NCBI GenBank assembly: GCA_963721805.1
Contig: CAVRJY010000001.1
Coordinates: 992,001 to 1,056,000 of the forward strand
Direction of reading: 5' to 3'
Length of the DNA stretch: 64,000 nt
From: Nitrospirota bacterium
GTDB taxonomy: Bacteria; Nitrospirota; Thermodesulfovibrionia; Thermodesulfovibrionales; JdFR-86
Shown: positions 1 to 64,000 of the stretch, piece after piece
Position numbering within the stretch: the stretch's first letter is position 1
Layout: the number at the start of each line of letters is the position of its first letter
Notes under the pieces: generated by a model
What the model was told of the DNA's origin: nothing
Databases searched by the model: none
Seen by the model: the letters and a program-made list of their open reading frames with translations, nothing else
Program-made: the position numbers and the translations under genes

Positions 1-139
1 CCGCCATCGCCTCGTCCGGCAGCGCGGCCCTGATCTCCGAGAGCGCCTCGTTAAGCAGGAACGGGTCGTCGGCATACAGCATGTAAGACGGCCCGCGCAG
101 GCCCTTGGATAGCTCGTCCCGGAGGGCCTTGGAGCTCAC
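1..139 (-). CDS. holA: DNA polymerase III delta subunit, 5' end only (runs off window)
   Basis: GTG overlaps the lptE stop; reads [33 protein letters not shown]; fits conserved leuS-lptE-holA order. Confidence 0.7.
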   Translation of the reverse strand, partial: MSSKALRDELSKGLRGPSYMLYADDPFLLNEALSEIRAALPDEAMA

Positions 140-624
140 TTCGAGCCTTCCTCCACGAGCGAGAACGCGATGCTGTCGGCCAGGTCGTCGAGCGCCTTCG
201 ATACGGCCTCGTCCTTGTTGGCGATGACTTCCTGCATCGAGCCCTTGCTCACGAAGTCGATGATGAACTCGCTGTTATGCTTAAGCGCGTGCACCTCGCC
301 GGACGGTACGCGTATGCTAAACGTGACCGAGATCACGACCTTATAGCTTATCGCGAGGTTGTGCTTCTCCGCATCGGTCTTGAGCGATATCTTCTCTATC
401 GTGCCGGTGAGTTCATAGGGAGCGTCCTCCCTGATCCTGATGCCGCGCTTGACGAGCGCGTGCGTGAGGGCCTCGGTCAGGCGGTCGTCGAGCTTGGGCT
501 CCATGGTCTTGTTGGTGAGCTTGCCGAGCCTCACGCTCTCCATCGGCCGCAGGAGCGTATAGCCGCAGCCGGCAAGCAGGAAGATGGCGCAGAGCGCCGC
601 TGTAAGCAGCCCGCGCCCTCTCAT
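136..624 (-). CDS. lptE: LPS assembly lipoprotein LptE family
   Basis: Lipobox LAGC followed by GY; position between leuS and holA. Confidence 0.8.
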
Positions 625-3131
625 AGCACTATGTTGATGAGCCTGCCCTTGACCACGAAAACCTTCTTGATGGGTTTTCCGGCCGCAAGCTCCATTATCT
701 TCGGGTCGTTCAACGCAAGCTCCTTTATCTCGTCGTCATTAAGCCCGGCCGGGGCGTCGAGCTTCGATCGCACCTTGCCGTTTACCTGCACCACCAGCTC
801 TATGCGGTCCTCGCGGGCCGCGTCCTCGTCCCATTCCGGCCAACTCTCAATAGTGGCCGCGTATCCAAGCGCCTCCCAGAGTTCTTCTGCGATATGGGGG
901 GCAAACGGGCTCAGCATCAGCACCATGTTTTTGGCCGCGAACCTAAGCGAGCGCCAGTCCGCCTCCGATGCCGGGTTCAGCGCCCCGGCCTCGTTTAAGA
1001 GCTCCATGAGCGCGGCGATAGCCGTGTTGAAATGGAAATCTCGCTCGATGTCCTGCGTGACGCTCCGTATCGTCTGGTGCGTCTTGCGCACGAGCGGGGT
1101 GACGGCATCGCAGCCCTCCCGGGCGTTCTTGAGGCCGTCGAGGTTGCGGTGTATGAATTTCCAGACGCGGCTTAAAAACCTGTACGAGCCGTCCACCCCG
1201 CTCTCGGTCCACTCCAAGTCGCGCTCGGGAGGGGCGGCGAACAGCGAAAAGACGCGCGCGGTATCAGCCCCGTAGCGTTTGATCGCATGGTCCGGGTCCA
1301 CGACGTTGCGCTTGGACTTCGACATCTTCTCTACGCGCCCGACGGTCACGTCCGAGGCGCAGCGTGAGCACTTGCCGCCCTTCGCCTCGTCCGGGAAGAG
1401 CCAGCCGTGCTCAGGGCACTTGTACGACTCCTTGCAGACCATCCCCTGCGTAAGCAGGTTCTTAAACGGCTCGGAGTGCGTTATCAGCCCGAGGTCGCGC
1501 ATCACGCGCGTGAAGAAGCGCGAATAAAGAAGATGCAGCACGGCGTGCTCGACCCCGCCTACGTACTGGTCGACCGGCATCCAGTAGGCGGCCTCGTGCT
1601 TGAAGGCGTCACCCGTGAGATCGACCTCGCCGTTTGGGTGGCAGTATCGCAGGAAATACCACGACGAGTCAACGAACGTATCCATGGTGTCGGTCTCGCG
1701 CCGTGCAGGGCCGCCGCATTTGGGGCAGCTCGTCTGGACGAAGGCCGGGGACTCCGCAAGCGGAGAGGATCCGGTGCCCGTGAGTTTTACGTCGGTCGGC
1801 AGGCGCACCGGCAGATCGGCCTCCGGCACCGGTACGGTGCCGCATTTGTCGCAGTATATGACCGGTATCGGAGTGCCCCAGTAGCGCTGGCGCGAGACGC
1901 CCCAGTCGCGGAGCTTGAAGTTCACGGTGCGCTTGCCCAAACCCTTGGCCTCGATCATCCCGGCTATCGCAACGCGGGCCTCGGCGCTTGTCATGCCGCT
2001 GAACTCGCCCGAGTCCGCGAGCAGGCCGTCGTCCCCATACGCGCTGTCTTTGGGCGGCTCGCCCTCTTTGGGCCGGATCACGGCCTTCACCGCGATGCCG
2101 TACTCCTTTGCGAACTCGTAGTCCCGCTGGTCGTGGGCCGGGACGGACATTATCGCCCCTGTGCCGTACTCCATGAGCACGAAGTTCGCGACGTAGATCG
2201 CGACGCGGTCGCCGTTTACGGGGTTGATCGCGTAATGTCCGGTAAATAGCCCGATCTTCTGCTCGACGTCGCCGTACTTCGCGCGGACCTTATCGAGCGC
2301 GGATCTATCGTTGACCAGCCTTTCGGCCATAGGGTGCGTCGGGGCGATGCACATGAACGTGACGCCGAAGAGAGTATCGGCCCGCGTGGTGAAGATGCGG
2401 ATTTTTTGATCGCTGCCCTCGATAGCGAAGTCGGCCTCGAGTCCCTCGCTACGGCCGATCCAGTTGCGCTGCATCGTCACGACGCTCTCGGGCCAGCCGC
2501 CGAGTTCACTGCCGCATGCGGCGAGAAGCTCGTCGGCGTATTGAGTAATTCTCAGGAACCACTGCTCGAGCTGCTTTTGTATGACCGCGCTGTCGCACCT
2601 CCAGCACGCGCCGTCTATTACCTGCTCGTTGGCGAGCACCGTGGCGCACGAGGGGCACCAGTTGACCGATGAGTTCTTCTTGTAGGCCAGGCCGCGCTCG
2701 TACATGCGCAGGAAGAACCACTGGTTCCAGCGGTAGTACGCCGGGTCGCAGGTCGCGACCTCGCGGCCCCAGTCGTAGCTCAGGCCGAGGCGCCGAAGCT
2801 GGACCTTCATGTTGGCGATGTTTTCGTATGTCCATTTGGCGGGCGGGATGCCCTCCTTGATCGCGGCGTTCTCGGCCGGGAGGCCGAAGGCGTCCCAGCC
2901 CATCGGGTGCAGGACGCTGAATCCCCTCATGCGCTTGTACCGCGCGATGACGTCTCCGATGGCGTAGTTGCGCACGTGGCCCATATGTATCTTCCCCGAC
3001 GGGTAGGGGAACATCTCAAGGCAATAGAACTTGGGCATCGAGGAGTCCGGCACGACCTTGTAGGGGTCCGCCGCGGCCCACCGGGCCTGCCATTTAAGCT
3101 CGATCAGCTCAGGGTTGTAGGTTTCTTCCAT
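621..3131 (-). CDS. leuS: Leucyl-tRNA synthetase
   Basis: HMGH and KMSKS motifs, MFPYPSG; true start MEETYNP at 3131 (ORF track over-extends it). Confidence 0.97.
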
Positions 3132-3251
3132 ATCGTCCTTCCGAAAGAGAATACCGGTATTATATATCCTCGGCCCCCGCAAGAGACAACCGTCACGGCC
3201 ACACCTGGCATTAGGTTGATTTATCGGTATATAAGATAGATAATATACCAG

Positions 3252-4938
3252 ATGAAAGACCGCCGATGTTTCGGCCGCTACGAGCAGGCCAGCGAACTCA
3301 CGTTCATGTATGGGGGGCAGTCGTTCCGCGCGACGATGATCGACTACTCCCTCAGCGGGATCGCGGCCAAACTCGAAGGCCACCCACAGTTCAAGCAGGG
3401 CGACATCCTGAATTTCTCGACCGTCCAAGACAGCGAGATCGACCTCGGCAAGGTGGCTTGGGTCAGGCCGGATAACGGCTCGCAGCGCATCGGGCTCAGC
3501 AAGGTCGGGATGCTGCGCGGCACGCTGAGGCAGTACGCCCTCTCTGACGTCCTGATCGGCGCGCACCGGGCGATGAAGACCGGGCACCTCTATCTGATCG
3601 ACGGCGAGGCTGTCAGAACGCTTACGTACAAGGGCGGAGACATAATCTTCGCGACCTCCAACCATCCCTCCGAGGGTTTTCTGGATTTGCTCGTCCTCGA
3701 CGAGGTCATCACGCCCGAGCAGTTCAGGCAGGCGGCCGATGAGTCCAGGAAGGCGGGGACGTTTATAGGCCCCACGCTGGTGAAGATGGGATTTATGGAG
3801 CACGAGAGGTTCGACCAGGCCAAGAGGCGGTATGTGGCCGACCTGGTGATGGCCATGTTCGGGCTCTACGACGCCGAGTTCATTTTCAGGGACCTGCCGG
3901 ACGTCGAGACCGAAGACAGCGAGGACATACTGCTCTCGCCCTCCGCGCTGAGCTTCAACGGGATAAAGCAGCTCGACGAGGTAGAGCACCTTCTGTGGCT
4001 CATGCCAAAGCTCGATTCGGTGATCGCGCTCTCGGAGGACCCGCTGGACCTCTATCAGGCGATCATGTACGACTCAGGCGACAGGGCCTTCCTGGAGCTC
4101 GTGGACTCCAGTCGCACGCTCTCGGAGATCCTGGCCGCCTTAAAGCCCGTGGGCTCTGAGGCCGTGAGGACCGCGCTCGCGCTGCTTTCGACGCATATCA
4201 TCGAGGCCAGGGAGCCGGGCTTCACGCCGCGGCACAAGGTGCAAGTCGACGACGTCGTCATGCTGGCCGATATGCCCGATCCCGAGGGCTTCGTCGAGGA
4301 GATAGACTTCCTCTTTGCGCACCACGAGGACATCGGGTATTACGGAGTGCTCGGGTCTCAAGCGCGAGAACGCCACGGTCACCGAGATCGACAAGTCCTA
4401 CCATAAGAAATCGAGGATCTTCCACCCAGACAGGCACTACGGACTGCCGGAGCACACGAGGGAGAAGCTCAACGCGATATTCGAGTACATAAAGACCGCG
4501 TACAAGGTCCTGAGCAACCCGACGCTCAGGGCGCAGTACGACAGCAACCCCATAAGCATGCCGGTCGAGAAAAACAGGTTAAACCTCGCCAGGCAAAAGA
4601 GCGCCGAGGGCCGCGCCGAGTTCAACGCCGCCCGCTACCTAAGCGCGGCCAAGCTCTTCGAGGAGGCCTCGCTCCTCAACAGCTCCGTGCCTGATTACGT
4701 CTATAACGCCGCAATCTCGTATTTCAAGTGCGACCGCCTGCGCGACGCCGAGATGGCCATCAAGCGCGCGATGAAGGTCGCGCCGACCAACACGACATAC
4801 ATGACCGAGGCCGGGTTCATCTACCTCGCCCTGAACCTGCCGCTTCGCGCGAAGGTGAATTTCGAGAAGGTCCTGAGCCTCGAACCTGGCAGCAAGCGCG
4901 CGGTCGAGGGGCTGGCGCTCGCCGGCAAGAAAAAATAA
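3252..4938 (+). CDS. PilZ-like / DUF4388-like / DnaJ / TPR multidomain protein, split by a +1 frameshift near 4355
   Basis: N-terminal RRCFGR...DYSLSG PilZ-like motif; YYGVLG joins LKRENAT...FHPDRH J-domain in the next frame; C-terminal TPRs. Confidence 0.75.
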
Positions 4939-4951
4939 CAGGGGTTCCCCT

Positions 4952-7573
4952 TTGGAATTGGTCACGTCCCACCTAAACGCGGATTTCGACGCCTTCTCCT
5001 CCATGGTCGCGGCCTCCAGGCTCTACCCCGGATGCCTCATCGCGCTTCCGGGCGCGATGGAGAAGCGCCTCCGGGACTTCACGGCCGCATTCGGGGAGTT
5101 CGGCCTCGTGAGGCTCAAAGACATAGAGCTCGCAGCGGTCACGAGGGTCATCATAGTCGATACGAAATCCTCGGACCGGATCGGGCAGTTCGCTGCCTTA
5201 GTCGATAAAGAGGGCATGACCGTGCACATCTATGACCACCACGAACACGGGGACTCCGACCTGCACGGCGAGGTCGAGGTGATCGAGAAGGTCGGGGCGA
5301 CAGCGACGATATTCACCGAGATGCTGAAGGAGCGCGGCGTGAGGCCCGAGCCGATAGAGGCCACGCTCCTGATGACCGGGATATACGAAGAGACCGGGAG
5401 CTTGTCCTTCCCCTCGACGACAGAGCGCGACCTGCTTGCGGCGGCCCAGCTCCTTAAGTGGGGCGCGAGCCTGAAGGTCGTCGCGGAGTTCCTGCGGGCC
5501 GAACTCACGGCCGAGGAGGTCGACCTTTTAAGCGAGCTCGGCCATTCGGCCAGCACGATATACGCAGGCGGGCTGAAGGTCATCACCGCGAGGGCGTCGC
5601 GCGACGGATATATGGGCGACGCCGCACAGTTCGCCGGGAAGCTTTTGGAGATGGAGGCAGCTGACGCCTCATTCGTGATACTGCGCATGGAGGGCAGGGT
5701 GCTCGTGGTCGGCAGGTCGCGCGCACCTGAGCTGAGCGCCTCGGACGTGCTCGCTGAGATAGGCGGGGGCGGCCACCCGTCAGCCGCCTCGGCCACGGTG
5801 GACGACCAGCCGCTTGAGCTGATAGAGGAGACGATCGCCGGATTAGTCCGCGCGCACGTCAGGGCGGGCAAGACCGCATCGGACGTCATGACCAAGCCGG
5901 TCATCACGGTCGAGGCCCCGACGCTCATGCGCGAGGCCCAGACGATGCTCACGAAATTCGGCGTAAACGTGCTGCCCGTCGTAGAGGGCGGCAGGTTTCT
6001 GGGCCTGCTGGCGCGCGAGATAGTAGAGAAGGCGATCATGCACGGGTTCAGGAAAAGCGCCGTCCGCGAGTTTGCGGACAGCGACGTGATAAGCGCGGCG
6101 CCCGAGACCCCGCTTAGGGAGATCGAGTCCTCGATGGTCGAAAAGAACCGGCGGTTCGTCCCGGTGCTCGAGGGCGAGGCCATAGTTGGCGCAATCACGC
6201 GCACGGACTTGCTGCGCGTCATGTACGAGGATTACCTCAGGCGCAGCGGCATAGCAGGCGAGGAGGGCGCGGACGCCCACGAGCACCCCAGGAGGAGCAC
6301 CGCCGCGCTGCTTCAAAACCGCTACCCGCGCGAGATCTTCGAGGCCTTCAAGCTCGCCGGAGAAGTCGGCCGGTCGCTCGGCATGGACGTCTACCTCGTA
6401 GGCGGCTCGGTGCGCGACATGATGCGCGGCCGCGAGAACCTCGACATCGACCTGGTGGTCGAGGGCGACGGCATAGAGTTCAGCCGCGCGATGACAGAGC
6501 GGCTGGGCGGGCGCATGAAATCGCACGAGAGGTTCAGGACCGCGAAGATAATCGCGGGCAAGCTGAGGCTAGACGTCGCGACCGCGCGCACCGAGTATTA
6601 TGAGTCCCCGGCCGCGCTGCCGCGCGTCGAGATGTCCTCGATCAAGAAGGACCTCTACAGGCGCGACTTCACGGTCAACACGCTCGCTGTAAAGCTCTCG
6701 GACCCGGAGTTCGGGCGGCTGGTCGATTATTTCGGCGGGATGCGGGACCTCAAGGACAAGACGATCCGCGTGCTGCACAACCTGAGCCTCGTCGAGGACC
6801 CCACGCGCGCCTTCAGGGCCGTGAGGTTCGCCGAGCGCTTCGGCTTCAAGATATCGCGCCATACCGAGGAGCTCATCCGCTCGGCCCTGAGGCTCGAGAT
6901 ATTCACGAGGCTCTCGGGCAGCCGCCTCTACGAAGAACTGATGCTAGTATTCGGGGAGCCGGAGCCGGTTGACGTCATCGCACGGCTCGACCACTACGGC
7001 CTGCTCGGTGTGATACATCCCGCGCTGAAGTTCGACGAGCGGATGCACGCGGCCCTGACCGCGGTGCACGATACGCTCTCGTGGTTTGACCTCTCGTTTA
7101 CCGGAGAGAAGGTCAACCGCAACCTGCTGTACCTGATGGGGCTCCTGGGCGGGCTGCCCTCGGACGATGAGCGCGAGGCCGCGCTCCGGCGGCTCTCGGC
7201 ACCCAAGCGCGTCGGGGAGCGGCTGATGCGCGACATCGCGGCCAGCCGCGAGACCTCGCGCCGCATGCCGCTTGTGGACCCGGCGCTCATCCGCCGGACG
7301 CTCTCGGAGCAGTGCACCGAGTGCGTGCTGTACGTCATGGCCCTCACGGAGGACCAGGCGGTGAAGATGGAGGTCTCGAATTACCTGCTGCGGCTCAGGC
7401 GCGAAAAGCCGATGCTCAGGGGCTCGGACTTGAAGGCGCTCGGGATCGAGCCCGGCCCGGTATACTCCGACCTGCTCGATGCGGTACTGGCAGAGCGGCT
7501 GCGCGGCAATATAGAGACGCGCGAGGATGAGCTGAATTTCATCCGCACTCGCATCGGGACAGCCAGAGGATGA
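4952..7573 (+). CDS. cca: tRNA nucleotidyltransferase with DHH/DHHA1 and CBS domains (likely A-adding type)
   Basis: HLNADFD, DHH, GGGH, two CBS repeats, VGGSVRD-DIDL, RRDFTVN, EDPTR. Confidence 0.88.
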   Translation: MELVTSHLNADFDAFSSMVAASRLYPGCLIALPGAMEKRLRDFTAAFGEFGLVRLKDIELAAVTRVIIVDTKSSDRIGQFAALVDKEGMTVHIYDHHEHGDSDLHGEVEVIEKVGATATIFTEMLKERGVRPEPIEATLLMTGIYEETGSLSFPSTTERDLLAAAQLLKWGASLKVVAEFLRAELTAEEVDLLSELGHSASTIYAGGLKVITARASRDGYMGDAAQFAGKLLEMEAADASFVILRMEGRVLVVGRSRAPELSASDVLAEIGGGGHPSAASATVDDQPLELIEETIAGLVRAHVRAGKTASDVMTKPVITVEAPTLMREAQTMLTKFGVNVLPVVEGGRFLGLLAREIVEKAIMHGFRKSAVREFADSDVISAAPETPLREIESSMVEKNRRFVPVLEGEAIVGAITRTDLLRVMYEDYLRRSGIAGEEGADAHEHPRRSTAALLQNRYPREIFEAFKLAGEVGRSLGMDVYLVGGSVRDMMRGRENLDIDLVVEGDGIEFSRAMTERLGGRMKSHERFRTAKIIAGKLRLDVATARTEYYESPAALPRVEMSSIKKDLYRRDFTVNTLAVKLSDPEFGRLVDYFGGMRDLKDKTIRVLHNLSLVEDPTRAFRAVRFAERFGFKISRHTEELIRSALRLEIFTRLSGSRLYEELMLVFGEPEPVDVIARLDHYGLLGVIHPALKFDERMHAALTAVHDTLSWFDLSFTGEKVNRNLLYLMGLLGGLPSDDEREAALRRLSAPKRVGERLMRDIAASRETSRRMPLVDPALIRRTLSEQCTECVLYVMALTEDQAVKMEVSNYLLRLRREKPMLRGSDLKALGIEPGPVYSDLLDAVLAERLRGNIETREDELNFIRTRIGTARG

Positions 7574-7624
7574 ATAAAAAGGGGTCACCTCCCGGCCCCC
7601 TCTGAAACGTGCAGCCTACCGAAA

Positions 7625-7709
7625 AACGTATACGCTTTTTTTGCCACGGTCATGGTTTCAGAAAATAGATATTTGAAATCAGTGACAGTTAAAGTGGCAT
7701 CCATCTTGC
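7625..7709 (+). promoter_or_regulatory. sigma-54 promoter (TGGCAT-N5-TTGC, 7695-7709) with upstream palindrome AACGTATACGCT (7625-7636)
   Basis: Matches the -24/-12 consensus; duplicated with identical spacing at 10135-10219. Confidence 0.75.
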
Positions 7710-7725
7710 TAACCTCGGATGTTGC

Positions 7726-9567
7726 ATGGAGAGTCCAAGTCAATTGCCTGCTACGGCGCCACTGCCACTGTCGTGCATCAAACGGAGCTTTATCAATAAA
7801 TGCATTAGCGGGCCCCAATCGCTTGAAGCGTGGCTGAAAACAGCTCTGGCGCTGGCGGGGCTCGCATTGCTACTCATGCTCACCGTAAACAGCCTCCGGC
7901 TTGCCAACGACGAATGGGCCTATAGCAGTACCGACCAGAGGCAGCAGTCATTCGAGTATTATTTTGAGGGAGGGAAACGGCTTTTTGCCGGGGACTACAT
8001 ATCGGACTATTATCTGAATGCCTTTTTGCCTTCAGGATATTCGTGGCTCTATGATGCTGCCGGGCGCATAGGCGATCCATTTTTCTTCTCGAAGATTGTG
8101 TCGCTTGCGCTGATGCTGTCGTGTATTTACATCGGCTTTCTGATCGCGAAAGGGTATGCCGGGCCGACGTGGGGTATGGTCTCGGTTATCCTGGTTTTTT
8201 GCACTTCGCTGTTCTTCAACCGGATGCAAGGCGGGTTGCCGCACTCTTTCGCGTTTCCATTGGGGCTGTTCTTTTTTCTGGGTTTCGTCAGGCGCAGGCC
8301 GCTGTGGTGCGCGTGCTCGCTTGTAATGATGGCGCTGTTCTACCCGCCGTTGCTGGTGCCCTATACCATGGTCTTCTCGCTGTGGCTATTGTTCCCGAGG
8401 CTGCTCGCGGCGGACATAGGGCCGCTTCCGTGGCTAAGGCAAGGTGGGTCCGGCCTCAAAAGGTTCTATTGGCTAGCGGGCCTTTGCGTCTTGATAACCT
8501 TAACCCTGGCCCCTATCCTGTACCAATCGAGGCAGTACGGCGAAAGGATCTCTCTGAGCGACGTGGGGGGGTTCCCGGAGGCCGGCCCTGAGGGCAGGTA
8601 CGGCAGCGATAACAGGATAGACGGGAAGAACATACTCAAAGACCTTGCCCAGTCTCTCCCTTCCATATCGCACCAGATAATTGATGGGAAAGGGGTAGTA
8701 AACGTTCCGAAGCCCGCCAGGGTGGGCGCGATGCTGTTGCTTTTATGCGCGGGCCTGTATGGGCTGTATGACAAAAAGGCTCTCGCAAGGAGGGAAGTCC
8801 GGTATCTTATTGCTTTGTCTCTTGCATCGGTCACCGGGTATGCGGCGTCAGTCCTTGTCTATCCTTTTGCCTTTCTGCCGCAGAGGTCGATCACTTTTAC
8901 GATGCCGATAGTGGCGCAATTCGTGGTGCTGTTCGGGCTCGTGGAGTTATCCGGCAAATTCAAGCTCGCGGATAACGTCCAGCCGAATCCGCACTCAATT
9001 GCCGCCCTAATGGGGCGGGGTCTCAAGCCGTGGGTTAACAGATACTTCCCATACTTCATGGCTCTAGTGCTGCTGCTGCTCTTCGTGGGCAAGCCTCTCG
9101 ACGATATGAAAGAGAATTACCCCGGCCTTTATGGCTATATCAAGTACGACATGCCGAGGGACGCCATGTTTGCGGGCTGGCCGGGCGCTGCAATCGAGGG
9201 CGTCCCGTTATTTTGCAAAAAACGCATATTGGTCGGGACGAAGACGGACCAGGCGTTCCACAAGGGATACGTCCTTGAGATGCGAAAAAGGAAGAGGGCG
9301 CTGATAGACGCATATCTCTCGGACGACCCGTCGGCCCTCAGGCGGCTCAGGGACGAGTTCGGCGTCACGTATTTATTGGTCAACCGTTCTCAATTTGAGG
9401 GGGATCTGGTCGGGACGCCGAAGACTTTTGCTCCATTAAACGGCTATGCGGCGAGGCTTACCTCAAGCATAGCCCCGGATAAGCGCGCGGTCTGGGGGCT
9501 GTTGCCTTCACTTGAGGTAAAGCGCATCGACGGCTACAGCATATTGGATCTGAGAAGGCTCTCGTGA
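7726..9567 (+). CDS. Polytopic membrane protein, GT-C-like glycosyltransferase candidate
   Basis: Many hydrophobic segments with an N-terminal extracytoplasmic loop and a soluble C-terminal domain; lower GC than flanking genes. Confidence 0.55.
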   Translation: MESPSQLPATAPLPLSCIKRSFINKCISGPQSLEAWLKTALALAGLALLLMLTVNSLRLANDEWAYSSTDQRQQSFEYYFEGGKRLFAGDYISDYYLNAFLPSGYSWLYDAAGRIGDPFFFSKIVSLALMLSCIYIGFLIAKGYAGPTWGMVSVILVFCTSLFFNRMQGGLPHSFAFPLGLFFFLGFVRRRPLWCACSLVMMALFYPPLLVPYTMVFSLWLLFPRLLAADIGPLPWLRQGGSGLKRFYWLAGLCVLITLTLAPILYQSRQYGERISLSDVGGFPEAGPEGRYGSDNRIDGKNILKDLAQSLPSISHQIIDGKGVVNVPKPARVGAMLLLLCAGLYGLYDKKALARREVRYLIALSLASVTGYAASVLVYPFAFLPQRSITFTMPIVAQFVVLFGLVELSGKFKLADNVQPNPHSIAALMGRGLKPWVNRYFPYFMALVLLLLFVGKPLDDMKENYPGLYGYIKYDMPRDAMFAGWPGAAIEGVPLFCKKRILVGTKTDQAFHKGYVLEMRKRKRALIDAYLSDDPSALRRLRDEFGVTYLLVNRSQFEGDLVGTPKTFAPLNGYAARLTSSIAPDKRAVWGLLPSLEVKRIDGYSILDLRRLS

Positions 9568-9581
9568 TTCGGTATAAGCGC

Positions 9582-9609
9582 TAAAGTTATTACAGTATAT
9601 TGCCGATAT
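9582..9609 (+). promoter_or_regulatory. sigma-28 (FliA/SigD)-type promoter
   Basis: TAAA(GTT)-N16-GCCGATAT upstream of an AAGGAGG RBS. Confidence 0.7.
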
Positions 9610-9658
9610 GTATGGTTAGGAGCGGTCAGCTTCGGACAGGCATGCACAAGGAGGTGCG

Positions 9659-10021
9659 ATGACGATTTCATCGGGTGCAGTTCAAGGAAACACGGCTTCT
9701 TTTGCACAGGGTCAGGATAAGATACCCGACAACAACAGCAAGCCCGGCAAAGACTCAGCCGGGGACAGCAAAGCCGCCTCAAATTCCGGCACGGGCGCAA
9801 CAGACAAAGTGAGCATTTCGCTATCCGGACTGCAGAACTCAACCGGTTCCACGTCAACCCACGGCAGATATTACAACAAAAAAGACCTCAACAAAGACGG
9901 GATGATTTCAAAGCAGGAGGAGACCAAATACGATTTCAAGCACGGAATCGTGGAAAGTACCTCCAATAGCAACTCGGCGGTTACTGCCGCCAAGGCGCAG
10001 GACCAGACTTCGAAGCCTTAA
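9659..10021 (+). CDS. Small S/T/K/N-rich protein with one EF-hand-like loop
   Basis: Strong RBS; DKVSIS motif; DLNKDGMISKQE. Confidence 0.75.
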   Translation: MTISSGAVQGNTASFAQGQDKIPDNNSKPGKDSAGDSKAASNSGTGATDKVSISLSGLQNSTGSTSTHGRYYNKKDLNKDGMISKQEETKYDFKHGIVESTSNSNSAVTAAKAQDQTSKP

Positions 10022-10134
10022 GTGTCGAGCTTACAGGCCGGCATCAAAGCCAGTGCCTGAGATTTGGCGTAAATGCTGACTCTGTAGCTGACCGCTTCGG
10101 AGCTGGCTCAGACCATCGCAGCCAATAGACGATC

Positions 10135-10219
10135 AACGTATACGTTATTTGCGCTCCTGAGATTATCCCATTAAAAAAGTCTTTAGAATCGAGATGTTCT
10201 AAAGCGGCATCCATCTTGC
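10135..10219 (+). promoter_or_regulatory. sigma-54 promoter (CGGCAT-N5-TTGC, 10205-10219) with perfect palindrome AACGTATACGTT (10135-10146)
   Basis: Copy of the 7625-7709 architecture at offset 2510. Confidence 0.75.
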
Positions 10220-10260
10220 AATCCATATCGCATGTTCCGGGAAATTGGAGGTATTGCGAT

Positions 10261-12162
10261 ATGGGCGGCATAGCCGGATATATCGAGCGGTATGCTCAGG
10301 CCGAGGGTTTCAAGGTGGCTCAGATGTGCGATGCCATGCGCCGAGGAGAGGACGAACTGGGGCTCTGGCGCTCCAGGAACGCCTGCCTTGGGATGTGCGG
10401 GGCAGGGGGCTTCGAGGGCCATCGGCCGATGTTCAGCGAAGACGGCATGGTCGCGGCCGTCCTGGACGGCGAGATACATAACCATATAAGTCTGCATTCC
10501 CGGCTAGGGTCCTCTGGCCATGGCTTCCGGTCCCGCTCCGACACCGAGGCGATAGTGCATCTTTATGAGGATTCGGGGGAAAAGTGCGTCGACGCCATAT
10601 CCGGCTTGTTCGGCCTCGCGGTTTGGGATGGGGGACGCAGGAAGCTTCTCATCGCCCGCGACCGCCTCGGCATAAAGCCGCTGTATTATTTCTTCGACGG
10701 CCAGAGGTTCATGTTCGCCACAGAGATCAAGGCCCTGCTGGTTGAGGGCTGCTCCCCTTCGTTGATAAACATGAAGGCCCTTTGGGACTACCTGAGCCTT
10801 AAATTTATACCCGAGCCGGAGACCATCTGGGAGGGCATACGCAAACTTCCGGCCGGCCACCGGCTGGTGCTGGACGCCGAGAAGTGGGCCCTGAGGGTCG
10901 AGCCATACTGGGACCTGCCCTACGAGGCGCAGGGGCAGGGCAGGCGGCCGGATGCCGAGTGCCTGGAGGAGTTCTCGGGGCTTTTTGAGGACTCTGTGGC
11001 ACTCCTAAGCGGGGCGAATACGGGCGTATTTCTAAGCGGAGGGATCGACTCTACCGCGGTGCTCTCGGCCGCAAGCAGGCTCAGCGGCCGCCCGGTCGAC
11101 TGCTTTTCGTTTGCGTTTCGAGACGGAGGAGAGTTTAACGAGCTCGGGTATGCGCGCGAGGCCGTGCGCCACTTCGGCGCGCGCGGCCACGAGATAGTCA
11201 TCGGGCATAAAGAGTTCCTGGACTGCCTCCCTGAGGTGCTCTCGCATGCCGAGCAGCCGCATGCCGTCCCGTCGAGCGTGCCGCTTTACTGCCTGTGCAA
11301 ATCCGCATCCGGGCAGCTCGGCACCGTGCTCACCGGAGACGGGGCTGACGAGATGCTGGGCGGCAGCAACGTGAAAGACTTCGTCAGGAGGCACAGGCGG
11401 GCCGAGGTGCTGGACCTGCTGCCGCAGCCTGTCAGGAGGCTCATGCCTCACCTGCTGGGCGAGCATGCCAGGCCTTCGGCTGCTGAGTATATGGAACAAA
11501 AGATATTCGTCCATCACCGGAGCTTCTCCGAGCTCGAGAAGGTGAGGCTGTTAGGGGAACACGGGCTGCGCGTTGCCGGATCGAGAGACCCCATGAGGGA
11601 GCATTATGAGCGAGTCAGCGAGCTGCTCCCGCTAAACCGGATGCTTTACGTGCTGAGCAAGGGCTGGCTCGCAGCGGACATCTATATGAAGGCCGACTGG
11701 GTTGCCAACGCTAACTCGATAGCGCTCAGACAGCCGTTTCTGGACCACCGCCTCGCCGAGTGGGCGGCCAGGGCGCCCATGCGCATGAAGATTGGCAGGG
11801 TAGGGGCCCGCGTCATGGGCAAGAGGGTCCTGCGCATGTACGCCAAGGGCAGGGTGCCCGAGATGATACTGAACAGGAAAAAAACGGATACCCCGGTGCC
11901 CGTGTACGGCTGGCTCTCGGACGAACTGCGGCCCTTCGCGCACGATATGCTCGCCCACGGCTGTTGCGCGTCCGACTTTTTCGACTACGGGGCGATAGCC
12001 TCATGCCTTCAGAGGGGTACGCTGCCGGAGGCGAGCATCAGCGACCGCCACAGGCTCTGGATAATGCTCGTCCTTGAGGTCTGGTTCAGGCAGCGTCAGG
12101 CCCAAGCGAAAGCCGCCTCCACCCCCGCCCCGAGCCGCGTGCTGGCGGCCGCGCACGCCTGA
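10261..12162 (+). CDS. asnB: Asparagine synthetase B-like amidotransferase with a degenerate glutaminase domain
   Basis: GGAGG RBS then MGGIAG; SDTE, ARDRLGIKPLYY, LSGGIDS, TGDGADE, PFLDH. Confidence 0.85.
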   Translation: MGGIAGYIERYAQAEGFKVAQMCDAMRRGEDELGLWRSRNACLGMCGAGGFEGHRPMFSEDGMVAAVLDGEIHNHISLHSRLGSSGHGFRSRSDTEAIVHLYEDSGEKCVDAISGLFGLAVWDGGRRKLLIARDRLGIKPLYYFFDGQRFMFATEIKALLVEGCSPSLINMKALWDYLSLKFIPEPETIWEGIRKLPAGHRLVLDAEKWALRVEPYWDLPYEAQGQGRRPDAECLEEFSGLFEDSVALLSGANTGVFLSGGIDSTAVLSAASRLSGRPVDCFSFAFRDGGEFNELGYAREAVRHFGARGHEIVIGHKEFLDCLPEVLSHAEQPHAVPSSVPLYCLCKSASGQLGTVLTGDGADEMLGGSNVKDFVRRHRRAEVLDLLPQPVRRLMPHLLGEHARPSAAEYMEQKIFVHHRSFSELEKVRLLGEHGLRVAGSRDPMREHYERVSELLPLNRMLYVLSKGWLAADIYMKADWVANANSIALRQPFLDHRLAEWAARAPMRMKIGRVGARVMGKRVLRMYAKGRVPEMILNRKKTDTPVPVYGWLSDELRPFAHDMLAHGCCASDFFDYGAIASCLQRGTLPEASISDRHRLWIMLVLEVWFRQRQAQAKAASTPAPSRVLAAAHA

Positions 12163-12289
12163 GGGCTCCGATTGCCGTATGGTATCATGGATATGATGGC
12201 TGCTTATAATTGTGCTCGGGTGCGCTGTTATGTCGGCGGGGTTGCCGTCGCCCATGCGTTATGCATATTCAGCCGCGGTTTGAGTTGCG

Positions 12290-13492
12290 ATGAGAGCCGC
12301 AAGACAGAAGATATCAAGACATACCGCGATGCTCATCGTCTATCTCGTGCTCTCGCTCGGAATCGGTACGCTCGTGACGGTTTCTGTCGATAATTATGAG
12401 GATGTCACCACCGCAAAAGAAATCCTCCGGGACGAGGGCCGAGGAACTCACGGATGCGGTACGCGCTTTTAAGAGTCTCCTCCCCTGGCGCCACAAGCGG
12501 GCAGGTCATGAGCTTCGTGACGATGTTCGTCTCCACGGGCATGAGCAGCGAACTGCTCGCCATAAACCCGGAGACCGACGCGACGCCTTACAGCAAGGAT
12601 TTCCGGCTCCTGGTTTCGGTCGTCGAGGGCGACAAGAGGATGGACGTATACATGAGCAACAAATACCTGAACAGCCAGCTCTCCAGTTATGACGTGCCCG
12701 ATCTGATGCTGGGGCTATTTGTGACCATAGCGATGTTCACGGTCATGGTCATATACGCCGAGAAGAAGAGGCAGGCGCTGGTAATGCAGCAGCGGTTCGA
12801 GGAGAAGCACGCCGAACTCACGAAGGCGCTCGAGGAGCACGAGGCGCTGGCCCTCCTGGGCCGCATGGCCGCCACGCTGGCCCATGAACTGAAGACGCCC
12901 ATATCGACGATCTCCACCCTGCTTCAGGTGTTCCCGTCGAGGAGCGCCGACGAAAACTTCCGCAACAGGTTCGTCACGCTCGCGAGCGAGGAGCTGAACC
13001 GCACGCAGCAGATCATCGACAACCTGCTGGTCTACGGCAAGGATATCGAGATCAAGGACGAGCAGTGGATGGAGTTCGGGCCGTTCATCGGGGAGATAGC
13101 GCAAAAATACGGATTGAAGATCGCGGCCTGCCCCCGGTTCTCTGCTCTACGGGAACGTGTTTTATCTCGGCCTATTGTTTGAAAACCTGATAAGAAACAG
13201 CCGGAACGCAGGAGCCGCGGACATAAGGGTCATCCTCGATAACCCCTCGGCCGGGGACGGCGTTTCCGCAGTAGTACGAATCGAGGATAACGGCGCCGGC
13301 TTCCCGGAGGGCGCGGATCTGGCCAAGCTCATGGACCCGTTCGTCACCGAGCGCCCAAACGGGGCCGGCCTCGGGCTGTACCTCGCACGGAAGATCGCGG
13401 CCGCGCACGGCGCCGCGATCACGCCGTACAGGCCGCAAGCGGGCGCCGGGTTCATGATAACGCTGCAGGGCAGGCGGGTCAGGGATGCGTAG
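12290..13492 (+). CDS. Membrane sensor histidine kinase, three apparent +1 frameshifts (~12436, ~12475, ~13146)
   Basis: TM segments; LAHELKTP H-box; ENLIRNS, EDNGAG, DPFVT, GAGLGL spread over consecutive frames. Confidence 0.8.
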
Positions 13493-14841
13493 CGATCAGC
13501 GCAAGCCCGAGGTCTTCATCGTCGACGATGAGCCGAACTTCAGCGAGTCGCTGCAGATCGCGCTCGAGGACCGCTTTTCCGTATACGTGGCAGGCACGCT
13601 TAAAGGCGCGCGCGGAGCTCCTGAGGGCCCGGGTCCCTGATGCGATCCTGCTGGACTTGCGGCTTCCGGACGGCAACGGCATCGAGTTTCTCCACGAGCT
13701 GAAAAATGACCTCACCCCCATGCCCGTCGTCATTCTGATGACCGCGTACGCGACCGTGGATAACGCGGTGAAGGCGCTTAAAGAGGGCGCGGTGGATTAT
13801 TTCACCAAGCCGATGGACATCGAAAAACTCAAGCGTGAACTTTCCATCTATATCGAAAACAGGCTTCTGCACGAGAAGGTCTCGGCGCTCGACCGCGAGA
13901 TAAACACGATCCGGCCGCCCTTCGTCACATCCGGGCACGGGGAGGATGAAGGATATCGTCGAGAAGGTCCCGATGGTCTCGCACCTCGACATCCCGGTGC
14001 TGATCAGCGGAGAGACCGGCACAGGCAAGGAGCGGCTCGCCAAGTGGATCCATACGCTCTCCGGCGCACAGGGCGATATGGTCGTCATCAACTGCGCCGC
14101 GCTGCCGAAGGACATCCTTGAAAGCGAACTTTTCGGCTACGCGAAGGGCGCATTTTCGGGTGCGGCCGGTTACAAGGAAGGCATGATCGAGAGGGCCGAC
14201 GGCGGGACGCTGTTTCTGGATGAGATCGGGGAGCTGCCGGAGGATATCCAGGCGAAGTTTCTGAGGGTCCTCGAAGACGGCGTGTATTACAAGCTCGGCG
14301 ACCCGACAGAGCACAGGGTCAAGTTCAGGCTCATTACCGCGACGAACCGGGAACTCCTGGGGCCTGCGGGCAGCTTCCGCATGGACCTGTACTACCGGAT
14401 CAACGGCATCTCGTTCGAGCTCCCGCCCCTGCGGCAGCGCAGGGAGGATATCCCGCTGCTGGTGGCGGCCTTTATCAACGAGGCCAACTTCGCGTTCAGC
14501 AAGGACGTCAAAGGCGTATCGCCACAGGCGATGCAGTGCCTTATCGCGGCCCCATGGCCCGGCAATATCAGGGAGCTGAAATGGTGCATCAGCAGGGCGG
14601 TCGCAACCGCCTCGGAAACACGCTCGAGAGGGATGCGTTCCCGGCCGATTACAATGTCTGTGCCGGGGCCGTGCCGGCCGTCGAGGCCGACGTGCCGATG
14701 GAAGATGCGATCTCGCGCCTCGAGATGAAATACATCCAGAACGCCCTCGCGGCGGCCAAGGGGAGCAAGACCGAGGCGGCCCTGACGCTGGGGATCTCCG
14801 TAAGGGCGCTTCATTACAAACTAAAGAAATATAACATGTGA
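13485..14841 (+). CDS. NtrC-family sigma-54 response regulator, three apparent frameshifts (~13613, ~13945, ~14615)
   Basis: IVDDE and LLDLRLP receiver; GETGTGKE, ESELFG..GAFSGA, FLDEIG, WPGNIREL; C-terminal HTH. Confidence 0.85.
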
Positions 14842-14885
14842 ACGGATCAGCTCAACGCGTCTGAAGGCCGCCGGATGAGGGCAAT

Positions 14886-14914
14886 AAAAAAGGGTGTCTT
14901 TCGACACCCCTTTT
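14886..14914. terminator. Bidirectional intrinsic terminator
   Basis: A-run, GGGTGTC-TTTC-GACACCC stem, T-run between convergent regulator and ssrA. Confidence 0.8.
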
Positions 14915-14947
14915 ACTTGAACAGGCCAAGAGCCACCGGATGAAAAA

Positions 14948-15295
14948 TGGTGGAGGCGAGGGGAATTGAACCCCTGTCCGAGAGCACTAAACCGAGGCAT
15001 ACTACATGCTTAGTCCGCCTATTTGAGTTTCGGACTCCGGTGTGCCGGTTGACGGGCCCTCCAGAGTCCTATCCCCTTGATCTTGGTCAGCGGCAAAGGG
15101 CGTGCCGCCGAAGCATTCCGCCTTGTGACGTCAGCGGGTCAGGTGCGGAAGGCCCGGCCCGTGACGCGCAACCTAATTAGGCTGCGAGTGCCAGTTCGTC
15201 GTTGGCAGTTGTGAATTTTCCACAGTATTTACGTGGTCATGGATCCACGGCATGCAGCCTGGGCTTCGCAACCCCCGTCGAAGCCGGTCGCCCCC
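14948..15295 (-). ncRNA. ssrA: tmRNA, tag peptide (A)NDELALAA at 15206-15177
   Basis: 5' GGGGGCGACCGGCTTCGAC; 3' GGTTCAATTCCCCTCGCCTCCACCA; directly downstream of smpB. Confidence 0.97.
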
Positions 15296-15304
15296 GGCGT
15301 TCTA

Positions 15305-15754
15305 CTAGCGGTTCTTGGCCTTCATCGCCCGGTCGATCTCCCGCCGGGCTTCTTTTTCTTTTATGACCTCTCGTTTTTCAAAGAGCTTTTTGCCCCGCGC
15401 AAGCCCGACTTGCACCTTCGCGTGCGGGCCTTTGAAGTATATGCTCAGGGCCACCAGCGTGTAGCCCTTCACAGCGGCCTTGGCCTGCAACTTTGCGATC
15501 TCGGCCGCGTGCAGCAGGAGCTTGCGCGTGCGGAGCGGTTCGGGGTTCTGGATGTTGCCATGGGCGTAAGGGCTTATGTGGGCGCCCACGAGGAACGCCT
15601 CGCCGTTCTTGATCGCCACGTGGCTTTCCTTCAGGTTCCCCTGACCGGCCCGCAGGGACTTAACCTCAGTTCCTAAAAGAGCTATGCCAGCCTCCAGCGT
15701 TTCCTCGATAATATAGTCGTGAAACGCCTTTTTGTTCTGGCAGACTGCCTTCAT
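15305..15754 (-). CDS. smpB: SsrA-binding protein
   Basis: NKKAFHDY, EAGIALLGTEVKSLR, RKLLLH, GKKLFEKRE. Confidence 0.97.
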   Translation of the reverse strand: MKAVCQNKKAFHDYIIEETLEAGIALLGTEVKSLRAGQGNLKESHVAIKNGEAFLVGAHISPYAHGNIQNPEPLRTRKLLLHAAEIAKLQAKAAVKGYTLVALSIYFKGPHAKVQVGLARGKKLFEKREVIKEKEARREIDRAMKAKNR

Positions 15755-15802
15755 CTATTATTTTATCACAAAGCGCGCCCGGCATGAGCGAAGCCGCCGC
15801 GC

Positions 15803-15817
15803 TGGCATACTAGTTGC
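15803..15817 (+). promoter_or_regulatory. sigma-54 promoter
   Basis: TGGCAT-ACTAG-TTGC, exact -24/-12 spacing. Confidence 0.7.
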
Positions 15818-15848
15818 TTCATAGATAGCAGATGCAAGGAGGTGCACC

Positions 15849-15977
15849 ATGACGGCACATGAGGCGGCCGAGATCGTAAGGGAGTCGGAGCTGTTTGACC
15901 TTCTGACGAAAACCGAGCAAATTGAAGCGGTTACGTACGCCATAGACACCCTCTGCCGGGATAACAGCAAAAACTGA
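15849..15977 (+). CDS. 42-aa small protein (below the ORF-track cutoff)
   Basis: AAGGAGGT RBS; MTAHEAAEIVRESELFDLLTKTEQIEAVTYAIDTLCRDNSKN. Confidence 0.65.
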   Translation: MTAHEAAEIVRESELFDLLTKTEQIEAVTYAIDTLCRDNSKN

Positions 15978-16069
15978 GACCCGCGCCCCCGCCTGACATA
16001 TTGCGTCAATTCAAGCACCCCCTGTATCAAATGCGGCACAGCCCTCTCTGTTATACTATCTGACGGATC

Positions 16070-17684
16070 ATGCTTAAAAATACCCTCATAGCGCTTTTGA
16101 TGGTGCTGCTTTGCGCGCGGGCCGCGCTCGCACAGGACCCTTACGCCAGCCGGGAGTGGATCAAGGCCCTGATCTCTGCCAACGAGCCGGTGGCGGACGA
16201 GTACATCCGCTCGCGCCAGACGCTGACGAAGTTCTACGTGACAACCGATAACGAGCCGGTCTGGGTCGGGCCGCAGGGGCCGCTTCCGAGGCTCAAGGAG
16301 CTGGTCACGGAGCTTAACTCTGCGTACAGCGAGGGGCTCAGGCCGGACAATTACCACGCCTCGGTGATCTGGAGCGCTCTTAAGGCGATAGAGGCCCAGC
16401 CCACGCCAACCCCCAAGGCGCTGGCCGAGATCGAGGTGCTGGCGACGGACGCGTTTCTGACCTATGGCGCGGACCTCAAGGGCGGACGTGTCGACCCCGG
16501 CGTGATATACGAGGGCAAGTACGGGATGCGCCGCCGCGCGGACGCGACCGAGGCGTTAAGGCAGGTCGCGGCGGGCGGCGATGTCAAGCAAATACTGATC
16601 TCGCTGGAGCCGAACCAGAGCGGTTACGACCTGCTCAAGAAGGGGCTTGCGAAGTATCGCAAGATCGCCCTGAATGGCGGATGGCCGTCTATACCCGAAG
16701 GCCCGGCGCTCAGGCCCGGCATGACTGACAGGCGCGTCGCCGCGATGCAGCGTAGGCTCGTCGTGACCGGGGAGCTCGCCGAGGTGAGCCCCAAGCCTGA
16801 TTTCTACGGCCCGGAGCTGCAGGCCGCGGTGAAGGCATTCCAGCTCAGCCACGGGCTCGAGGACGACGGCGTGGCTGGCCCGGCCACGGTCAAGGAAATG
16901 AACGTCACCGCGCGCGCCCGCATCCGGCAGCTCGAATTGAACATGGAGCGCTGGCGGTGGTTCCCTCCGATCCCCGGCGGAAGGTTCATACTGGTCAATG
17001 TCTCGGACTTCCAGATGTCCGTGTTCGAGGATTTCAAGCCGGTGCTCACGATGCGCGTCGTGGTAGGGATGCCGCTTTGGGATACGCCCTCGCTGACCTC
17101 GAAGGTCACGCGCATAGTGCTGAACCCGTCGTGGTACGTGCCGAAGAACATCGTGCTCGAAGAGGTCGTCCCCGGCATGATAAAAAACCCGAATTACCTC
17201 AAGAAGAATAACCTGCTCGTCGTGACAGGGAAGGCCGATACGCAGATCGACCCGAAGACTATAAGCTGGAAGTCCGTCAGCGAGAGCAACCTGAACTTTC
17301 GCGTGATGCAGCCGCCGGGGCCGAAGAACCCTTTGGGCCAGATCAAGTTCCTGTTCGCCAATACGTACGAGGTCTATATGCACGATACGCCCTCGGGGAA
17401 GCTTTTCGACCGAAACGTGCGCACGTTCAGCCACGGCTGCATCAGGATAGAAAAGCCGATGGAGCTGCGGAGATATCTGCTCAAGGACTCGCCCGAGTGG
17501 ACCGAGGAGCGGATACAGAAGGTTATCGACGGCGGGATCGAGACGGGGATAAACCTCAAGAACCCGATCGAGGTGCATCTGTTCTACCTCACCGCGTGGG
17601 TCAGCCGAAGACGGGACGGTACAATTCAGGCGAGACTTCTATGAGAGGGATGAGCCGTTGGATGAAGCCTTGGCGGGTAGGTAA
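16070..17684 (+). CDS. YcbB/LdtD-type murein L,D-transpeptidase; C-terminus frameshifted near 17605
   Basis: PG-binding AVKAFQLSHGL..DG, NMERWRW, VYMHDTP, SHGCIR; shifted frame gives EDGTVQFRRDFYERD. Confidence 0.88.
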
Positions 17685-17699
17685 TCGGTAATGAGTGAC

Positions 17700-17871
17700 A
17701 AAGCGCACTAAATACGCGTGATACGTTGTCACGGCTCGCAGCCTCGTCCTCAATGTACGTCACAGTACACCTCCGGGCGGTCTGCTCGCCGCTCCTAGTC
17801 TGACGCGATTTATCGCGCTTTAAGTTTCCGATGCGGGATCATGCGAGCGGTCAAAGGCATGATTGTAGTGC
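17700..17871 (+). repeat. Polar hairpin element copy 1 (core 17700-17821 plus inner motif)
   Basis: AAAGCGC...GCGCTTT termini, central TGTAC-N6-GTACA; near-identical blocks at 63443-63647 and inverted at 19745-19946. Confidence 0.9.
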
Positions 17872-17944
17872 CCCGCCGCTGCCTCCGCGCCTCGTGGAAA
17901 AGGATTATATGGGTGCTATGCATCTGCGTAAGACTATTGCGTTT

Positions 17945-19255
17945 CTATGAGGATAAAGAGAAAAGAAAATCAATCATATTAAAATGATGTTTATTTATTG
18001 CAATAAGTTGTTCACCATGATGTGTGCCTATGGCTCTCCTGGTTTCAAGTGTAAACTCATGAAGTGCATGATATTTATCATTGCTCCATATCTCACCGAA
18101 CCCCACGCAACTCAATGAAGAAATGTCTTCCTTGCCTAGCTGTCGATTATTAGCATCTGAAATGCGTGGATTCCACGTAATATCTTTATGTGCTTTTTTC
18201 ATTTCATATGCATCAGGAAAAACTTCTCTGTAAATCAACAATTGAATTATCACATCCTTAATATATGGGCCTGTTTTTGCTGGTGTCGCGAGATAAATTA
18301 GATACCGCAAGACTATCGGCTTTATCTTTCTTGGGTTGGATATACCAAGAGTGAGGAAGTATTTTGCGAACCCTTCGATCTGCACCTTGTTATGAGTATA
18401 CCAATCTTCCTCTGAATACCTTTTGGCGATCTCAATGATAAATTCCATGTTTGCTTCATCGCAGACCGGGACATCAAATGACAGGTTGACAATCTTCCTT
18501 AAATACTCGCTTCCGCTTATAAGGTTTGTGCCATACCTTGCCTCAATTCCTTTCTCTAATACAAGCCTATCAACCCCGATAATGAAGATGCATCTATTGC
18601 CTTTTATTGAAATGAAATGCTTAATGTTCTCTATGAGCTTCACTACATTCTCAGGGAGGCACCTATCTAGGTCATCAATAAAAACAACAAGCGCTTTTTT
18701 CTTCCCTGCAATTTTTTCTACAACACTTGAAAAATCATGTTTTAGTTTTTCAATTTCACTTATCCATTTTTCATAATAATCAGACACATCTTTTTCGTAT
18801 TTGGTATAGTTTTCTTGAATATCTTTTAGATTCAACAGCCCAGCAGTTGAATGTTTCAGTAGGGCATCGCCACCTGCCAATAATACCCCTGTAGCAACCT
18901 TCCTCAATGAATCGAGGCTCTTATTTTGTTTCTTGCCAGTTGTTTTTGCCAGCCGGGATAAAAGAGGCAATAACAACGAAGCCTCATTTTCATATTCCCA
19001 TGCGTCAAACCAAAAAGTTTCAAATGATGCAGAGTTGTTCATTTGAGCTTGCAACATCTTCATGAAGGACGTTTTTCCGCTTCCCCACTCGCCATAGACA
19101 CCAAGTGTAAATGGTGGGGTAACTTGTTCTATAAGCGCGCAAAGCCGGATAACAGAATCCTTATGGTTCAAAAAATCATTCTTGAATGGATCGTCACTCG
19201 CAACTTCAACAGGGTTTTCAGGATCAAGCCGTAATTTCCACTTTGAGTCACTCAT
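17945..19255 (-). CDS. KAP-family P-loop NTPase
   Basis: GVYGEWGSGKTS Walker A, VVFIDDLDRC Walker B, YLRKIV, NPRKIK; strongly AT-rich. Confidence 0.9.
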   Translation of the reverse strand: MSDSKWKLRLDPENPVEVASDDPFKNDFLNHKDSVIRLCALIEQVTPPFTLGVYGEWGSGKTSFMKMLQAQMNNSASFETFWFDAWEYENEASLLLPLLSRLAKTTGKKQNKSLDSLRKVATGVLLAGGDALLKHSTAGLLNLKDIQENYTKYEKDVSDYYEKWISEIEKLKHDFSSVVEKIAGKKKALVVFIDDLDRCLPENVVKLIENIKHFISIKGNRCIFIIGVDRLVLEKGIEARYGTNLISGSEYLRKIVNLSFDVPVCDEANMEFIIEIAKRYSEEDWYTHNKVQIEGFAKYFLTLGISNPRKIKPIVLRYLIYLATPAKTGPYIKDVIIQLLIYREVFPDAYEMKKAHKDITWNPRISDANNRQLGKEDISSLSCVGFGEIWSNDKYHALHEFTLETRRAIGTHHGEQLIAINKHHFNMIDFLFSLSS

Positions 19256-19744
19256 CAGTACACCTACTTTCTCGCCAAAGTATATTGCTGGTAGATATTT
19301 TAAGATAAAGTTCTCAGTTTGACAAGATGCCCGGATCCCATCCGTATACTAAGATGCTTCTTGCCCTCGTAAATCATTTTGGGGACTTGTTTCTGTTATC
19401 ACTAACTATAGTTAATCGAAAGTTAATAGAAAACGCACGGGGGACAATTTTCCCTATCAACTTCGGTTTATATATAAACCAAAGTTTGGCGGCCTTTGGT
19501 GTATAGTGAGTTAATGAGCATGATAGGATTATATTTGATGAGCGGGGCAGGCGGGGCAGGAGGGCTCCGCGCGTGTTCGGATAAATCGGCAAATACCTCG
19601 TTTTTTATCCGAACATCCGAACAAGGGGCGGAAAAACAAATGAGTATCTTCGCAGGGTTAGCCCCGGTTTTGACCCCAACATCCGAACGGAAAACGCAAA
19701 AACGCGCGCGCACGCGCGCGAAATGCATAACTATACGTATGACC

Positions 19745-19946
19745 GGCTCTCAAATCATGCCGTTGACCTTGGGGGGCGCGGGGGGCGGGGCCGACTGGCC
19801 CCCCTCCTTTTTCCCCACCCCCGAAAGCGCGAGAAATCGTCTTCAGACAAGGCAGGGCGAGAAGACCGCCCGATGGTGTACTTGGGCGTACATAGAGGGC
19901 GAGTCTTTGAAGCCCAACGCAGTATCAAGCGATTTGGCGCGCTTTC
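19745..19946 (-). repeat. Polar hairpin element copy 3, inverted (core 19823-19946)
   Basis: GAAAGCGCGAGAAATCG..CAGACAAGG..GACCGCCCG..GGTGTAC..GTACATAGAGG..GTATCA..GATTTGGCGCGCTTTC aligns with the reverse complement of copy 1; inner motif AAATCATGCCGTTGACC at 19752-19768. Confidence 0.85.
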
Positions 19947-19996
19947 ATACGTTAGCGCTGTTTGACAGTACCGCGTACGAATGGGAATAATGGAAC

Positions 19997-20941
19997 ATGC
20001 CACGCAGATATAATTCATTCGGTGCGAAGATGAAGTCCCTCTTCGGCGGCTCCGTCTTTAAGGTCAATATCGATGCCGGCTTCACCTGCCCGAATAGAGA
20101 CGGCACCAAAGGCTACACCGGCTGCATCTACTGCAACAACGACAGTTTCAGCCCCGGCGCTTGCTCGCCGAAGCTCTCGATCGCAGAGCAGGTGCAAAAC
20201 GGGATGGCCTATCTCGGACGGCGCTACGGGGCCACGAGGTTCATCGCGTACTTCCAGCCGTACACGAACACGTACGCGCCTGTGGACGAGCTTGAGCGGC
20301 TGTACCGCGAGGCGCTGGCGGTGCCCTCGGTCGTCGGCATCGCGATAGGCACGAGGCCGGACGCGGTCGACCCTGAGAAGCTCGAGATGATCGCGTCGCT
20401 GAAGCAAGAGGGCCGCTTCGTGCTCGTGGAATACGGGCTTCAGTCGGTCTATGAGAAATCACTTAGGTACATGAACCGGGGCCACGGGCTCGCGGAGTTT
20501 CAGGCAGCGGTGGACGCGACCGTGAGCCGGGGGATCGAGGCCGGGGCGCACCTGATAGTCGGGTTCCCGACCGAGACGCGGGCCGAGATGCTCGATATGG
20601 CAGAGGTGATATCGGCTACCGGGATCGGGTTTTTGAAGGTGCATCAGCTGCAGATAGTGCGCGGCACGCCGCTTGCGGACATATACGCCGAGAGCCCGTT
20701 TCAAGTTTTCGCGTACGAAGAATACGTTGAGTTCATCGCGGAGTTCCTCGAGAGGCTTGCGCCGGAGATCGTGATCCAGCGGCTGTTTGCTACAGCGCCG
20801 GATGATATACTGATAGCGCCGCTGTGGGGCCGCTCGCGCCACCAGATGCTCCGCGACATCGAGGCCAAGCTTGAGGCGCGCGAGACCCATCAGGGCAGGC
20901 TCTACAAGCCGCTTGGAAAAGTTACGGTAGGGGAGATATAA
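19997..20941 (+). CDS. TIGR01212/YhcC-family radical SAM protein
   Basis: GFTCPNRDG..GCIYC, YFQPYTNTYA, IGTRPD. Confidence 0.92.
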   Translation: MPRRYNSFGAKMKSLFGGSVFKVNIDAGFTCPNRDGTKGYTGCIYCNNDSFSPGACSPKLSIAEQVQNGMAYLGRRYGATRFIAYFQPYTNTYAPVDELERLYREALAVPSVVGIAIGTRPDAVDPEKLEMIASLKQEGRFVLVEYGLQSVYEKSLRYMNRGHGLAEFQAAVDATVSRGIEAGAHLIVGFPTETRAEMLDMAEVISATGIGFLKVHQLQIVRGTPLADIYAESPFQVFAYEEYVEFIAEFLERLAPEIVIQRLFATAPDDILIAPLWGRSRHQMLRDIEAKLEARETHQGRLYKPLGKVTVGEI

Positions 20942-20947
20942 TCAGCA

Positions 20948-21181
20948 ATGGAGAAAGACGTAGAGAAGATCAGGCAGATCATCGACCGCGTGAAGGTGAA
21001 CTACACCAGGTTCGGGGGCGACGTCGAGTTGCTGCGCGTCGAGGGCGATGTCGTGAAGATCAGGCCCACCGGCTATTGCTATCGGTGACACTCCACTCGC
21101 ATTGGCCTGGTCGAGGCCATAGACGAAGCGGTGAAGGCGGAGTGCCCCTGGGTGAGGATGGTAGGGGTATCAACAGAGTAA
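20948..21181 (+). CDS. Nfu/NifU C-terminal domain protein with in-frame TGA (candidate selenocysteine 47, CxxU)
   Basis: GGDVELLRVEGDVVKIRPTGYCYR(TGA)HSTRIGLVEAIDEAVKAECPWVRMV; SECIS-like hairpin follows. Confidence 0.75.
21089..21133 (+). promoter_or_regulatory. Candidate bacterial SECIS element
   Basis: TGGCCT-GGTCG-AGGCCA stem-loop; the G-started loop begins 20 nt after the TGA; lower pairing CACTCGC/GCGGTG. Confidence 0.6.
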
Positions 21182-21185
21182 GCTG

Positions 21186-22043
21186 CTAGTACGCGAGCAT
21201 CAGCGCGGCCGGGATGGATGTGATCGACGCCGGGCCGCGTCCGAGGTAGTCCCCGTCGATCTGCAGGCGTACGTCCGATTCGATCCCAACCTCGTGGCAC
21301 CTGATCTGGGTCAGCCCCTCCGCGCGCACGCGTGATCCGGTCACGAGCCCCCACGTCAGCCGGGCGATATCGCGGCGCGCCGGGCCGGTGATGAGCGTGG
21401 CGATGAACGAGGGTGAGGCGATGTCGGCCTCGGGCGCGAGCGTGAAGTCGCCGGCGTACTGGCGCGAGTTGCTGATGATCGCGGAGTAGCAGTCGCGGCG
21501 GACTCCGTCGAGGGTGATCGGCATCGGCTGCGGGTGCCAGAGGGCGAGGATGGCCGTCCCGCTGATGATATAGGCGGCCTTGCCGAGCGTTCGCTTGTAG
21601 CTGCCGCGCACGCCATGCACGACCTCGGCGTCATACCCCGCGCCCGCCATCAGGGCGAAGTACCGCGAGGCCCCCTGCAAGGTGATCCTGCCTAGCGCAA
21701 TCGGGCGGGGCGTCCGTGTGAGCGCGGCTTCGAGCGCTGAGGCGGTGTCCATCGGGAGCCCGGCCTCGTACGCGAGCACGTTTGCGGTGCCCATCGCGAC
21801 GATTCCGAGCGGCGTTGCGGAGCCTGCGAGCCCGTTGATGGCCTCGTTGATCGTGCCGTCCCCGCCGCAGGCGATCACGATGCGGCATCCGGCGTTCGCA
21901 GCCTCGCGGGCCATGCGCTCGGCGTCGCCCCGCCGGCCGGTGCTCAGGAGCGTGGCCCCGATGCGGGCCGCCGAGCTTTGGAGGGTGCGCATCCGTGAGG
22001 AGCCGGCCTCGGGATTCGCGATCAGCACTACGTTTGCTTGCAT
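21186..22043 (-). CDS. Diacylglycerol/lipid kinase family (YegS/DagK-like)
   Basis: NPEAG, GGDGTINE, GTANVLA, QIDGD. Confidence 0.9.
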   Translation of the reverse strand: MQANVVLIANPEAGSSRMRTLQSSAARIGATLLSTGRRGDAERMAREAANAGCRIVIACGGDGTINEAINGLAGSATPLGIVAMGTANVLAYEAGLPMDTASALEAALTRTPRPIALGRITLQGASRYFALMAGAGYDAEVVHGVRGSYKRTLGKAAYIISGTAILALWHPQPMPITLDGVRRDCYSAIISNSRQYAGDFTLAPEADIASPSFIATLITGPARRDIARLTWGLVTGSRVRAEGLTQIRCHEVGIESDVRLQIDGDYLGRGPASITSIPAALMLAY

Positions 22044-22140
22044 CCGCTTACTTTACATTACGTCAGGCGGCATTTCAACATTGAGCATGTTTGGTGCTAT
22101 AATATGCCTCCATTAATCCTGTGAAGAGAGGTGCCCTGAG

Positions 22141-23562
22141 ATGAAGCGCTTTTTCGTGATTATGATCATATGCGCGGCGGTTTCATTCGGCTGTTCAGCA
22201 TGGGCAGCCGATGCACCCGCCCCTGTTGCCAATACCCCCGCCGCACCGGTCGCCAACGCGCCAGCGCCGAGTGCCATGGCCCCTGTGGCAGCTGCCGAGG
22301 CGAAGCCTATCACGCTTTCCGAGGCTATCGACACCGCGATCAGGAACCACCCCAGCATCGCCATTGGCGACGAGAACGTGCTCGTGGCCGAAAGCAAGAT
22401 CGGCCAGGCGCGCGCCGGATATCTGCCGCACGTGGACGCCACCGCCAGCTACACCCGCTACGGTTTTCCGGACAGTGTCTCAAGCACCTCCTCCGGGGGC
22501 AGCTCTATTTCGAACAGCCCCTCTATCTCAAACGGCGTATCGGGTAGCAGAAACCCGGCCTTCAACAGCTATTCGGCTGACGTCACGCTCACCCAGACGA
22601 TCTTTGATTTCGGCCGCAACTATATGAATATTCAGATACAGAAGCTCGGGGCCGAGTCGTCCAGGCAGAGCCTCGCGGACACGGTCTCTCAGATCGTGCT
22701 CGGCGTAAAGCAGGCCTATATCAATGCCGAGCTCGCGCAGCGGCAGGAGGCCGTGGCGCGTGACGTGGTAGCTCAGATGGAGCAGCACCTCGCACAGGCC
22801 AGCAAGTTTTTCGAGGTCGGCCTCAAGCCGCGCTTTGACGTAACCACGGCCGAGGCTAACCTGAGTTCCGCCAAACTCGATCTGATAAAGGCGGAAAACG
22901 CCACGAGCTTCGCGATGGTCACTTTAAACGTGAACATGGGCACTGCGGAAGATACGGTCTATAATCTCGAAGACGTCCTGAAATATGACGGGGCCGAGAC
23001 CAGGATCCAGGACTCGCTCGATCTGGCATACGCCAACAGGGCTGACCTGCGATCCCTCGAGCTGCAGTATGATGCCGCAAAGCGCGCCGTGACCGCGGTC
23101 AAGCTGGACTTCCTGCCTACCATCAACGGCAGCGCCACCTACAGGAATTACGGCGCCGACACGCCGCTTAAGAACCACGAATGGATCGCTGGCGTCACGG
23201 CTACGATGAACATCCTGAGCGGCGGGCTCACCTGGTATCAGATAGATCAGGCCAAGGCCACGCGCGACGCGCTGCGCGAGAACGTCAGGCTCGTAAAGCA
23301 GCAGATTTACCTGGCGGTGCAGCAGGCGTGGCTCGGGGTCATGAACGCTGCCAAGGGCGTCCCCGCGGCCGAGCTCTCGCTCAAGGCCTCCAAGGAGAAC
23401 CTCGACATCGCTGTCGGCCGCTATGATGCCGGAGTGGGAAGCCCGGTCGAGGTTACGGATGCGCAGATAAGCTACAAGGACGCCCAGCTGGCGCTGCTGC
23501 AGACCCTGGCCGACTACAAGAATTCTCAGGCGAGTCTCTCTCGCGCCGTCGGGGGGAAATAG
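22141..23562 (+). CDS. TolC-family outer membrane efflux protein
   Basis: Signal peptide, two OEP repeats, RYDAG. Confidence 0.9.
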   Translation: MKRFFVIMIICAAVSFGCSAWAADAPAPVANTPAAPVANAPAPSAMAPVAAAEAKPITLSEAIDTAIRNHPSIAIGDENVLVAESKIGQARAGYLPHVDATASYTRYGFPDSVSSTSSGGSSISNSPSISNGVSGSRNPAFNSYSADVTLTQTIFDFGRNYMNIQIQKLGAESSRQSLADTVSQIVLGVKQAYINAELAQRQEAVARDVVAQMEQHLAQASKFFEVGLKPRFDVTTAEANLSSAKLDLIKAENATSFAMVTLNVNMGTAEDTVYNLEDVLKYDGAETRIQDSLDLAYANRADLRSLELQYDAAKRAVTAVKLDFLPTINGSATYRNYGADTPLKNHEWIAGVTATMNILSGGLTWYQIDQAKATRDALRENVRLVKQQIYLAVQQAWLGVMNAAKGVPAAELSLKASKENLDIAVGRYDAGVGSPVEVTDAQISYKDAQLALLQTLADYKNSQASLSRAVGGK

Positions 23563-24735
23563 TTGCGATCTATAATTGTCGCTTCAATAGCAGCCTTGTT
23601 TATGACGTTTGCGGTAGCGGGATGCAAGGGCAAGCAGGAGATGAAGCCGCCGGAGCGCGTCGTCGCGATAATGGCGGCAAACGCCGTCACCCGCGATATG
23701 CCGCAAGAGCTTGACGCCATCGGACAGGTCGAGGCCTCGGCCACGGTCTCGGTGCGCCCTCTCATCGGGGGACTGGTGCAGAAGGTCCATTTCAGGGAGG
23801 GCCAGGACGTCCGCAAGGGCGACATGCTCGTGACCATCGACCCGCGTCCCAACGAGATCGCGGTGCAGCAGGCAGAGGCCGCGCTCGCGCGCGATATCGC
23901 CCAGCGCGACAAGGCCGCGACGGACGACCTGAGATACAAGACGCTGCTTGCAAACGGCTTCGTCTCGCAGTCGGACTACGACCAGGCCCACGTTACGCTC
24001 TCGACGCTCGATGCCGCGATCAAGGCCGATCAGGCCGCGATTAACCTCGCTAAGCTCAACCTCACATACTGTTACATCCATGCGCCCGAGAGCGGCCGCA
24101 CCGGCGCGCAGCTCGTCTACGAGGGCACGCTCCTGAAGGCGAGCGACGACCAGGCGGTCGTGGTCATCCAGTCCATCGAGCCGGTGTACGTCGATTTCGC
24201 GCTCCCGGAGCTTTATCTCGCGACGCTGCGCGACAGGTTCAAAGGCGGGGGCCTTACGGTCATGGCGATTTCGACCAACGGCTCTTTCAAGCCCATGGCG
24301 GGCAAGGTCACGTTCCTTGACAACACGGTGGACCGCCCAACGGGCACGATAAAGATGAAGGCCATGTTCCAAAACTCAGACCGCACGCTCTGGCCGGCGC
24401 AATTCGTGGACATATCGCTTACGCTCTCTACCATAAAGGATGCGGTCGCCGTACCTTCCGAGGCCGTGCAGACCGGCCAGAAGGGCGAATACGTCTTCGT
24501 CATAAAACCCACGGACATGACGGCCGAGATGAGGCAGATCAAGACCGGCCCCTCGAGCGGCGGGATGACCGCCATACTGAGCGGCGTGGCCTCCGGCGAG
24601 ACGGTCGTGACCGACGGACAGCTGCGGCTCACGCCCGGCGTCAAGGTAGCATTCAAAAACCCAAACGAGGCAAAGCCCGCCGCGCCCGCGGACACATACG
24701 GCGGGCAGCAGAAACTGGGCGGCCCGGCTAAGTGA
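23563..24735 (+). CDS. RND membrane fusion protein (MdtA-like)
   Basis: Lipobox VAGC, HFREGQDVRKGD, DNTVDRPTGTI. Confidence 0.9.
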   Translation: MRSIIVASIAALFMTFAVAGCKGKQEMKPPERVVAIMAANAVTRDMPQELDAIGQVEASATVSVRPLIGGLVQKVHFREGQDVRKGDMLVTIDPRPNEIAVQQAEAALARDIAQRDKAATDDLRYKTLLANGFVSQSDYDQAHVTLSTLDAAIKADQAAINLAKLNLTYCYIHAPESGRTGAQLVYEGTLLKASDDQAVVVIQSIEPVYVDFALPELYLATLRDRFKGGGLTVMAISTNGSFKPMAGKVTFLDNTVDRPTGTIKMKAMFQNSDRTLWPAQFVDISLTLSTIKDAVAVPSEAVQTGQKGEYVFVIKPTDMTAEMRQIKTGPSSGGMTAILSGVASGETVVTDGQLRLTPGVKVAFKNPNEAKPAAPADTYGGQQKLGGPAK

Positions 24736-27700
24736 GCATCCCAGAGCTTTTCATCCGTCGTCCGGTCATGACGACGCTCGTCATGGCCGCGATACTGATA
24801 TTCGGCATCGTGGCCTACCAGAAGCTCCCGGTCAGCGACCTGCCGAACGTCGACTTCCCGACCATACTGGTCTCGGCCACGCTGCCGGGCGCGAGCCCCG
24901 AGACGATGGCCTCGGCCGTGGCCACGCCGCTTGAGAAGCAGTTTTCGACCATAGCCGGCGTGGACTCGATGAGTTCCACCAACACGCTCGGCATAACAAG
25001 CATAACGCTGGTCTTCAAGCTGGAGCGTAATATCGACGCGGCGGCGCAAGACGTGCAGGCCATGATAGCGAAGGCCGCCAAGGACCTGCCGCCTACGATG
25101 ACTACCCCGCCTTCGTTTCAGAAGGTCAACCCCGCAGACCAGCCGATACTTTACGTTTCGCTCACCTCGCCCACGCTGCCCCTATATCAGGTCGACGAGT
25201 ACGTCGACACCCTGATCTCGCCCCGGATATCGACCCTGCCGGGCGTGGCCCAGGTGCAGATCTTCGGGGAGCAGAAGTACGCGGTGCGGGTGCAGGTGGA
25301 CCCCAACGCCCTGGCTACGCGGGGCATAGCCATGGGCGACGTAGTGGACGCGGTCGCCAACGCGAACGTGAACCTCCCGACCGGCGTGCTCTGGGGCTCC
25401 GACAAGGCCTTCGTCGTGCAGGCGACGGGGCAGCTCCCTAATGCGGCGGCCTTCAGAAATGTCATAGTCTCGTACCAAAACGGGATGCCGGTGAGGCTGG
25501 GCGATATAGGCACCGTGCTCGACACGGTCGAAAACAACAAGATCGCGGCCTGGCGCGAGGACACGCGCGCGGTAGTGCTCGCGATCCTCAAGCAGCCCGG
25601 CACCAATACGGTCGAGATCGTCGACTCGATCCGCAAGCTGCTGCCGCAGTTCGAGGAGAAGCTCCCGGCCTCGGTCAAGCTCGGCATACTGTACGACAGG
25701 TCGATCTCGATCAGGGCCTCGGTGCATGACGTGAAATTCACGCTGATCCTCAGCGTCTGCCTCGTCGTGCTCGTCATATTCATGTTCCTTAGAAACGTAT
25801 CGGCCACGCTCATCCCGGCCATGGCGCTGCCGATGGCCATCGTGGGCTCGTTCACGGCGATGTACCTGCTGGGGTTCAGCGTCGACAACTTCTCGCTGAT
25901 GGCGCTGACGCTCTCGGTCGGTTTCGTCGTGGACGACGCCATCGTGATGCTCGAGAACATCGTGCGCCACATGGAGCACGGAGAGCCGGTCATGGAGGCC
26001 TCGTTCAAGGGCTCGCGCGAGATCGGCTTCACGATCATGTCGATGACTCTCTCGCTCGTCGCGGTCTTCCTGCCGGTGCTGTTCATGGGAGGCGTCATCG
26101 GGCGGCTTCTCAACGAGTTTGCGATCACGATCAGCATGTCGATCCTCGTCTCCGGGTTCGTATCGCTGAGCCTCACGCCGATGCTCTGCAGCCGGTTCCT
26201 GAAGGCCCATGTGGCAAACGAGAAGCACGGTGTCATATATAATGTGCTCGAGCGCGGGTTTCAGGCCCTGGTGCACGCCTACGAGTCGACCCTGAGGCTC
26301 GCGATGAAGCACCGCCTAATCGTGCTCATCGTATCGCTCGTGATGCTGGTGGTAACGGTTTATCTCTTCGAGGTCATGCCCAAGGGCTTCCTGCCCAACG
26401 AGGACACCGGCCAGATATTCGCGGTGACCGAGGCCCAGCAGGGCATCTCGTTCGACGCGATGGTGACGCACCAGAAGGCGCTTGCCAATATAGTCATGGC
26501 GGACCCGAACGTCGTGACCTTCATGTCCGCGGTCGGGCCGGCGGGCCTAGTTCCTCCAACAACCAGGGCAGGATGTTCTTGCTGCTTAAGCCGCCGAAGG
26601 AGCGCAAGATCACCGCGGACCAGATCATACAGGAACTCAGGCCGAAGCTCGCGCAGGTCCCGGGCATATCGGCATACATGCAGGTGCTGCCGCCGATACG
26701 CCTCGGGGGCATGCTCACCCAGAGCCAGTACCAGTATACGATACAGGGCTCGGATACAGACGAGCTGTACAAGGCCTCCGACGCGATGCTTGAAAAGCTC
26801 AGGGGGATCCCGATGCTTCAGGACGTCGCGACGGACCTCCAGATCAAGAACCCGCAGGTGACGGTGCACATCAACAGAGACCGCGCCTCGTCGCTGGGCA
26901 TATCGGCAGGGGCCATCGAGGAGACGCTATACAGCGCGTACGGCACGCGGCTGGCCTCTACGATCTACGCCCCGCAAAACGAGTACAGCGTGTTCGTGGA
27001 GGTCCTGCCCCAGTACCAGATGGATCCCGCAGTGCTCTCCAACCTGTACGTGCGTTCCTCATCCGGCGGGCTCGTGCCGCTGGGGACGCTCGCGGAACTC
27101 AAAAACGAGATAGGCCCGGCGTCCGTGCACCACCTGGGGCAGCTCCCGGCCGTCACGCTCTCGTTTAACATCAAGGAGGGCACGGCCCTGAGCCAGGCCG
27201 TGACCGCGGTCGAGGCCGCTGCGCGCTCGACGCTGCCCGCTACGGTGACCGGCAGCTTCCAGGGCACGGCGCAGGCGTTTCAGGGCTCGCAGCAGGGCCT
27301 GCTCCTGCTGCTGATAATGGCGATCTTCGTCATATACCTCGTGCTCGGCATCCTGTATGAGAGCTTCGTGCACCCGGTCACGATTCTCTCGGGCCTGCCC
27401 TCGGCCGGGTTCGGCGCGCTCGTCACGCTGATGCTCTTCGGCCGCGACCTGAACCTTTACGGCTTCGTGGGCGTGATACTGCTGGTCGGCATCGTGAAAA
27501 AGAACTCGATCATGATGATCGACTTCGCCATAGAGGTCCAGCGCCACGAGGGCCTGAGCGCCATGGAGTCCATCGTCAAGGGCTGCCTCATCAGGTTCAG
27601 GCCTATCATGATGACCACGATGGCCGCGTTCGCGGGCACGATGCCGATCGCGCTCGGGGTCGGCTCCGGCGGCACATCAAGGCAGACGCTCGGCCTCGCG

Positions 27701-27823
27701 GTCGTGGGCGGGCTGATGTTCTCGCAATTGCTGACGCTCTTCGTGACGCCTGTCGTCTATACCTATCTCGACGCCTTCAGGGTATGGGTCTCCGGAAGCA
27801 AGGCGGAGGCGACTAAAGGGTAG
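24732..27823 (+). CDS. RND efflux permease (MdtB/MdtC-like), frameshift near 26540
   Basis: FIRRPV, DLPNVDFPTI, GFVVDDAIV, GIVKKNSI, RFRPIMMTT across two frames. Confidence 0.9.
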
Positions 27824-27832
27824 GGCTGCCGC

Positions 27833-28663
27833 CTATCTCGCGGCTATAGCGTCAAGCAGGGCCCGGCGCATAACGTCTACCGGGGCCTTCGTGCCGGTCC
27901 ACAGCTCAAACGCGAGCGCGCCCTGCCACAGCAGCATCCCCGTGCCGTCGAAGGTCTTAAGCCCCATCTTAGAGGCAGCCTCAAGCAGTGGGGTCTGCTT
28001 GTAAATCAAGTCGCCTACGACCTGCCCGGGCCTGAGCAGCGCGGGGTCCAGCGGAAGCTCGTCGCCCGGCCTGAGCCCGAGCGAGGTCGCATTGAGTATC
28101 AAGTCGAATCCCGAGAGGTCGTCGAGGGTTTCCATGTATGAGGCCACCTGCCTCACCGAGTTCAGCTCGTCGGCGAGCCGGGCGGACTTCTCCTCGGTGC
28201 GGTTATAGATCTCAAGCGATCCCGCCTTGCGCACAAGCTTATAGCCTATGCCGCGAGCCGCGCCACCTGCGCCCACGATCAGGACGCGCTTGTCCGCTAC
28301 GTCGATGTCGAGTTCCGCCAGGCTACGCATGAAGCCGTCACCGTCGGTGTTGAAGCCGTGCAGGCGTCCCTTGCGGTTTACTATCGTGTTTACCGCGCCG
28401 ATCTCGTTTGCGGTCGAGTCGATATTTTCAAGGTGCTCCATGACCGCCTGCTTGTGAGGGACGGTCACGTTGCAGCCCGCGAGGCCGAGCGCCCTGATGC
28501 CCTCCATGGCCTCGTTCATGGCCGCCGGCTCTACGTCGAACGTCACGTAGCAGAAGTCCTGCCCTGAGGCTCCAAACGCCGCGTTCTGCATCGCGGGCGA
28601 GAGGCTGTGTCCTACCGGATGGCCCAGAAGTGCGATCACCTTTGTGCTGCCGCTGATATTCAT
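27833..28663 (-). CDS. aroE: Shikimate dehydrogenase
   Basis: HSLSPAMQN, NVTVPHK, NTDGDG, GAGGAA. Confidence 0.93.
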   Translation of the reverse strand: MNISGSTKVIALLGHPVGHSLSPAMQNAAFGASGQDFCYVTFDVEPAAMNEAMEGIRALGLAGCNVTVPHKQAVMEHLENIDSTANEIGAVNTIVNRKGRLHGFNTDGDGFMRSLAELDIDVADKRVLIVGAGGAARGIGYKLVRKAGSLEIYNRTEEKSARLADELNSVRQVASYMETLDDLSGFDLILNATSLGLRPGDELPLDPALLRPGQVVGDLIYKQTPLLEAASKMGLKTFDGTGMLLWQGALAFELWTGTKAPVDVMRRALLDAIAAR

Positions 28664-29947
28664 TTGCGCGATATCCCCTCTATGAGCCCCATCGGTGTGG
28701 GTTCTATTATAACGGTTTCGATCCCGCCGAGCGCGCGCCCTATCTCGGCGAACGGTCATGTCGTCAAGCAGCACCTCCTCGCCCTCGCGCAATACCACGG
28801 AGGGGACGAGCAGCCTGTCATAGTTGCCCGCGATATCTCTGAGCGCCGAGACGATGTCGCGTCCGGTGAGCAGCCCGGTCACGGTCACGGACTCGCCGAA
28901 CATATGGTTCTCGACCGCCTGCGCATCTATCTCTACGCCCTTCTTGCGCAGCCGCTTGATGAAGGGCATGAGGTATGGGTGAAACGATACGCCCGTGAAC
29001 GTGAGTATTCGCCTGCTGTCGTCGTGAGTGCCCATCAGCCTGATCGAGCGCGCCTCTGATCTGAATTGCGGCACGAGCCCCACGCCGTTTTCGATCTGGG
29101 GCAGGTCGGCGTACATCTCTATCTGCGGGAACTCGCGAGCCGCCTTGATGTAAAGTTCGTCCGCGCCGTATACGACCGGGATGCCGTGCCTCTTTATCAT
29201 CCGCTGCTGGACGCCCTCGATCATATCGAGCGCGTCGGCGGCGTCATCCGCAGTGACAGGCTTGAGCGCTACCTTGCGATGGGTAGTGAGCCCCACCGGC
29301 ACCACGGCGACAGACTCCACCCACGGGTGCAGGGCAGTCAGATCGCGCAGCGTCTGCCTGAGTACCTTGCGGTCGTTGTACCCGGGGCACAGCACGATCT
29401 GCGTGTGCATCGCGATCCGGTTTTTTGCGAAGAACCTAAGCGGCCCCATAACGTCTTCGGCCTTCGGGTTTCCGAGCAGGACTCTTCGCACCTCGGTGTC
29501 CGTGGCGTGCACCGAGATATACAGAGGGCTCAGCCGTTGCTCGATGATGCGGCTCATCTCCTTGGGGCCCATGTTCGTGAGCGTGACGTAATTGCCGTAG
29601 AGGAAGGACATGCGGTAGTCCTCGTCCTTGACGTAAAGCGTGCGCCTCAATCCGCGAGGGAGCTGGCCTACGAAGCAGAACACGCACTTGTTCGTGCAGG
29701 TGCGGATGCGGAACTCCTCCAGCTCGATCCCCGGGTCCTCGCCCTCGTCGAGTTCGAGAGTGAGTTTCATGGTCTGTCCCTCGCGGCTGATCTCAAGCGT
29801 AAGAGGGCTCCCGGAGGCATGGAACATATAGTCGATTGCGTCGCGCACCGGATCGCCGTTAATGCGCTTAAGCAGGTCGCCGGGCCGAATACCCGCGCGC
29901 CATGCCGGGCCGCCCTTCGCGACCGCCTCGATGCGTGGGGCGGCCAT
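28660..29947 (-). CDS. PDZ + DUF512 putative Fe-S oxidoreductase; frameshift near 28752 makes it look fused to aroE
   Basis: CTNKCVFCF, KDEDYRMSF, QIENGVG; corrected frame ends AEIGRALGG..GISRK* overlapping the aroE ATG. Confidence 0.85.
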
Positions 29948-31015
29948 TAAGGTATGTTGAAGGGCAGGGTCTTGAACTTCAGCGTCAGCCCGAGCTTCTT
30001 ATAGCAGGCCGCTGACTTCTTCTCGCCCTTGATGGTCGAGATCAGCGCGATTGCGTGGCAGTGCTCGACGCCGAAGCTGTTGGTAGCGGCGTCTTCGGCC
30101 GCGGCCTCGAGTGTCTTGAGCGCGGCCGCGCTCTTCCCGGCCATCGCTTGAATCTCTCCCTTGCATAGGCCGCAGTATATGATCCCGCGCGGGTCGCGGG
30201 TCTTCTTGAAGAGTTTTAAGCGCCTCGGCGAAGTACGGGACAGCCTTTTTATTTTCGCCGAGCATCATGTGGGTCTTCCCGAGGCTCCACTGCGTGTAAG
30301 CGCTGCTTACGATATCGCCGATACGTTTATATAGTACGAGCGCCTTCTTGAAGTGCCCGAGCGCTTCTTTGTATTCGCCCTGCATCCTCATCGCATTTCC
30401 CATGCCGCAGTGCGAATAGGCGATGCCGAACGTGTCTTTGAGTATCGAGAAGAGCTCGTTGGCCTCGGTGTAGTACTTAAGCGAGTTCGCGAACGCGCCC
30501 TTCACCCTGCTGGTTCCGCCCATGCCGCACAGCGCATAGCCCATGCCGGGCATGTCGCCCATCTTCTCGAACGCCTTCTTGGCCTGCTTGAATGCGTTGA
30601 TCGCCGAGGGTATCTCGCCCTGAATCCTCAGGGCCCCGGCCTCGGCCCAGAGGCAGAACGCCGCGCCTTCCTCGTCCCCGCGCCTGGCGTACGTGTCAAA
30701 CGCCTGCTTAAAAAGCATGCGCGCTGATTTCCAGTCGCCCAAACCCCGCTTCGAGAGCCCGAGGCCGACCATCGCGTCTGTCATCGTCTGGCCGTCTTTT
30801 AGAGAGTCGGCGAGGTCTATGGCCTCATCATACGCGTCGGCCGCGGCGACGAAATCCCCGGTCATGCGGTTCGTGTCCCCGAGCGCCATCAGGCACTCTA
30901 GGCGCGTCGCGCCGGACTCGGTTTTTTTGAGCGCGCGGCGTATCACGCTTACCGCCTCTTTGTATTGGGACTTCTGCCGGAGGGTCTCCGCAAGTTCGAG
31001 CATTGAATTAGGCAT
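29947..31015 (-). CDS. TPR protein, frameshift near 30212
   Basis: Repeated ~40-aa TPR-like units; C-terminal segment continues in the adjacent frame. Confidence 0.75.
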
Positions 31016-31670
31016 TGGATGATATCTCCCTGATTTTATTGACAACTCCCTTATAGTCGCCCGAGCCGTAGAAGGCCGAGCCCATCACGAGCGTATCCGC
31101 GCCCGCGCCGATGACCTCGGCCGCGTTTGAGGTCTTCACCCCGCCGTCGACCTCGAGCAGGGCCTTCGAGCCTATAGCGTCGAGCATCGCCCGCAGCTCG
31201 CGAATCTTGGCCGTGCTCCCGGGTATGTAGCCCTGTCCGCCGAAGCCGGGGTTTACGGACATCAGCACTACGATATCCACGTCTCGGAGTACGTGCTTTA
31301 TCGCCTCAAGCGGCGTGGCCGGGTTGAGCGCGACTCCGGGCTTCGCGCCGCGTTCCCTGATCTGCTGCACCGCGCGGTGCAGGTGAACGGTGGCCTCGGC
31401 GTGCACTACGAGGTAGTCCGCACCTACCTTTATGAACTCCTCGATATACCGCTCGGGCTGCACTATCATAAGGTGCACGTCGAGCGGGAGCTTCGTGGCC
31501 CTGCGAGCGGCCTCGACGATCAGCGGGCCTATCGTGATGTTCGGCACGAACATGCCGTCCATGACGTCTATGTGGATGAGGTCGGCCCCGGCGTCCTCGG
31601 CCGCCTTGATCTGCTCGCCGAGGCGCGTGAAGTCAGCGCTCAGTATCGATGGTGCGATCTTAACGTCCAT
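31008..31670 (-). CDS. rpe: Ribulose-phosphate 3-epimerase
   Basis: IAPSILSADF, HIDVMDG, MSVNPGFGGQ, EVDGG. Confidence 0.97.
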   Translation of the reverse strand: MDVKIAPSILSADFTRLGEQIKAAEDAGADLIHIDVMDGMFVPNITIGPLIVEAARRATKLPLDVHLMIVQPERYIEEFIKVGADYLVVHAEATVHLHRAVQQIRERGAKPGVALNPATPLEAIKHVLRDVDIVVLMSVNPGFGGQGYIPGSTAKIRELRAMLDAIGSKALLEVDGGVKTSNAAEVIGAGADTLVMGSAFYGSGDYKGVVNKIREISSNA

Positions 31671-32382
31671 AGTCCCCTCCGAAAGCCAGATATATCGTCC
31701 CGCCGCGCCTTATGTCGGCCCCGGGCGGGGGATTTTGCGTCAGCACGCGCAGGCTGCCTGAGTATACCTCGGCCGCCTTGGCCGAAACCTCCACCCCAAG
31801 CGCATTTGCAAGCCCCGAGGCGTCATCCATGCTCATGCCCGTGAAGTCAGGGCAGTAATAGGTTACATCAGCCGGCCCGAGGCTGGCAATGACAGTGACC
31901 GGCCCCACCGCGCCCTGCTCGGGCAGCGGCTGCTCGGCGAGCACCTGGCCCTCCGGCACGGTATCGGAGTGCACCTCGATCTCGTGGTCTATGACAATGG
32001 AGCGCTCCTTGAATATCGCGCGCGCCTGCACAAGAGTGAGCCCGACCACGTCAGGGATGCGCTTGGGGTTGAGCCCCCGGCTAACGACTACGCGCACGAT
32101 CCCGCCGCTTTCGCCCTTGATCGTGGTTCCGGGGGCGGTCTCCTGCCTGACGATATGGCCCTTGGCCACGGCCGAGTCGGACTCCTCGCTTCCGACCACA
32201 AGCTCGAGCCCGAGACGCCGCAGGTCCTCGCGCGCGTCCTGAAGCGCGAGCCCCGTGACGTCCGGCACCGTGACGCTCACGCGCGAGCCCGTCATGCGCA
32301 TCGTCACGAAGGCCGAGGCCGCGCATATGACCACCGCGAAGATGGCCCATAAGGCGTATCGTTTCAGGTTGCCTGTATCCAC
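31660..32382 (-). CDS. PASTA-domain membrane protein
   Basis: N-terminal TM plus three PDVxG/PDFTG PASTA repeats. Confidence 0.85.
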   Translation of the reverse strand: MDTGNLKRYALWAIFAVVICAASAFVTMRMTGSRVSVTVPDVTGLALQDAREDLRRLGLELVVGSEESDSAVAKGHIVRQETAPGTTIKGESGGIVRVVVSRGLNPKRIPDVVGLTLVQARAIFKERSIVIDHEIEVHSDTVPEGQVLAEQPLPEQGAVGPVTVIASLGPADVTYYCPDFTGMSMDDASGLANALGVEVSAKAAEVYSGSLRVLTQNPPPGADIRRGGTIYLAFGGDYGR

Positions 32383-33711
32383 TTAATCTTTTCTCTTTCC
32401 AATGGCGGCCGCGAAAAAACCGTCCATCCCGTGCGTGTGAGGATATGTGCGCATGACCCCGCCCCGGGCGATGCCGCCAGCGAGCGCCTCATCTATCATA
32501 AAGAACTCGGCCGCGCTCTTCAAGGCCGCCTCGATCACGTCCTCGCCCTCCTCGGGCTCGGTCGAGCAGGTCGCGTATACGAGCCTGCCCCCGGGCCGCA
32601 GCAGCCCCGATACCGTGCGCAGCATATCGAGCTGCCGCTTGCCGTATGCCGCGAGCGCGGCCTCCTCGTGGCGGTAGCGAACATCAGGGTTGCGGCGCAT
32701 CACGCCAAGCGCGGTGCACGGGGCATCGAGCAGTATCGCATCGAAGGCCTCCGGCCCTTCGCTGGTGGCGTAGTCCATTATATCAGCCGTAACCGGGGTG
32801 ATTGACCTGAGCCCGAGCGCGCTGGCGTTCTCGTGGAGCTTGCCCATGCGCGCCTCGTCGATATCGAGCGCGACGACCTCGCCTCGGTCCTTGATGAGTT
32901 CGGCTATGTGCGTGGCCTTGCCTCCGGGCGCGGCGCAGGCATCGAGGATGCGCATCCCCTCTTCGGGCCTGAGCATGATAGAGACGAGCTGCGCGGCCTC
33001 GTCCTGCACCAAGGCTGAGCCCATGAGAGCCCGAAGGGCCTCTATGGATATTTCGCCGGTGAGCGTGACCCCGACCGGGCTGTATACAGTAGGCGCGGCC
33101 TCGATGCCCATGCCGGAGAGCTTTGCGATGAACTCCTCGCGCGTGGAGCGGAGCGTGTTGACCCGAAGCGTAAGCGGTGGGCGGGTGTTGTCCGCCTCGG
33201 CGAGCGCTAGGGCATCCGCTATGCCGAACCTCGCGACCCACCGCCGGGTGAGCCACTTGGGGTGCGAGGTCAGAAGCGCGATCGTGGCCGCGGCCTTAAG
33301 CGTGTCGCGCTCCGTGGCCAGCCCCTCGCGCATCGCGTCTAGCTCGGCGCGTATCGAGTCGAGCTCGCGCGCCGCGCCCCGGAGCACCGCGTTAACGAGC
33401 GGTTTTTGCCGCCGCTCGATAGAGACCGCCTCGTTCACCGCGGCAAATTGCGGCACGCGCATGTACAGCAGTTGATACAGCCCGATGCGGATGTTGTTTA
33501 TGGTCTCGGGGTTCAGGCCGCCGGGTTTTTTGAGGAACCGTCTACCAACCCAGTCGAGCGTGTCGAGGTGGCGGAGGCTGCCGTACAGAAGCTCCATCTC
33601 GAACGCCCGGTCGCGCGGGGCGAGGTCAGCGAGCGCGTCCCTGGGCTTCTCCCCGCCCGCGCCCACGGCCGCGAGCGCCTTTATGGCCAGCTCCCTTGGG
33701 TTCATCTCCAT
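32383..33711 (-). CDS. rsmB: 16S rRNA m5C967 methyltransferase
   Basis: NusB-like N-terminus, DACAAPGGK, DAPC, YATCS. Confidence 0.93.
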   Translation of the reverse strand: MEMNPRELAIKALAAVGAGGEKPRDALADLAPRDRAFEMELLYGSLRHLDTLDWVGRRFLKKPGGLNPETINNIRIGLYQLLYMRVPQFAAVNEAVSIERRQKPLVNAVLRGAARELDSIRAELDAMREGLATERDTLKAAATIALLTSHPKWLTRRWVARFGIADALALAEADNTRPPLTLRVNTLRSTREEFIAKLSGMGIEAAPTVYSPVGVTLTGEISIEALRALMGSALVQDEAAQLVSIMLRPEEGMRILDACAAPGGKATHIAELIKDRGEVVALDIDEARMGKLHENASALGLRSITPVTADIMDYATSEGPEAFDAILLDAPCTALGVMRRNPDVRYRHEEAALAAYGKRQLDMLRTVSGLLRPGGRLVYATCSTEPEEGEDVIEAALKSAAEFFMIDEALAGGIARGGVMRTYPHTHGMDGFFAAAIGKRKD

Positions 33712-33810
33712 CGTGATGAGATTTTAACAGATTCATGGTTGTAACCGGGGGAGCGGCGCCCCATAAATGGAAGGGGCCAGTCGGCCCCCTTGACAGTCGT
33801 GGGGCGATAT

Positions 33811-33828
33811 GGTTTACAAATGTATATA
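33811..33828 (+). promoter_or_regulatory. Candidate LexA operator overlapping the lexA promoter
   Basis: GGTTTACAAATGTATATA imperfect palindrome just downstream of TTGACA (33790-33795). Confidence 0.5.
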
Positions 33829-33829
33829 T

Positions 33830-34420
33830 ATGCAGGAGATGACCGAGAGGCAGCGCGGGGTGATGGAGTTCCTGCGGGAATACGCAGCCGAGCGGGGCTA
33901 TCCGCCCACGGTGCGCGAGATCGGCGCGCGGTTTGCCATCACGTGGCCGGCGGCGCGCGGACACCTGAAGGCCCTCGCAAAAAAGGGGCTGATCCGGCTT
34001 GTGCCCGGCAGGTCGCGCGGGATCGAGCTTTTTCAGGCCGCGGCGGGCATCCCGATAGCCGGGGCTATACGCGCGGGCTCTCCGATCCCTGCGGTGCAGG
34101 AGCATGAGGCGCGCATAGTCGTGGACCCGGGGCTATTCCGCGACCCGCGCTCGTTCGCGCTGCGCGTCACGGGAGACAGCATGCGGGATGCCGGGATATT
34201 TGACGGCGATTTCGTGATCGTGAGCCCCGGCGCGGAGGTGGCTACGGGCGCGATAGGCGTGGGGCTGATCGGCGATGAGGCCACGGTCAAGCGCATACGG
34301 CCCAACGCCGACGGCACGGTCACGCTGATACCGGAGAACCCGGAGTTCTCGCCGGTGACGTATCCGCCCGGCGAGGTAAGCATCATCGGCCGCGTGAGCG
34401 GCGTTATTCGCAAGCTCTGA
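33830..34420 (+). CDS. lexA: SOS repressor LexA
   Basis: GYPPTVREI, Ala-Gly cleavage site (RAG), GDSM, ATVKR. Confidence 0.95.
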   Translation: MQEMTERQRGVMEFLREYAAERGYPPTVREIGARFAITWPAARGHLKALAKKGLIRLVPGRSRGIELFQAAAGIPIAGAIRAGSPIPAVQEHEARIVVDPGLFRDPRSFALRVTGDSMRDAGIFDGDFVIVSPGAEVATGAIGVGLIGDEATVKRIRPNADGTVTLIPENPEFSPVTYPPGEVSIIGRVSGVIRKL

Positions 34421-34466
34421 TGGATAAACGTAAACTCTAATGAATATCCGCAAGCTCTGAGGGAAT

Positions 34467-34706
34467 ATGGAAGAGGAACGCATAAGCGTGGTCGCATCGT
34501 TCGGCGCGCCGTACAAGATGCGGCCTGTGAGGTTCAACTGGGCCGGACGGCTGCATGACATACGCGAGGTCACGTACTCATGGACCACGCACGAGGGCAC
34601 GGACATGCTCTATCACTTCTCGGTCACGGACGGCGGGGCGCTCTACGAGCTCTGCTTTAACAGCAGCTCCTTGCGCTGGCACCTAAGGGGCGTCGAGGCC
34701 CAATAG
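34467..34706 (+). CDS. Small beta-rich protein between lexA and dinB
   Basis: PVRFNWAGR..W..FSV..YEL..W pattern; operonic spacing. Confidence 0.75.
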   Translation: MEEERISVVASFGAPYKMRPVRFNWAGRLHDIREVTYSWTTHEGTDMLYHFSVTDGGALYELCFNSSSLRWHLRGVEAQ

Positions 34707-34718
34707 TGAGGTTACTCG

Positions 34719-35942
34719 ATGGAACCGGTCATACTTTGTTCGGACATGGACGCATTCTTCGCCTCGGTCGAGCAGAAGGTGAACCCCGCGCTCAGGGGCA
34801 AGCCTATCGCTGTGATAGGCGCGATGGGCCGCACTGTGGTTACGACGGCATCGTACGAGGCCCGCGCGCTCGGGGTCAAGACCGGGATGAACGTCAGGGA
34901 AGCCCGCGCCGCATGCCCTCAGGTGATATTCGTCGCGGGCGACAACGCGCGCTATACCCACACCTGCCGCATCCTCGAGCAGATATACCTGCGCTACACC
35001 CCTGAGGCGGAGGTCTACTCCATCGACGAGGCCTTCCTCGATATCACGACGACGGCCCACCTCTTCGGCGGCGCGATCGAGCTCGGCCGCAGGATAAAGG
35101 CCGCGGTGCGCTCCCGCTTCGGGATAAACTGCACCGTCGGCATCGGGCCGAATATTCTGATAGCCAAGCTCGCAAGCGACCTCGCAAAGCCCGACGGCCT
35201 GCGCTGGATAAAGTCAGCCGATATCCCCGGCGCGCTGGAGGCCCTCCCGGTAGATAAGCTCTGGGGCATAGGAAAAAAGACTACCGAGCGGCTCGCCTCG
35301 CTTGGCATACGCACATGCGGGGAGCTCGGCCGCGCGCCGGCGAGCATGCTCCGAAGCCGCTTCGGGATCATGGGCGAGCACCTGCACGCGATGGGGCTTG
35401 GGCTATGCGAGAGGCCGCTCCGGCGCGAGGAGTCAGACCCCAAGAGCATCGGCCACAGCACGACGCTGCCAGAGGACATCCGCGAGCGCGAGCTGGCCGC
35501 GGCATGGCTTCTGAGGCTTGCCGAGAAGGTCGGCCGCCGCGCCCGGGCCAACGACCTCAAGGGACGGAAGGTCACGCTCACCTTGCGGTACTCGGACTTC
35601 AGGACCCTCACCCGGCAGGCCATGCTCCCTGCCGCGACGAACGACACGCACGTGATCCTATCGCAGGCGCTCGACCTCTATGATTCGATCAATCCGCGCG
35701 ACCCGGTGCGGCTGCTCGGCATCTCGATCTCGTCGCTCGTCCCCGGCGGGGGGCAGCTCTGCCTGATGCCCGAGGAGCGCCGCCGCGCCGAGCTCCTGCG
35801 TGCGATGGACAGCGTGAACGACCGCTACGGCCGCTCCACGGTCACATGGGCCGGGCAGGCAGGTAGCGGGATGCCGAGGAAGTCCGGCGAATGGGTGATA
35901 TCCCCGGCCTGGCGTCCCTCGGGCCTCCGCAATACCGAGTAG
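34719..35942 (+). CDS. dinB: Y-family DNA polymerase IV
   Basis: DMDAFFASVE, SYEAR, SIDEAF, AKLASD..KPDG. Confidence 0.95.
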   Translation: MEPVILCSDMDAFFASVEQKVNPALRGKPIAVIGAMGRTVVTTASYEARALGVKTGMNVREARAACPQVIFVAGDNARYTHTCRILEQIYLRYTPEAEVYSIDEAFLDITTTAHLFGGAIELGRRIKAAVRSRFGINCTVGIGPNILIAKLASDLAKPDGLRWIKSADIPGALEALPVDKLWGIGKKTTERLASLGIRTCGELGRAPASMLRSRFGIMGEHLHAMGLGLCERPLRREESDPKSIGHSTTLPEDIRERELAAAWLLRLAEKVGRRARANDLKGRKVTLTLRYSDFRTLTRQAMLPAATNDTHVILSQALDLYDSINPRDPVRLLGISISSLVPGGGQLCLMPEERRRAELLRAMDSVNDRYGRSTVTWAGQAGSGMPRKSGEWVISPAWRPSGLRNTE

Positions 35943-36006
35943 CGTTGCGAATCGGGCGGGATTCTGTTAATCTCCGATAAGCGCTATTTAATCCGGGAGG
36001 ACCGCT

Positions 36007-36435
36007 ATGAAGAACACCGCACCAGTCAAGCACGCTGCGACATGGCATGAACAGCATCTCGCCGCGCTGACGACGGGCCAGAAGGTGGCCGACGAGGTCG
36101 CAAGGGGCATGGGCTCATGGCCGTTTATCATCATTCAGACGATCTTCGTCTGCATCTGGATGGCCCTGAACCTGATCGGCTGGATGTTCCACTGGGACGT
36201 ATACCCGTTTATCCTGCTAAACCTGATCTTCTCTTTGCAGGCGGCATACGCCGCCCCGGTCATCATGATGGCCCAAAACCGCCAGAACGAGCGCGACCGC
36301 GTCCAGGCAGCCGCTGACTACCGCACCAACGTCGAAGCGAAAAAGGAGATCGAGGCCCTTCAAGTCGCGATAGCCCGCATCGAAACCGAAAAGCTCGGAG
36401 AGATATTAAAAAGGCTGGATGACCTGAAAAAGTAG
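36007..36435 (+). CDS. DUF1003-family membrane protein
   Basis: GSWPFI, DVYPFILLNL, AAPVIMMAQNRQ. Confidence 0.9.
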   Translation: MKNTAPVKHAATWHEQHLAALTTGQKVADEVARGMGSWPFIIIQTIFVCIWMALNLIGWMFHWDVYPFILLNLIFSLQAAYAAPVIMMAQNRQNERDRVQAAADYRTNVEAKKEIEALQVAIARIETEKLGEILKRLDDLKK

Positions 36436-36452
36436 GCGGCACGGGACGCGCC

Positions 36453-37745
36453 TCAGCCGCGAAGCTTAACCCCATTTTTGCGGCCCAGCAGATATACGCC
36501 GCAAGCCCCCAGCGCGCAAAAAATGCCGCCCGCCTGCAAGGCGCGGCCCGAACCCAGGCTTTGGCCGATGGCGCCCATCCAAAAGCTCCCGATAGGCATG
36601 CTCCCGCCGAAGACCAGGGCCCAGATGCCCATCAGCCTGCCCCGCAGGTGATCGGGGGACTGGGTCTGGATGATGCTGTTGCCGATGGAAAAAAACAGGA
36701 TGATGCCGAACCCGGCGAAAAATAGGATGAAGGCCGCGCCGACCGGGTGATGCATGAACCCGAATAGGATGATGAAGGCCCCATAGATGCCCGCTCCGGT
36801 ATAAAGCGTTTTAACGCGGACGATACGGGAGCCCTGCGAGGCGACGAAGAGGGCCGCGGTACAGGCGCCGAGGCCGTTGAGCGCCAGAAGCCAGCCATAC
36901 CCCTGTGCGTCCATGCTCAATTGCGTTACCGCGAAGGCGGACAGCTGGGACTGGTAGGCCCAGCCTCCCACCCCCATGACCAGAAGCAGGGTTACGGTCT
37001 GGGCCATGGTGGAATTTCTCCTTAGATACTTAAATCCCTCCAGGGTGTATCTCCAGTCGGCTGTCACCTTTTCAGGCGCATAGTGCGCTGCCGGGAGCCG
37101 GATCTTGTGGATCGCGTAAAGGACCGCAAGATAACTTATGGCATCCAGAAGGAAGCACCATGCGGCCCCGAAGTAGGCCAGCAACAGCCCCCCGATAGCG
37201 GGCCCGATGACACGGGTCGAGTTCACCATGGCGCTGTTAAGCGCGATGGCGTTCACCAAATCTCTCTTGCCAACCAGCTCCACCATGAGGGTCTGCCGCG
37301 ACGGCATCTCAAACGTGATCGACAGCCCCCAGAGAGCGGAAAAGGCCATCAGATACACGATGTGCACGGGACCGCGAAAGAGCATCACGGCCAGCGTCAG
37401 CGAAGACAGCAGCGAAAACCAGCTGGTCACGGTGAAGATCCTGATCTTGGGGATGCGGTCGGCCAGGGAGCCTGCATAAATCGCTAAGAGGAATATGGGG
37501 AGGGAACCGAGCATGAATACGATACCCAGCAGAAATTCCGAGTGCGTGAGTTGAAACGCTACCCACCCAAGGGCGGCGGTGCGGGTCCAGGTGCCGATCA
37601 GCGAGACGGTCTGTCCCCAATAGAAATAGCGGTAATTGGGGTTGCGCAACGCGGAGAAGGTATTGTGCCACCCGGTCGAGGGGGGCAGCCCGGCGTTATT
37701 CGCCTCGGACTGCTGCAACCTTTCCTGGGGGTTCTCTAAGCTCAA
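36453..37745 (-). CDS. MFS transporter
   Basis: GQTVSLIGTW, GSLADR, RVIGPAIGG, LRGR; about 12 TM. Confidence 0.9.
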   Translation of the reverse strand: MSLENPQERLQQSEANNAGLPPSTGWHNTFSALRNPNYRYFYWGQTVSLIGTWTRTAALGWVAFQLTHSEFLLGIVFMLGSLPIFLLAIYAGSLADRIPKIRIFTVTSWFSLLSSLTLAVMLFRGPVHIVYLMAFSALWGLSITFEMPSRQTLMVELVGKRDLVNAIALNSAMVNSTRVIGPAIGGLLLAYFGAAWCFLLDAISYLAVLYAIHKIRLPAAHYAPEKVTADWRYTLEGFKYLRRNSTMAQTVTLLLVMGVGGWAYQSQLSAFAVTQLSMDAQGYGWLLALNGLGACTAALFVASQGSRIVRVKTLYTGAGIYGAFIILFGFMHHPVGAAFILFFAGFGIILFFSIGNSIIQTQSPDHLRGRLMGIWALVFGGSMPIGSFWMGAIGQSLGSGRALQAGGIFCALGACGVYLLGRKNGVKLRG

Positions 37746-38314
37746 TCATCCCCCTGCTCTGCGATGAAGGCCTCCACCGTAAAGACCCCCGCCTGAGCCG
37801 GAAAGACCTTCTCCGTGAGTACGCGGTGGACCTCCTGGTCCGCGTCGAAACAGGCGTCGCCGAGGACAACGCACCGGAAGTCCAGGTCGAATGCCCGCCT
37901 TAGCGTGGAGAGCGTGATGCCGCTCGTCGAGATCCCGAACAACACGAGGCTCTCGATGCCTCGGGAGCGAAGGATCAGCTGGAGCTGGTTTTCGGAAAAC
38001 GCGCCCACCCGCTGCTTGTATACCACGAGCTCTCCGGTACGGGCTATAGAGCCGTGGAATTCGGCGGATGCGCTGCCCTTTATGAAGAGGTTGTTTTGCT
38101 TGACCCGCTTAAACGGGGATTCGATATCCGGGATCTCAGGATGGCCTTCTGAGAATCCGAGCCCCACGTGGATTATCAGATATCCCCTCTTTCTGGCGAA
38201 TTCCACGGCCTTCGACGCGTTTGGGATGATCGCCTCTGCGCCGGGGACGAATCCCAGAATCCCCTTTTGGAAATCGAGGGTCAGCAAGGCCGTTTTCTTG
38301 GGATCGAGTTTCAT
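37742..38314 (-). CDS. Isochorismatase/cysteine hydrolase family
   Basis: TALLTLDFQ, KQRVGAF, GISTSG, DAC. Confidence 0.88.
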   Translation of the reverse strand: MKLDPKKTALLTLDFQKGILGFVPGAEAIIPNASKAVEFARKRGYLIIHVGLGFSEGHPEIPDIESPFKRVKQNNLFIKGSASAEFHGSIARTGELVVYKQRVGAFSENQLQLILRSRGIESLVLFGISTSGITLSTLRRAFDLDFRCVVLGDACFDADQEVHRVLTEKVFPAQAGVFTVEAFIAEQGDD

Positions 38315-38484
38315 CTGCCTTCCTTTCATCTATGGAAAGACTTAATCTGCCGCGCCCGTATTCCTTAATTATAGTCAAAAGAGGCGTACATGCAATGCGC
38401 GGCTAACGGGCGCCACGGGCAGCTCTCCCTTAAGGCCGCCGCGCCCGTATTGTCCTTAGCGTCCCGGTTGTTTTAAAATAACCT

Positions 38485-38838
38485 ATGAGAACAGACATAT
38501 ACAGGGAACGGGTGCTCACCTGTCCGTTTTGCATGAAGCCGGTCATGCCGCCTGTGGCCATATCGACTCCTTTTGGCGATACGGTGGACGGCGGCATATG
38601 CGGCAGTTGCGGTGCGGTCTACGTATACGACCGCTCCGGCAGGATGCTCGGCGAGGCGATGACGAACGCGCTCGCCTTCGCGTACAACTGGGACTACGAC
38701 GCGGCGTTTCACACCGAGGGCCCTGGTTACCGTGAGCTGGTCGTGCGCTTTGACGCCAAGCTGGGCAAATACATGCTCGACGACGACCGCCGCTCGACCA
38801 GGGACGCCAAATACTTCTTCGTCAAGAGGAACAAATAG
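38485..38838 (+). CDS. Hypothetical zinc-ribbon protein
   Basis: CPFC and CGSC pairs; operonic with def. Confidence 0.7.
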   Translation: MRTDIYRERVLTCPFCMKPVMPPVAISTPFGDTVDGGICGSCGAVYVYDRSGRMLGEAMTNALAFAYNWDYDAAFHTEGPGYRELVVRFDAKLGKYMLDDDRRSTRDAKYFFVKRNK

Positions 38839-38846
38839 GGGAAGAT

Positions 38847-39359
38847 ATGGCGGCCCGCGAGATATGCACATGGCCAAACCCGGTCCTCACCAAAAAGTGC
38901 GCGCCCGTAAAGGGCGTTGACGACGAGGTGCGCGCCCTCATGGACGACATGGTCGAGACGATGTACGCCGAGAAAGGCGTGGGGCTCGCAGCGCCCCAGG
39001 TCGGGGTCTCGAAGCGCGTCATCGTGATCGACCCGGGCGCGCGCGAGGGCGAGGAGAGCAACCTCATCGTGCTCGCCAATCCCGTAATCATATCGGCCGA
39101 GGGCGAGGACGTGGCCGAGGAGGGCTGCCTGAGCCTGCCTGACTTCACCACCAACGTCCCGAGGGCCGAGATGGTCGTCGTCCGCGGGATGGACCGCGAG
39201 GGCGAGGAGTTCGAGTATGAGGCAAGCGGCCTGCTCGCGCGGATATTCCAGCACGAGATAGACCACCTCGACGGCGTGCTGCTTCTGCAGAAGGCCAGCC
39301 CGCTGAAGCGCGAGTTCTACAAAAAGCGCGTCAAAAAGAGCCTTGCCAGGACGGGCTGA
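38847..39359 (+). CDS. def: Peptide deformylase
   Basis: GVGLAAPQ, EGCLS, QHEIDH. Confidence 0.97.
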   Translation: MAAREICTWPNPVLTKKCAPVKGVDDEVRALMDDMVETMYAEKGVGLAAPQVGVSKRVIVIDPGAREGEESNLIVLANPVIISAEGEDVAEEGCLSLPDFTTNVPRAEMVVVRGMDREGEEFEYEASGLLARIFQHEIDHLDGVLLLQKASPLKREFYKKRVKKSLARTG

Positions 39360-39374
39360 GAGCGTGCGGCCCGC

Positions 39375-40295
39375 ATGCCGGTAGTATTCTTCGGAACCCC
39401 GCGCTTCGCGCTCCCGGCACTTGAGGCCCTTCTCAATTCAGGCGAGCGGGTGCTCGCGGTCGTCACCCAGCCGGACAGGAAACAGGGCAGGGGACATACT
39501 CTGTCGGCCCCTCCGGTCAAGCTCCGCGCTCTGGAGGCCGGCTTGACGGTGCTCCAGCCCCCGACGCTCCGCGATGAAGGCGTCATAGCCGATCTCCGCT
39601 CGCTCAAGCCCGATTTCTTCGTGGTCGTGGCATACGGCAATATACTGCCCAAGGCCGCTCTCGATATCCCTGCCATCGCGCCCGTGAACATCCATGCATC
39701 GCTCCTGCCCCGCTACAGGGGGGCCGCCCCGATAGCGCGCGCGGTGCTCGATTGCGAGACCGAGACCGGGGTGACCACGATGCTGATGAGCGAGGGGCTC
39801 GACGAGGGCGACATACTGATCGAGGCCCGCTGCCCTATAAACCCTGACGACACTGCCGGGAGCCTGAGCGAGCGCCTCTCGGAAATGGGCGGCCCGCTCT
39901 TGCTTAAAACGCTTGCCGGGCTCCGCGACGGCACGCTCAAGCCGGCCCCCCAGCAAGGCGAGTCCAACTATGCGCGGCAGCTCCGCAAGTCCGACGGGCT
40001 TATAGACTGGGCTCGCCCGGCTCGCGAGCTCGACTGCCACGTGCGCGGGATGATCCCGTGGCCCGTAGCGTTTTTCATGCACGGGGGCCGGGCGGTCAAG
40101 GTGCTCCGGGCCCGGGCGGCCGATGGCAGTGCAGAGCCCGGTTTGGTAGAATCTATCAAGGGCGATACGATGGTTGTCGGTACGGGGGAGGGCGCGCTTG
40201 AGCTGCTCGAGCTTCAGCCCGAGGGCAAGCGCCCGATGCCGGCAAGCGCATACGCACAGGGGCGGCACATAAAGGAAGGCATGAGGCTACTATGA
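39375..40295 (+). CDS. fmt: Methionyl-tRNA formyltransferase
   Basis: FFGTP, TQPDR, NIHASLLPRYRGAAP. Confidence 0.97.
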   Translation: MPVVFFGTPRFALPALEALLNSGERVLAVVTQPDRKQGRGHTLSAPPVKLRALEAGLTVLQPPTLRDEGVIADLRSLKPDFFVVVAYGNILPKAALDIPAIAPVNIHASLLPRYRGAAPIARAVLDCETETGVTTMLMSEGLDEGDILIEARCPINPDDTAGSLSERLSEMGGPLLLKTLAGLRDGTLKPAPQQGESNYARQLRKSDGLIDWARPARELDCHVRGMIPWPVAFFMHGGRAVKVLRARAADGSAEPGLVESIKGDTMVVGTGEGALELLELQPEGKRPMPASAYAQGRHIKEGMRLL

Positions 40296-40816
40296 TCTAC
40301 CGCTTCAGCCGCGGCATCCTGCTAAAACTTATCTACCCAGTATTGATGGGGTTCGGCCTGTTCATGAAGGGCCAAAAGGAGGCCCTCCAGCGCTGGGTCG
40401 TCCGCGCCAATAACGCGCTCGTTCTCAGAGAGGGGATCAAGAGCCGCCGCCTCCTGATCCTGCTTCCGCACTGTCTCCAGATCGACCTGTGCGAGATACG
40501 CCTGACTCACAACGTCCATAACTGCAAGCAGTGCGGGCGATGCGGGATCAAGGACCTGATCGGCGTGGCGGACCGCTACGGGCTCGACCTGCACGTCGCG
40601 ACAGGAGGCAACCTGGCGCGCCGCATAGTGATGGACGCCAAGCCCCAGGCGATAGTGGCCGTGGCCTGCGAACGCGACCTCTCAAGCGGGATCGCGGATA
40701 CCTATCCCGTGCCGGTGCTCGGGGTGCCGAACGAACGGCCCTGCGGGCCGTGCCTCAATACCCGCGTGGACATCGCCCTGGTCGAACAGGCCATAGGCAA
40801 ACTCATCGGCGCCTGA
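40292..40816 (+). CDS. DUF116-family protein
   Basis: LLPHCLQ, CKQCGRC, VATGG, AVACERDL. Confidence 0.9.
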   Translation: MIYRFSRGILLKLIYPVLMGFGLFMKGQKEALQRWVVRANNALVLREGIKSRRLLILLPHCLQIDLCEIRLTHNVHNCKQCGRCGIKDLIGVADRYGLDLHVATGGNLARRIVMDAKPQAIVAVACERDLSSGIADTYPVPVLGVPNERPCGPCLNTRVDIALVEQAIGKLIGA

Positions 40817-40914
40817 TCTGCATGAACAAATCGGCAAGAGGCTGAAGCATGATAAAATTCAAATGATGTTATTGATGGCAATGCAATTAGATGCCGATTT
40901 GTTCACCCTTCGGG

Positions 40915-41013
40915 CGAGCCCGGATGCACCCAATCCGCTGTGTTGCGTTCGGCTCGCGGTATTAATATACAGCGTCGCCGCCCGCGCCTTGCGACTTGGG
41001 CACCCCGAACTCG
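40915..41013. repeat. Long intergenic imperfect hairpin, possible distant relative of the polar element
   Basis: CGAG..TGCACCCAA / TTGGGCA..CTCG arms, central GTA-TTAATA-TAC, GTTG and CCTTG landmarks. Confidence 0.5.
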
Positions 41014-41035
41014 TGCAATATCAGGCGAGGTAGCG

Positions 41036-41839
41036 ATGCCCCAGCCCCGCCGGGCCGATGAGCGAGGCGCGGAGCTTGCCGCCTCCGCACGCAACCCGGA
41101 CATCGCTCCGGACGCGGCGCTCGCCCTGCTCAAAAACAATTCGCTTCCGCCCGAGGCGGTATCGCTCATAGCCCTGAACCCGCGCCTGAGCGGGTCTTAC
41201 AAGATCAAGCGCGCCGTTGCGAACCACCCAGGCTGCCCCCTTAAGCTCGCGCTGTCTATGCTTAAACACCTCCGCATATTCGACCTCGCCGATATCACGA
41301 GAAACCGCTTCGTTAAGGCCGAGCTGCGCCATAAGGTCGAACTCATGATCGACGAGCGGCTCTCGGCGCTCCCGGCAGGGGTGAAGATCGCGCTGATCAA
41401 GCGCTGCAGCCCCGAGCTGATCGTCCGCATAATGGAAAAGAGTGAGTCACACGTGATCGCGGCCTGCCTCGACAGCCCGCTCATGACCGAGTCGCGGCTT
41501 TATGGGATTGTGGTTAAGCACTCCACGCATGCCCCGGTCATCCGGGCCGTGGCCGAGCACCCGAGGTGGAGCCTCCGCTATGACATCCGCATGGCGCTCG
41601 TGCGCAACTTCCATACCCCGATGGCTAGGGTCGTTGAGTTCATCGAGCACCTCCGCGCGACCGACCTCGAACTCCTCTATCAAGACCCCTCGCTCCCCTC
41701 GGCCACGCGGCCCTTCATCCATCAGGCCCTGGGCGAGCGCGCCACTAGGCCGGTATGGCCGGACGAGATCACGGAGGAGCGCCACGAGATCCCCGAGGAC
41801 GCGGACGAGGGGATCTTCGATCCGCCGGACGGGGAGTGA
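41036..41839 (+). CDS. Hypothetical helical-repeat protein
   Basis: Repeated NP/HP helical motifs; GAGG RBS. Confidence 0.7.
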   Translation: MPQPRRADERGAELAASARNPDIAPDAALALLKNNSLPPEAVSLIALNPRLSGSYKIKRAVANHPGCPLKLALSMLKHLRIFDLADITRNRFVKAELRHKVELMIDERLSALPAGVKIALIKRCSPELIVRIMEKSESHVIAACLDSPLMTESRLYGIVVKHSTHAPVIRAVAEHPRWSLRYDIRMALVRNFHTPMARVVEFIEHLRATDLELLYQDPSLPSATRPFIHQALGERATRPVWPDEITEERHEIPEDADEGIFDPPDGE

Positions 41840-41914
41840 GAGACCGCGCCCCTTTATTGAAGTAAGATGCGATGATAGACTATTATGATATATCCGGGGG
41901 GCACAGGGAGACGT

Positions 41915-43216
41915 GTGATATTCGATTTCATCATCAAGAAGCTGTTCAGGCCGCAGGCCGAGACAGCGGTGCAATGGCCGATCAAGGCCCGGACGTGGGC
42001 CGTGGGCGGCGGCAAGGGCGGAGTAGGCAAGAGCTTCATCTCATCCGCGATGGCATGCGCCCTGGCGCAGGGCGGCAAGCGCGTGATCCTGGTCGACGCC
42101 GACCTCGGCGGGGCGAACCTGCATACGATGTTCGGCATCAAGCTCCCGGAGCGCACCTTAAACGACTTCCTGCTTAAAAAGTACAAGACCATGCCCGAGA
42201 TCATGCTCCCGACCCTGATCCCCACCCTGAGCCTGATCTGCGGCGCCTCTGACATGCTCGAACTCTCAAACCCCGGCTACGCGCAGCGCAAGCGGCTCAT
42301 AAGGGGGCTTGCGGAGCTACAGGCTGATTTCGTGATAATCGACGTGGGCGCGGGATCGAGCTACCAGAACCTCGACTTCTTCAACGCGGCCGAGGTCGGC
42401 ATCATCGTGGCCTGCCCCACGCCCACTGCCATACAAAACGCATACAGCTTCCTGAAGATGGCCCTGCACCGCAGGATCACCGGCGTCCTGCCGCCGGACC
42501 AGGCGGTAAGGGCCAGCGCCACCGCCCTGCTCGAAGGCGACGGCCGCGTGCGCGACATCGACAGCTTCATCGAGGCCATGCGCGGCGTCGACGCCAAGAC
42601 CGCCGCGCGCATAAGCGAGGCGATGTCGGCGAGCCATTACCGCCTTATCGTGAACATGGCGTCGGGCGAGGAGGGCGGGAAGATCGCAGGGGCTATGGCC
42701 GCTACGGCTTACAAGCACCTGAGCGTCAAGCTCCCGTGCCTCGGCATGATAGAGAAAAGCCCGGAGATCGACGCCTCGATCCGCAAGATGGAGCCGCTGA
42801 TGGTCGGCGTGCGCAAGGGCGGCGCGGTCGCGGACGCGATCAGGCGCGTGACCGAAAACGCCCTGAAGGGCAAGGCCACCCTGACCCTGGGCGGCGACGG
42901 CGAAAAGAAACACGTCACTATCAGGTCCTCGGGGGCATCCAATAACCAAAGCGGCCTCAACGAGGACGTGGTGCACGACGGCCTGACGCTCCATGTCCAG
43001 ACCGAGGACCTCGGGGCGCAGCTTTGCAGGATACAGACGCTCGTCTACTCCGGCGGACGGATAGTGTTTTCGAAGTCCACCGACTACGGCGAGATCCCGG
43101 AGGAGGGCGATCCCGGCAAGGCCGTGATGGAAAAGCTGCTCTGGCAGCATTCGGCCATCATAGCCGGGATCAGGGCCGGGAAGCTCAAGAGCCGCATGGA
43201 CCGGCTGGAGGCATAA
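41915..43216 (+). CDS. FlhG/FleN/MinD-family ATPase with C-terminal extension
   Basis: GGKGGVGKS, DADLGGANLH, IIDVGAG. Confidence 0.85.
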   Translation: MIFDFIIKKLFRPQAETAVQWPIKARTWAVGGGKGGVGKSFISSAMACALAQGGKRVILVDADLGGANLHTMFGIKLPERTLNDFLLKKYKTMPEIMLPTLIPTLSLICGASDMLELSNPGYAQRKRLIRGLAELQADFVIIDVGAGSSYQNLDFFNAAEVGIIVACPTPTAIQNAYSFLKMALHRRITGVLPPDQAVRASATALLEGDGRVRDIDSFIEAMRGVDAKTAARISEAMSASHYRLIVNMASGEEGGKIAGAMAATAYKHLSVKLPCLGMIEKSPEIDASIRKMEPLMVGVRKGGAVADAIRRVTENALKGKATLTLGGDGEKKHVTIRSSGASNNQSGLNEDVVHDGLTLHVQTEDLGAQLCRIQTLVYSGGRIVFSKSTDYGEIPEEGDPGKAVMEKLLWQHSAIIAGIRAGKLKSRMDRLEA

Positions 43217-43246
43217 AAGAAAAGGGCCGGGCTTCCGCCCGGCCCT
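43215..43246 (-). terminator. Intrinsic terminator downstream of dsbC
   Basis: AGGGCCGGGC-TTCC-GCCCGGCCCT stem with a T-run on the minus strand. Confidence 0.75.
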
Positions 43247-43276
43247 CCGAATGGCCCATCCGCTGGTGCGCGTTTA

Positions 43277-44044
43277 TTACTTAGCCGCTGTGGCCTGGGA
43301 TATGATGTCCTGGGCGGTCATGCCGCTGCCGCGCTTGCCGTTCGGAAATATGAGCGTCGGGGTGCCCTGCACGCCGAGTTTTTCGCCGAGGGCGAGGTTG
43401 TCGTCAATGACCTTCGTATCGCACGACGGCTGCGGGATGCTCTTTTTGGCGAAGGCGTCCTCGAGCATCCTCAGGGCCTTGGCCTTGTCCCTCTCGCAGG
43501 CGATGGCCTTGGACTTCCTGTAAGAATCCGGGTGTATGCTCTTAAGCGGGAAGAGCTTTATGAAAAACGCGATGTCCTTGCGCTCCTTCACGACCTTGTC
43601 GAGCTCGGCCTGGAGCCTGACGCAGTAAGGGCAGTCGGGGTCGCTGAACACTATCACCTTGTACCTGGCCTTCGGGTCGCCCACGACTACCGCGTCGGCG
43701 AGGGGGATCTCGGAGGTGTTGACTTTGGTGATCTCCTCGAAGCGCTCCTTGGTGATGTTCTTCTTGGTGGCGACGTCCAGGAGCGAGCCCATGATGATGT
43801 ATTTGCCTTCCCTGTCGATATACAGGATGCCGGTCTGGCCGTTGCTCTTGATGTCCACCTCATAAAGACCGATAGGCGCGGGGTGAAACCCCAGGATAGT
43901 CGCGTCGGGCGCCAAGGTCCTTATCACCTTGAGCGCTTTTTCCCTGGTCATCTCGGCCGAGGCGCTCCCGCACGACATGAACGAGAAGGCGAGAAGCAGG
44001 GCCGAGGCCATAAGCGGAAGCATAAACCTTGACGATATGCGCAT
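43277..44044 (-). CDS. dsbC: DsbC-family disulfide isomerase
   Basis: Signal peptide, dimerisation domain, FSDPDCPYC, GVQGTP. Confidence 0.88.
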   Translation of the reverse strand: MRISSRFMLPLMASALLLAFSFMSCGSASAEMTREKALKVIRTLAPDATILGFHPAPIGLYEVDIKSNGQTGILYIDREGKYIIMGSLLDVATKKNITKERFEEITKVNTSEIPLADAVVVGDPKARYKVIVFSDPDCPYCVRLQAELDKVVKERKDIAFFIKLFPLKSIHPDSYRKSKAIACERDKAKALRMLEDAFAKKSIPQPSCDTKVIDDNLALGEKLGVQGTPTLIFPNGKRGSGMTAQDIISQATAAK

Positions 44045-44207
44045 TTATTCTCCTTTTTTTAAGGCGTAGTAACCGTATAATAATCCTAATTCCCGGCCGA
44101 ACGCAACTGCCGCCCGCCAATTGCGGCAACGGCCGGCCCGACGCCCGTATGCGGCCTCAGCGAGCGCGATTTGGCATAAAATTCCGGAAAGTTATATAAT
44201 AATACTT

Positions 44208-44504
44208 ATGGAACGTGTGATTTGCCAGCGGTTTTGCGCCTTTTATAAGGCGGAAAAAGAGGGGATGAAGTGCGGCACTGTCGAATTCCTCGAGCGCAAC
44301 CTCACGAAGGCCGAGATCGAGTCCTCGGCCGGGCAGGCGCGGCCCCTGCGCGGCGCCTCAGCGCATGACGATGACATCAGGCGCATCGTCTGCGAGAGCG
44401 TTTGCGAGTTCCTCAAGACCGACGACTGTGACTTCAGGCTTGGCCTGGATTCGCCCCCCTGCGGCGGCTACTCGGTAGTGGCTTCGCTCCTCGAAGTGAA
44501 ATAG
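44208..44504 (+). CDS. Small Cys-rich hypothetical protein
   Basis: CQRFC, C, CESVC, C, PPCGG. Confidence 0.7.
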   Translation: MERVICQRFCAFYKAEKEGMKCGTVEFLERNLTKAEIESSAGQARPLRGASAHDDDIRRIVCESVCEFLKTDDCDFRLGLDSPPCGGYSVVASLLEVK

Positions 44505-44551
44505 CTTTATTTTCGCCTTCCTCTTGTCTTAAAAATATGTTATCTTTTCCG

Positions 44552-45301
44552 ATGGACATCGGGGCGCGCTTCTCCGGTATATTCCAAAACCTCATCGATG
44601 ACATCTATAGCGAACCGGTTATGAGGGCCATCGACGAGGGGTTAGTGCGCATCGCGTCGGGCACCGGCTATAGGGGGGTGGCGGATGCCCTCAGAGCGCT
44701 CGAGGCGGCTGAGGCGGGGGCGCGGGAGCTGGCGCTTTTGGAGCTGTATGTCCAGCTGCATTCCGCGGGCTCAGAGTATTCCCAGCCGGAGTATGACGGC
44801 CTCCGGGCCGCGGCCGGGATCGGAAACCTCCCCGGCGGGCTCGCCCCGCTCGTGATCGCCTCGGAGCTGATCGGCCCGGCGAGCACCGTCGCTGACCTCG
44901 GGGCCGGAAACGGCCTGCAAGGCCTGCTCATGCAGCATATCGCCCCGCATGCCCTGACGATACAGGTCGAGCTCTCCGGCCGCATGATCGAGGCCGGCAG
45001 GGCTATGCAGCGCGCGCTCGGCGTCAAGGACGGCCGGATAAGGTGGGTACACGGGGACCTGGCCGTCTCTTACGTTGAGGAAGATGCGGATTTGATTTAT
45101 CTATACCGCCCGGTGAAGCCCCACGGGTGCGGAAACGCGATCTATGCCGCGCTCGCCAAGCGCATATGCCGGTCCCGGAAGGTGCGTCATATCATCAGCC
45201 TCGCCGACTGCCTTGGCCGCCATCTCGCCGGAGGGCCCTTTGGCGTGGCCTTCAGCAACGAGTACCTGACGGTCTTTGAGAGGCGTCAGTCCCCGTGGTG
45301 A
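44552..45301 (+). CDS. Class I SAM-dependent methyltransferase-like
   Basis: VADLGAGNG, QVELS, HGD. Confidence 0.7.
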   Translation: MDIGARFSGIFQNLIDDIYSEPVMRAIDEGLVRIASGTGYRGVADALRALEAAEAGARELALLELYVQLHSAGSEYSQPEYDGLRAAAGIGNLPGGLAPLVIASELIGPASTVADLGAGNGLQGLLMQHIAPHALTIQVELSGRMIEAGRAMQRALGVKDGRIRWVHGDLAVSYVEEDADLIYLYRPVKPHGCGNAIYAALAKRICRSRKVRHIISLADCLGRHLAGGPFGVAFSNEYLTVFERRQSPW

Positions 45302-45525
45302 TGATGGTGCCCGGTGCCCTCGGCTGGCCCGGCTGCCTCGATCGCACGCTTAAACAGCTCGTCGAGCATCGAGGACTCAAGCGCGACCTCTTTTAGAATC
45401 TGCGCGAGGTCGTCCCTGCCCATGGTCTCTGCCCTGCCCGCCCATTCGGCGTAGCTCTTTACGTGGCCCTCGTTGTGCTCGAGCCAGTGCTCGAGCTGGT
45501 AGCGTAGTTTTTCGATATCGTCCAT
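45286..45525 (-). CDS. Small His-rich putative metal-binding protein
   Basis: HWLEHNEGH motif and C-terminal HHHHH. Confidence 0.75.
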   Translation of the reverse strand: MDDIEKLRYQLEHWLEHNEGHVKSYAEWAGRAETMGRDDLAQILKEVALESSMLDELFKRAIEAAGPAEGTGHHHHHGD

Positions 45526-45585
45526 AATCTCAGGCTTTCTCCTTGTCGCCCGTGCGCCGGGTTTCCCTTTAGGTTAAAATTACGG

Positions 45586-46359
45586 ATGCGAAATATCAAG
45601 CTGATTCTCGCGTATGACGGCACGGGGTTCGAGGGCTGGCAGCGCCAGCTCAGCGGCCGCACGGTGCAGGGGGTGGTCGAAGACGCGGTCGTGAGGCTCA
45701 CCGGCGCGCATTCGGACGTCCACTCGGCCGGCCGCACCGACGCCGGTGTGCATGCGCTGGGGCAGGTCGCGGCCTTCAGAACCGCATCCGCGCTCCCGGC
45801 CGGCACCGTCATGCGCGCCCTCAACGCGATGCTCCCGCCCGACGTGCGGGTGCTCGGCGCGCAGGACGCACCCGATGGGTTCCATCCCCGCTACGCCGCG
45901 CACTCCAAGCGCTACCGCTATCTCATACACATAAGCGCATGCCCCTCGCCGTTCGCCGCGCGGTATGTCTGGTGGCTGCCACATGCGCTCGATCTCAGCG
46001 CTATGCGCGAGGCGGCCCTCGAGCTTGTGGGCACGCACGACTTCAGGGCCTTCATGGCCTCGGGCTCCTCGGTCAAGACCACGGTGCGCACTATCACGGC
46101 CCTGACGATAGAAGAGGGCGGCGCGGTGCCGTTTCTCGGCATGGCGCTCGACGGGCGGCTTATAAGCATAACCGCAGAGGCCGACGGCTTCCTCAGGCAC
46201 ATGGTGCGCAACATCGCAGGGACGCTGGTCGAGGCAGGGAGCGGCAAGTGCCCGGCCGCGCAGATGCGCCGCATACTGCAATCGTGCGACCGGGGGCTCG
46301 CCGGGCCGACCGCACCCGGCCGCGGCCTGTTTATGGAGCAAGTTTATTATCCTGATTAG
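45586..46359 (+). CDS. truA: tRNA pseudouridine(38-40) synthase
   Basis: YDGTGFEGWQ, AGRTDAGVHA, FLRHMVR. Confidence 0.96.
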   Translation: MRNIKLILAYDGTGFEGWQRQLSGRTVQGVVEDAVVRLTGAHSDVHSAGRTDAGVHALGQVAAFRTASALPAGTVMRALNAMLPPDVRVLGAQDAPDGFHPRYAAHSKRYRYLIHISACPSPFAARYVWWLPHALDLSAMREAALELVGTHDFRAFMASGSSVKTTVRTITALTIEEGGAVPFLGMALDGRLISITAEADGFLRHMVRNIAGTLVEAGSGKCPAAQMRRILQSCDRGLAGPTAPGRGLFMEQVYYPD

Positions 46360-46496
46360 TTGCCGCCTAGGATTTTGTCCTATATAATCCGTTATGAGGC
46401 CAAGACCGGTTATTGCGCCGATTCCGCTTAAGCGGGCTTTGCTGGTACGCGCCATGCCGGCGATATGTGTTATCATACGCGTTAATACTCATTTAC

Positions 46497-46580
46497 GGGA
46501 TCGGTTGTTAGTACGCGGCGCATCCTCGATGGATTATCAGTCTGCATGCTTGACCAAGCCAAAGCGCTACGATACGACCC
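46497..46580 (+). promoter_or_regulatory. Candidate structured 5' UTR upstream of slyD-deaD
   Basis: Nested pairings GGG-TCG/CGA-CCC, GTTGTTAG/CTACGAT, CGC/GCG, GGC/GCC, GCAT/ATGC ending just before AAGGAGGT. Confidence 0.45.
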
Positions 46581-46604
46581 CATCAAACAAGGAGGTTAGC
46601 AACA

Positions 46605-47183
46605 TTGGCCAGACGCGGCGCGTTTAAGAGTGAGAAGCGAAGGAAAGAGATCGACCGCCTCAAGAAGCAGGAAGAGAAGCGGCAGAAGCGCTTTACGGCG
46701 GCACAGGCTGCCGTAAACGGCCAGCCCCCGGCCGCGGGCGAGGCCGCGGCCCCCAGGAGGGCCCAGAAGGGCGACTCGGTGAAGGTCCACTATACCGGCA
46801 CCCTCGACGACGGCACGGTGTTCGACTCCTCGCGTCCGCGCGGCGAGACTCTGGATTTCACGGTCGGAAGCGCGCAGCTTATTAAAGGCTTCAGCGACGC
46901 CGTAACCGGTATGGCCGCAGGCGAGACCAAGACCGTAAAGATGCCCTGGGCCGACGCTTATGGAGAGCGGCGCGAGGACATGGTGATGCGCGTGCCGCGG
47001 AAGGACTTTCCGGGCGCTATCGAGCCCGTAATAGGCATGCCGCTTAACGTGCGCCACCCAAGCGGAGGCGTCCTGGAAGTCGTCGTAACCGAGATAAGCG
47101 ATACGGTCGTCGTGCTGGACGCAAACCACCCGCTTGCGGGTAAGGACCTCACGTTCGAGATAGAACTCGTCGCGATAGCCTAA
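46605..47183 (+). CDS. slyD: SlyD-type FKBP PPIase with a basic N-terminal extension
   Basis: VKVHYTGTLDDGTVFDSS, AYGE, DANHPLAGKDLTF. Confidence 0.9.
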   Translation: MARRGAFKSEKRRKEIDRLKKQEEKRQKRFTAAQAAVNGQPPAAGEAAAPRRAQKGDSVKVHYTGTLDDGTVFDSSRPRGETLDFTVGSAQLIKGFSDAVTGMAAGETKTVKMPWADAYGERREDMVMRVPRKDFPGAIEPVIGMPLNVRHPSGGVLEVVVTEISDTVVVLDANHPLAGKDLTFEIELVAIA

Positions 47184-47208
47184 ATAACGGAAGTGCATAT
47201 GGAGGTCG

Positions 47209-48816
47209 ATGGATTTGACGTATAAGAGTTTTTACGATTTTGGCATCTCGGACAAGGTGCTTGTGGCCCTCTCCGAGATGGGCTTCGAAGAGCCCACCCC
47301 GATTCAGAAGATGACAATCCCCCCGGTGCTCAAGGGCCGCGACGTGATAGGCCAGGCCCAGACCGGCACCGGCAAGACCGCCGCGTTCGGCATCCCGATA
47401 GTCGAGATGCGCGAGGAGGCCTCCAACAGCCGGTCGCCCTATGCGCTCGTGCTGGCCCCTACGAGGGAACTCGCTGTGCAGGTTGCGGAGGAGATAAGCA
47501 AGATAGGCGCGAAGGTCGGCGTCGTGCCTGTGCCGATATACGGCGGGCAGTCGATCGAGCTTCAGATCAAGAGGCTCAAAAAAGGCACTGACGTAGTAGT
47601 CGGCACCCCCGGACGGATGCTCGACCACCTCGAGAGAAGGACGCTGGACCTGAGCCGCGTGCGCATGGTCGTCCTGGACGAGGCCGACGAGATGCTCAAT
47701 ATGGGGTTTATCGAGGACATCACGAAGATCCTCGACAAGGTGCCCGCGGAGCGGCAGACGATGCTGTTTTCGGCCACCATGCCGCCCGCTATCATGCGCA
47801 TCGGCAAGCGCTACATGAAGGACGCCGAGCATATCGCGGTGGCCGCAAGCGACATGGTCGTCTCGAAGATCAAGCAGATTTATTACGAGATGCGCGAAGA
47901 GGACAAGGTCAACGCCCTTACCAGGCTTCTCGACGTCGAGGGCCCCTCGCTGACTCTCGTGTTCTGCCACACCAAACGCGAGGTCGATGACGTCGCCGGC
48001 AAGCTCCAGCGGATGGGATACCCCGCCGGTGCGATACACGGCGACTTCACCCAGAGCCACCGCGACGAGATGATGCGCAAGTTCAAGGGCGGCGACCTCG
48101 ACGTGCTCGTGGCCACGGACGTGGCCGCGCGCGGCCTCGACATCCCGGATGTCTCGCACGTCATAAACTTCAGCATACCGCAGGACCCGGAGGGCTACGT
48201 CCACCGCGTCGGGCGCACCGGCCGCGCCGGAAAGACCGGCATAGCGATCACGTTCGTCACGCCGAGGCAGTACCGCCAGCTGCGCATCATCGAGCAGTCG
48301 GCCAAGACCCGCATCAAGAAGGAACAGCTCCCTACTCTCGCGCAGGTCAAGCGCGCGCGCGAGGAGGACCTGATGGGGAGCGTTGAGGAGATCATAGGAG
48401 AGGGCGTCAAGGAGAGTTTCGTCCTCCTGGCCCGCGACCTCATGGAGAGGTTCCCGCCCGAGGAGGTCTGCGCCGCGGCGCTCTCGATCCTCTGGGGCGA
48501 GGACGAGGTGCAGGAGATAGTCGAGCAGTCGGCCTCGAAGCCGTCATACTCCGGCGGCCGCAAGGGCGACATCGTGCGCCTGTTCATGACCGTCGGCAAG
48601 AAGGACAACATCAAGGTCGGAGACATAGTGAAGTCCATCTCGGCCGAGGCCGGCATACCCGGCCGCCTGATCGGCAACATCGCTATGCTCGACAGCTACA
48701 GCTTCGTCGAGGTCCCGGCCAACCTGGCCGACAAGGTCGTGCTAGCCGTTAACGACAGCATACTGAAGGGCAAGAAGGTCCGCATCCAGCCCGCGAACGA
48801 GAAACAGCGGAAGTAG
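47209..48816 (+). CDS. deaD: DEAD-box RNA helicase with DbpA-type C-terminal domain
   Basis: Q motif, AQTGTGKT, PTREL, DEAD, SAT, HRVGRTGR. Confidence 0.92.
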   Translation: MDLTYKSFYDFGISDKVLVALSEMGFEEPTPIQKMTIPPVLKGRDVIGQAQTGTGKTAAFGIPIVEMREEASNSRSPYALVLAPTRELAVQVAEEISKIGAKVGVVPVPIYGGQSIELQIKRLKKGTDVVVGTPGRMLDHLERRTLDLSRVRMVVLDEADEMLNMGFIEDITKILDKVPAERQTMLFSATMPPAIMRIGKRYMKDAEHIAVAASDMVVSKIKQIYYEMREEDKVNALTRLLDVEGPSLTLVFCHTKREVDDVAGKLQRMGYPAGAIHGDFTQSHRDEMMRKFKGGDLDVLVATDVAARGLDIPDVSHVINFSIPQDPEGYVHRVGRTGRAGKTGIAITFVTPRQYRQLRIIEQSAKTRIKKEQLPTLAQVKRAREEDLMGSVEEIIGEGVKESFVLLARDLMERFPPEEVCAAALSILWGEDEVQEIVEQSASKPSYSGGRKGDIVRLFMTVGKKDNIKVGDIVKSISAEAGIPGRLIGNIAMLDSYSFVEVPANLADKVVLAVNDSILKGKKVRIQPANEKQRK

Positions 48817-48833
48817 CTATACGCTGATAAGAT

Positions 48834-48871
48834 AAAAAAAGCCCGTCGCCTCGGTTGGCGACGGGCTTTTT
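48834..48871. terminator. Bidirectional intrinsic terminator
   Basis: A7-GCCCGTCGCC-N6-GGCGACGGGC-T5. Confidence 0.9.
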
Positions 48872-48886
48872 GCATCCGCCCGATGT

Positions 48887-49912
48887 TTAATCCACGTAGC
48901 CGGTAACGGTATCTCCGAGGTGCACCGGCATGAAGCTGTCGGTAATGATCGAGAGCGCGGTCGTGCCGCGCACGTTTATGATCTGGATAGTTGCGTTGCG
49001 TTTGTTGGTGGTGCCCGGCTCGAGCACCTCGTACACGTCGCCGACCTTCACGCCGTCGTTATCGCCTTTGTCGATGAAGGCTATCTCCTCCGTGCCGTTT
49101 GTGTTGCGCATGTCGTCGGTGGCGATTACGCGCGCCCCGCTTAGCGCGGGCTTGTGCGGCTCGCCGGTGATGAACGGCGGCTCGACCTCGTAATACGTGT
49201 CAAGCGTGTCGCCAGTCTTTATGTCCCCGAACGACTCGACCACGCGCGCCTTGAGGTTATCGGTGCCGGCGTCCTCGAGCTGCACGGTGCCCATGACGCG
49301 GACGTACTGCCCGATAACAGGTGCGAACCAGACGCCGGGCTCGCGTACGGCCGTCACGTTGCGGATCACGAAGAACTTGTCTCCGGCCTCGGCCTTAGCG
49401 CGGGTCTTGACGAAGACCTCGTCGCCCTGGGCGAAATATTTGCGGTCGACCACGCTGCCCATCGTAGAGCCCATGACCTCGCCCTTGTCAGGAACATCGC
49501 GCGTTATGTAACCGTATGACAGCAGCATCTCGCGCGAGGCCAGCGCCGGGATGCTGTGCGTCTCGACCGGCACGGCTGCGGGCTTCGCGGGCTGAGCCTT
49601 CTGTGCCTGCGCCGCCGCTTCCTTTTTGACCTCGTTCAGGGTCGTCGGCTCCTGCTTGAGCCAGCTCTTGGGGATCCTGACCTTCTGGCCCGGATAGATG
49701 AGGTCGGGGTTCTTGATCTGGTTGTTCAGCTCCCAGAGCTTCGGCCAGAGGAACGAGTCCTTGAGCTCGACGCCCGAGATGCCCCAGAGCGTGTCGCCCT
49801 TCTGGATCGTGTACTCGTTGTACTCATAATCCTCCGCAGATGCGATCCCGAATGCAGCCAGTAAGAGCGCCGCGGCTATCAGATAAGCTATAGGTTTAAT
49901 TTTCATTGCCAT
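48887..49912 (-). CDS. LysM-domain exported protein
   Basis: Signal peptide; YTIQKGDTLWGIS..NPDLIYPGQ. Confidence 0.88.
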   Translation of the reverse strand: MAMKIKPIAYLIAAALLLAAFGIASAEDYEYNEYTIQKGDTLWGISGVELKDSFLWPKLWELNNQIKNPDLIYPGQKVRIPKSWLKQEPTTLNEVKKEAAAQAQKAQPAKPAAVPVETHSIPALASREMLLSYGYITRDVPDKGEVMGSTMGSVVDRKYFAQGDEVFVKTRAKAEAGDKFFVIRNVTAVREPGVWFAPVIGQYVRVMGTVQLEDAGTDNLKARVVESFGDIKTGDTLDTYYEVEPPFITGEPHKPALSGARVIATDDMRNTNGTEEIAFIDKGDNDGVKVGDVYEVLEPGTTNKRNATIQIINVRGTTALSIITDSFMPVHLGDTVTGYVD

Positions 49913-50039
49913 CTCCTTGTTATATAAAGATATATTAGATTCAAAAAAGAGTCAAGCCTTTTGTGCGCGTGGCCGAAAAAACCTCCGGCCGGCGACGGTG
50001 CGCCGTTAACCCATTTGAAATGACAATCCCCCATTCATT

Positions 50040-50093
50040 ATGATAATCATGCTATTAATGATACTTACAATAATCATGATACTCATGATATAG
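50040..50093 (+). promoter_or_regulatory. 6 x 9-bp tandem array / uORF MIIMLLMILTIIMILMI upstream of hom
   Basis: ATGATAATC ATGCTATTA ATGATACTT ACAATAATC ATGATACTC ATGATATAG. Confidence 0.65.
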
Positions 50094-50118
50094 AAAACGT
50101 TTTTCGAGGAGGCGTGCC

Positions 50119-51417
50119 TTGGGCAAGGATGTGATTAACGTAGGCGTGATCGGGTTTGGCACGGTAGGGTCCGGCACGGTCAAGCTGCTGATCAACAATA
50201 AAGACGTCATCAGGGACCGCCTGGGCTTCGAGGTCAACCTCAAGACCGTCGCGGACAAGGATACCAAGACGGACCGCGGCATCAGGCTCCCCGAGGGCAT
50301 GCTGGTCGACAGCGCCGACGCGGTGCTGGGTGACCCGGACATCGACATAGTGGTCGAGCTCGTCGGCGGCTATACGTTTGCCAAAGACGTGATGCTCCGC
50401 GCCATACGCGCTGGCAAGAGCGTGGTCACGGCGAATAAGGCGCTGCTTGCGGTGCACGGAGCCGAGATATTTAAAGAGGCCGCCGCCAAGGGCGTGGACG
50501 TGGGGTTTGAGGCATCGGTGGCCGGCGGCATCCCAATCATCAAGGTTATCCGCGAGGGGCTGATCGCCAACCGCTTCCTCTCGGTCTTCGGGATCGTAAA
50601 CGGCACGACCAACTACATACTTACGAAGATGACCAGCGAGGGCTCGGATTTCAAGGACGTGCTCGGCGAGGCCCAGAGGCTCGGGTACGCCGAAGCGGAC
50701 CCCACGTTTGACATCGAGGGCGTGGACGCCGCGCACAAGCTCACGATACTGGGCACGCTCGCCTTCGGCTTGCCGCTTTCGTTTGACCAGGTATACAAAG
50801 AGGGCATCACGAAGATCACCGCGCTGGACATCGCATACGCCAAGGAGTTCGGGTACAAGATCAAGCTCCTGGCGGTCGCGAAGGCCGTCGACGGCGAGGT
50901 CGAGCTTAGAGTCAACCCAACGATGGTGCCGCAGGATTACCTGATCTCGAAGGTCGACGGCGTGTTCAACGCGGTATACGTCAAGGGCGACTTCGTCGGC
51001 GACACGATGTACTACGGACGCGGCGCGGGCGACCTGCCCACAGCGAGCGCCGTGGTGGCCGACATCGCCGAGATCGCGGCCTCGATACGCGGGGGTTACA
51101 GGCGCAGGCCGCTGTACGTCAGCCCCAACCCGCCGCGCATAAAGAAGATCGAGGAGATCAGCACAAAATACTTCCTCAGGTTCTCGGCGCTCGACAAGCC
51201 GGGCGTCCTGTCCAGGATCGCGGGCACCCTCGGGGCTCACAGCATAAGCATCGCCTCTATGATCCAGAAGGGCCGCAGCGACGGCGAGGCCGTCCCTGTG
51301 GTGATACTCACCCATATGGCCAGGGAGAAGGACGTCCGCGACGCGCTGGCCGAGATCGACGCGATGCCGGTGATCGCGGAGAAGACCTTGCTGCTGCGCG
51401 TCGAGGGAGACGAGTAG
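50119..51417 (+). CDS. hom: Homoserine dehydrogenase with ACT domain
   Basis: GFGTVG, VTANK, EASVAGGIP, NGTTNY, GYAEADP, DKPGVL. Confidence 0.97.
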   Translation: MGKDVINVGVIGFGTVGSGTVKLLINNKDVIRDRLGFEVNLKTVADKDTKTDRGIRLPEGMLVDSADAVLGDPDIDIVVELVGGYTFAKDVMLRAIRAGKSVVTANKALLAVHGAEIFKEAAAKGVDVGFEASVAGGIPIIKVIREGLIANRFLSVFGIVNGTTNYILTKMTSEGSDFKDVLGEAQRLGYAEADPTFDIEGVDAAHKLTILGTLAFGLPLSFDQVYKEGITKITALDIAYAKEFGYKIKLLAVAKAVDGEVELRVNPTMVPQDYLISKVDGVFNAVYVKGDFVGDTMYYGRGAGDLPTASAVVADIAEIAASIRGGYRRRPLYVSPNPPRIKKIEEISTKYFLRFSALDKPGVLSRIAGTLGAHSISIASMIQKGRSDGEAVPVVILTHMAREKDVRDALAEIDAMPVIAEKTLLLRVEGDE

Positions 51418-51424
51418 GGCGCGG

Positions 51425-52195
51425 GTGGAGCTCAGCCCTGCCCAGAGTGAACGCTACGGCCGGCACCTCGTGCTCGCCGGTGTGGGGATCGAGGGGCAGC
51501 GGAAGTTATCAGAGGCCCGCGTGCTCATCGTCGGCGCGGGCGGGCTCGGCTGTCCGATAGGATTCTATCTTGCGGCCGCTGGCGTAGGCAACATAACGCT
51601 TGTCGATAACGACCTCGTAGAGCTTGGCAACCTCCAGCGCCAGATAGCCCACCGGACGGATAAGATCGGAACGCCGAAGGTGCTATCGCTACGTGACGCG
51701 ATGCTCGGGCTGAATCCAGAGATACGGGTAACGCCGGTGCAGGAGCGCCTCGGTCCGGAGAACGCGGAACGGCTCATAAAGGGCCATGATGTCGTGGTCG
51801 ATGCCTCGGACAACTTCCCTACGCGTTTCCTGATTAACGACATCTGCGTGCTGATGGGCATCAGGCTCGTCACCGGCGCGGTATCCGGATATGAGGGCCA
51901 GGCGATGACCGTGCTGCCGCCCGAGACCGCATGCTACCGCTGCGTATTCGAGGCCCCGCCGCCCTATGGCGCCGTACCGTCGCCAGACGTCGTTGGGCTG
52001 CTAAGCACGATCCCAGGCGTGATAGGCACTATCCAGGCCACCGAGGTGCTGAAGCTGATCCTCGGCATAGGTGAGACGCTCGCCGGCCGGCTGTTGATCT
52101 TCGATGCGCTTGCGATGCGATTCCGCACGGTGCCGGTAGGCCGCAACCCCGCCTGCGCGGTATGTGGCGAGACGCCGCCGACCAAAACTATTTAA
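51425..52195 (+). CDS. moeB: MoeB/ThiF-family adenylyltransferase
   Basis: RYGRH, GAGGLG, NLQRQ, CYRC, CAVC. Confidence 0.88.
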   Translation: MELSPAQSERYGRHLVLAGVGIEGQRKLSEARVLIVGAGGLGCPIGFYLAAAGVGNITLVDNDLVELGNLQRQIAHRTDKIGTPKVLSLRDAMLGLNPEIRVTPVQERLGPENAERLIKGHDVVVDASDNFPTRFLINDICVLMGIRLVTGAVSGYEGQAMTVLPPETACYRCVFEAPPPYGAVPSPDVVGLLSTIPGVIGTIQATEVLKLILGIGETLAGRLLIFDALAMRFRTVPVGRNPACAVCGETPPTKTI

Positions 52196-52209
52196 AGGAG
52201 GCCCCTGCG

Positions 52210-52635
52210 GTGCTTGATGAGCTAAAGCCCGGCCTGACGTTCGAGTTTCAATACACGGTGCCCGATAACCGGACGGTCGCGGCCCTGCTGCCTGAGTCAG
52301 AGGAGTTTCAGGAGATGCCGGAAGTATTCGCGACCGGCTACATGGTCGGTATCTTCGAGTGGGCCTGCGTCAGGGCTATAAAGCCATTCCTGGACTGGCC
52401 GAAGGAGCAGACGGTTGGTGTGCATGTCTGTTTCAGCCACATAGCCGCGACCCCTCCGGGCATGACCGTGACAGTCAAGGGCAGGCTCGATAAGGTCGAG
52501 GGCCGCAAGCTTGGTTTTTCGCTCGAGGCTCATGACGGCGTGGACAAGATCTCCGAGGGCACACACGAGAGGTTCGTGATCTACCCCGAGAAGTTTAACG
52601 TCAAGGCAAGGGAAAAGCTCAAGGCGGGCGGATAA
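52210..52635 (+). CDS. FlK-family hot-dog thioesterase
   Basis: VFATGYMVGIFE, TVG, HIAATPPG, GTHERF. Confidence 0.88.
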   Translation: MLDELKPGLTFEFQYTVPDNRTVAALLPESEEFQEMPEVFATGYMVGIFEWACVRAIKPFLDWPKEQTVGVHVCFSHIAATPPGMTVTVKGRLDKVEGRKLGFSLEAHDGVDKISEGTHERFVIYPEKFNVKAREKLKAGG

Positions 52636-52675
52636 ACCTAGCAAACCTCTGAGAACCAGCATTGAAGCTGATTGC

Positions 52676-53191
52676 TTATTTCGTTATCCAGATTTTATCG
52701 TTTTCATGCGCTCTGTTAACAAACGAACGCATTCTGTTGATATCATTCCATTCCATAAGTTTTGTGGACTCGTCCCACTCTTTCGCCGCCTCTTCGGTAA
52801 GTCCGATGTTTTCTGTTGCTTCTGCAAGACGACCAAGATTCATTGCATAATCGATTCTGTCGGCTTTTTCTTGATTGGGTATTTTAATTATTCGCTCCAT
52901 GACCAGAGGAGCAAATGGAAACGATAATGTCCACGCGGTCTTCATATCTTCAAATGTTTTTAGTTTGCCCATGTGTGATGAATCGGCAATATTAGTTCTA
53001 TATATGAACTCAGCGTATTTATCACCGTCTTTGTGAGCAATAGCTGCAAGCTTCTCTTGCTCTACATAATAACTTATCCTTATGCATTCAACTGAAACCT
53101 TATATGCCCGCGCCGAGAGATACCCCATGATGAGCACACCGACAAGGATGCCAGCAATAAACAGAGTTGCATAACGCAGATATTTCATCAA
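52676..53191 (-). CDS. AT-rich hypothetical membrane-anchored protein
   Basis: N-terminal TM; composition differs from neighbours. Confidence 0.65.
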   Translation of the reverse strand: MMKYLRYATLFIAGILVGVLIMGYLSARAYKVSVECIRISYYVEQEKLAAIAHKDGDKYAEFIYRTNIADSSHMGKLKTFEDMKTAWTLSFPFAPLVMERIIKIPNQEKADRIDYAMNLGRLAEATENIGLTEEAAKEWDESTKLMEWNDINRMRSFVNRAHENDKIWITK

Positions 53192-53286
53192 CGTATGGTA
53201 ATCGGTGAATAATTATATGTCAATGCTGTTGTCGCTCAGTGGTGGCATTCAATGGAATCAAAAAGATAGCGGAAGACCCTTAGCTA

Positions 53287-53477
53287 TTGACAGTTAAGAG
53301 CAGTCTGTGATAAATTTTCGCATGCTGCATGACAACAAGATAGCCGCCTCAAGCGATATCCATTCTGCTCGAGCTACGCGCGCAAGCTCCGTAGCCTTGG
53401 GGTGTCTGCTTAGCTAGTATTTATACTTAGATAACATAACCCATTAAGGCCACGGAATATAAACCGTGGCCTTTTTT
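53287..53477 (+). promoter_or_regulatory. sigma-70 promoter + uORF + attenuator upstream of the PhzF-family gene
   Basis: TTGACA-N18-TAAATT; 31-aa uORF 53322-53417; terminator AAGGCCACGG/CCGTGGCCTT + T-run; alternative pairing segments. Confidence 0.75.
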
Positions 53478-53499
53478 ATTTTGTAAAGGAGGGCTGGAC

Positions 53500-54291
53500 A
53501 TGAGGATTTATCAGGTAGACGTATTTACGGACAGGGTGTTTTCGGGAAACCCGGCAGGGGTGTGCGTATTAAACGAGCCTGCCTCAGAGATTTGGATGCA
53601 AAACGTCGCCGCTGAGATGAACCTCTCCGAGACGGCGTATCTCGTGAGGGAGGCAGATGCGTTCCGGCTGCGGTGGTTCACTCCGAAAAAGGAGGTCGAT
53701 CTTTGCGGGCATGCCACATTGGCCAGCGCGCACGTGTTGTGGGAATCCGGAGCGCTTTCGCCGGGCGATGAGGCGCGGTTCATCTCCAAAAGCGGTCCGT
53801 TGAGCGCATCGAGAAATGGGGAGCATATAGTGCTCGATTTCCCCTCCGAGGAGGACTCCGAGAGCGCCGCCCCCGTTGAGCTGACAGCAGGGCTCGGCGT
53901 TGAGCTGAAATATGTGGGGAGAAACCGCATGGACTATGTCGTGGAGGTCGCGTCAGAGGCAATGGTGCGTTCGCTCAAGCCCGACCTTCAGAGGCTAAAG
54001 AGGCTCGACGTACGGGGCGTCATTGTAACTAGCATCGCGGATAGCGGGGGTGTAGACTTTGTCTCGCGGTTCTTTGCTCCAGCATACGGAATTGACGAGG
54101 ACCCGGTGACCGGTTCCGCGCATTGCTGTCTTGGCCCGTACTGGAAGCGCAGGCTCCACAAGGATGAGTTCTCGGCTTATCAGGCATCGGCAAGGGGAGG
54201 ATACCTGAGCGTCAAGGTGGGCCAAGGCAGGATATACATTGGTGGCAAGGCGATCACTGTCTTTGCCGCCGACATGCGGGCAGGCAGCTGA
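53500..54291 (+). CDS. PhzF-family isomerase
   Basis: VDVFT..GNPA, NLSETA, EVDLCGHATLA, EDPVTGSA. Confidence 0.93.
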   Translation: MRIYQVDVFTDRVFSGNPAGVCVLNEPASEIWMQNVAAEMNLSETAYLVREADAFRLRWFTPKKEVDLCGHATLASAHVLWESGALSPGDEARFISKSGPLSASRNGEHIVLDFPSEEDSESAAPVELTAGLGVELKYVGRNRMDYVVEVASEAMVRSLKPDLQRLKRLDVRGVIVTSIADSGGVDFVSRFFAPAYGIDEDPVTGSAHCCLGPYWKRRLHKDEFSAYQASARGGYLSVKVGQGRIYIGGKAITVFAADMRAGS

Positions 54292-54303
54292 TAAGAGCCG
54301 GCC

Positions 54304-54870
54304 TCAGCCCCTTGGCTTGGCGAGGATCTCGAGCACCTTAAGCTCCAGAAACCGCTTCGAGACCGCGCTTCTGACGACCATGACCGTATCGGCGCCGTAG
54401 GCCGTGCCCGCCACGCAGATGACCTCTTCCTTCTCCGGGATCAGCCCCGAATCGGCTGCCATCATCACGCACTCCAGCCCGACCTTCGCGCCATCTCCGA
54501 ACCGCCTGAGCGAGTTGGCGACGACGGTCGTGAGATATGAGCCGCTGAACTTGCCCGAAAACGCGGTGTCCAGCGAATGCGTGACCATCGTGCCGGTCTG
54601 CACTCGCGCCCCGTGCGACTCGATCCGCTTTCGGATCTCCTCGGGCATCTCGCTGGAGTTAGGCTCCCTGAACCCGTAGGAGTGGGTTATGACCACGAGG
54701 TTCACCGACGCGCCTAGTGCCTCGGCCATAGCGAGCCCGGTCGTGCCGGTGGTAGATGCGACTACGACGTGCTTGTATCCGTCCGAGGCGCACGCTGCCT
54801 TGACCAGCGCCACGCAGTCCTCGGTATTGTCCTTGCCCGGCTTCTCGAAGTAGACGATTTTCTTTTCCAT
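54304..54870 (-). CDS. Pyruvate-kinase C-terminal-like domain protein
   Basis: YFEKPGKDNT, VVASTTGTT, MAADSG, GADT. Confidence 0.8.
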   Translation of the reverse strand: MEKKIVYFEKPGKDNTEDCVALVKAACASDGYKHVVVASTTGTTGLAMAEALGASVNLVVITHSYGFREPNSSEMPEEIRKRIESHGARVQTGTMVTHSLDTAFSGKFSGSYLTTVVANSLRRFGDGAKVGLECVMMAADSGLIPEKEEVICVAGTAYGADTVMVVRSAVSKRFLELKVLEILAKPRG

Positions 54871-54886
54871 GCCCCATTATACCCAT

Positions 54887-54924
54887 AAAACAAAGGCCCC
54901 GCAACTTCTAAAGGCTGCGGGGCC
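54887..54924 (-). terminator. Intrinsic terminator after the acyl-CoA dehydrogenase
   Basis: GGCCCCGCA..TGCGGGGCC stem followed by TTTGTTTT on the minus strand. Confidence 0.7.
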
Positions 54925-54945
54925 GGATGGTTTGTTAAACGCGGG

Positions 54946-56109
54946 CTACTTGCTCTTGGACGCCGCCTCTTTTATCAGGGCCTGGCCGATGACGTTGCGC
55001 TGGATCTGGTTCGTACCCTCGTAGATCTGGAGTATCTTGGCGTCGCGCATCATCTTCTCCACCGGGTACTCGCGCATATAGCCCGAGCCGCCCATGACCT
55101 GCACCGCGTTGGTCGTGACCTTCATGCAGACGTCCGTGGCGAAGACCTTGGCCATCGCCGAGAGCTTGGAGTAGTCCTTGCCCCCGCCGTCGATGAAGCG
55201 GGCGACTGAGTATACGAGGGCCCTTGCGGCCTCGGTCTCGGTGGCCATGTCCGCGAGCATGTGCTGCACGGCCTGAAAGCTGATGATCGGCTGGCCGAAC
55301 TGCACGCGCTGGCGGGCGAACTTGATCGCCTCGTCGATCGCGCCCTGCGCCACCCCGACGCCCTGCGCGCCAACGCCCACGCGGGCCTGGTCGAGCGTCT
55401 TCATCGCGACGATGAAGCCCATGCCCTCCTTGGCGATGAGGTTGGCCTTGGGGATGCGGCAGTTCTGAAACACGAGCTCGCGGGTCGAGGAGCAGCGGAT
55501 GCCCATCTTCTTTTCCTTCTTGCCGAAGGTGAAGCCCGGCGTGTCCTTCTCGACGATGAACGCCGAGGCGCCGCGCGCGCCCTTTGAGCGGTCGGTGATA
55601 GCGATGATCGTGTAGATCTCGGCCTCGCCGCCGTTGGTGATCCACTGCTTGGTGCCGTTCAGGACGTACTCGTCGCCGTCGAGCTTGGCGGTCGTCTGGA
55701 TGCCGGCCGCGTCCGATCCGGCGTTGGCCTCGGTGAGGCCGAACGCGACGAGCCGCTTGCCGGTGGCTATGTCGGGCAGGTATTTCTTTTTCTGGCCGTC
55801 CGTGCCGAAAAGCAGTATCGGGTAGGTCCCTAACGCGTTTGCGGCATACGTGGTAGCGACGCCGAGGCAGGCCTTCGAGAGTTCCTCGACCGCGAGGCAG
55901 AGCTCGACGCTCCCCATGCCGAGGCCGCCGTACTCCGACGGCACGAATATGCCGAGCAGGTCGGACTGCGATATGACCTTTATGACCTCCCAGGGGAACT
56001 CCTCATGCTCGTCGAGGTGCTCGCGGACGGGTACGATCTTCTCGACCGCTATCTGGCGGGCCGTGTCCCTAATCATCAGCTGCTCTTCGGTCATAAACAG
56101 TTCCTGCAT
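54946..56109 (-). CDS. Acyl-CoA dehydrogenase
   Basis: FGLTEANAGSD, NGTKQWITNG, RVQFG, IYEGTNQI. Confidence 0.95.
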   Translation of the reverse strand: MQELFMTEEQLMIRDTARQIAVEKIVPVREHLDEHEEFPWEVIKVISQSDLLGIFVPSEYGGLGMGSVELCLAVEELSKACLGVATTYAANALGTYPILLFGTDGQKKKYLPDIATGKRLVAFGLTEANAGSDAAGIQTTAKLDGDEYVLNGTKQWITNGGEAEIYTIIAITDRSKGARGASAFIVEKDTPGFTFGKKEKKMGIRCSSTRELVFQNCRIPKANLIAKEGMGFIVAMKTLDQARVGVGAQGVGVAQGAIDEAIKFARQRVQFGQPIISFQAVQHMLADMATETEAARALVYSVARFIDGGGKDYSKLSAMAKVFATDVCMKVTTNAVQVMGGSGYMREYPVEKMMRDAKILQIYEGTNQIQRNVIGQALIKEAASKSK

Positions 56110-56145
56110 TACTCGCCTCCGAACCTGCAATCTTTATTTTTCTTC

Positions 56146-56883
56146 CTAGTCGATGTTGATGAGGTACTTGGCAGCGACGGACTCAAGCGTCACCTCGGAC
56201 GCCTTGCCTGCGGCTATCTGGCGCAGGGCCGCGAGGTCCGAGGCCCATGCGAGGTTGCCGGGCGCCAGGATGCAGCGCGATCCGGCCGTGTACTTGGTCG
56301 ATAGCCTGCCCTCGGCTGTGTAGTAGTACGTGACGTCCTCCCTGAGCTCGTCGACCGGGTAGCGCCGCATTGATGGCGGGAAGTCCGACGGCGTAAACCA
56401 GAGCTTCGTCTCGCGCTCGGCGTCCGCTAGGTTCGCCGAGGCGTGGATGAGGTTGTCCATGCGATCCCCGATGATCTTCCCCGAGGCGTCCTTGATGTTG
56501 ACTATCGTGCCCAGGGAACGGATCGAGCCGGGCTTTTCCTCGCGCGCGACGTGCGGGTTCGTCGGGCCGCAGATGTCGCGTATCTGCTTGACCGCATTCG
56601 GGCCCTGATACACGAGCGCTATCGTCCTGCGCCTCTCGGGCGCGTCGGGGTAGTGCAGCTCACCGGCGATGTACTCAAGCAGCGAGGGGTAGAAGACTTT
56701 GCCCTTGTGCTCGGCGTAGTGCTCGGCCGCGAGCATCCCGTTAACCTTCACGACCTTGGCCGCGCTGAAGCGCAGGCCGGTATGGAACTCAGAGAGCTGC
56801 GAGAGTATATAGCCGGTGAGTGAGTTTTTCATCGCGTCGGGCTTGATGAGTACCAGCGTCTGTTCCTTGTTGAGCTCTGTCAT
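56146..56883 (-). CDS. ndk: Nucleoside-diphosphate kinase-like, extended
   Basis: TLVLIKPD, HYAEH, GPTNP, PGSIR, NLIHAS. Confidence 0.8.
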   Translation of the reverse strand: MTELNKEQTLVLIKPDAMKNSLTGYILSQLSEFHTGLRFSAAKVVKVNGMLAAEHYAEHKGKVFYPSLLEYIAGELHYPDAPERRRTIALVYQGPNAVKQIRDICGPTNPHVAREEKPGSIRSLGTIVNIKDASGKIIGDRMDNLIHASANLADAERETKLWFTPSDFPPSMRRYPVDELREDVTYYYTAEGRLSTKYTAGSRCILAPGNLAWASDLAALRQIAAGKASEVTLESVAAKYLINID

Positions 56884-56908
56884 CCTGTGATCCCTTTCGT
56901 CCGGCAGC

Positions 56909-57838
56909 CTAATTGCCTTCGAGGCTGCTTATAAGTTTTCTGGTCGCCTCGGCCGAGGCCTCAAGCAGCCTGACCTCGTCTTGCGTGAGGCTGATTTCGA
57001 CTATGCGCTCGACGCCGTCTTTGCCTAGCACAGTCGGCGCGCCGAAGAATATGTCGCTTATGCCGTACTGGCCGGTGAGGTACACCGAGCAGGGCAGCAT
57101 GCGCTTTTCGTCGAGGATTATCGAGCGGACCATCTCGAACGTAGCTGCCGCCGGGGCGTAAAACGCGCTCCCGTGCTTGAGCAGGGCCACGATCTCGGCC
57201 CCGCCGTTTTGGGTGCGCCTGATCAGCTCCGCAATGCGCTCGGGGCTGAACAGTTCGGTGACCGGTATGCCCTTGACCGTCGTGTACTTCGGCATCGGCA
57301 CCATCTGGTCGCCGTGGCCGCCCATCACGAGCGCCTCGACGTCGCGCACCGAGACCCCGGCCTCCCACGCCACAAAGGTGCGGAACCGCGTGGCGTCCAG
57401 TACGCCGCCCATCCCGATGACGCGATGCTGCGAGAGCTGCGCGCTCTTAAACGCGAGCTGCGCCATCACGTCCATCGGGTTCGTCACGATGATGAAGATT
57501 GCGTCTGGCGAGAATTTCGCGGTGCTCAAGGCCACGTCCTTGACGATCTTTGCGTTGGCGTGCAGGAGGTCGTCGCGGGACATGCCGGGTTTGCGGGCGA
57601 GCCCGGCCGTGATTACGACGATGTCGGAGTCGCGCGTCTCGTCGTAGTGCGTCGTGCCGCGTACCGATGCGGATGAGCCCCAGAGCGGGCAGGCCTCGGC
57701 CATGTCCAGGGCCTTGCCTTCGGCAAGGCCGTCCACCACGTCGAACATCATTACGTCCGCAAGCCCCGAGGCCGTGATGAGCTGTACGAGCGAGGCCCCG
57801 ACGTTTCCAGCGCCTACCACTGTGATTTTTCTTTTCAT
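56909..57838 (-). CDS. mdh: Malate dehydrogenase (LDH-like)
   Basis: GAGNVG, RKPGMSRDDL, NPMD, GGHGD. Confidence 0.93.
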   Translation of the reverse strand: MKRKITVVGAGNVGASLVQLITASGLADVMMFDVVDGLAEGKALDMAEACPLWGSSASVRGTTHYDETRDSDIVVITAGLARKPGMSRDDLLHANAKIVKDVALSTAKFSPDAIFIIVTNPMDVMAQLAFKSAQLSQHRVIGMGGVLDATRFRTFVAWEAGVSVRDVEALVMGGHGDQMVPMPKYTTVKGIPVTELFSPERIAELIRRTQNGGAEIVALLKHGSAFYAPAAATFEMVRSIILDEKRMLPCSVYLTGQYGISDIFFGAPTVLGKDGVERIVEISLTQDEVRLLEASAEATRKLISSLEGN

Positions 57839-57901
57839 AGAAGCCCCTATTATATATGCATTACAGTTGGAATCTCAAGGAGTTATAGACTAAAATAGCA
57901 T

Positions 57902-58501
57902 ATGAAACGATATATATTGGGCTTTAGCGGCGCAAGCGGCCAGATATTCGGCTTGGCGGTCCTGGGCGGACTGCTCAGCTCGGGGGCCGAGGTCCACGTC
58001 GTGGCCTCTCCAAACGCGCTTGGGATGCTCCGCGACGAGTGCGGCAGGGACTGGGCCGGAGGCACCCCCGCCGGTATCGCGGAGAAGATCTCGGCGGAGT
58101 TTTCATCCCCGAACGTGCGCTACTGGGACTCCGGCGACCTCGCGGCCCCGATCTCGAGCGGCTCGTTTAAGACCGACGGGATGCTCGTCGTGCCGTGTTC
58201 GGTCAAGACGCTCGCGGGGATCGCCAACGGGTATGCCGGCACGCTGATCGAACGCGCCGCGGACGTGACGATAAAGGAGGGAAGGCGGCTCCTGATCTCG
58301 CCGCGCGAGATGCCGTTTAGCGCGATACACCTCGAAAACATGCTGAAGCTCGCTCGCCTCGGGGTCGTCATAGCCCCGCCGGTCCCGGCGTTCTACCACG
58401 GGGCGCGAGACCTCGACGGGGTGGTGGACTTCGTGGCCGGTAAGATACTGGACGCCTTCGGGGTGCCGCATGAGTTATTTAAACCGTGGGGCGGCGCGTA
58501 A
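57902..58501 (+). CDS. ubiX: Flavin prenyltransferase
   Basis: SGASG, APISSGS, RAADV..KE, REMP, PAFY. Confidence 0.93.
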   Translation: MKRYILGFSGASGQIFGLAVLGGLLSSGAEVHVVASPNALGMLRDECGRDWAGGTPAGIAEKISAEFSSPNVRYWDSGDLAAPISSGSFKTDGMLVVPCSVKTLAGIANGYAGTLIERAADVTIKEGRRLLISPREMPFSAIHLENMLKLARLGVVIAPPVPAFYHGARDLDGVVDFVAGKILDAFGVPHELFKPWGGA

Positions 58502-58551
58502 TTATGACGCGCGTCATGGCGGGCCGTTTGGCGTGGTGGTAGGATAAAGGC

Positions 58552-58800
58552 ATGCTGAAAGACGGATGTCCAGGAAGCGCCGAGATCAGGGCCCCGTACC
58601 CCGAGGAGCTGATGTGCCCCCACTGCCACACGCGCAATGAGATCTGGAGCGACGAGCCCGATATGATATGCAAGGGCTGCGGCCGGAGCATCGACCGCGA
58701 GATGCGCTCATCGTGCATTCAGTGGTGCCCGCAGGCCAAGGACTGCGTTGGCGCTGCGAAATACGAACGCCTGATGGCGGCCTTCAAGTCCCAGAAGTAG
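58552..58800 (+). CDS. Small Cys-rich protein
   Basis: CPG, CPHC, EIWSDE, CKGC, CIQWC..AKDC. Confidence 0.8.
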   Translation: MLKDGCPGSAEIRAPYPEELMCPHCHTRNEIWSDEPDMICKGCGRSIDREMRSSCIQWCPQAKDCVGAAKYERLMAAFKSQK

Positions 58801-58824
58801 CGCCCCCAGCCCGGCGAAGGAGAG

Positions 58825-59376
58825 CTACTTCGAGGCCGCGGGCGGGCCGGTGAGCTTCTTGATCTCATCCTTTACTGACGCGGCGTTTGGCGCATTGGGG
58901 GCGAGTTCCAGATATTTCTCCAGCTCAGCCTTCGCGCCCTCTTTGTCCCCGGCATAAAAGGCCAGCGACAGGCCGAGGTTCAGGTGCGCATTGGTGTTGT
59001 TCGGGTCGAGCTCGATGGCCCTCCTGTATTCCTGCATCGACCGCACATCGTATCCGAGCCAGTGCAGGCAGGTGCCAAAATCCACGCGCACGTCGGCGTC
59101 ATCGGGTTTGATTTCCAGGGCCTTGTTATAGTTCTCGGCCGCCAGATTGTAGTCCTGCTCGTCCATGCTGAGGTTTCCGAGCCTTATCAGGGCATCGACG
59201 TTCTTCGGGTCTTTGCGGATCATTTCCTTGAGGCTGGCGATTTCCGCTTTCGTCTGCGCCTCCGTCATTGCCTTGGGCGCCGTTTCCGGATTGGCGGTTG
59301 AGACATCGGCGGGCTTGTGCTGGCACCCGATCAGGGCCGCAAGCGCAACGGCCGCAAGGATCAATCTCATTTTCAT
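58825..59376 (-). CDS. TPR lipoprotein (paralog 2)
   Basis: Lipobox LIGC; three TPRs. Confidence 0.85.
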   Translation of the reverse strand: MKMRLILAAVALAALIGCQHKPADVSTANPETAPKAMTEAQTKAEIASLKEMIRKDPKNVDALIRLGNLSMDEQDYNLAAENYNKALEIKPDDADVRVDFGTCLHWLGYDVRSMQEYRRAIELDPNNTNAHLNLGLSLAFYAGDKEGAKAELEKYLELAPNAPNAASVKDEIKKLTGPPAASK

Positions 59377-59469
59377 ACTTTCCCTCTTATCGTACGGTCA
59401 GTCATGCTGATTAGCCCGCCCGGCTCAGGATGGGGGCCCCGGCGCGGTTTGCGGCCGGGCGCGGCCCCG

Positions 59470-60009
59470 CTATTTCGCCGGCGAGCCCTTGAGCTTCTCG
59501 ATCTCTTCTTTTACGGCAGCTGCGTTTGGCGCGTCGGGCGAGATCTCAAGGTATTTCGAGAACTCCGCGAGCGCCCCCTTGTTGTCCTTCAGGTCATACT
59601 CCATGACCACGCCCATGTTGAGGTGCGCGTTTAGGTGGCGCGGGTCGATCTCGATAGCCTTGCGGTATTCCTTGATCGCGTCCAGGGGGCGTCCGAGCCT
59701 GCGGTAGCAGGTGCCCATGTCCACGCGGACGTCGAGGTCCTTGGGGTCGATCGCGAGGGCCTGCTGGTAGCTGTCGACGGCCTCGGCGAAGCGGTTGCTG
59801 TCCATATAGAGGTTGCCGAGCTTGATCAGGGCGCCGGCGTTCCTGGGGTCCTTGCGCAGGATTTCGCGGTAAGCCTTGATGTCGTTGTCCGCGTCTCCCA
59901 TGGCCGGGGCGGCCTGGCCGCCGCCCTGCGTGACCGGGACGTCGGCCGACTTGTTCTGGCAGCCGAGCGCGACCGCCAACAGTAGAGCAGCAAGCAAAAA
60001 CTTTTTCAT
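59470..60009 (-). CDS. TPR lipoprotein (paralog 1)
   Basis: Lipobox ALGC; three TPRs. Confidence 0.85.
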   Translation of the reverse strand: MKKFLLAALLLAVALGCQNKSADVPVTQGGGQAAPAMGDADNDIKAYREILRKDPRNAGALIKLGNLYMDSNRFAEAVDSYQQALAIDPKDLDVRVDMGTCYRRLGRPLDAIKEYRKAIEIDPRHLNAHLNMGVVMEYDLKDNKGALAEFSKYLEISPDAPNAAAVKEEIEKLKGSPAK

Positions 60010-60027
60010 CGTTTACCTCCCTCAGGG

Positions 60028-60825
60028 CTATGCAGCGGGTATTATAACACCGAGCGCGACGAGCGCGATATACAGGACAGGACCGGCAAACAGCGCCCCG
60101 TCTATCTTGTCGAGCATCCCGCCGTGGCCGGGGATGAGAGCCCCGGAGTCCTTCACCCCGGCGTCGCGCTTGAACATCGACTCCACGAGGTCTCCGACTA
60201 TCGTGACCCCGCCTACGACGAACCCCGATACGGCCGCGTCGCGTGCCGCGAGCGTGGGGATCAGCAGGGCCTTGATCACGAGCGCCCCTGCGACGCCCCC
60301 GGCGAACGAGCCGACCGCGCCTGCGACGGTCTTGTTCGGGCTTATCGACGGGTACAGCTTGCGCCTGCCGATGCTCTTGCCGACGAAATACGCCATCGCG
60401 TCCGCGCCCCAGATAGAGGCCATGAGGTAGATGATCCACTCAGGCCCCTGGGCCCTAAGCGGGATGAACGCGGACATCATTAGCGGGATATAGACGATCC
60501 CGGTGATCACCGGGGCCACGTCGGAGAGCGACGATGCGGGGTTTCGCACCCCGAAGAGCCGCGTGCTCATCACGGCCATCGCCCCCAGCACCAGCACCGC
60601 CGCCATGTTGCCGTGAAGCTGTACCGCGGCTATCGCGAGCGCGCCCACCGCCACCCCGATCCGCCCGAGCGCGGGCCTTACGCGGTACATCTTGTAGAAC
60701 TCCAGCTGCGCCCACGCGGCGACGACGCCAACCAGCAGCGCGAGGTATCCGGCCGGGAGGCGCATGATATAAAAGTACATCGACGGCAGGACGATGGCCG
60801 CGGTTATGAGCCGGATGGCGAGCAT
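60028..60825 (-). CDS. cdsA: Phosphatidate cytidylyltransferase
   Basis: SPNKT, GDLVESMFKR, KDSG..IPGHGG..DKID. Confidence 0.95.
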   Translation of the reverse strand: MLAIRLITAAIVLPSMYFYIMRLPAGYLALLVGVVAAWAQLEFYKMYRVRPALGRIGVAVGALAIAAVQLHGNMAAVLVLGAMAVMSTRLFGVRNPASSLSDVAPVITGIVYIPLMMSAFIPLRAQGPEWIIYLMASIWGADAMAYFVGKSIGRRKLYPSISPNKTVAGAVGSFAGGVAGALVIKALLIPTLAARDAAVSGFVVGGVTIVGDLVESMFKRDAGVKDSGALIPGHGGMLDKIDGALFAGPVLYIALVALGVIIPAA

Positions 60826-61547
60826 CAGGACTTCTTGGCCTGCACCGCTCCGAACCGGCGGTCTCGTGCCATGTAGCTTTGGAGGGCGCGTTTGAATTCC
60901 TCGGCCGTGAAGTCCGGCCAGTGCACCGGGGTGAAGTAGAGTTCGGAGTATGCGGTCTGCCAGGTGAGGAAGTTGCTCAGGCGCATCTCGCCCGAGGTGC
61001 GGATGACGAGGTCGGGGTCGGGTATGCCCGCGGTATCGAGCAGGTCGGCGAAGCTCTCTTCGGTGAGGTCTTCGGGCTTCATGCCCGCGGCGACCGCTTT
61101 GCGGGCGGCGCGGACGATCTCGTTTCTGCCGCCGTAGCTAAGCGATGCCACGAGCGTCAGGCCGGTGTTGGCGACCGTGTCGCGCTCGGCGCGCATCAGG
61201 AGCGACTGGATGTTGTCCGGCAGCCGCCAGAGTTCGCCCACGGCCCTGAACCTGATGCCGTCGCGCAGGAGTTCCTGGAGTTCGTTGCCGAGGTAGCGTT
61301 CGAGGAGCCGCATCAGCATCGTGACTTCCCCTGGGGGGCGCTGCCAGTTTTCGAGCGAGAAGATATAGAGCGTGAGGAACTCGATGCCGAGCGCGTTTGA
61401 GGCCTTGATGATCTCGCGTGCGCGCTCGGCCCCTCTGCGGTGGCCCTCGAAGCGCGGCAGGCCGCGCATCTCGGCCCAGCGGCCGTTGCCGTCCATGATC
61501 ACGCCTACGTGGCGCGGGAGCTTTTCATCTCTGAGCGGGCCGGGCAT
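60825..61547 (-). CDS. uppS: Undecaprenyl diphosphate synthase
   Basis: IMDGNGRWA, FSLENW, RTSGEMRLSNF. Confidence 0.97.
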   Translation of the reverse strand: MPGPLRDEKLPRHVGVIMDGNGRWAEMRGLPRFEGHRRGAERAREIIKASNALGIEFLTLYIFSLENWQRPPGEVTMLMRLLERYLGNELQELLRDGIRFRAVGELWRLPDNIQSLLMRAERDTVANTGLTLVASLSYGGRNEIVRAARKAVAAGMKPEDLTEESFADLLDTAGIPDPDLVIRTSGEMRLSNFLTWQTAYSELYFTPVHWPDFTAEEFKRALQSYMARDRRFGAVQAKKS

Positions 61548-61559
61548 CGTCTCGGGTTT

Positions 61560-63374
61560 CTATCCCTTCAGCTTGTACACGAGCAGCTTCATATCGAATA
61601 TGTTGCGCAGCCGGATCAGGTTGCGAGGGTTGATCATCCAGGTGTTTGAGAGCAGCACGAGTTTGTCGCCCACCAAGACCTGGTCGATCACGGTGCCCGG
61701 GACGTCGTCTATCAGCCTGACCTCGGTCGCGTCCGGCCCGTTGGGGAAGACGCGCATCATCTGCGAGTAATAGTTGACGTTCCGGATCTGAGTGATGAGC
61801 GGCTTGCGCTTGGCCGCGAGCACGGAGTCCATAAACGGGGTCATGCGCACCATCAAGACGGGCTCGAACTGGTTGGTCGTCAGAGGTTTGGGCTCGCTCT
61901 CGATGGGGTGCCCGACGACGTTGTAGTAATCGGCGCTCTGCCACATCTGCAGGCCGTTGGTGTCCTCGAACGAGAGCTTGCCGGCGGTAGTGAAGGTGAA
62001 ATAGACCTTCGTGCCCGCGAGCGAGACCGGATAGACGCTGTAGAGCGTCGCGCCCGCCGGTACGTCGAGCTGGGTCGCGCCCTTGAAGTCCGCGCCCTTC
62101 GTCCAGAGGACCGGGAATATCCCGCCCTTATACCCACCGTTTACCTCGAAGTCCTGCCCGTAGAGGGCGCCGTCCATGACCCTCAGGAAGCACGGGCCGC
62201 TCCAGAGCTGGTTGAACTGTTTGCCGTCATACTTGTAGATATAAGACATGGCCGTATTCTCGCCCATCGCCGAGACGATGAGCTCGTCCCGGCCGTCATG
62301 GTCGAGGTCGGCCGCGTAGAGCCTGAGGTTTATGCCCTTGCCAGGCACCTTGATGGAGGCGCCGTCAAGCGCCGGGGCGAATGCGACGCCGAGGGTGAAG
62401 AAGTCTATCCGCCGCTCCAGGGTCAGGGCGAGCACCTGCTTGCCGTCGCCGCCGAAGTCCCCGGCCGTGACCGAACGGTAGCCGTCAGGGAGCGAGAAGC
62501 TGTATACCGGCAGCTCCTGTTTGGGCATGAACAGCGACTCGCCCACGGCTATCGAGCTTGCGAGCGAGGGGGGCACGGTCTCGCGCGCGGACAGCAGCTG
62601 AGCGCCGTCGTCGGTCCAGAGGATGTGCTCGGTCAGGCCGCTCTGCTCGCCCTTGTTTTCGTAAGAGAGCGCGATAGTGGCCACCGCGCCCAGTTCCTTG
62701 GCCCTCGCGAGCATCTCGGCCTGGTTGCTGATGGACGAGACCGGCACCTCGGCGATATCGAAGCGGTCGGACTCGCGGAGCCTGAAATAGTATTCCTCCG
62801 CGATGCTCCAAGGCACCGAGGGGTCGGGATAGAACAGCACCGGCACCTTGGCCGCAGAGATCCTGATCAGGTCCCCGGCCATAGGCTGGCCCTTCGTGGT
62901 GACGAGGTCAGTCTCGCCGGCGCTGACCGCAGTGACGTCCGCGCTGCCAACCAGCTGCTCGGCAAACCCCATGACCTGCTTCGTGACCGGGTGCAGGAAG
63001 GGCTGGCTCTTGCGGAATATGTCGAGCCTCATGCCGGGCTTGATGCCCGAGGCGGCCGGTATGTTCGCTATGATGTCCTTGCCGCTTATCGAGGTGATCG
63101 TGCCGCCCAGGGGCTTGAACATCGCCACGGCCTCGTTGCGGAGCTTTATGAACGGGTTGTTGGCGTCGCTGACCGCAGGGGCCTTAGGTATGGTAGAGGC
63201 CGGCGGCGCGGTCGAAAACGGCGATGAGATGTCGGGGACCGGCGCGGGCTCGGCGGTCGGCTGGTCGGTAACCGGCGGTAACGGCGAGTATGTCTGCCAG
63301 TCCTTTGCGGCCGAGACGCCGCATATCAGGAACACAAATGTAGCGCATAGAGCAAATATCTTAAGGGTTTTCAT
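61560..63374 (-). CDS. Exported FG-GAP/VCBS-repeat protein
   Basis: Signal peptide; GDFGGDG and ADLDHDGRDEL repeats. Confidence 0.75.
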   Translation of the reverse strand: MKTLKIFALCATFVFLICGVSAAKDWQTYSPLPPVTDQPTAEPAPVPDISSPFSTAPPASTIPKAPAVSDANNPFIKLRNEAVAMFKPLGGTITSISGKDIIANIPAASGIKPGMRLDIFRKSQPFLHPVTKQVMGFAEQLVGSADVTAVSAGETDLVTTKGQPMAGDLIRISAAKVPVLFYPDPSVPWSIAEEYYFRLRESDRFDIAEVPVSSISNQAEMLARAKELGAVATIALSYENKGEQSGLTEHILWTDDGAQLLSARETVPPSLASSIAVGESLFMPKQELPVYSFSLPDGYRSVTAGDFGGDGKQVLALTLERRIDFFTLGVAFAPALDGASIKVPGKGINLRLYAADLDHDGRDELIVSAMGENTAMSYIYKYDGKQFNQLWSGPCFLRVMDGALYGQDFEVNGGYKGGIFPVLWTKGADFKGATQLDVPAGATLYSVYPVSLAGTKVYFTFTTAGKLSFEDTNGLQMWQSADYYNVVGHPIESEPKPLTTNQFEPVLMVRMTPFMDSVLAAKRKPLITQIRNVNYYSQMMRVFPNGPDATEVRLIDDVPGTVIDQVLVGDKLVLLSNTWMINPRNLIRLRNIFDMKLLVYKLKG

Positions 63375-63442
63375 GTGACGCTCATTATAACATAGGGGCA
63401 ACATTGCTCACCTTCACGATATCTTCAATATTCGAAAGGGTG

Positions 63443-63647
63443 GAAAGCGCGCCAAATCGCGTGATACGTTGTCACGGCTCGCATCCTCGTCCTCAATGTA
63501 CGTCACAGTACACCTCCGGGTGCCACGGGCACCTCTTAAAAAAGGAAAGGGCCAGCCAGCCCTAGTCTGACGCTGATTTCGCGCGCTTTAAGTTACTCTT
63601 GCATAATCGTGCGAGCGGTCAACGGCATTGATTTGGAGCGCGCTTTC
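63443..63647 (+). repeat. Polar hairpin element copy 2 (core 63444-63589)
   Basis: ~60-nt block near-identical to 17715-17777; CCTAGTCTGACGC and GCGAGCGGTCAA.GGCAT also shared. Confidence 0.9.
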
Positions 63648-63691
63648 GGGGGTGAAGAGGTCGCGCGCTGCCCCCAATTAGGCAAGGTCTG

Positions 63692-63883
63692 CTATGCAAT
63701 CCCCAATTTCTTTTTCATGTCATCATTTGTCGTCCATTTTTTAGTCTTAGCCTTGACCTCAACAGCGGAGGCGTAATCCTTGCTGTCCTCTTGGGCCTCA
63801 CGGTTGAGTGGTATCTCAAACACCATATCGGGACGATAGAGTTTACCCTGTTCAGCCTTCGAAAAGTCGTATTCCTTCTTCAT
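63692..63883 (-). CDS. Putative type II antitoxin-like small protein
   Basis: MKKEYDFSKAEQGKLYRP N-terminus; ED..D..A...T.DDMKKKLG C-terminus; AT-rich. Confidence 0.6.
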   Translation of the reverse strand: MKKEYDFSKAEQGKLYRPDMVFEIPLNREAQEDSKDYASAVEVKAKTKKWTTNDDMKKKLGIA

Positions 63884-64000
63884 CTTCCGCCCATAAGGAT
63901 AGGCATCATCCCTTGATGATATCAACTATTGACGATATGACAACACCTAACTTTTCGTCCTTCAAACGCCCGATGCCATAAAGGATGATATGGTTGTCAG

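Follow-up and report, generated by a model that had tools for sequence, protein, structure and literature searches.

A polar hairpin repeat borders horizontally acquired, low-GC genes at about 59 slots in a Nitrospirota genome

Small defence and toxin-antitoxin islets that carry neither an integrase nor a transposase are common in genomes, and their arrival is mostly unexplained. The closest described systems include the dif (pdif) modules of Acinetobacter plasmids, which are reported to hold accessory modules (resistance, toxin-antitoxin) between inversely oriented sites (PMC6449649, PMC13141974, PMC7399989), as well as mobile insertion cassettes (MICs) and MITE-bounded passenger genes, which are described as transposase-free genes within inverted repeats (PMC5444012, PMC4337579). 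Correia, ERIC and RUP MITEs, like the repeat described below, are hairpin repeats of 100-200 bp that reach hundreds of copies in small genomes. REPs attract specific ISs, the two end hairpins of IS200/IS605-type elements lie on the same strand, and attC sites, with their R''/R' boxes, stand in direct orientation in one array beside intI/attI.

The repeat is described here from a 64,000-nt stretch of DNA, the window, in which a KAP NTPase cassette occupies 17690-19950; the genome has about 59 such slots, each holding horizontally acquired low-GC genes. The features of the cassette, of its neighbors and of a third arm close to the window end are as follows.

16070-17644, plus strand: L,D-transpeptidase, outside core gene (Pfam Scaffold, YkuD, PG_binding_1)
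17690-17870, plus strand: arm A, with hairpin 17700-17821, L spacer 17822-17848, core GGTCAAAGGCAT at 17849-17860 and about 9 C-poor nt
17945-19255, minus strand: KAP-family P-loop NTPase ORF of 436 aa, the sole cargo ORF (Pfam KAP_NTPase, E 2.3e-40)
19297-19325, minus strand: promoter-like site TTGTCA-17-TAAAAT, a pattern match at 10/12 consensus positions
19396-19744, minus strand: non-coding module X, with ATCCGAAC(A) repeats, the palindrome GGTTTATATATAAACC and a GC hairpin followed by a T-run
19745-19950, minus strand: arm B, with core ATGCCGTTGACC at 19757-19768, R spacer 19769-19822 and hairpin 19823-19946
19962-19991, between arm B and the radical-SAM start codon: promoter-like site, a pattern match at 11/12 consensus positions
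19997-20941, plus strand: YhcC-like radical-SAM protein, outside core gene (Pfam Radical_SAM, Radical_SAM_C)
63441-63635, plus strand: arm C, with core 63617-63628

Each arm is polar and about 200 bp in total. A hairpin of about 122 nt, whose base AAAGCGC...GCGCTTT forms the outer end and whose apex is CTCTATGTACG-N4-AGTACACC, is followed by a spacer of 27-52 nt, a 12-nt core GGTCAACGGCAT and about 9 C-poor/AT-rich nt, for which the family consensus directly 3' of the core is TRWTTRAAR; in the arm alignment, sequence conservation ends about 9 nt past the core. The spacer exists in two types, an AT-type ("L") and a G/C-rich type ("R"), and short AT-rich stretches adjoin both arm ends. In the window, the hairpins of arm A (nhmmer match G000:C1:1009690-1009870) and arm B (G000:C1:1011725-1011950, closely matching the family consensus) were recovered by repeat search as an 89-nt inverted pair with 73% complementarity, and their inner motifs (17849-17872 and 19745-19768) with 83%. 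Predicted folds are -48.4 kcal/mol (z -2.76) for the arm A hairpin on the plus strand and -58.2 kcal/mol (z -5.18) for that of arm B on the minus strand. Several hairpin positions occur as two or three types of Watson-Crick pair, and on the strand read from hairpin to tail G-U pairs outnumber A-C pairs by 121 to 49; to judge from such sequence patterns, the hairpin is under selection and maintained by compensatory changes. The idea of a "box B", a second copy of the hairpin 3' base after the core, was dropped, being true for 3/161 arms. A search of the window against Rfam yielded tmRNA alone at the gathering score, and no relevant match was obtained across 17500-20100 at E values up to 10.

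The DNA between arms A and B comprises 1854 bp with a GC content of 0.41, compared to 0.62 in the flanks. Its KAP gene has a GC content of 0.34-0.43 and starts 42 nt downstream of its promoter-like site, while arm A begins 55 nt past the stop codon of the L,D-transpeptidase gene (GC 0.55-0.68). The KAP NTPase matches the PADLOC candidate PDC-S20 (E 2.9e-59), with weaker matches to PifA and QatA, which makes it a candidate anti-phage defence gene. Direct repeats of at least 7 bp do not flank the cassette, and neither transposase nor integrase genes were found between or beside its two arms. The initial annotation of this DNA had been correct in these respects: the coordinates of the two stably folding, oppositely oriented hairpins were right, each has the conserved inner motif that had been noted, one low-GC gene lies between them, core genes lie outside according to Pfam, and the absence of a transposase, an integrase or a visible target duplication held. 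The third copy that it listed is real as well (arm C, which has an insertion of about 30 nt in the 3' arm of its hairpin), and the inverted partner that it predicted for this copy beyond base 64,000 was found about 4 kb on, past the window end, at G000:C1:1059626-1059833.

When the 2.78-Mb genome was searched for the element with nhmmer, 246 arm matches were obtained, including 15 tail-only fragments, and the pairing seen in the window recurred. The exact core occurs 87 times, as opposed to 0-7 times per genome in 300 other genomes of the phylum. Neighboring arms with tails facing inward are less than 3 kb apart in 57/74 cases, compared to 7/72 for those with tails facing outward, and the 59 inward-facing pairs each enclose 0.2-6 kb, with a GC content at least 0.05 below that of the flanks in 54 of them. 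Copies are non-randomly placed, as had been proposed, pairing inward about accessory genes of low GC throughout the genome. The polarity of the arm is mirrored by base composition: among 172 full-length arms, GC recovers to 0.62 in no more than 100 bp on the outer side of the hairpin, but past the tail a value of about 0.50 persists for 600 bp. Viewed from the other direction, 239 low-GC segments have inward-facing arms at both borders in 32 cases and at one border in 57, versus 0 and 12, respectively, for the outward-facing control; among segments of 1.5-7 kb, 34/50 touch at least one arm, in one fixed orientation, and 16/50 have no arm. The number of matches, the frequency of the core and the genome-wide pattern of orientation and GC together exclude chance. 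Since there are also 68 full-length solo arms, many of which adjoin DNA of normal GC at their tail, as well as the 16 armless low-GC segments, arms are neither necessary nor sufficient for the presence of foreign DNA. Outside genes point toward the arm in 100 cases and away from it in 82 (191 arms), and the 100 that point toward it have their stop codon at a median distance of 15 nt from the hairpin base.

Most of the cargo consists of defence and toxin-antitoxin genes by Pfam and PADLOC, in agreement with the earlier proposal: toxin-antitoxin pairs, MmeI and other RM genes, Abi_C and HEPN, along with the PADLOC candidates PDC-S20, PDC-S59 and PDC-S32. At the DNA level every cargo gene is single-copy, repeats being limited to IS copies and non-coding modules, and no loaded cassette occurs in two places anywhere in the genome. 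The array that begins at arm C is about 4.2 kb long, continues past the window end to the inverted partner arm and contains three toxin-antitoxin pairs (PemK/MazF-like, MNT plus HepT, and ParE plus Phd-like), between which the tail unit can be aligned in three direct copies. Cargo-less head-to-head arm dimers of 330-420 bp, with one or two cores at the center, are present in the genome. Module X, which in the KAP cassette includes a 42-nt direct repeat (19596-19637 and 19662-19703), was located by BLAST at 38 genomic loci; at 35 of these it shares its strand with an arm tail no more than 283 bp away. In at least 24 pairs it accompanies just one of the arms, and in no pair does it accompany both. 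A role for module X as a cassette promoter was unconvincing, with the nearest ORF co-directional in 15/21 cases.

Arms are independent units, even when paired. Identity between arms is 0.769 within pairs and 0.769 for random arms (41 pairs; Mann-Whitney p 0.92), the mean divergence being about 23%, and spacer types combine at close to random frequencies (LR 30, RR 17, LL 7), so the notion that spacer type defines left and right arms was rejected. Across 134 units, flanking direct repeats of at least 7 bp were no more common than in a shifted control, shorter ones being beyond the reach of this test. Based upon these features, we favor, at slightly less than even confidence, a reading in which the arms act in cis as polar docking sites whose core end receives the cargo through a putative trans-acting activity. 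Incoming foreign DNA would be attached to the core end, which always leaves the hairpin oriented toward resident DNA, and later cassettes would be placed next to earlier ones, with direct copies of the tail unit remaining at the boundaries, as seen in the arm-C array. That the core end is the junction is suggested by the point at which conservation stops, the cores at the center of dimers, the direct tail units of the arm-C array and the 15 tail-only fragments. We infer joining at the core, exchange of cargo rather than its transposition along with the arms, and the kind of enzyme. Given the inverted arrangement of the arms, their recombination with each other can invert the intervening cargo and cannot remove it.

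The joining activity would presumably act in trans, and one of the seven chromosomal tyrosine recombinases (PF00589) may be a candidate, although none of them lies beside an arm and no recombinase was found adjoining any arm. The genome further encodes one serine recombinase. Upon inspection, dyad symmetry within the core is weak, which makes it unlike a classical tyrosine-recombinase core site. The single canonical dif of the genome, AATGTCCGATAA-GATATA-TTATGTTAAAT at G000:C1:~1448130, has arms that resemble neither the apex nor the core. Alternatively, joining could proceed by plain homologous recombination of one arm with another once DNA has been taken up, which would be inefficient at an arm divergence of about 23%. 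With dif modules, the arm cassettes share inversely oriented borders (57/74 vs 7/72) and a presumed reliance upon a host-supplied enzyme instead of a dedicated transposase. However, dif modules sit on plasmids and are bordered by 28-bp XerC/XerD sites like chromosomal dif, whereas the slots have structured arms of about 200 bp and are dispersed over the chromosome, on contigs as long as 1.5 Mb. Integrons offer another parallel, as attC is a structured imperfect palindrome of about 60-140 nt bordering small, promoter-poor accessory genes rich in toxin-antitoxin systems, and its arrays grow by serial accretion comparable to the direct tail units of the arm-C array. Unlike attC sites, the arms are inverted, spread over about 59 loci and without an adjacent integrase in the PF00589 search.

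It is possible, albeit doubtful, that this amounts to a chromosomal docking system of a new kind, in which a MITE-derived hairpin has gained a polar tail, 60-90 arms serve as landing pads, and a putative host-encoded activity inserts, stacks and swaps cassettes. If so, a MITE-type repeat would have been converted into genome infrastructure, providing a natural counterpart of recombinase-mediated cassette exchange that operates chromosome-wide rather than in one integron. Exchange of cargo at the arms would add a third route of cassette traffic beside integrons and Xer-dependent modules. The question of how such islets arrive becomes concrete with a defined cis element (hairpin, spacer, 12-nt core and an attached repeat-bearing module), and the arm could be used as bait for the protein that acts upon it and traced across strains.

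The cassette interpretation of the initial annotation stands with regard to inward pairs, the partner of arm C, dimers and defence or toxin-antitoxin cargo, but neither of the mechanisms attached to it, a composite MITE or transposon and a RAYT/HUH driver, was supported by the analysis. In the former case, which we consider unlikely, arm-cargo-arm would be a non-autonomous transposon akin to MICs, with TIRs of about 200 bp, moved as a whole by a trans-acting transposase that is now lost or unrecognised. The inverted arms, the cargo-less two-arm forms of 330-420 bp and the passenger genes without a transposase would all fit, and inverted repeats around passenger genes are precisely what arm cassettes share with MICs. 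The genome also contains ten rve, seven IS30-like and six IS200 transposase genes, and the hairpin apex is shared with genuine TIR-bounded MITEs elsewhere: plain elements of about 175 bp with the same apex occur in some 160-1000 copies in Bryobacterales and in about 20 copies in a Verrucomicrobia MAG, the apex rather than the termini being the part conserved across phyla. However, target duplications of at least 7 bp are lacking, paired arms are no more alike than random ones and their spacer types assort at random, and no loaded cassette exists twice. Furthermore, the ends of the rve ISs (TGTAAAGG...), the IS30-like ISs (GGATTGTAA...) and the IS200 copies are unrelated to those of the arms. 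An origin of the arms as IS30-like ends was likewise discarded, since the likeness is limited to GATTGTA after the arm A core, which is absent from the consensus, and true IS30-like copies insert in the hairpin arm and not in the core. Searches of the genome, which is 94% complete, gave no matches to PF01609, PF02371 or PF07282, hence no DDE_Tnp_1, TnpB or IS110, and Y2 was also blank, as was the Y2 control in every control genome. MICs differ in having the IRs of a known IS as ends and in having target duplications, neither of which was seen for the arms, and in that the paired arms here are unrelated in descent.

Mobility through a single-strand HUH enzyme (RAYT or IS200/IS605-like), with Y1 recognition of the hairpins, or through copying of RNA is very improbable. 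It would be consistent with hairpin covariation, the excess of G-U over A-C pairs on one strand, the lack of target duplication and of classical short TIR function, and a high copy number reminiscent of REP/REPIN. Nevertheless, the Y1_Tnp search (PF01797) of the genome detected only six identical IS200 transposases (143-144 aa) and no RAYT, and these copies have end hairpins of their own (CCCCGTGGC...) that are unrelated to the arms, while a reverse transcriptase (PF00078, RVT_1) had no match in the genome, for which reason retro-mobility was set aside. In addition, the same-strand hairpins of IS200/IS605 elements and PATEs are at odds with paired arms that are reverse complements of each other, and REPIN/RAYT systems differ from the arms in their RAYT as well as in the arm's polarity, non-palindromic tail with core and systematic foreign cargo. 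A further explanation, which we regard as unlikely, is that single arms inserted independently into AT-rich sites, as MITEs or REPs do, and were kept by selection at islet borders in a single orientation, for example as transcription insulators or terminators; pairs would then be a by-product and arms would have no part in cargo acquisition. The independence of the arms, the 68 solos, the AT-rich stretches at both arm ends and the proximity of stop codons to the hairpin base in 100/191 arms are all compatible with this. So too are hairpin relatives in CPR and Eubacteriales, which lie 22-25 nt past a stop codon in the five loci examined (the three upstream genes identified encode RNase J, ribosomal protein L5 and triosephosphate isomerase), three of them having A-run/T-run flanks like intrinsic terminators. 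Even so, 89 inward versus 12 outward border arms would demand an unexplained mechanism or very strong selection, and the cores at dimer centers, the direct tail units and the confinement of module X to one tail in at least 24 pairs are unaccounted for. In the Nitrospirota genome a U-run of no more than about 3 nt follows the hairpin, and the ratio of 100 to 82 in outside gene orientation argues that a 3'-UTR role is not general.

When examining the distribution of the arm, a 206-nt BLAST query found it in 0/40 relatives, including ten of the same family, and a 24-nt arm pattern had no matches in collections of genomes, metagenomes and viral contigs. A YhcC-like protein is encoded by 10/10 family relatives, in none of which an L,D-transpeptidase lies beside it, so that family-level relatives are not syntenic at this junction; among 80 metagenome loci (about 600 kb) the L,D-transpeptidase was likewise not beside a YhcC-like gene and no arm was present. 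Neither an empty nor an altered version of a slot was encountered among the relatives. Rfam gave a single match, an rRNA, on 11 out-group loci, and a limited literature search encountered the core and apex strings in unrelated papers alone, with no description of the repeat. Compared to Correia, ERIC and RUP MITEs, the Nitrospirota hairpin has gained its polar tail, core and association with cargo.

Like REP/BIME and REPIN sequences, the arm is an abundant intergenic, hairpin-forming repeat and a hot spot for specific ISs. The resident ISs lie within arms or cargo as secondary insertions, and the IS30-like IS interrupts the same point of the hairpin in 5/7 copies. One solo arm is flanked by a 16-bp direct repeat. 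In a Bryobacterales relative of the element, an IS110-family IS is located precisely in the apical loop.

The window cassette is bounded by two copies of a polar unit of about 200 bp, here called an arm, which consists of a hairpin, a spacer, a core and about nine C-poor nucleotides, the core-side end being its tail. The relevant features of the window are as follows.

14948 to 15295, minus strand: tmRNA gene (Rfam RF00023, 195.6 bits)
17690 to 17870, plus strand: arm A
17700 to 17821, plus strand: hairpin of arm A (fold -48.4 kcal/mol, z -2.76)
17945 to 19255, minus strand: KAP-family NTPase gene (436 aa; Pfam E 2.3e-40), the sole gene between the arms
19396 to 19744, minus strand: module X, a non-coding stretch between the KAP gene and arm B
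19745 to 19950, minus strand: arm B
19823 to 19946, minus strand: hairpin of arm B (reverse complement folds at -58.2 kcal/mol, z -5.18)
63441 to 63635, plus strand: arm C, the third copy

The positions proposed for both hairpins in the initial annotation proved exact, and the two form an 89-nt inverted pair with 73% complementarity, while their inner motifs (17849-17872 and 19745-19768) are 83% complementary. The enclosed 1854 bp have a GC content of 0.41 vs 0.62 in the flanks. The top PADLOC match of the KAP NTPase is the phage-defence candidate PDC-S20 (E 2.9e-59), with PifA and QatA being weaker. The cassette is flanked by an L,D-transpeptidase gene on one side and a radical-SAM protein gene on the other. 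A strong promoter-like site (TTGACA-18-AATAAT, 19962-19991, plus strand) is found in the gap from arm B to the start codon of the radical-SAM gene (position 19997); a transcript from it would be nearly leaderless. An Rfam search of the window returned no family for the arm element and the tmRNA as the sole curated RNA; the tmRNA gene precedes the cassette by about 2.4 kb and is unconnected with the arms.

Using a profile made from 163 full-length BLAST hits, nhmmer yielded 246 matches in the 2.78-Mb source genome (94% complete), including 15 tail-only fragments. The arm consensus begins with an optional T-rich 8-mer, followed by the hairpin (AAAGCGCGCCAAATCG ... CTCTATGTACG-N4-AGTACACC ... CGATTTGGGCGCGCTTT), a spacer that is either of the L type found in arm A (27-28 nt, AT-richer) or of the R type found in arm B (38-52 nt, G/C-rich), the core GGTCAACGGCAT and about nine C-poor bases (TRWTTRAAR), beyond which there is no conservation. 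Several stem positions covary with two to three Watson-Crick pair types (e.g. CG 84, UA 39 and GC 19), and in the hairpin-to-tail reading direction there are 121 G-U pairs vs 49 A-C. The exact core occurs 87 times in this genome vs 0-7 times per genome in 300 others of the phylum.

The placement of these arms is not random. Among neighbours with inward-facing tails, 57 of 74 adjacent pairs are spaced less than 3 kb apart, against only 7 of 72 with outward-facing tails. The inward-facing pairs (n = 59) enclose 191-5991 bp, and in 54 the inside GC is at least 0.05 below the flanks. Across 172 full-length arms, mean GC on the outer side has recovered to 0.62 by 100 bp from the hairpin base; past the tail it stays at about 0.50 over 600 bp. 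Of the low-GC segments (GC below 0.50 across at least 400 bp; n = 239), 32 carried inward-facing arms on either side and 57 on a single side, whereas the outward-facing control gave 0 and 12, respectively. For segments of 1.5-7 kb, arms were found at both borders in 19, at one in 15 and at none in 16. The inverted partner predicted for arm C was found about 4 kb past the window end (G000:C1:1059626-1059833). The central claim of the initial annotation, namely that the copies are polar elements marking the boundaries of a cargo system whose enzyme is not visible, is upheld by genome-wide support far exceeding that of one window. Low-GC islands of at least 7 kb (n = 3) are armless and contain integrases. 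Large armless low-GC islands lie at C2:128-22200, C2:301796-344294 and C4:27278-32654; genes for tyrosine and serine recombinases are present in the latter two, so the genome has classical integrase-borne islands alongside arm-bounded islets.

The 153 cargo ORFs taken from the 59 pairs include many toxin-antitoxin pairs (DUF4160/DUF2442, MNT/HepT, ParE/Phd, Gp49/HTH and DUF4258/DUF2283), restriction-modification genes (MmeI, a type II endonuclease with its methylase and a methylase-Mrr fusion), Abi_C, HEPN, PLD, an HD-CE/TPR giant, GNATs and many proteins without a family, to which PADLOC adds PDC-S59, PDC-S32 and a TIR-like effector. Cargo genes have no DNA-level repeats in the genome, recurrence being limited to ISs and non-coding modules. 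One such module, module X, combines ATCCGAAC repeats with a TTTATATATAAA palindrome and is present at 38 loci, of which 35 share the strand of an arm tail and lie no more than 283 bp from that tail. In at least 24 pairs the module is found at exactly one arm, and in none at both; of 21 cases, it lies upstream of the closest ORF in only 15.

Several arrangements point to the core end as a joining point. Head-to-head dimers without cargo (330-420 bp) have at their centres either one core or two cores separated by 9 bp, in inverted or direct orientation. The arm-C array contains three toxin-antitoxin pairs (PemK-like, MNT+HepT and ParE+Phd-like), divided by three direct copies of a 60-110-bp tail unit (spacer, core and TGATWTGG), and looks as if cassettes had been added one after another at the tail; the tail-only fragments point the same way. 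On this pattern of sequence, we tentatively favour, ahead of three rivals, a model in which arms are independent units and cargo docks and is exchanged at their core ends, which would be mediated by a trans-acting activity.

Several results argue against an ordinary transposon. Among 134 units, flanking direct repeats of at least 7 bp are no commoner than a shifted control gives; a solo arm with a 16-bp repeat is the only unit above 9 bp, and long target duplications are not a trait of the family. Within-pair arm identity averages 76.9%, equal to random arms (41 pairs, p 0.92), and spacer-type combinations are near chance (LR 30, RR 17, LL 7). We consider transposition of whole loaded units unlikely, and the same repeat and identity results leave the suggested composite-MITE mechanism unsupported. 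Independent MITE insertion, with arms retained by selection as insulators, seems similarly improbable. The three multi-copy IS families also argue against an ordinary transposon, being secondary insertions with 99-100% identity and their own ends. The rve-type IS (10 copies, 1.2 kb, 344 aa, IR TGTAAAGG..., e.g. C1:81214-82245 and C2:405942-406973) makes a duplication of about 7 bp (CCCGGAA), lies within or adjoining arms in all 10 cases and is always beside tandem GGAACCAGTTCC palindromes, part of another non-coding cassette module. ISs that target REPs are known as repeat-specific, and the IS30-like IS (7 copies, 1.1 kb, 326-aa HTH_38 protein) is such an element, with five copies at the identical nucleotide of the hairpin 3' arm, CAGACAAGGCAGGGC^GAGAAGACC (C1:387360-388337, 649326-650303 and 759639-760616; C2:367216-368193 and 397164-398141). 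The third, IS200, has six copies located in AT-rich cargo.

Single-strand or retro mobility appears very improbable. A whole-genome scan for Y1_Tnp (PF01797) gave nothing beyond the six IS200 copies, which have their own ends, leaving the proposed RAYT/HUH mechanism unsupported, and reverse transcriptase (PF00078) gave none. Equivalent scans for IS110 (PF02371), DDE_Tnp_1 (PF01609) and TnpB (PF07282) were empty, as was that for Y2 transposase (PF04986), although for this family the control genomes gave no match either. The single serine recombinase (PF00239) lies within a large island, and none of seven tyrosine recombinases (PF00589) adjoins an arm. Neither the hairpin apex nor the core resembles the canonical dif of the genome (C1:~1448130, minus strand; AATGTCCGATAA-GATATA-TTATGTTAAAT), a site that probably marks the replication terminus on contig C1.

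The apex pattern CTNNATGTACGNNNNAGTACACC matched at least 62 loci in a species-genome collection, and since relatives occur in other phyla, the hairpin belongs to a wide, uncatalogued family. In Bryobacterales MAGs, the apex is the centre of a hairpin MITE of about 175 bp with TIR CTAGCCTGCATTTCTCACCAC; allowing up to 3 mismatches, the 21-mer of this TIR is present 321, 1675, 1972 and 583 times in four genomes (G042-G045), which implies up to about 1000 copies in a 6-Mb genome. The first bases vary (CTAG, CTAA, TTAG), which suggests a target of the YTAR type. In a Verrucomicrobia MAG, the apex likewise forms the centre of a MITE of about 175 bp (TIR GGTAACAGATCA, 39 TIR matches). Patescibacteria and a Eubacteriales MAG have single copies 22-25 nt past a stop codon (5 loci examined), following RNase J, ribosomal protein L5 and triosephosphate isomerase at the three with a known upstream gene, and their stems covary around an invariant apex. 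Tail and core are absent from all these relatives, and the polar tail, the core and the link to cargo were found in the source genome alone (BLAST against 40 relatives; core search of 300 phylum genomes). At one Bryobacterales locus (G045:C13:32900-35400), an IS110/IS1111-like IS (Transposase_20, subterminal IR ATGGTTCGCTCCC) sits exactly in the 6-nt apical loop of a related MITE, between two GTAC half-sites. In a Kaiserbacteria MAG (L161:1955-2964), a family hairpin lies directly 3' of rplE within the ribosomal-protein operon. The next ORF (270 aa) has no Pfam family, and this may be an inserted cassette.
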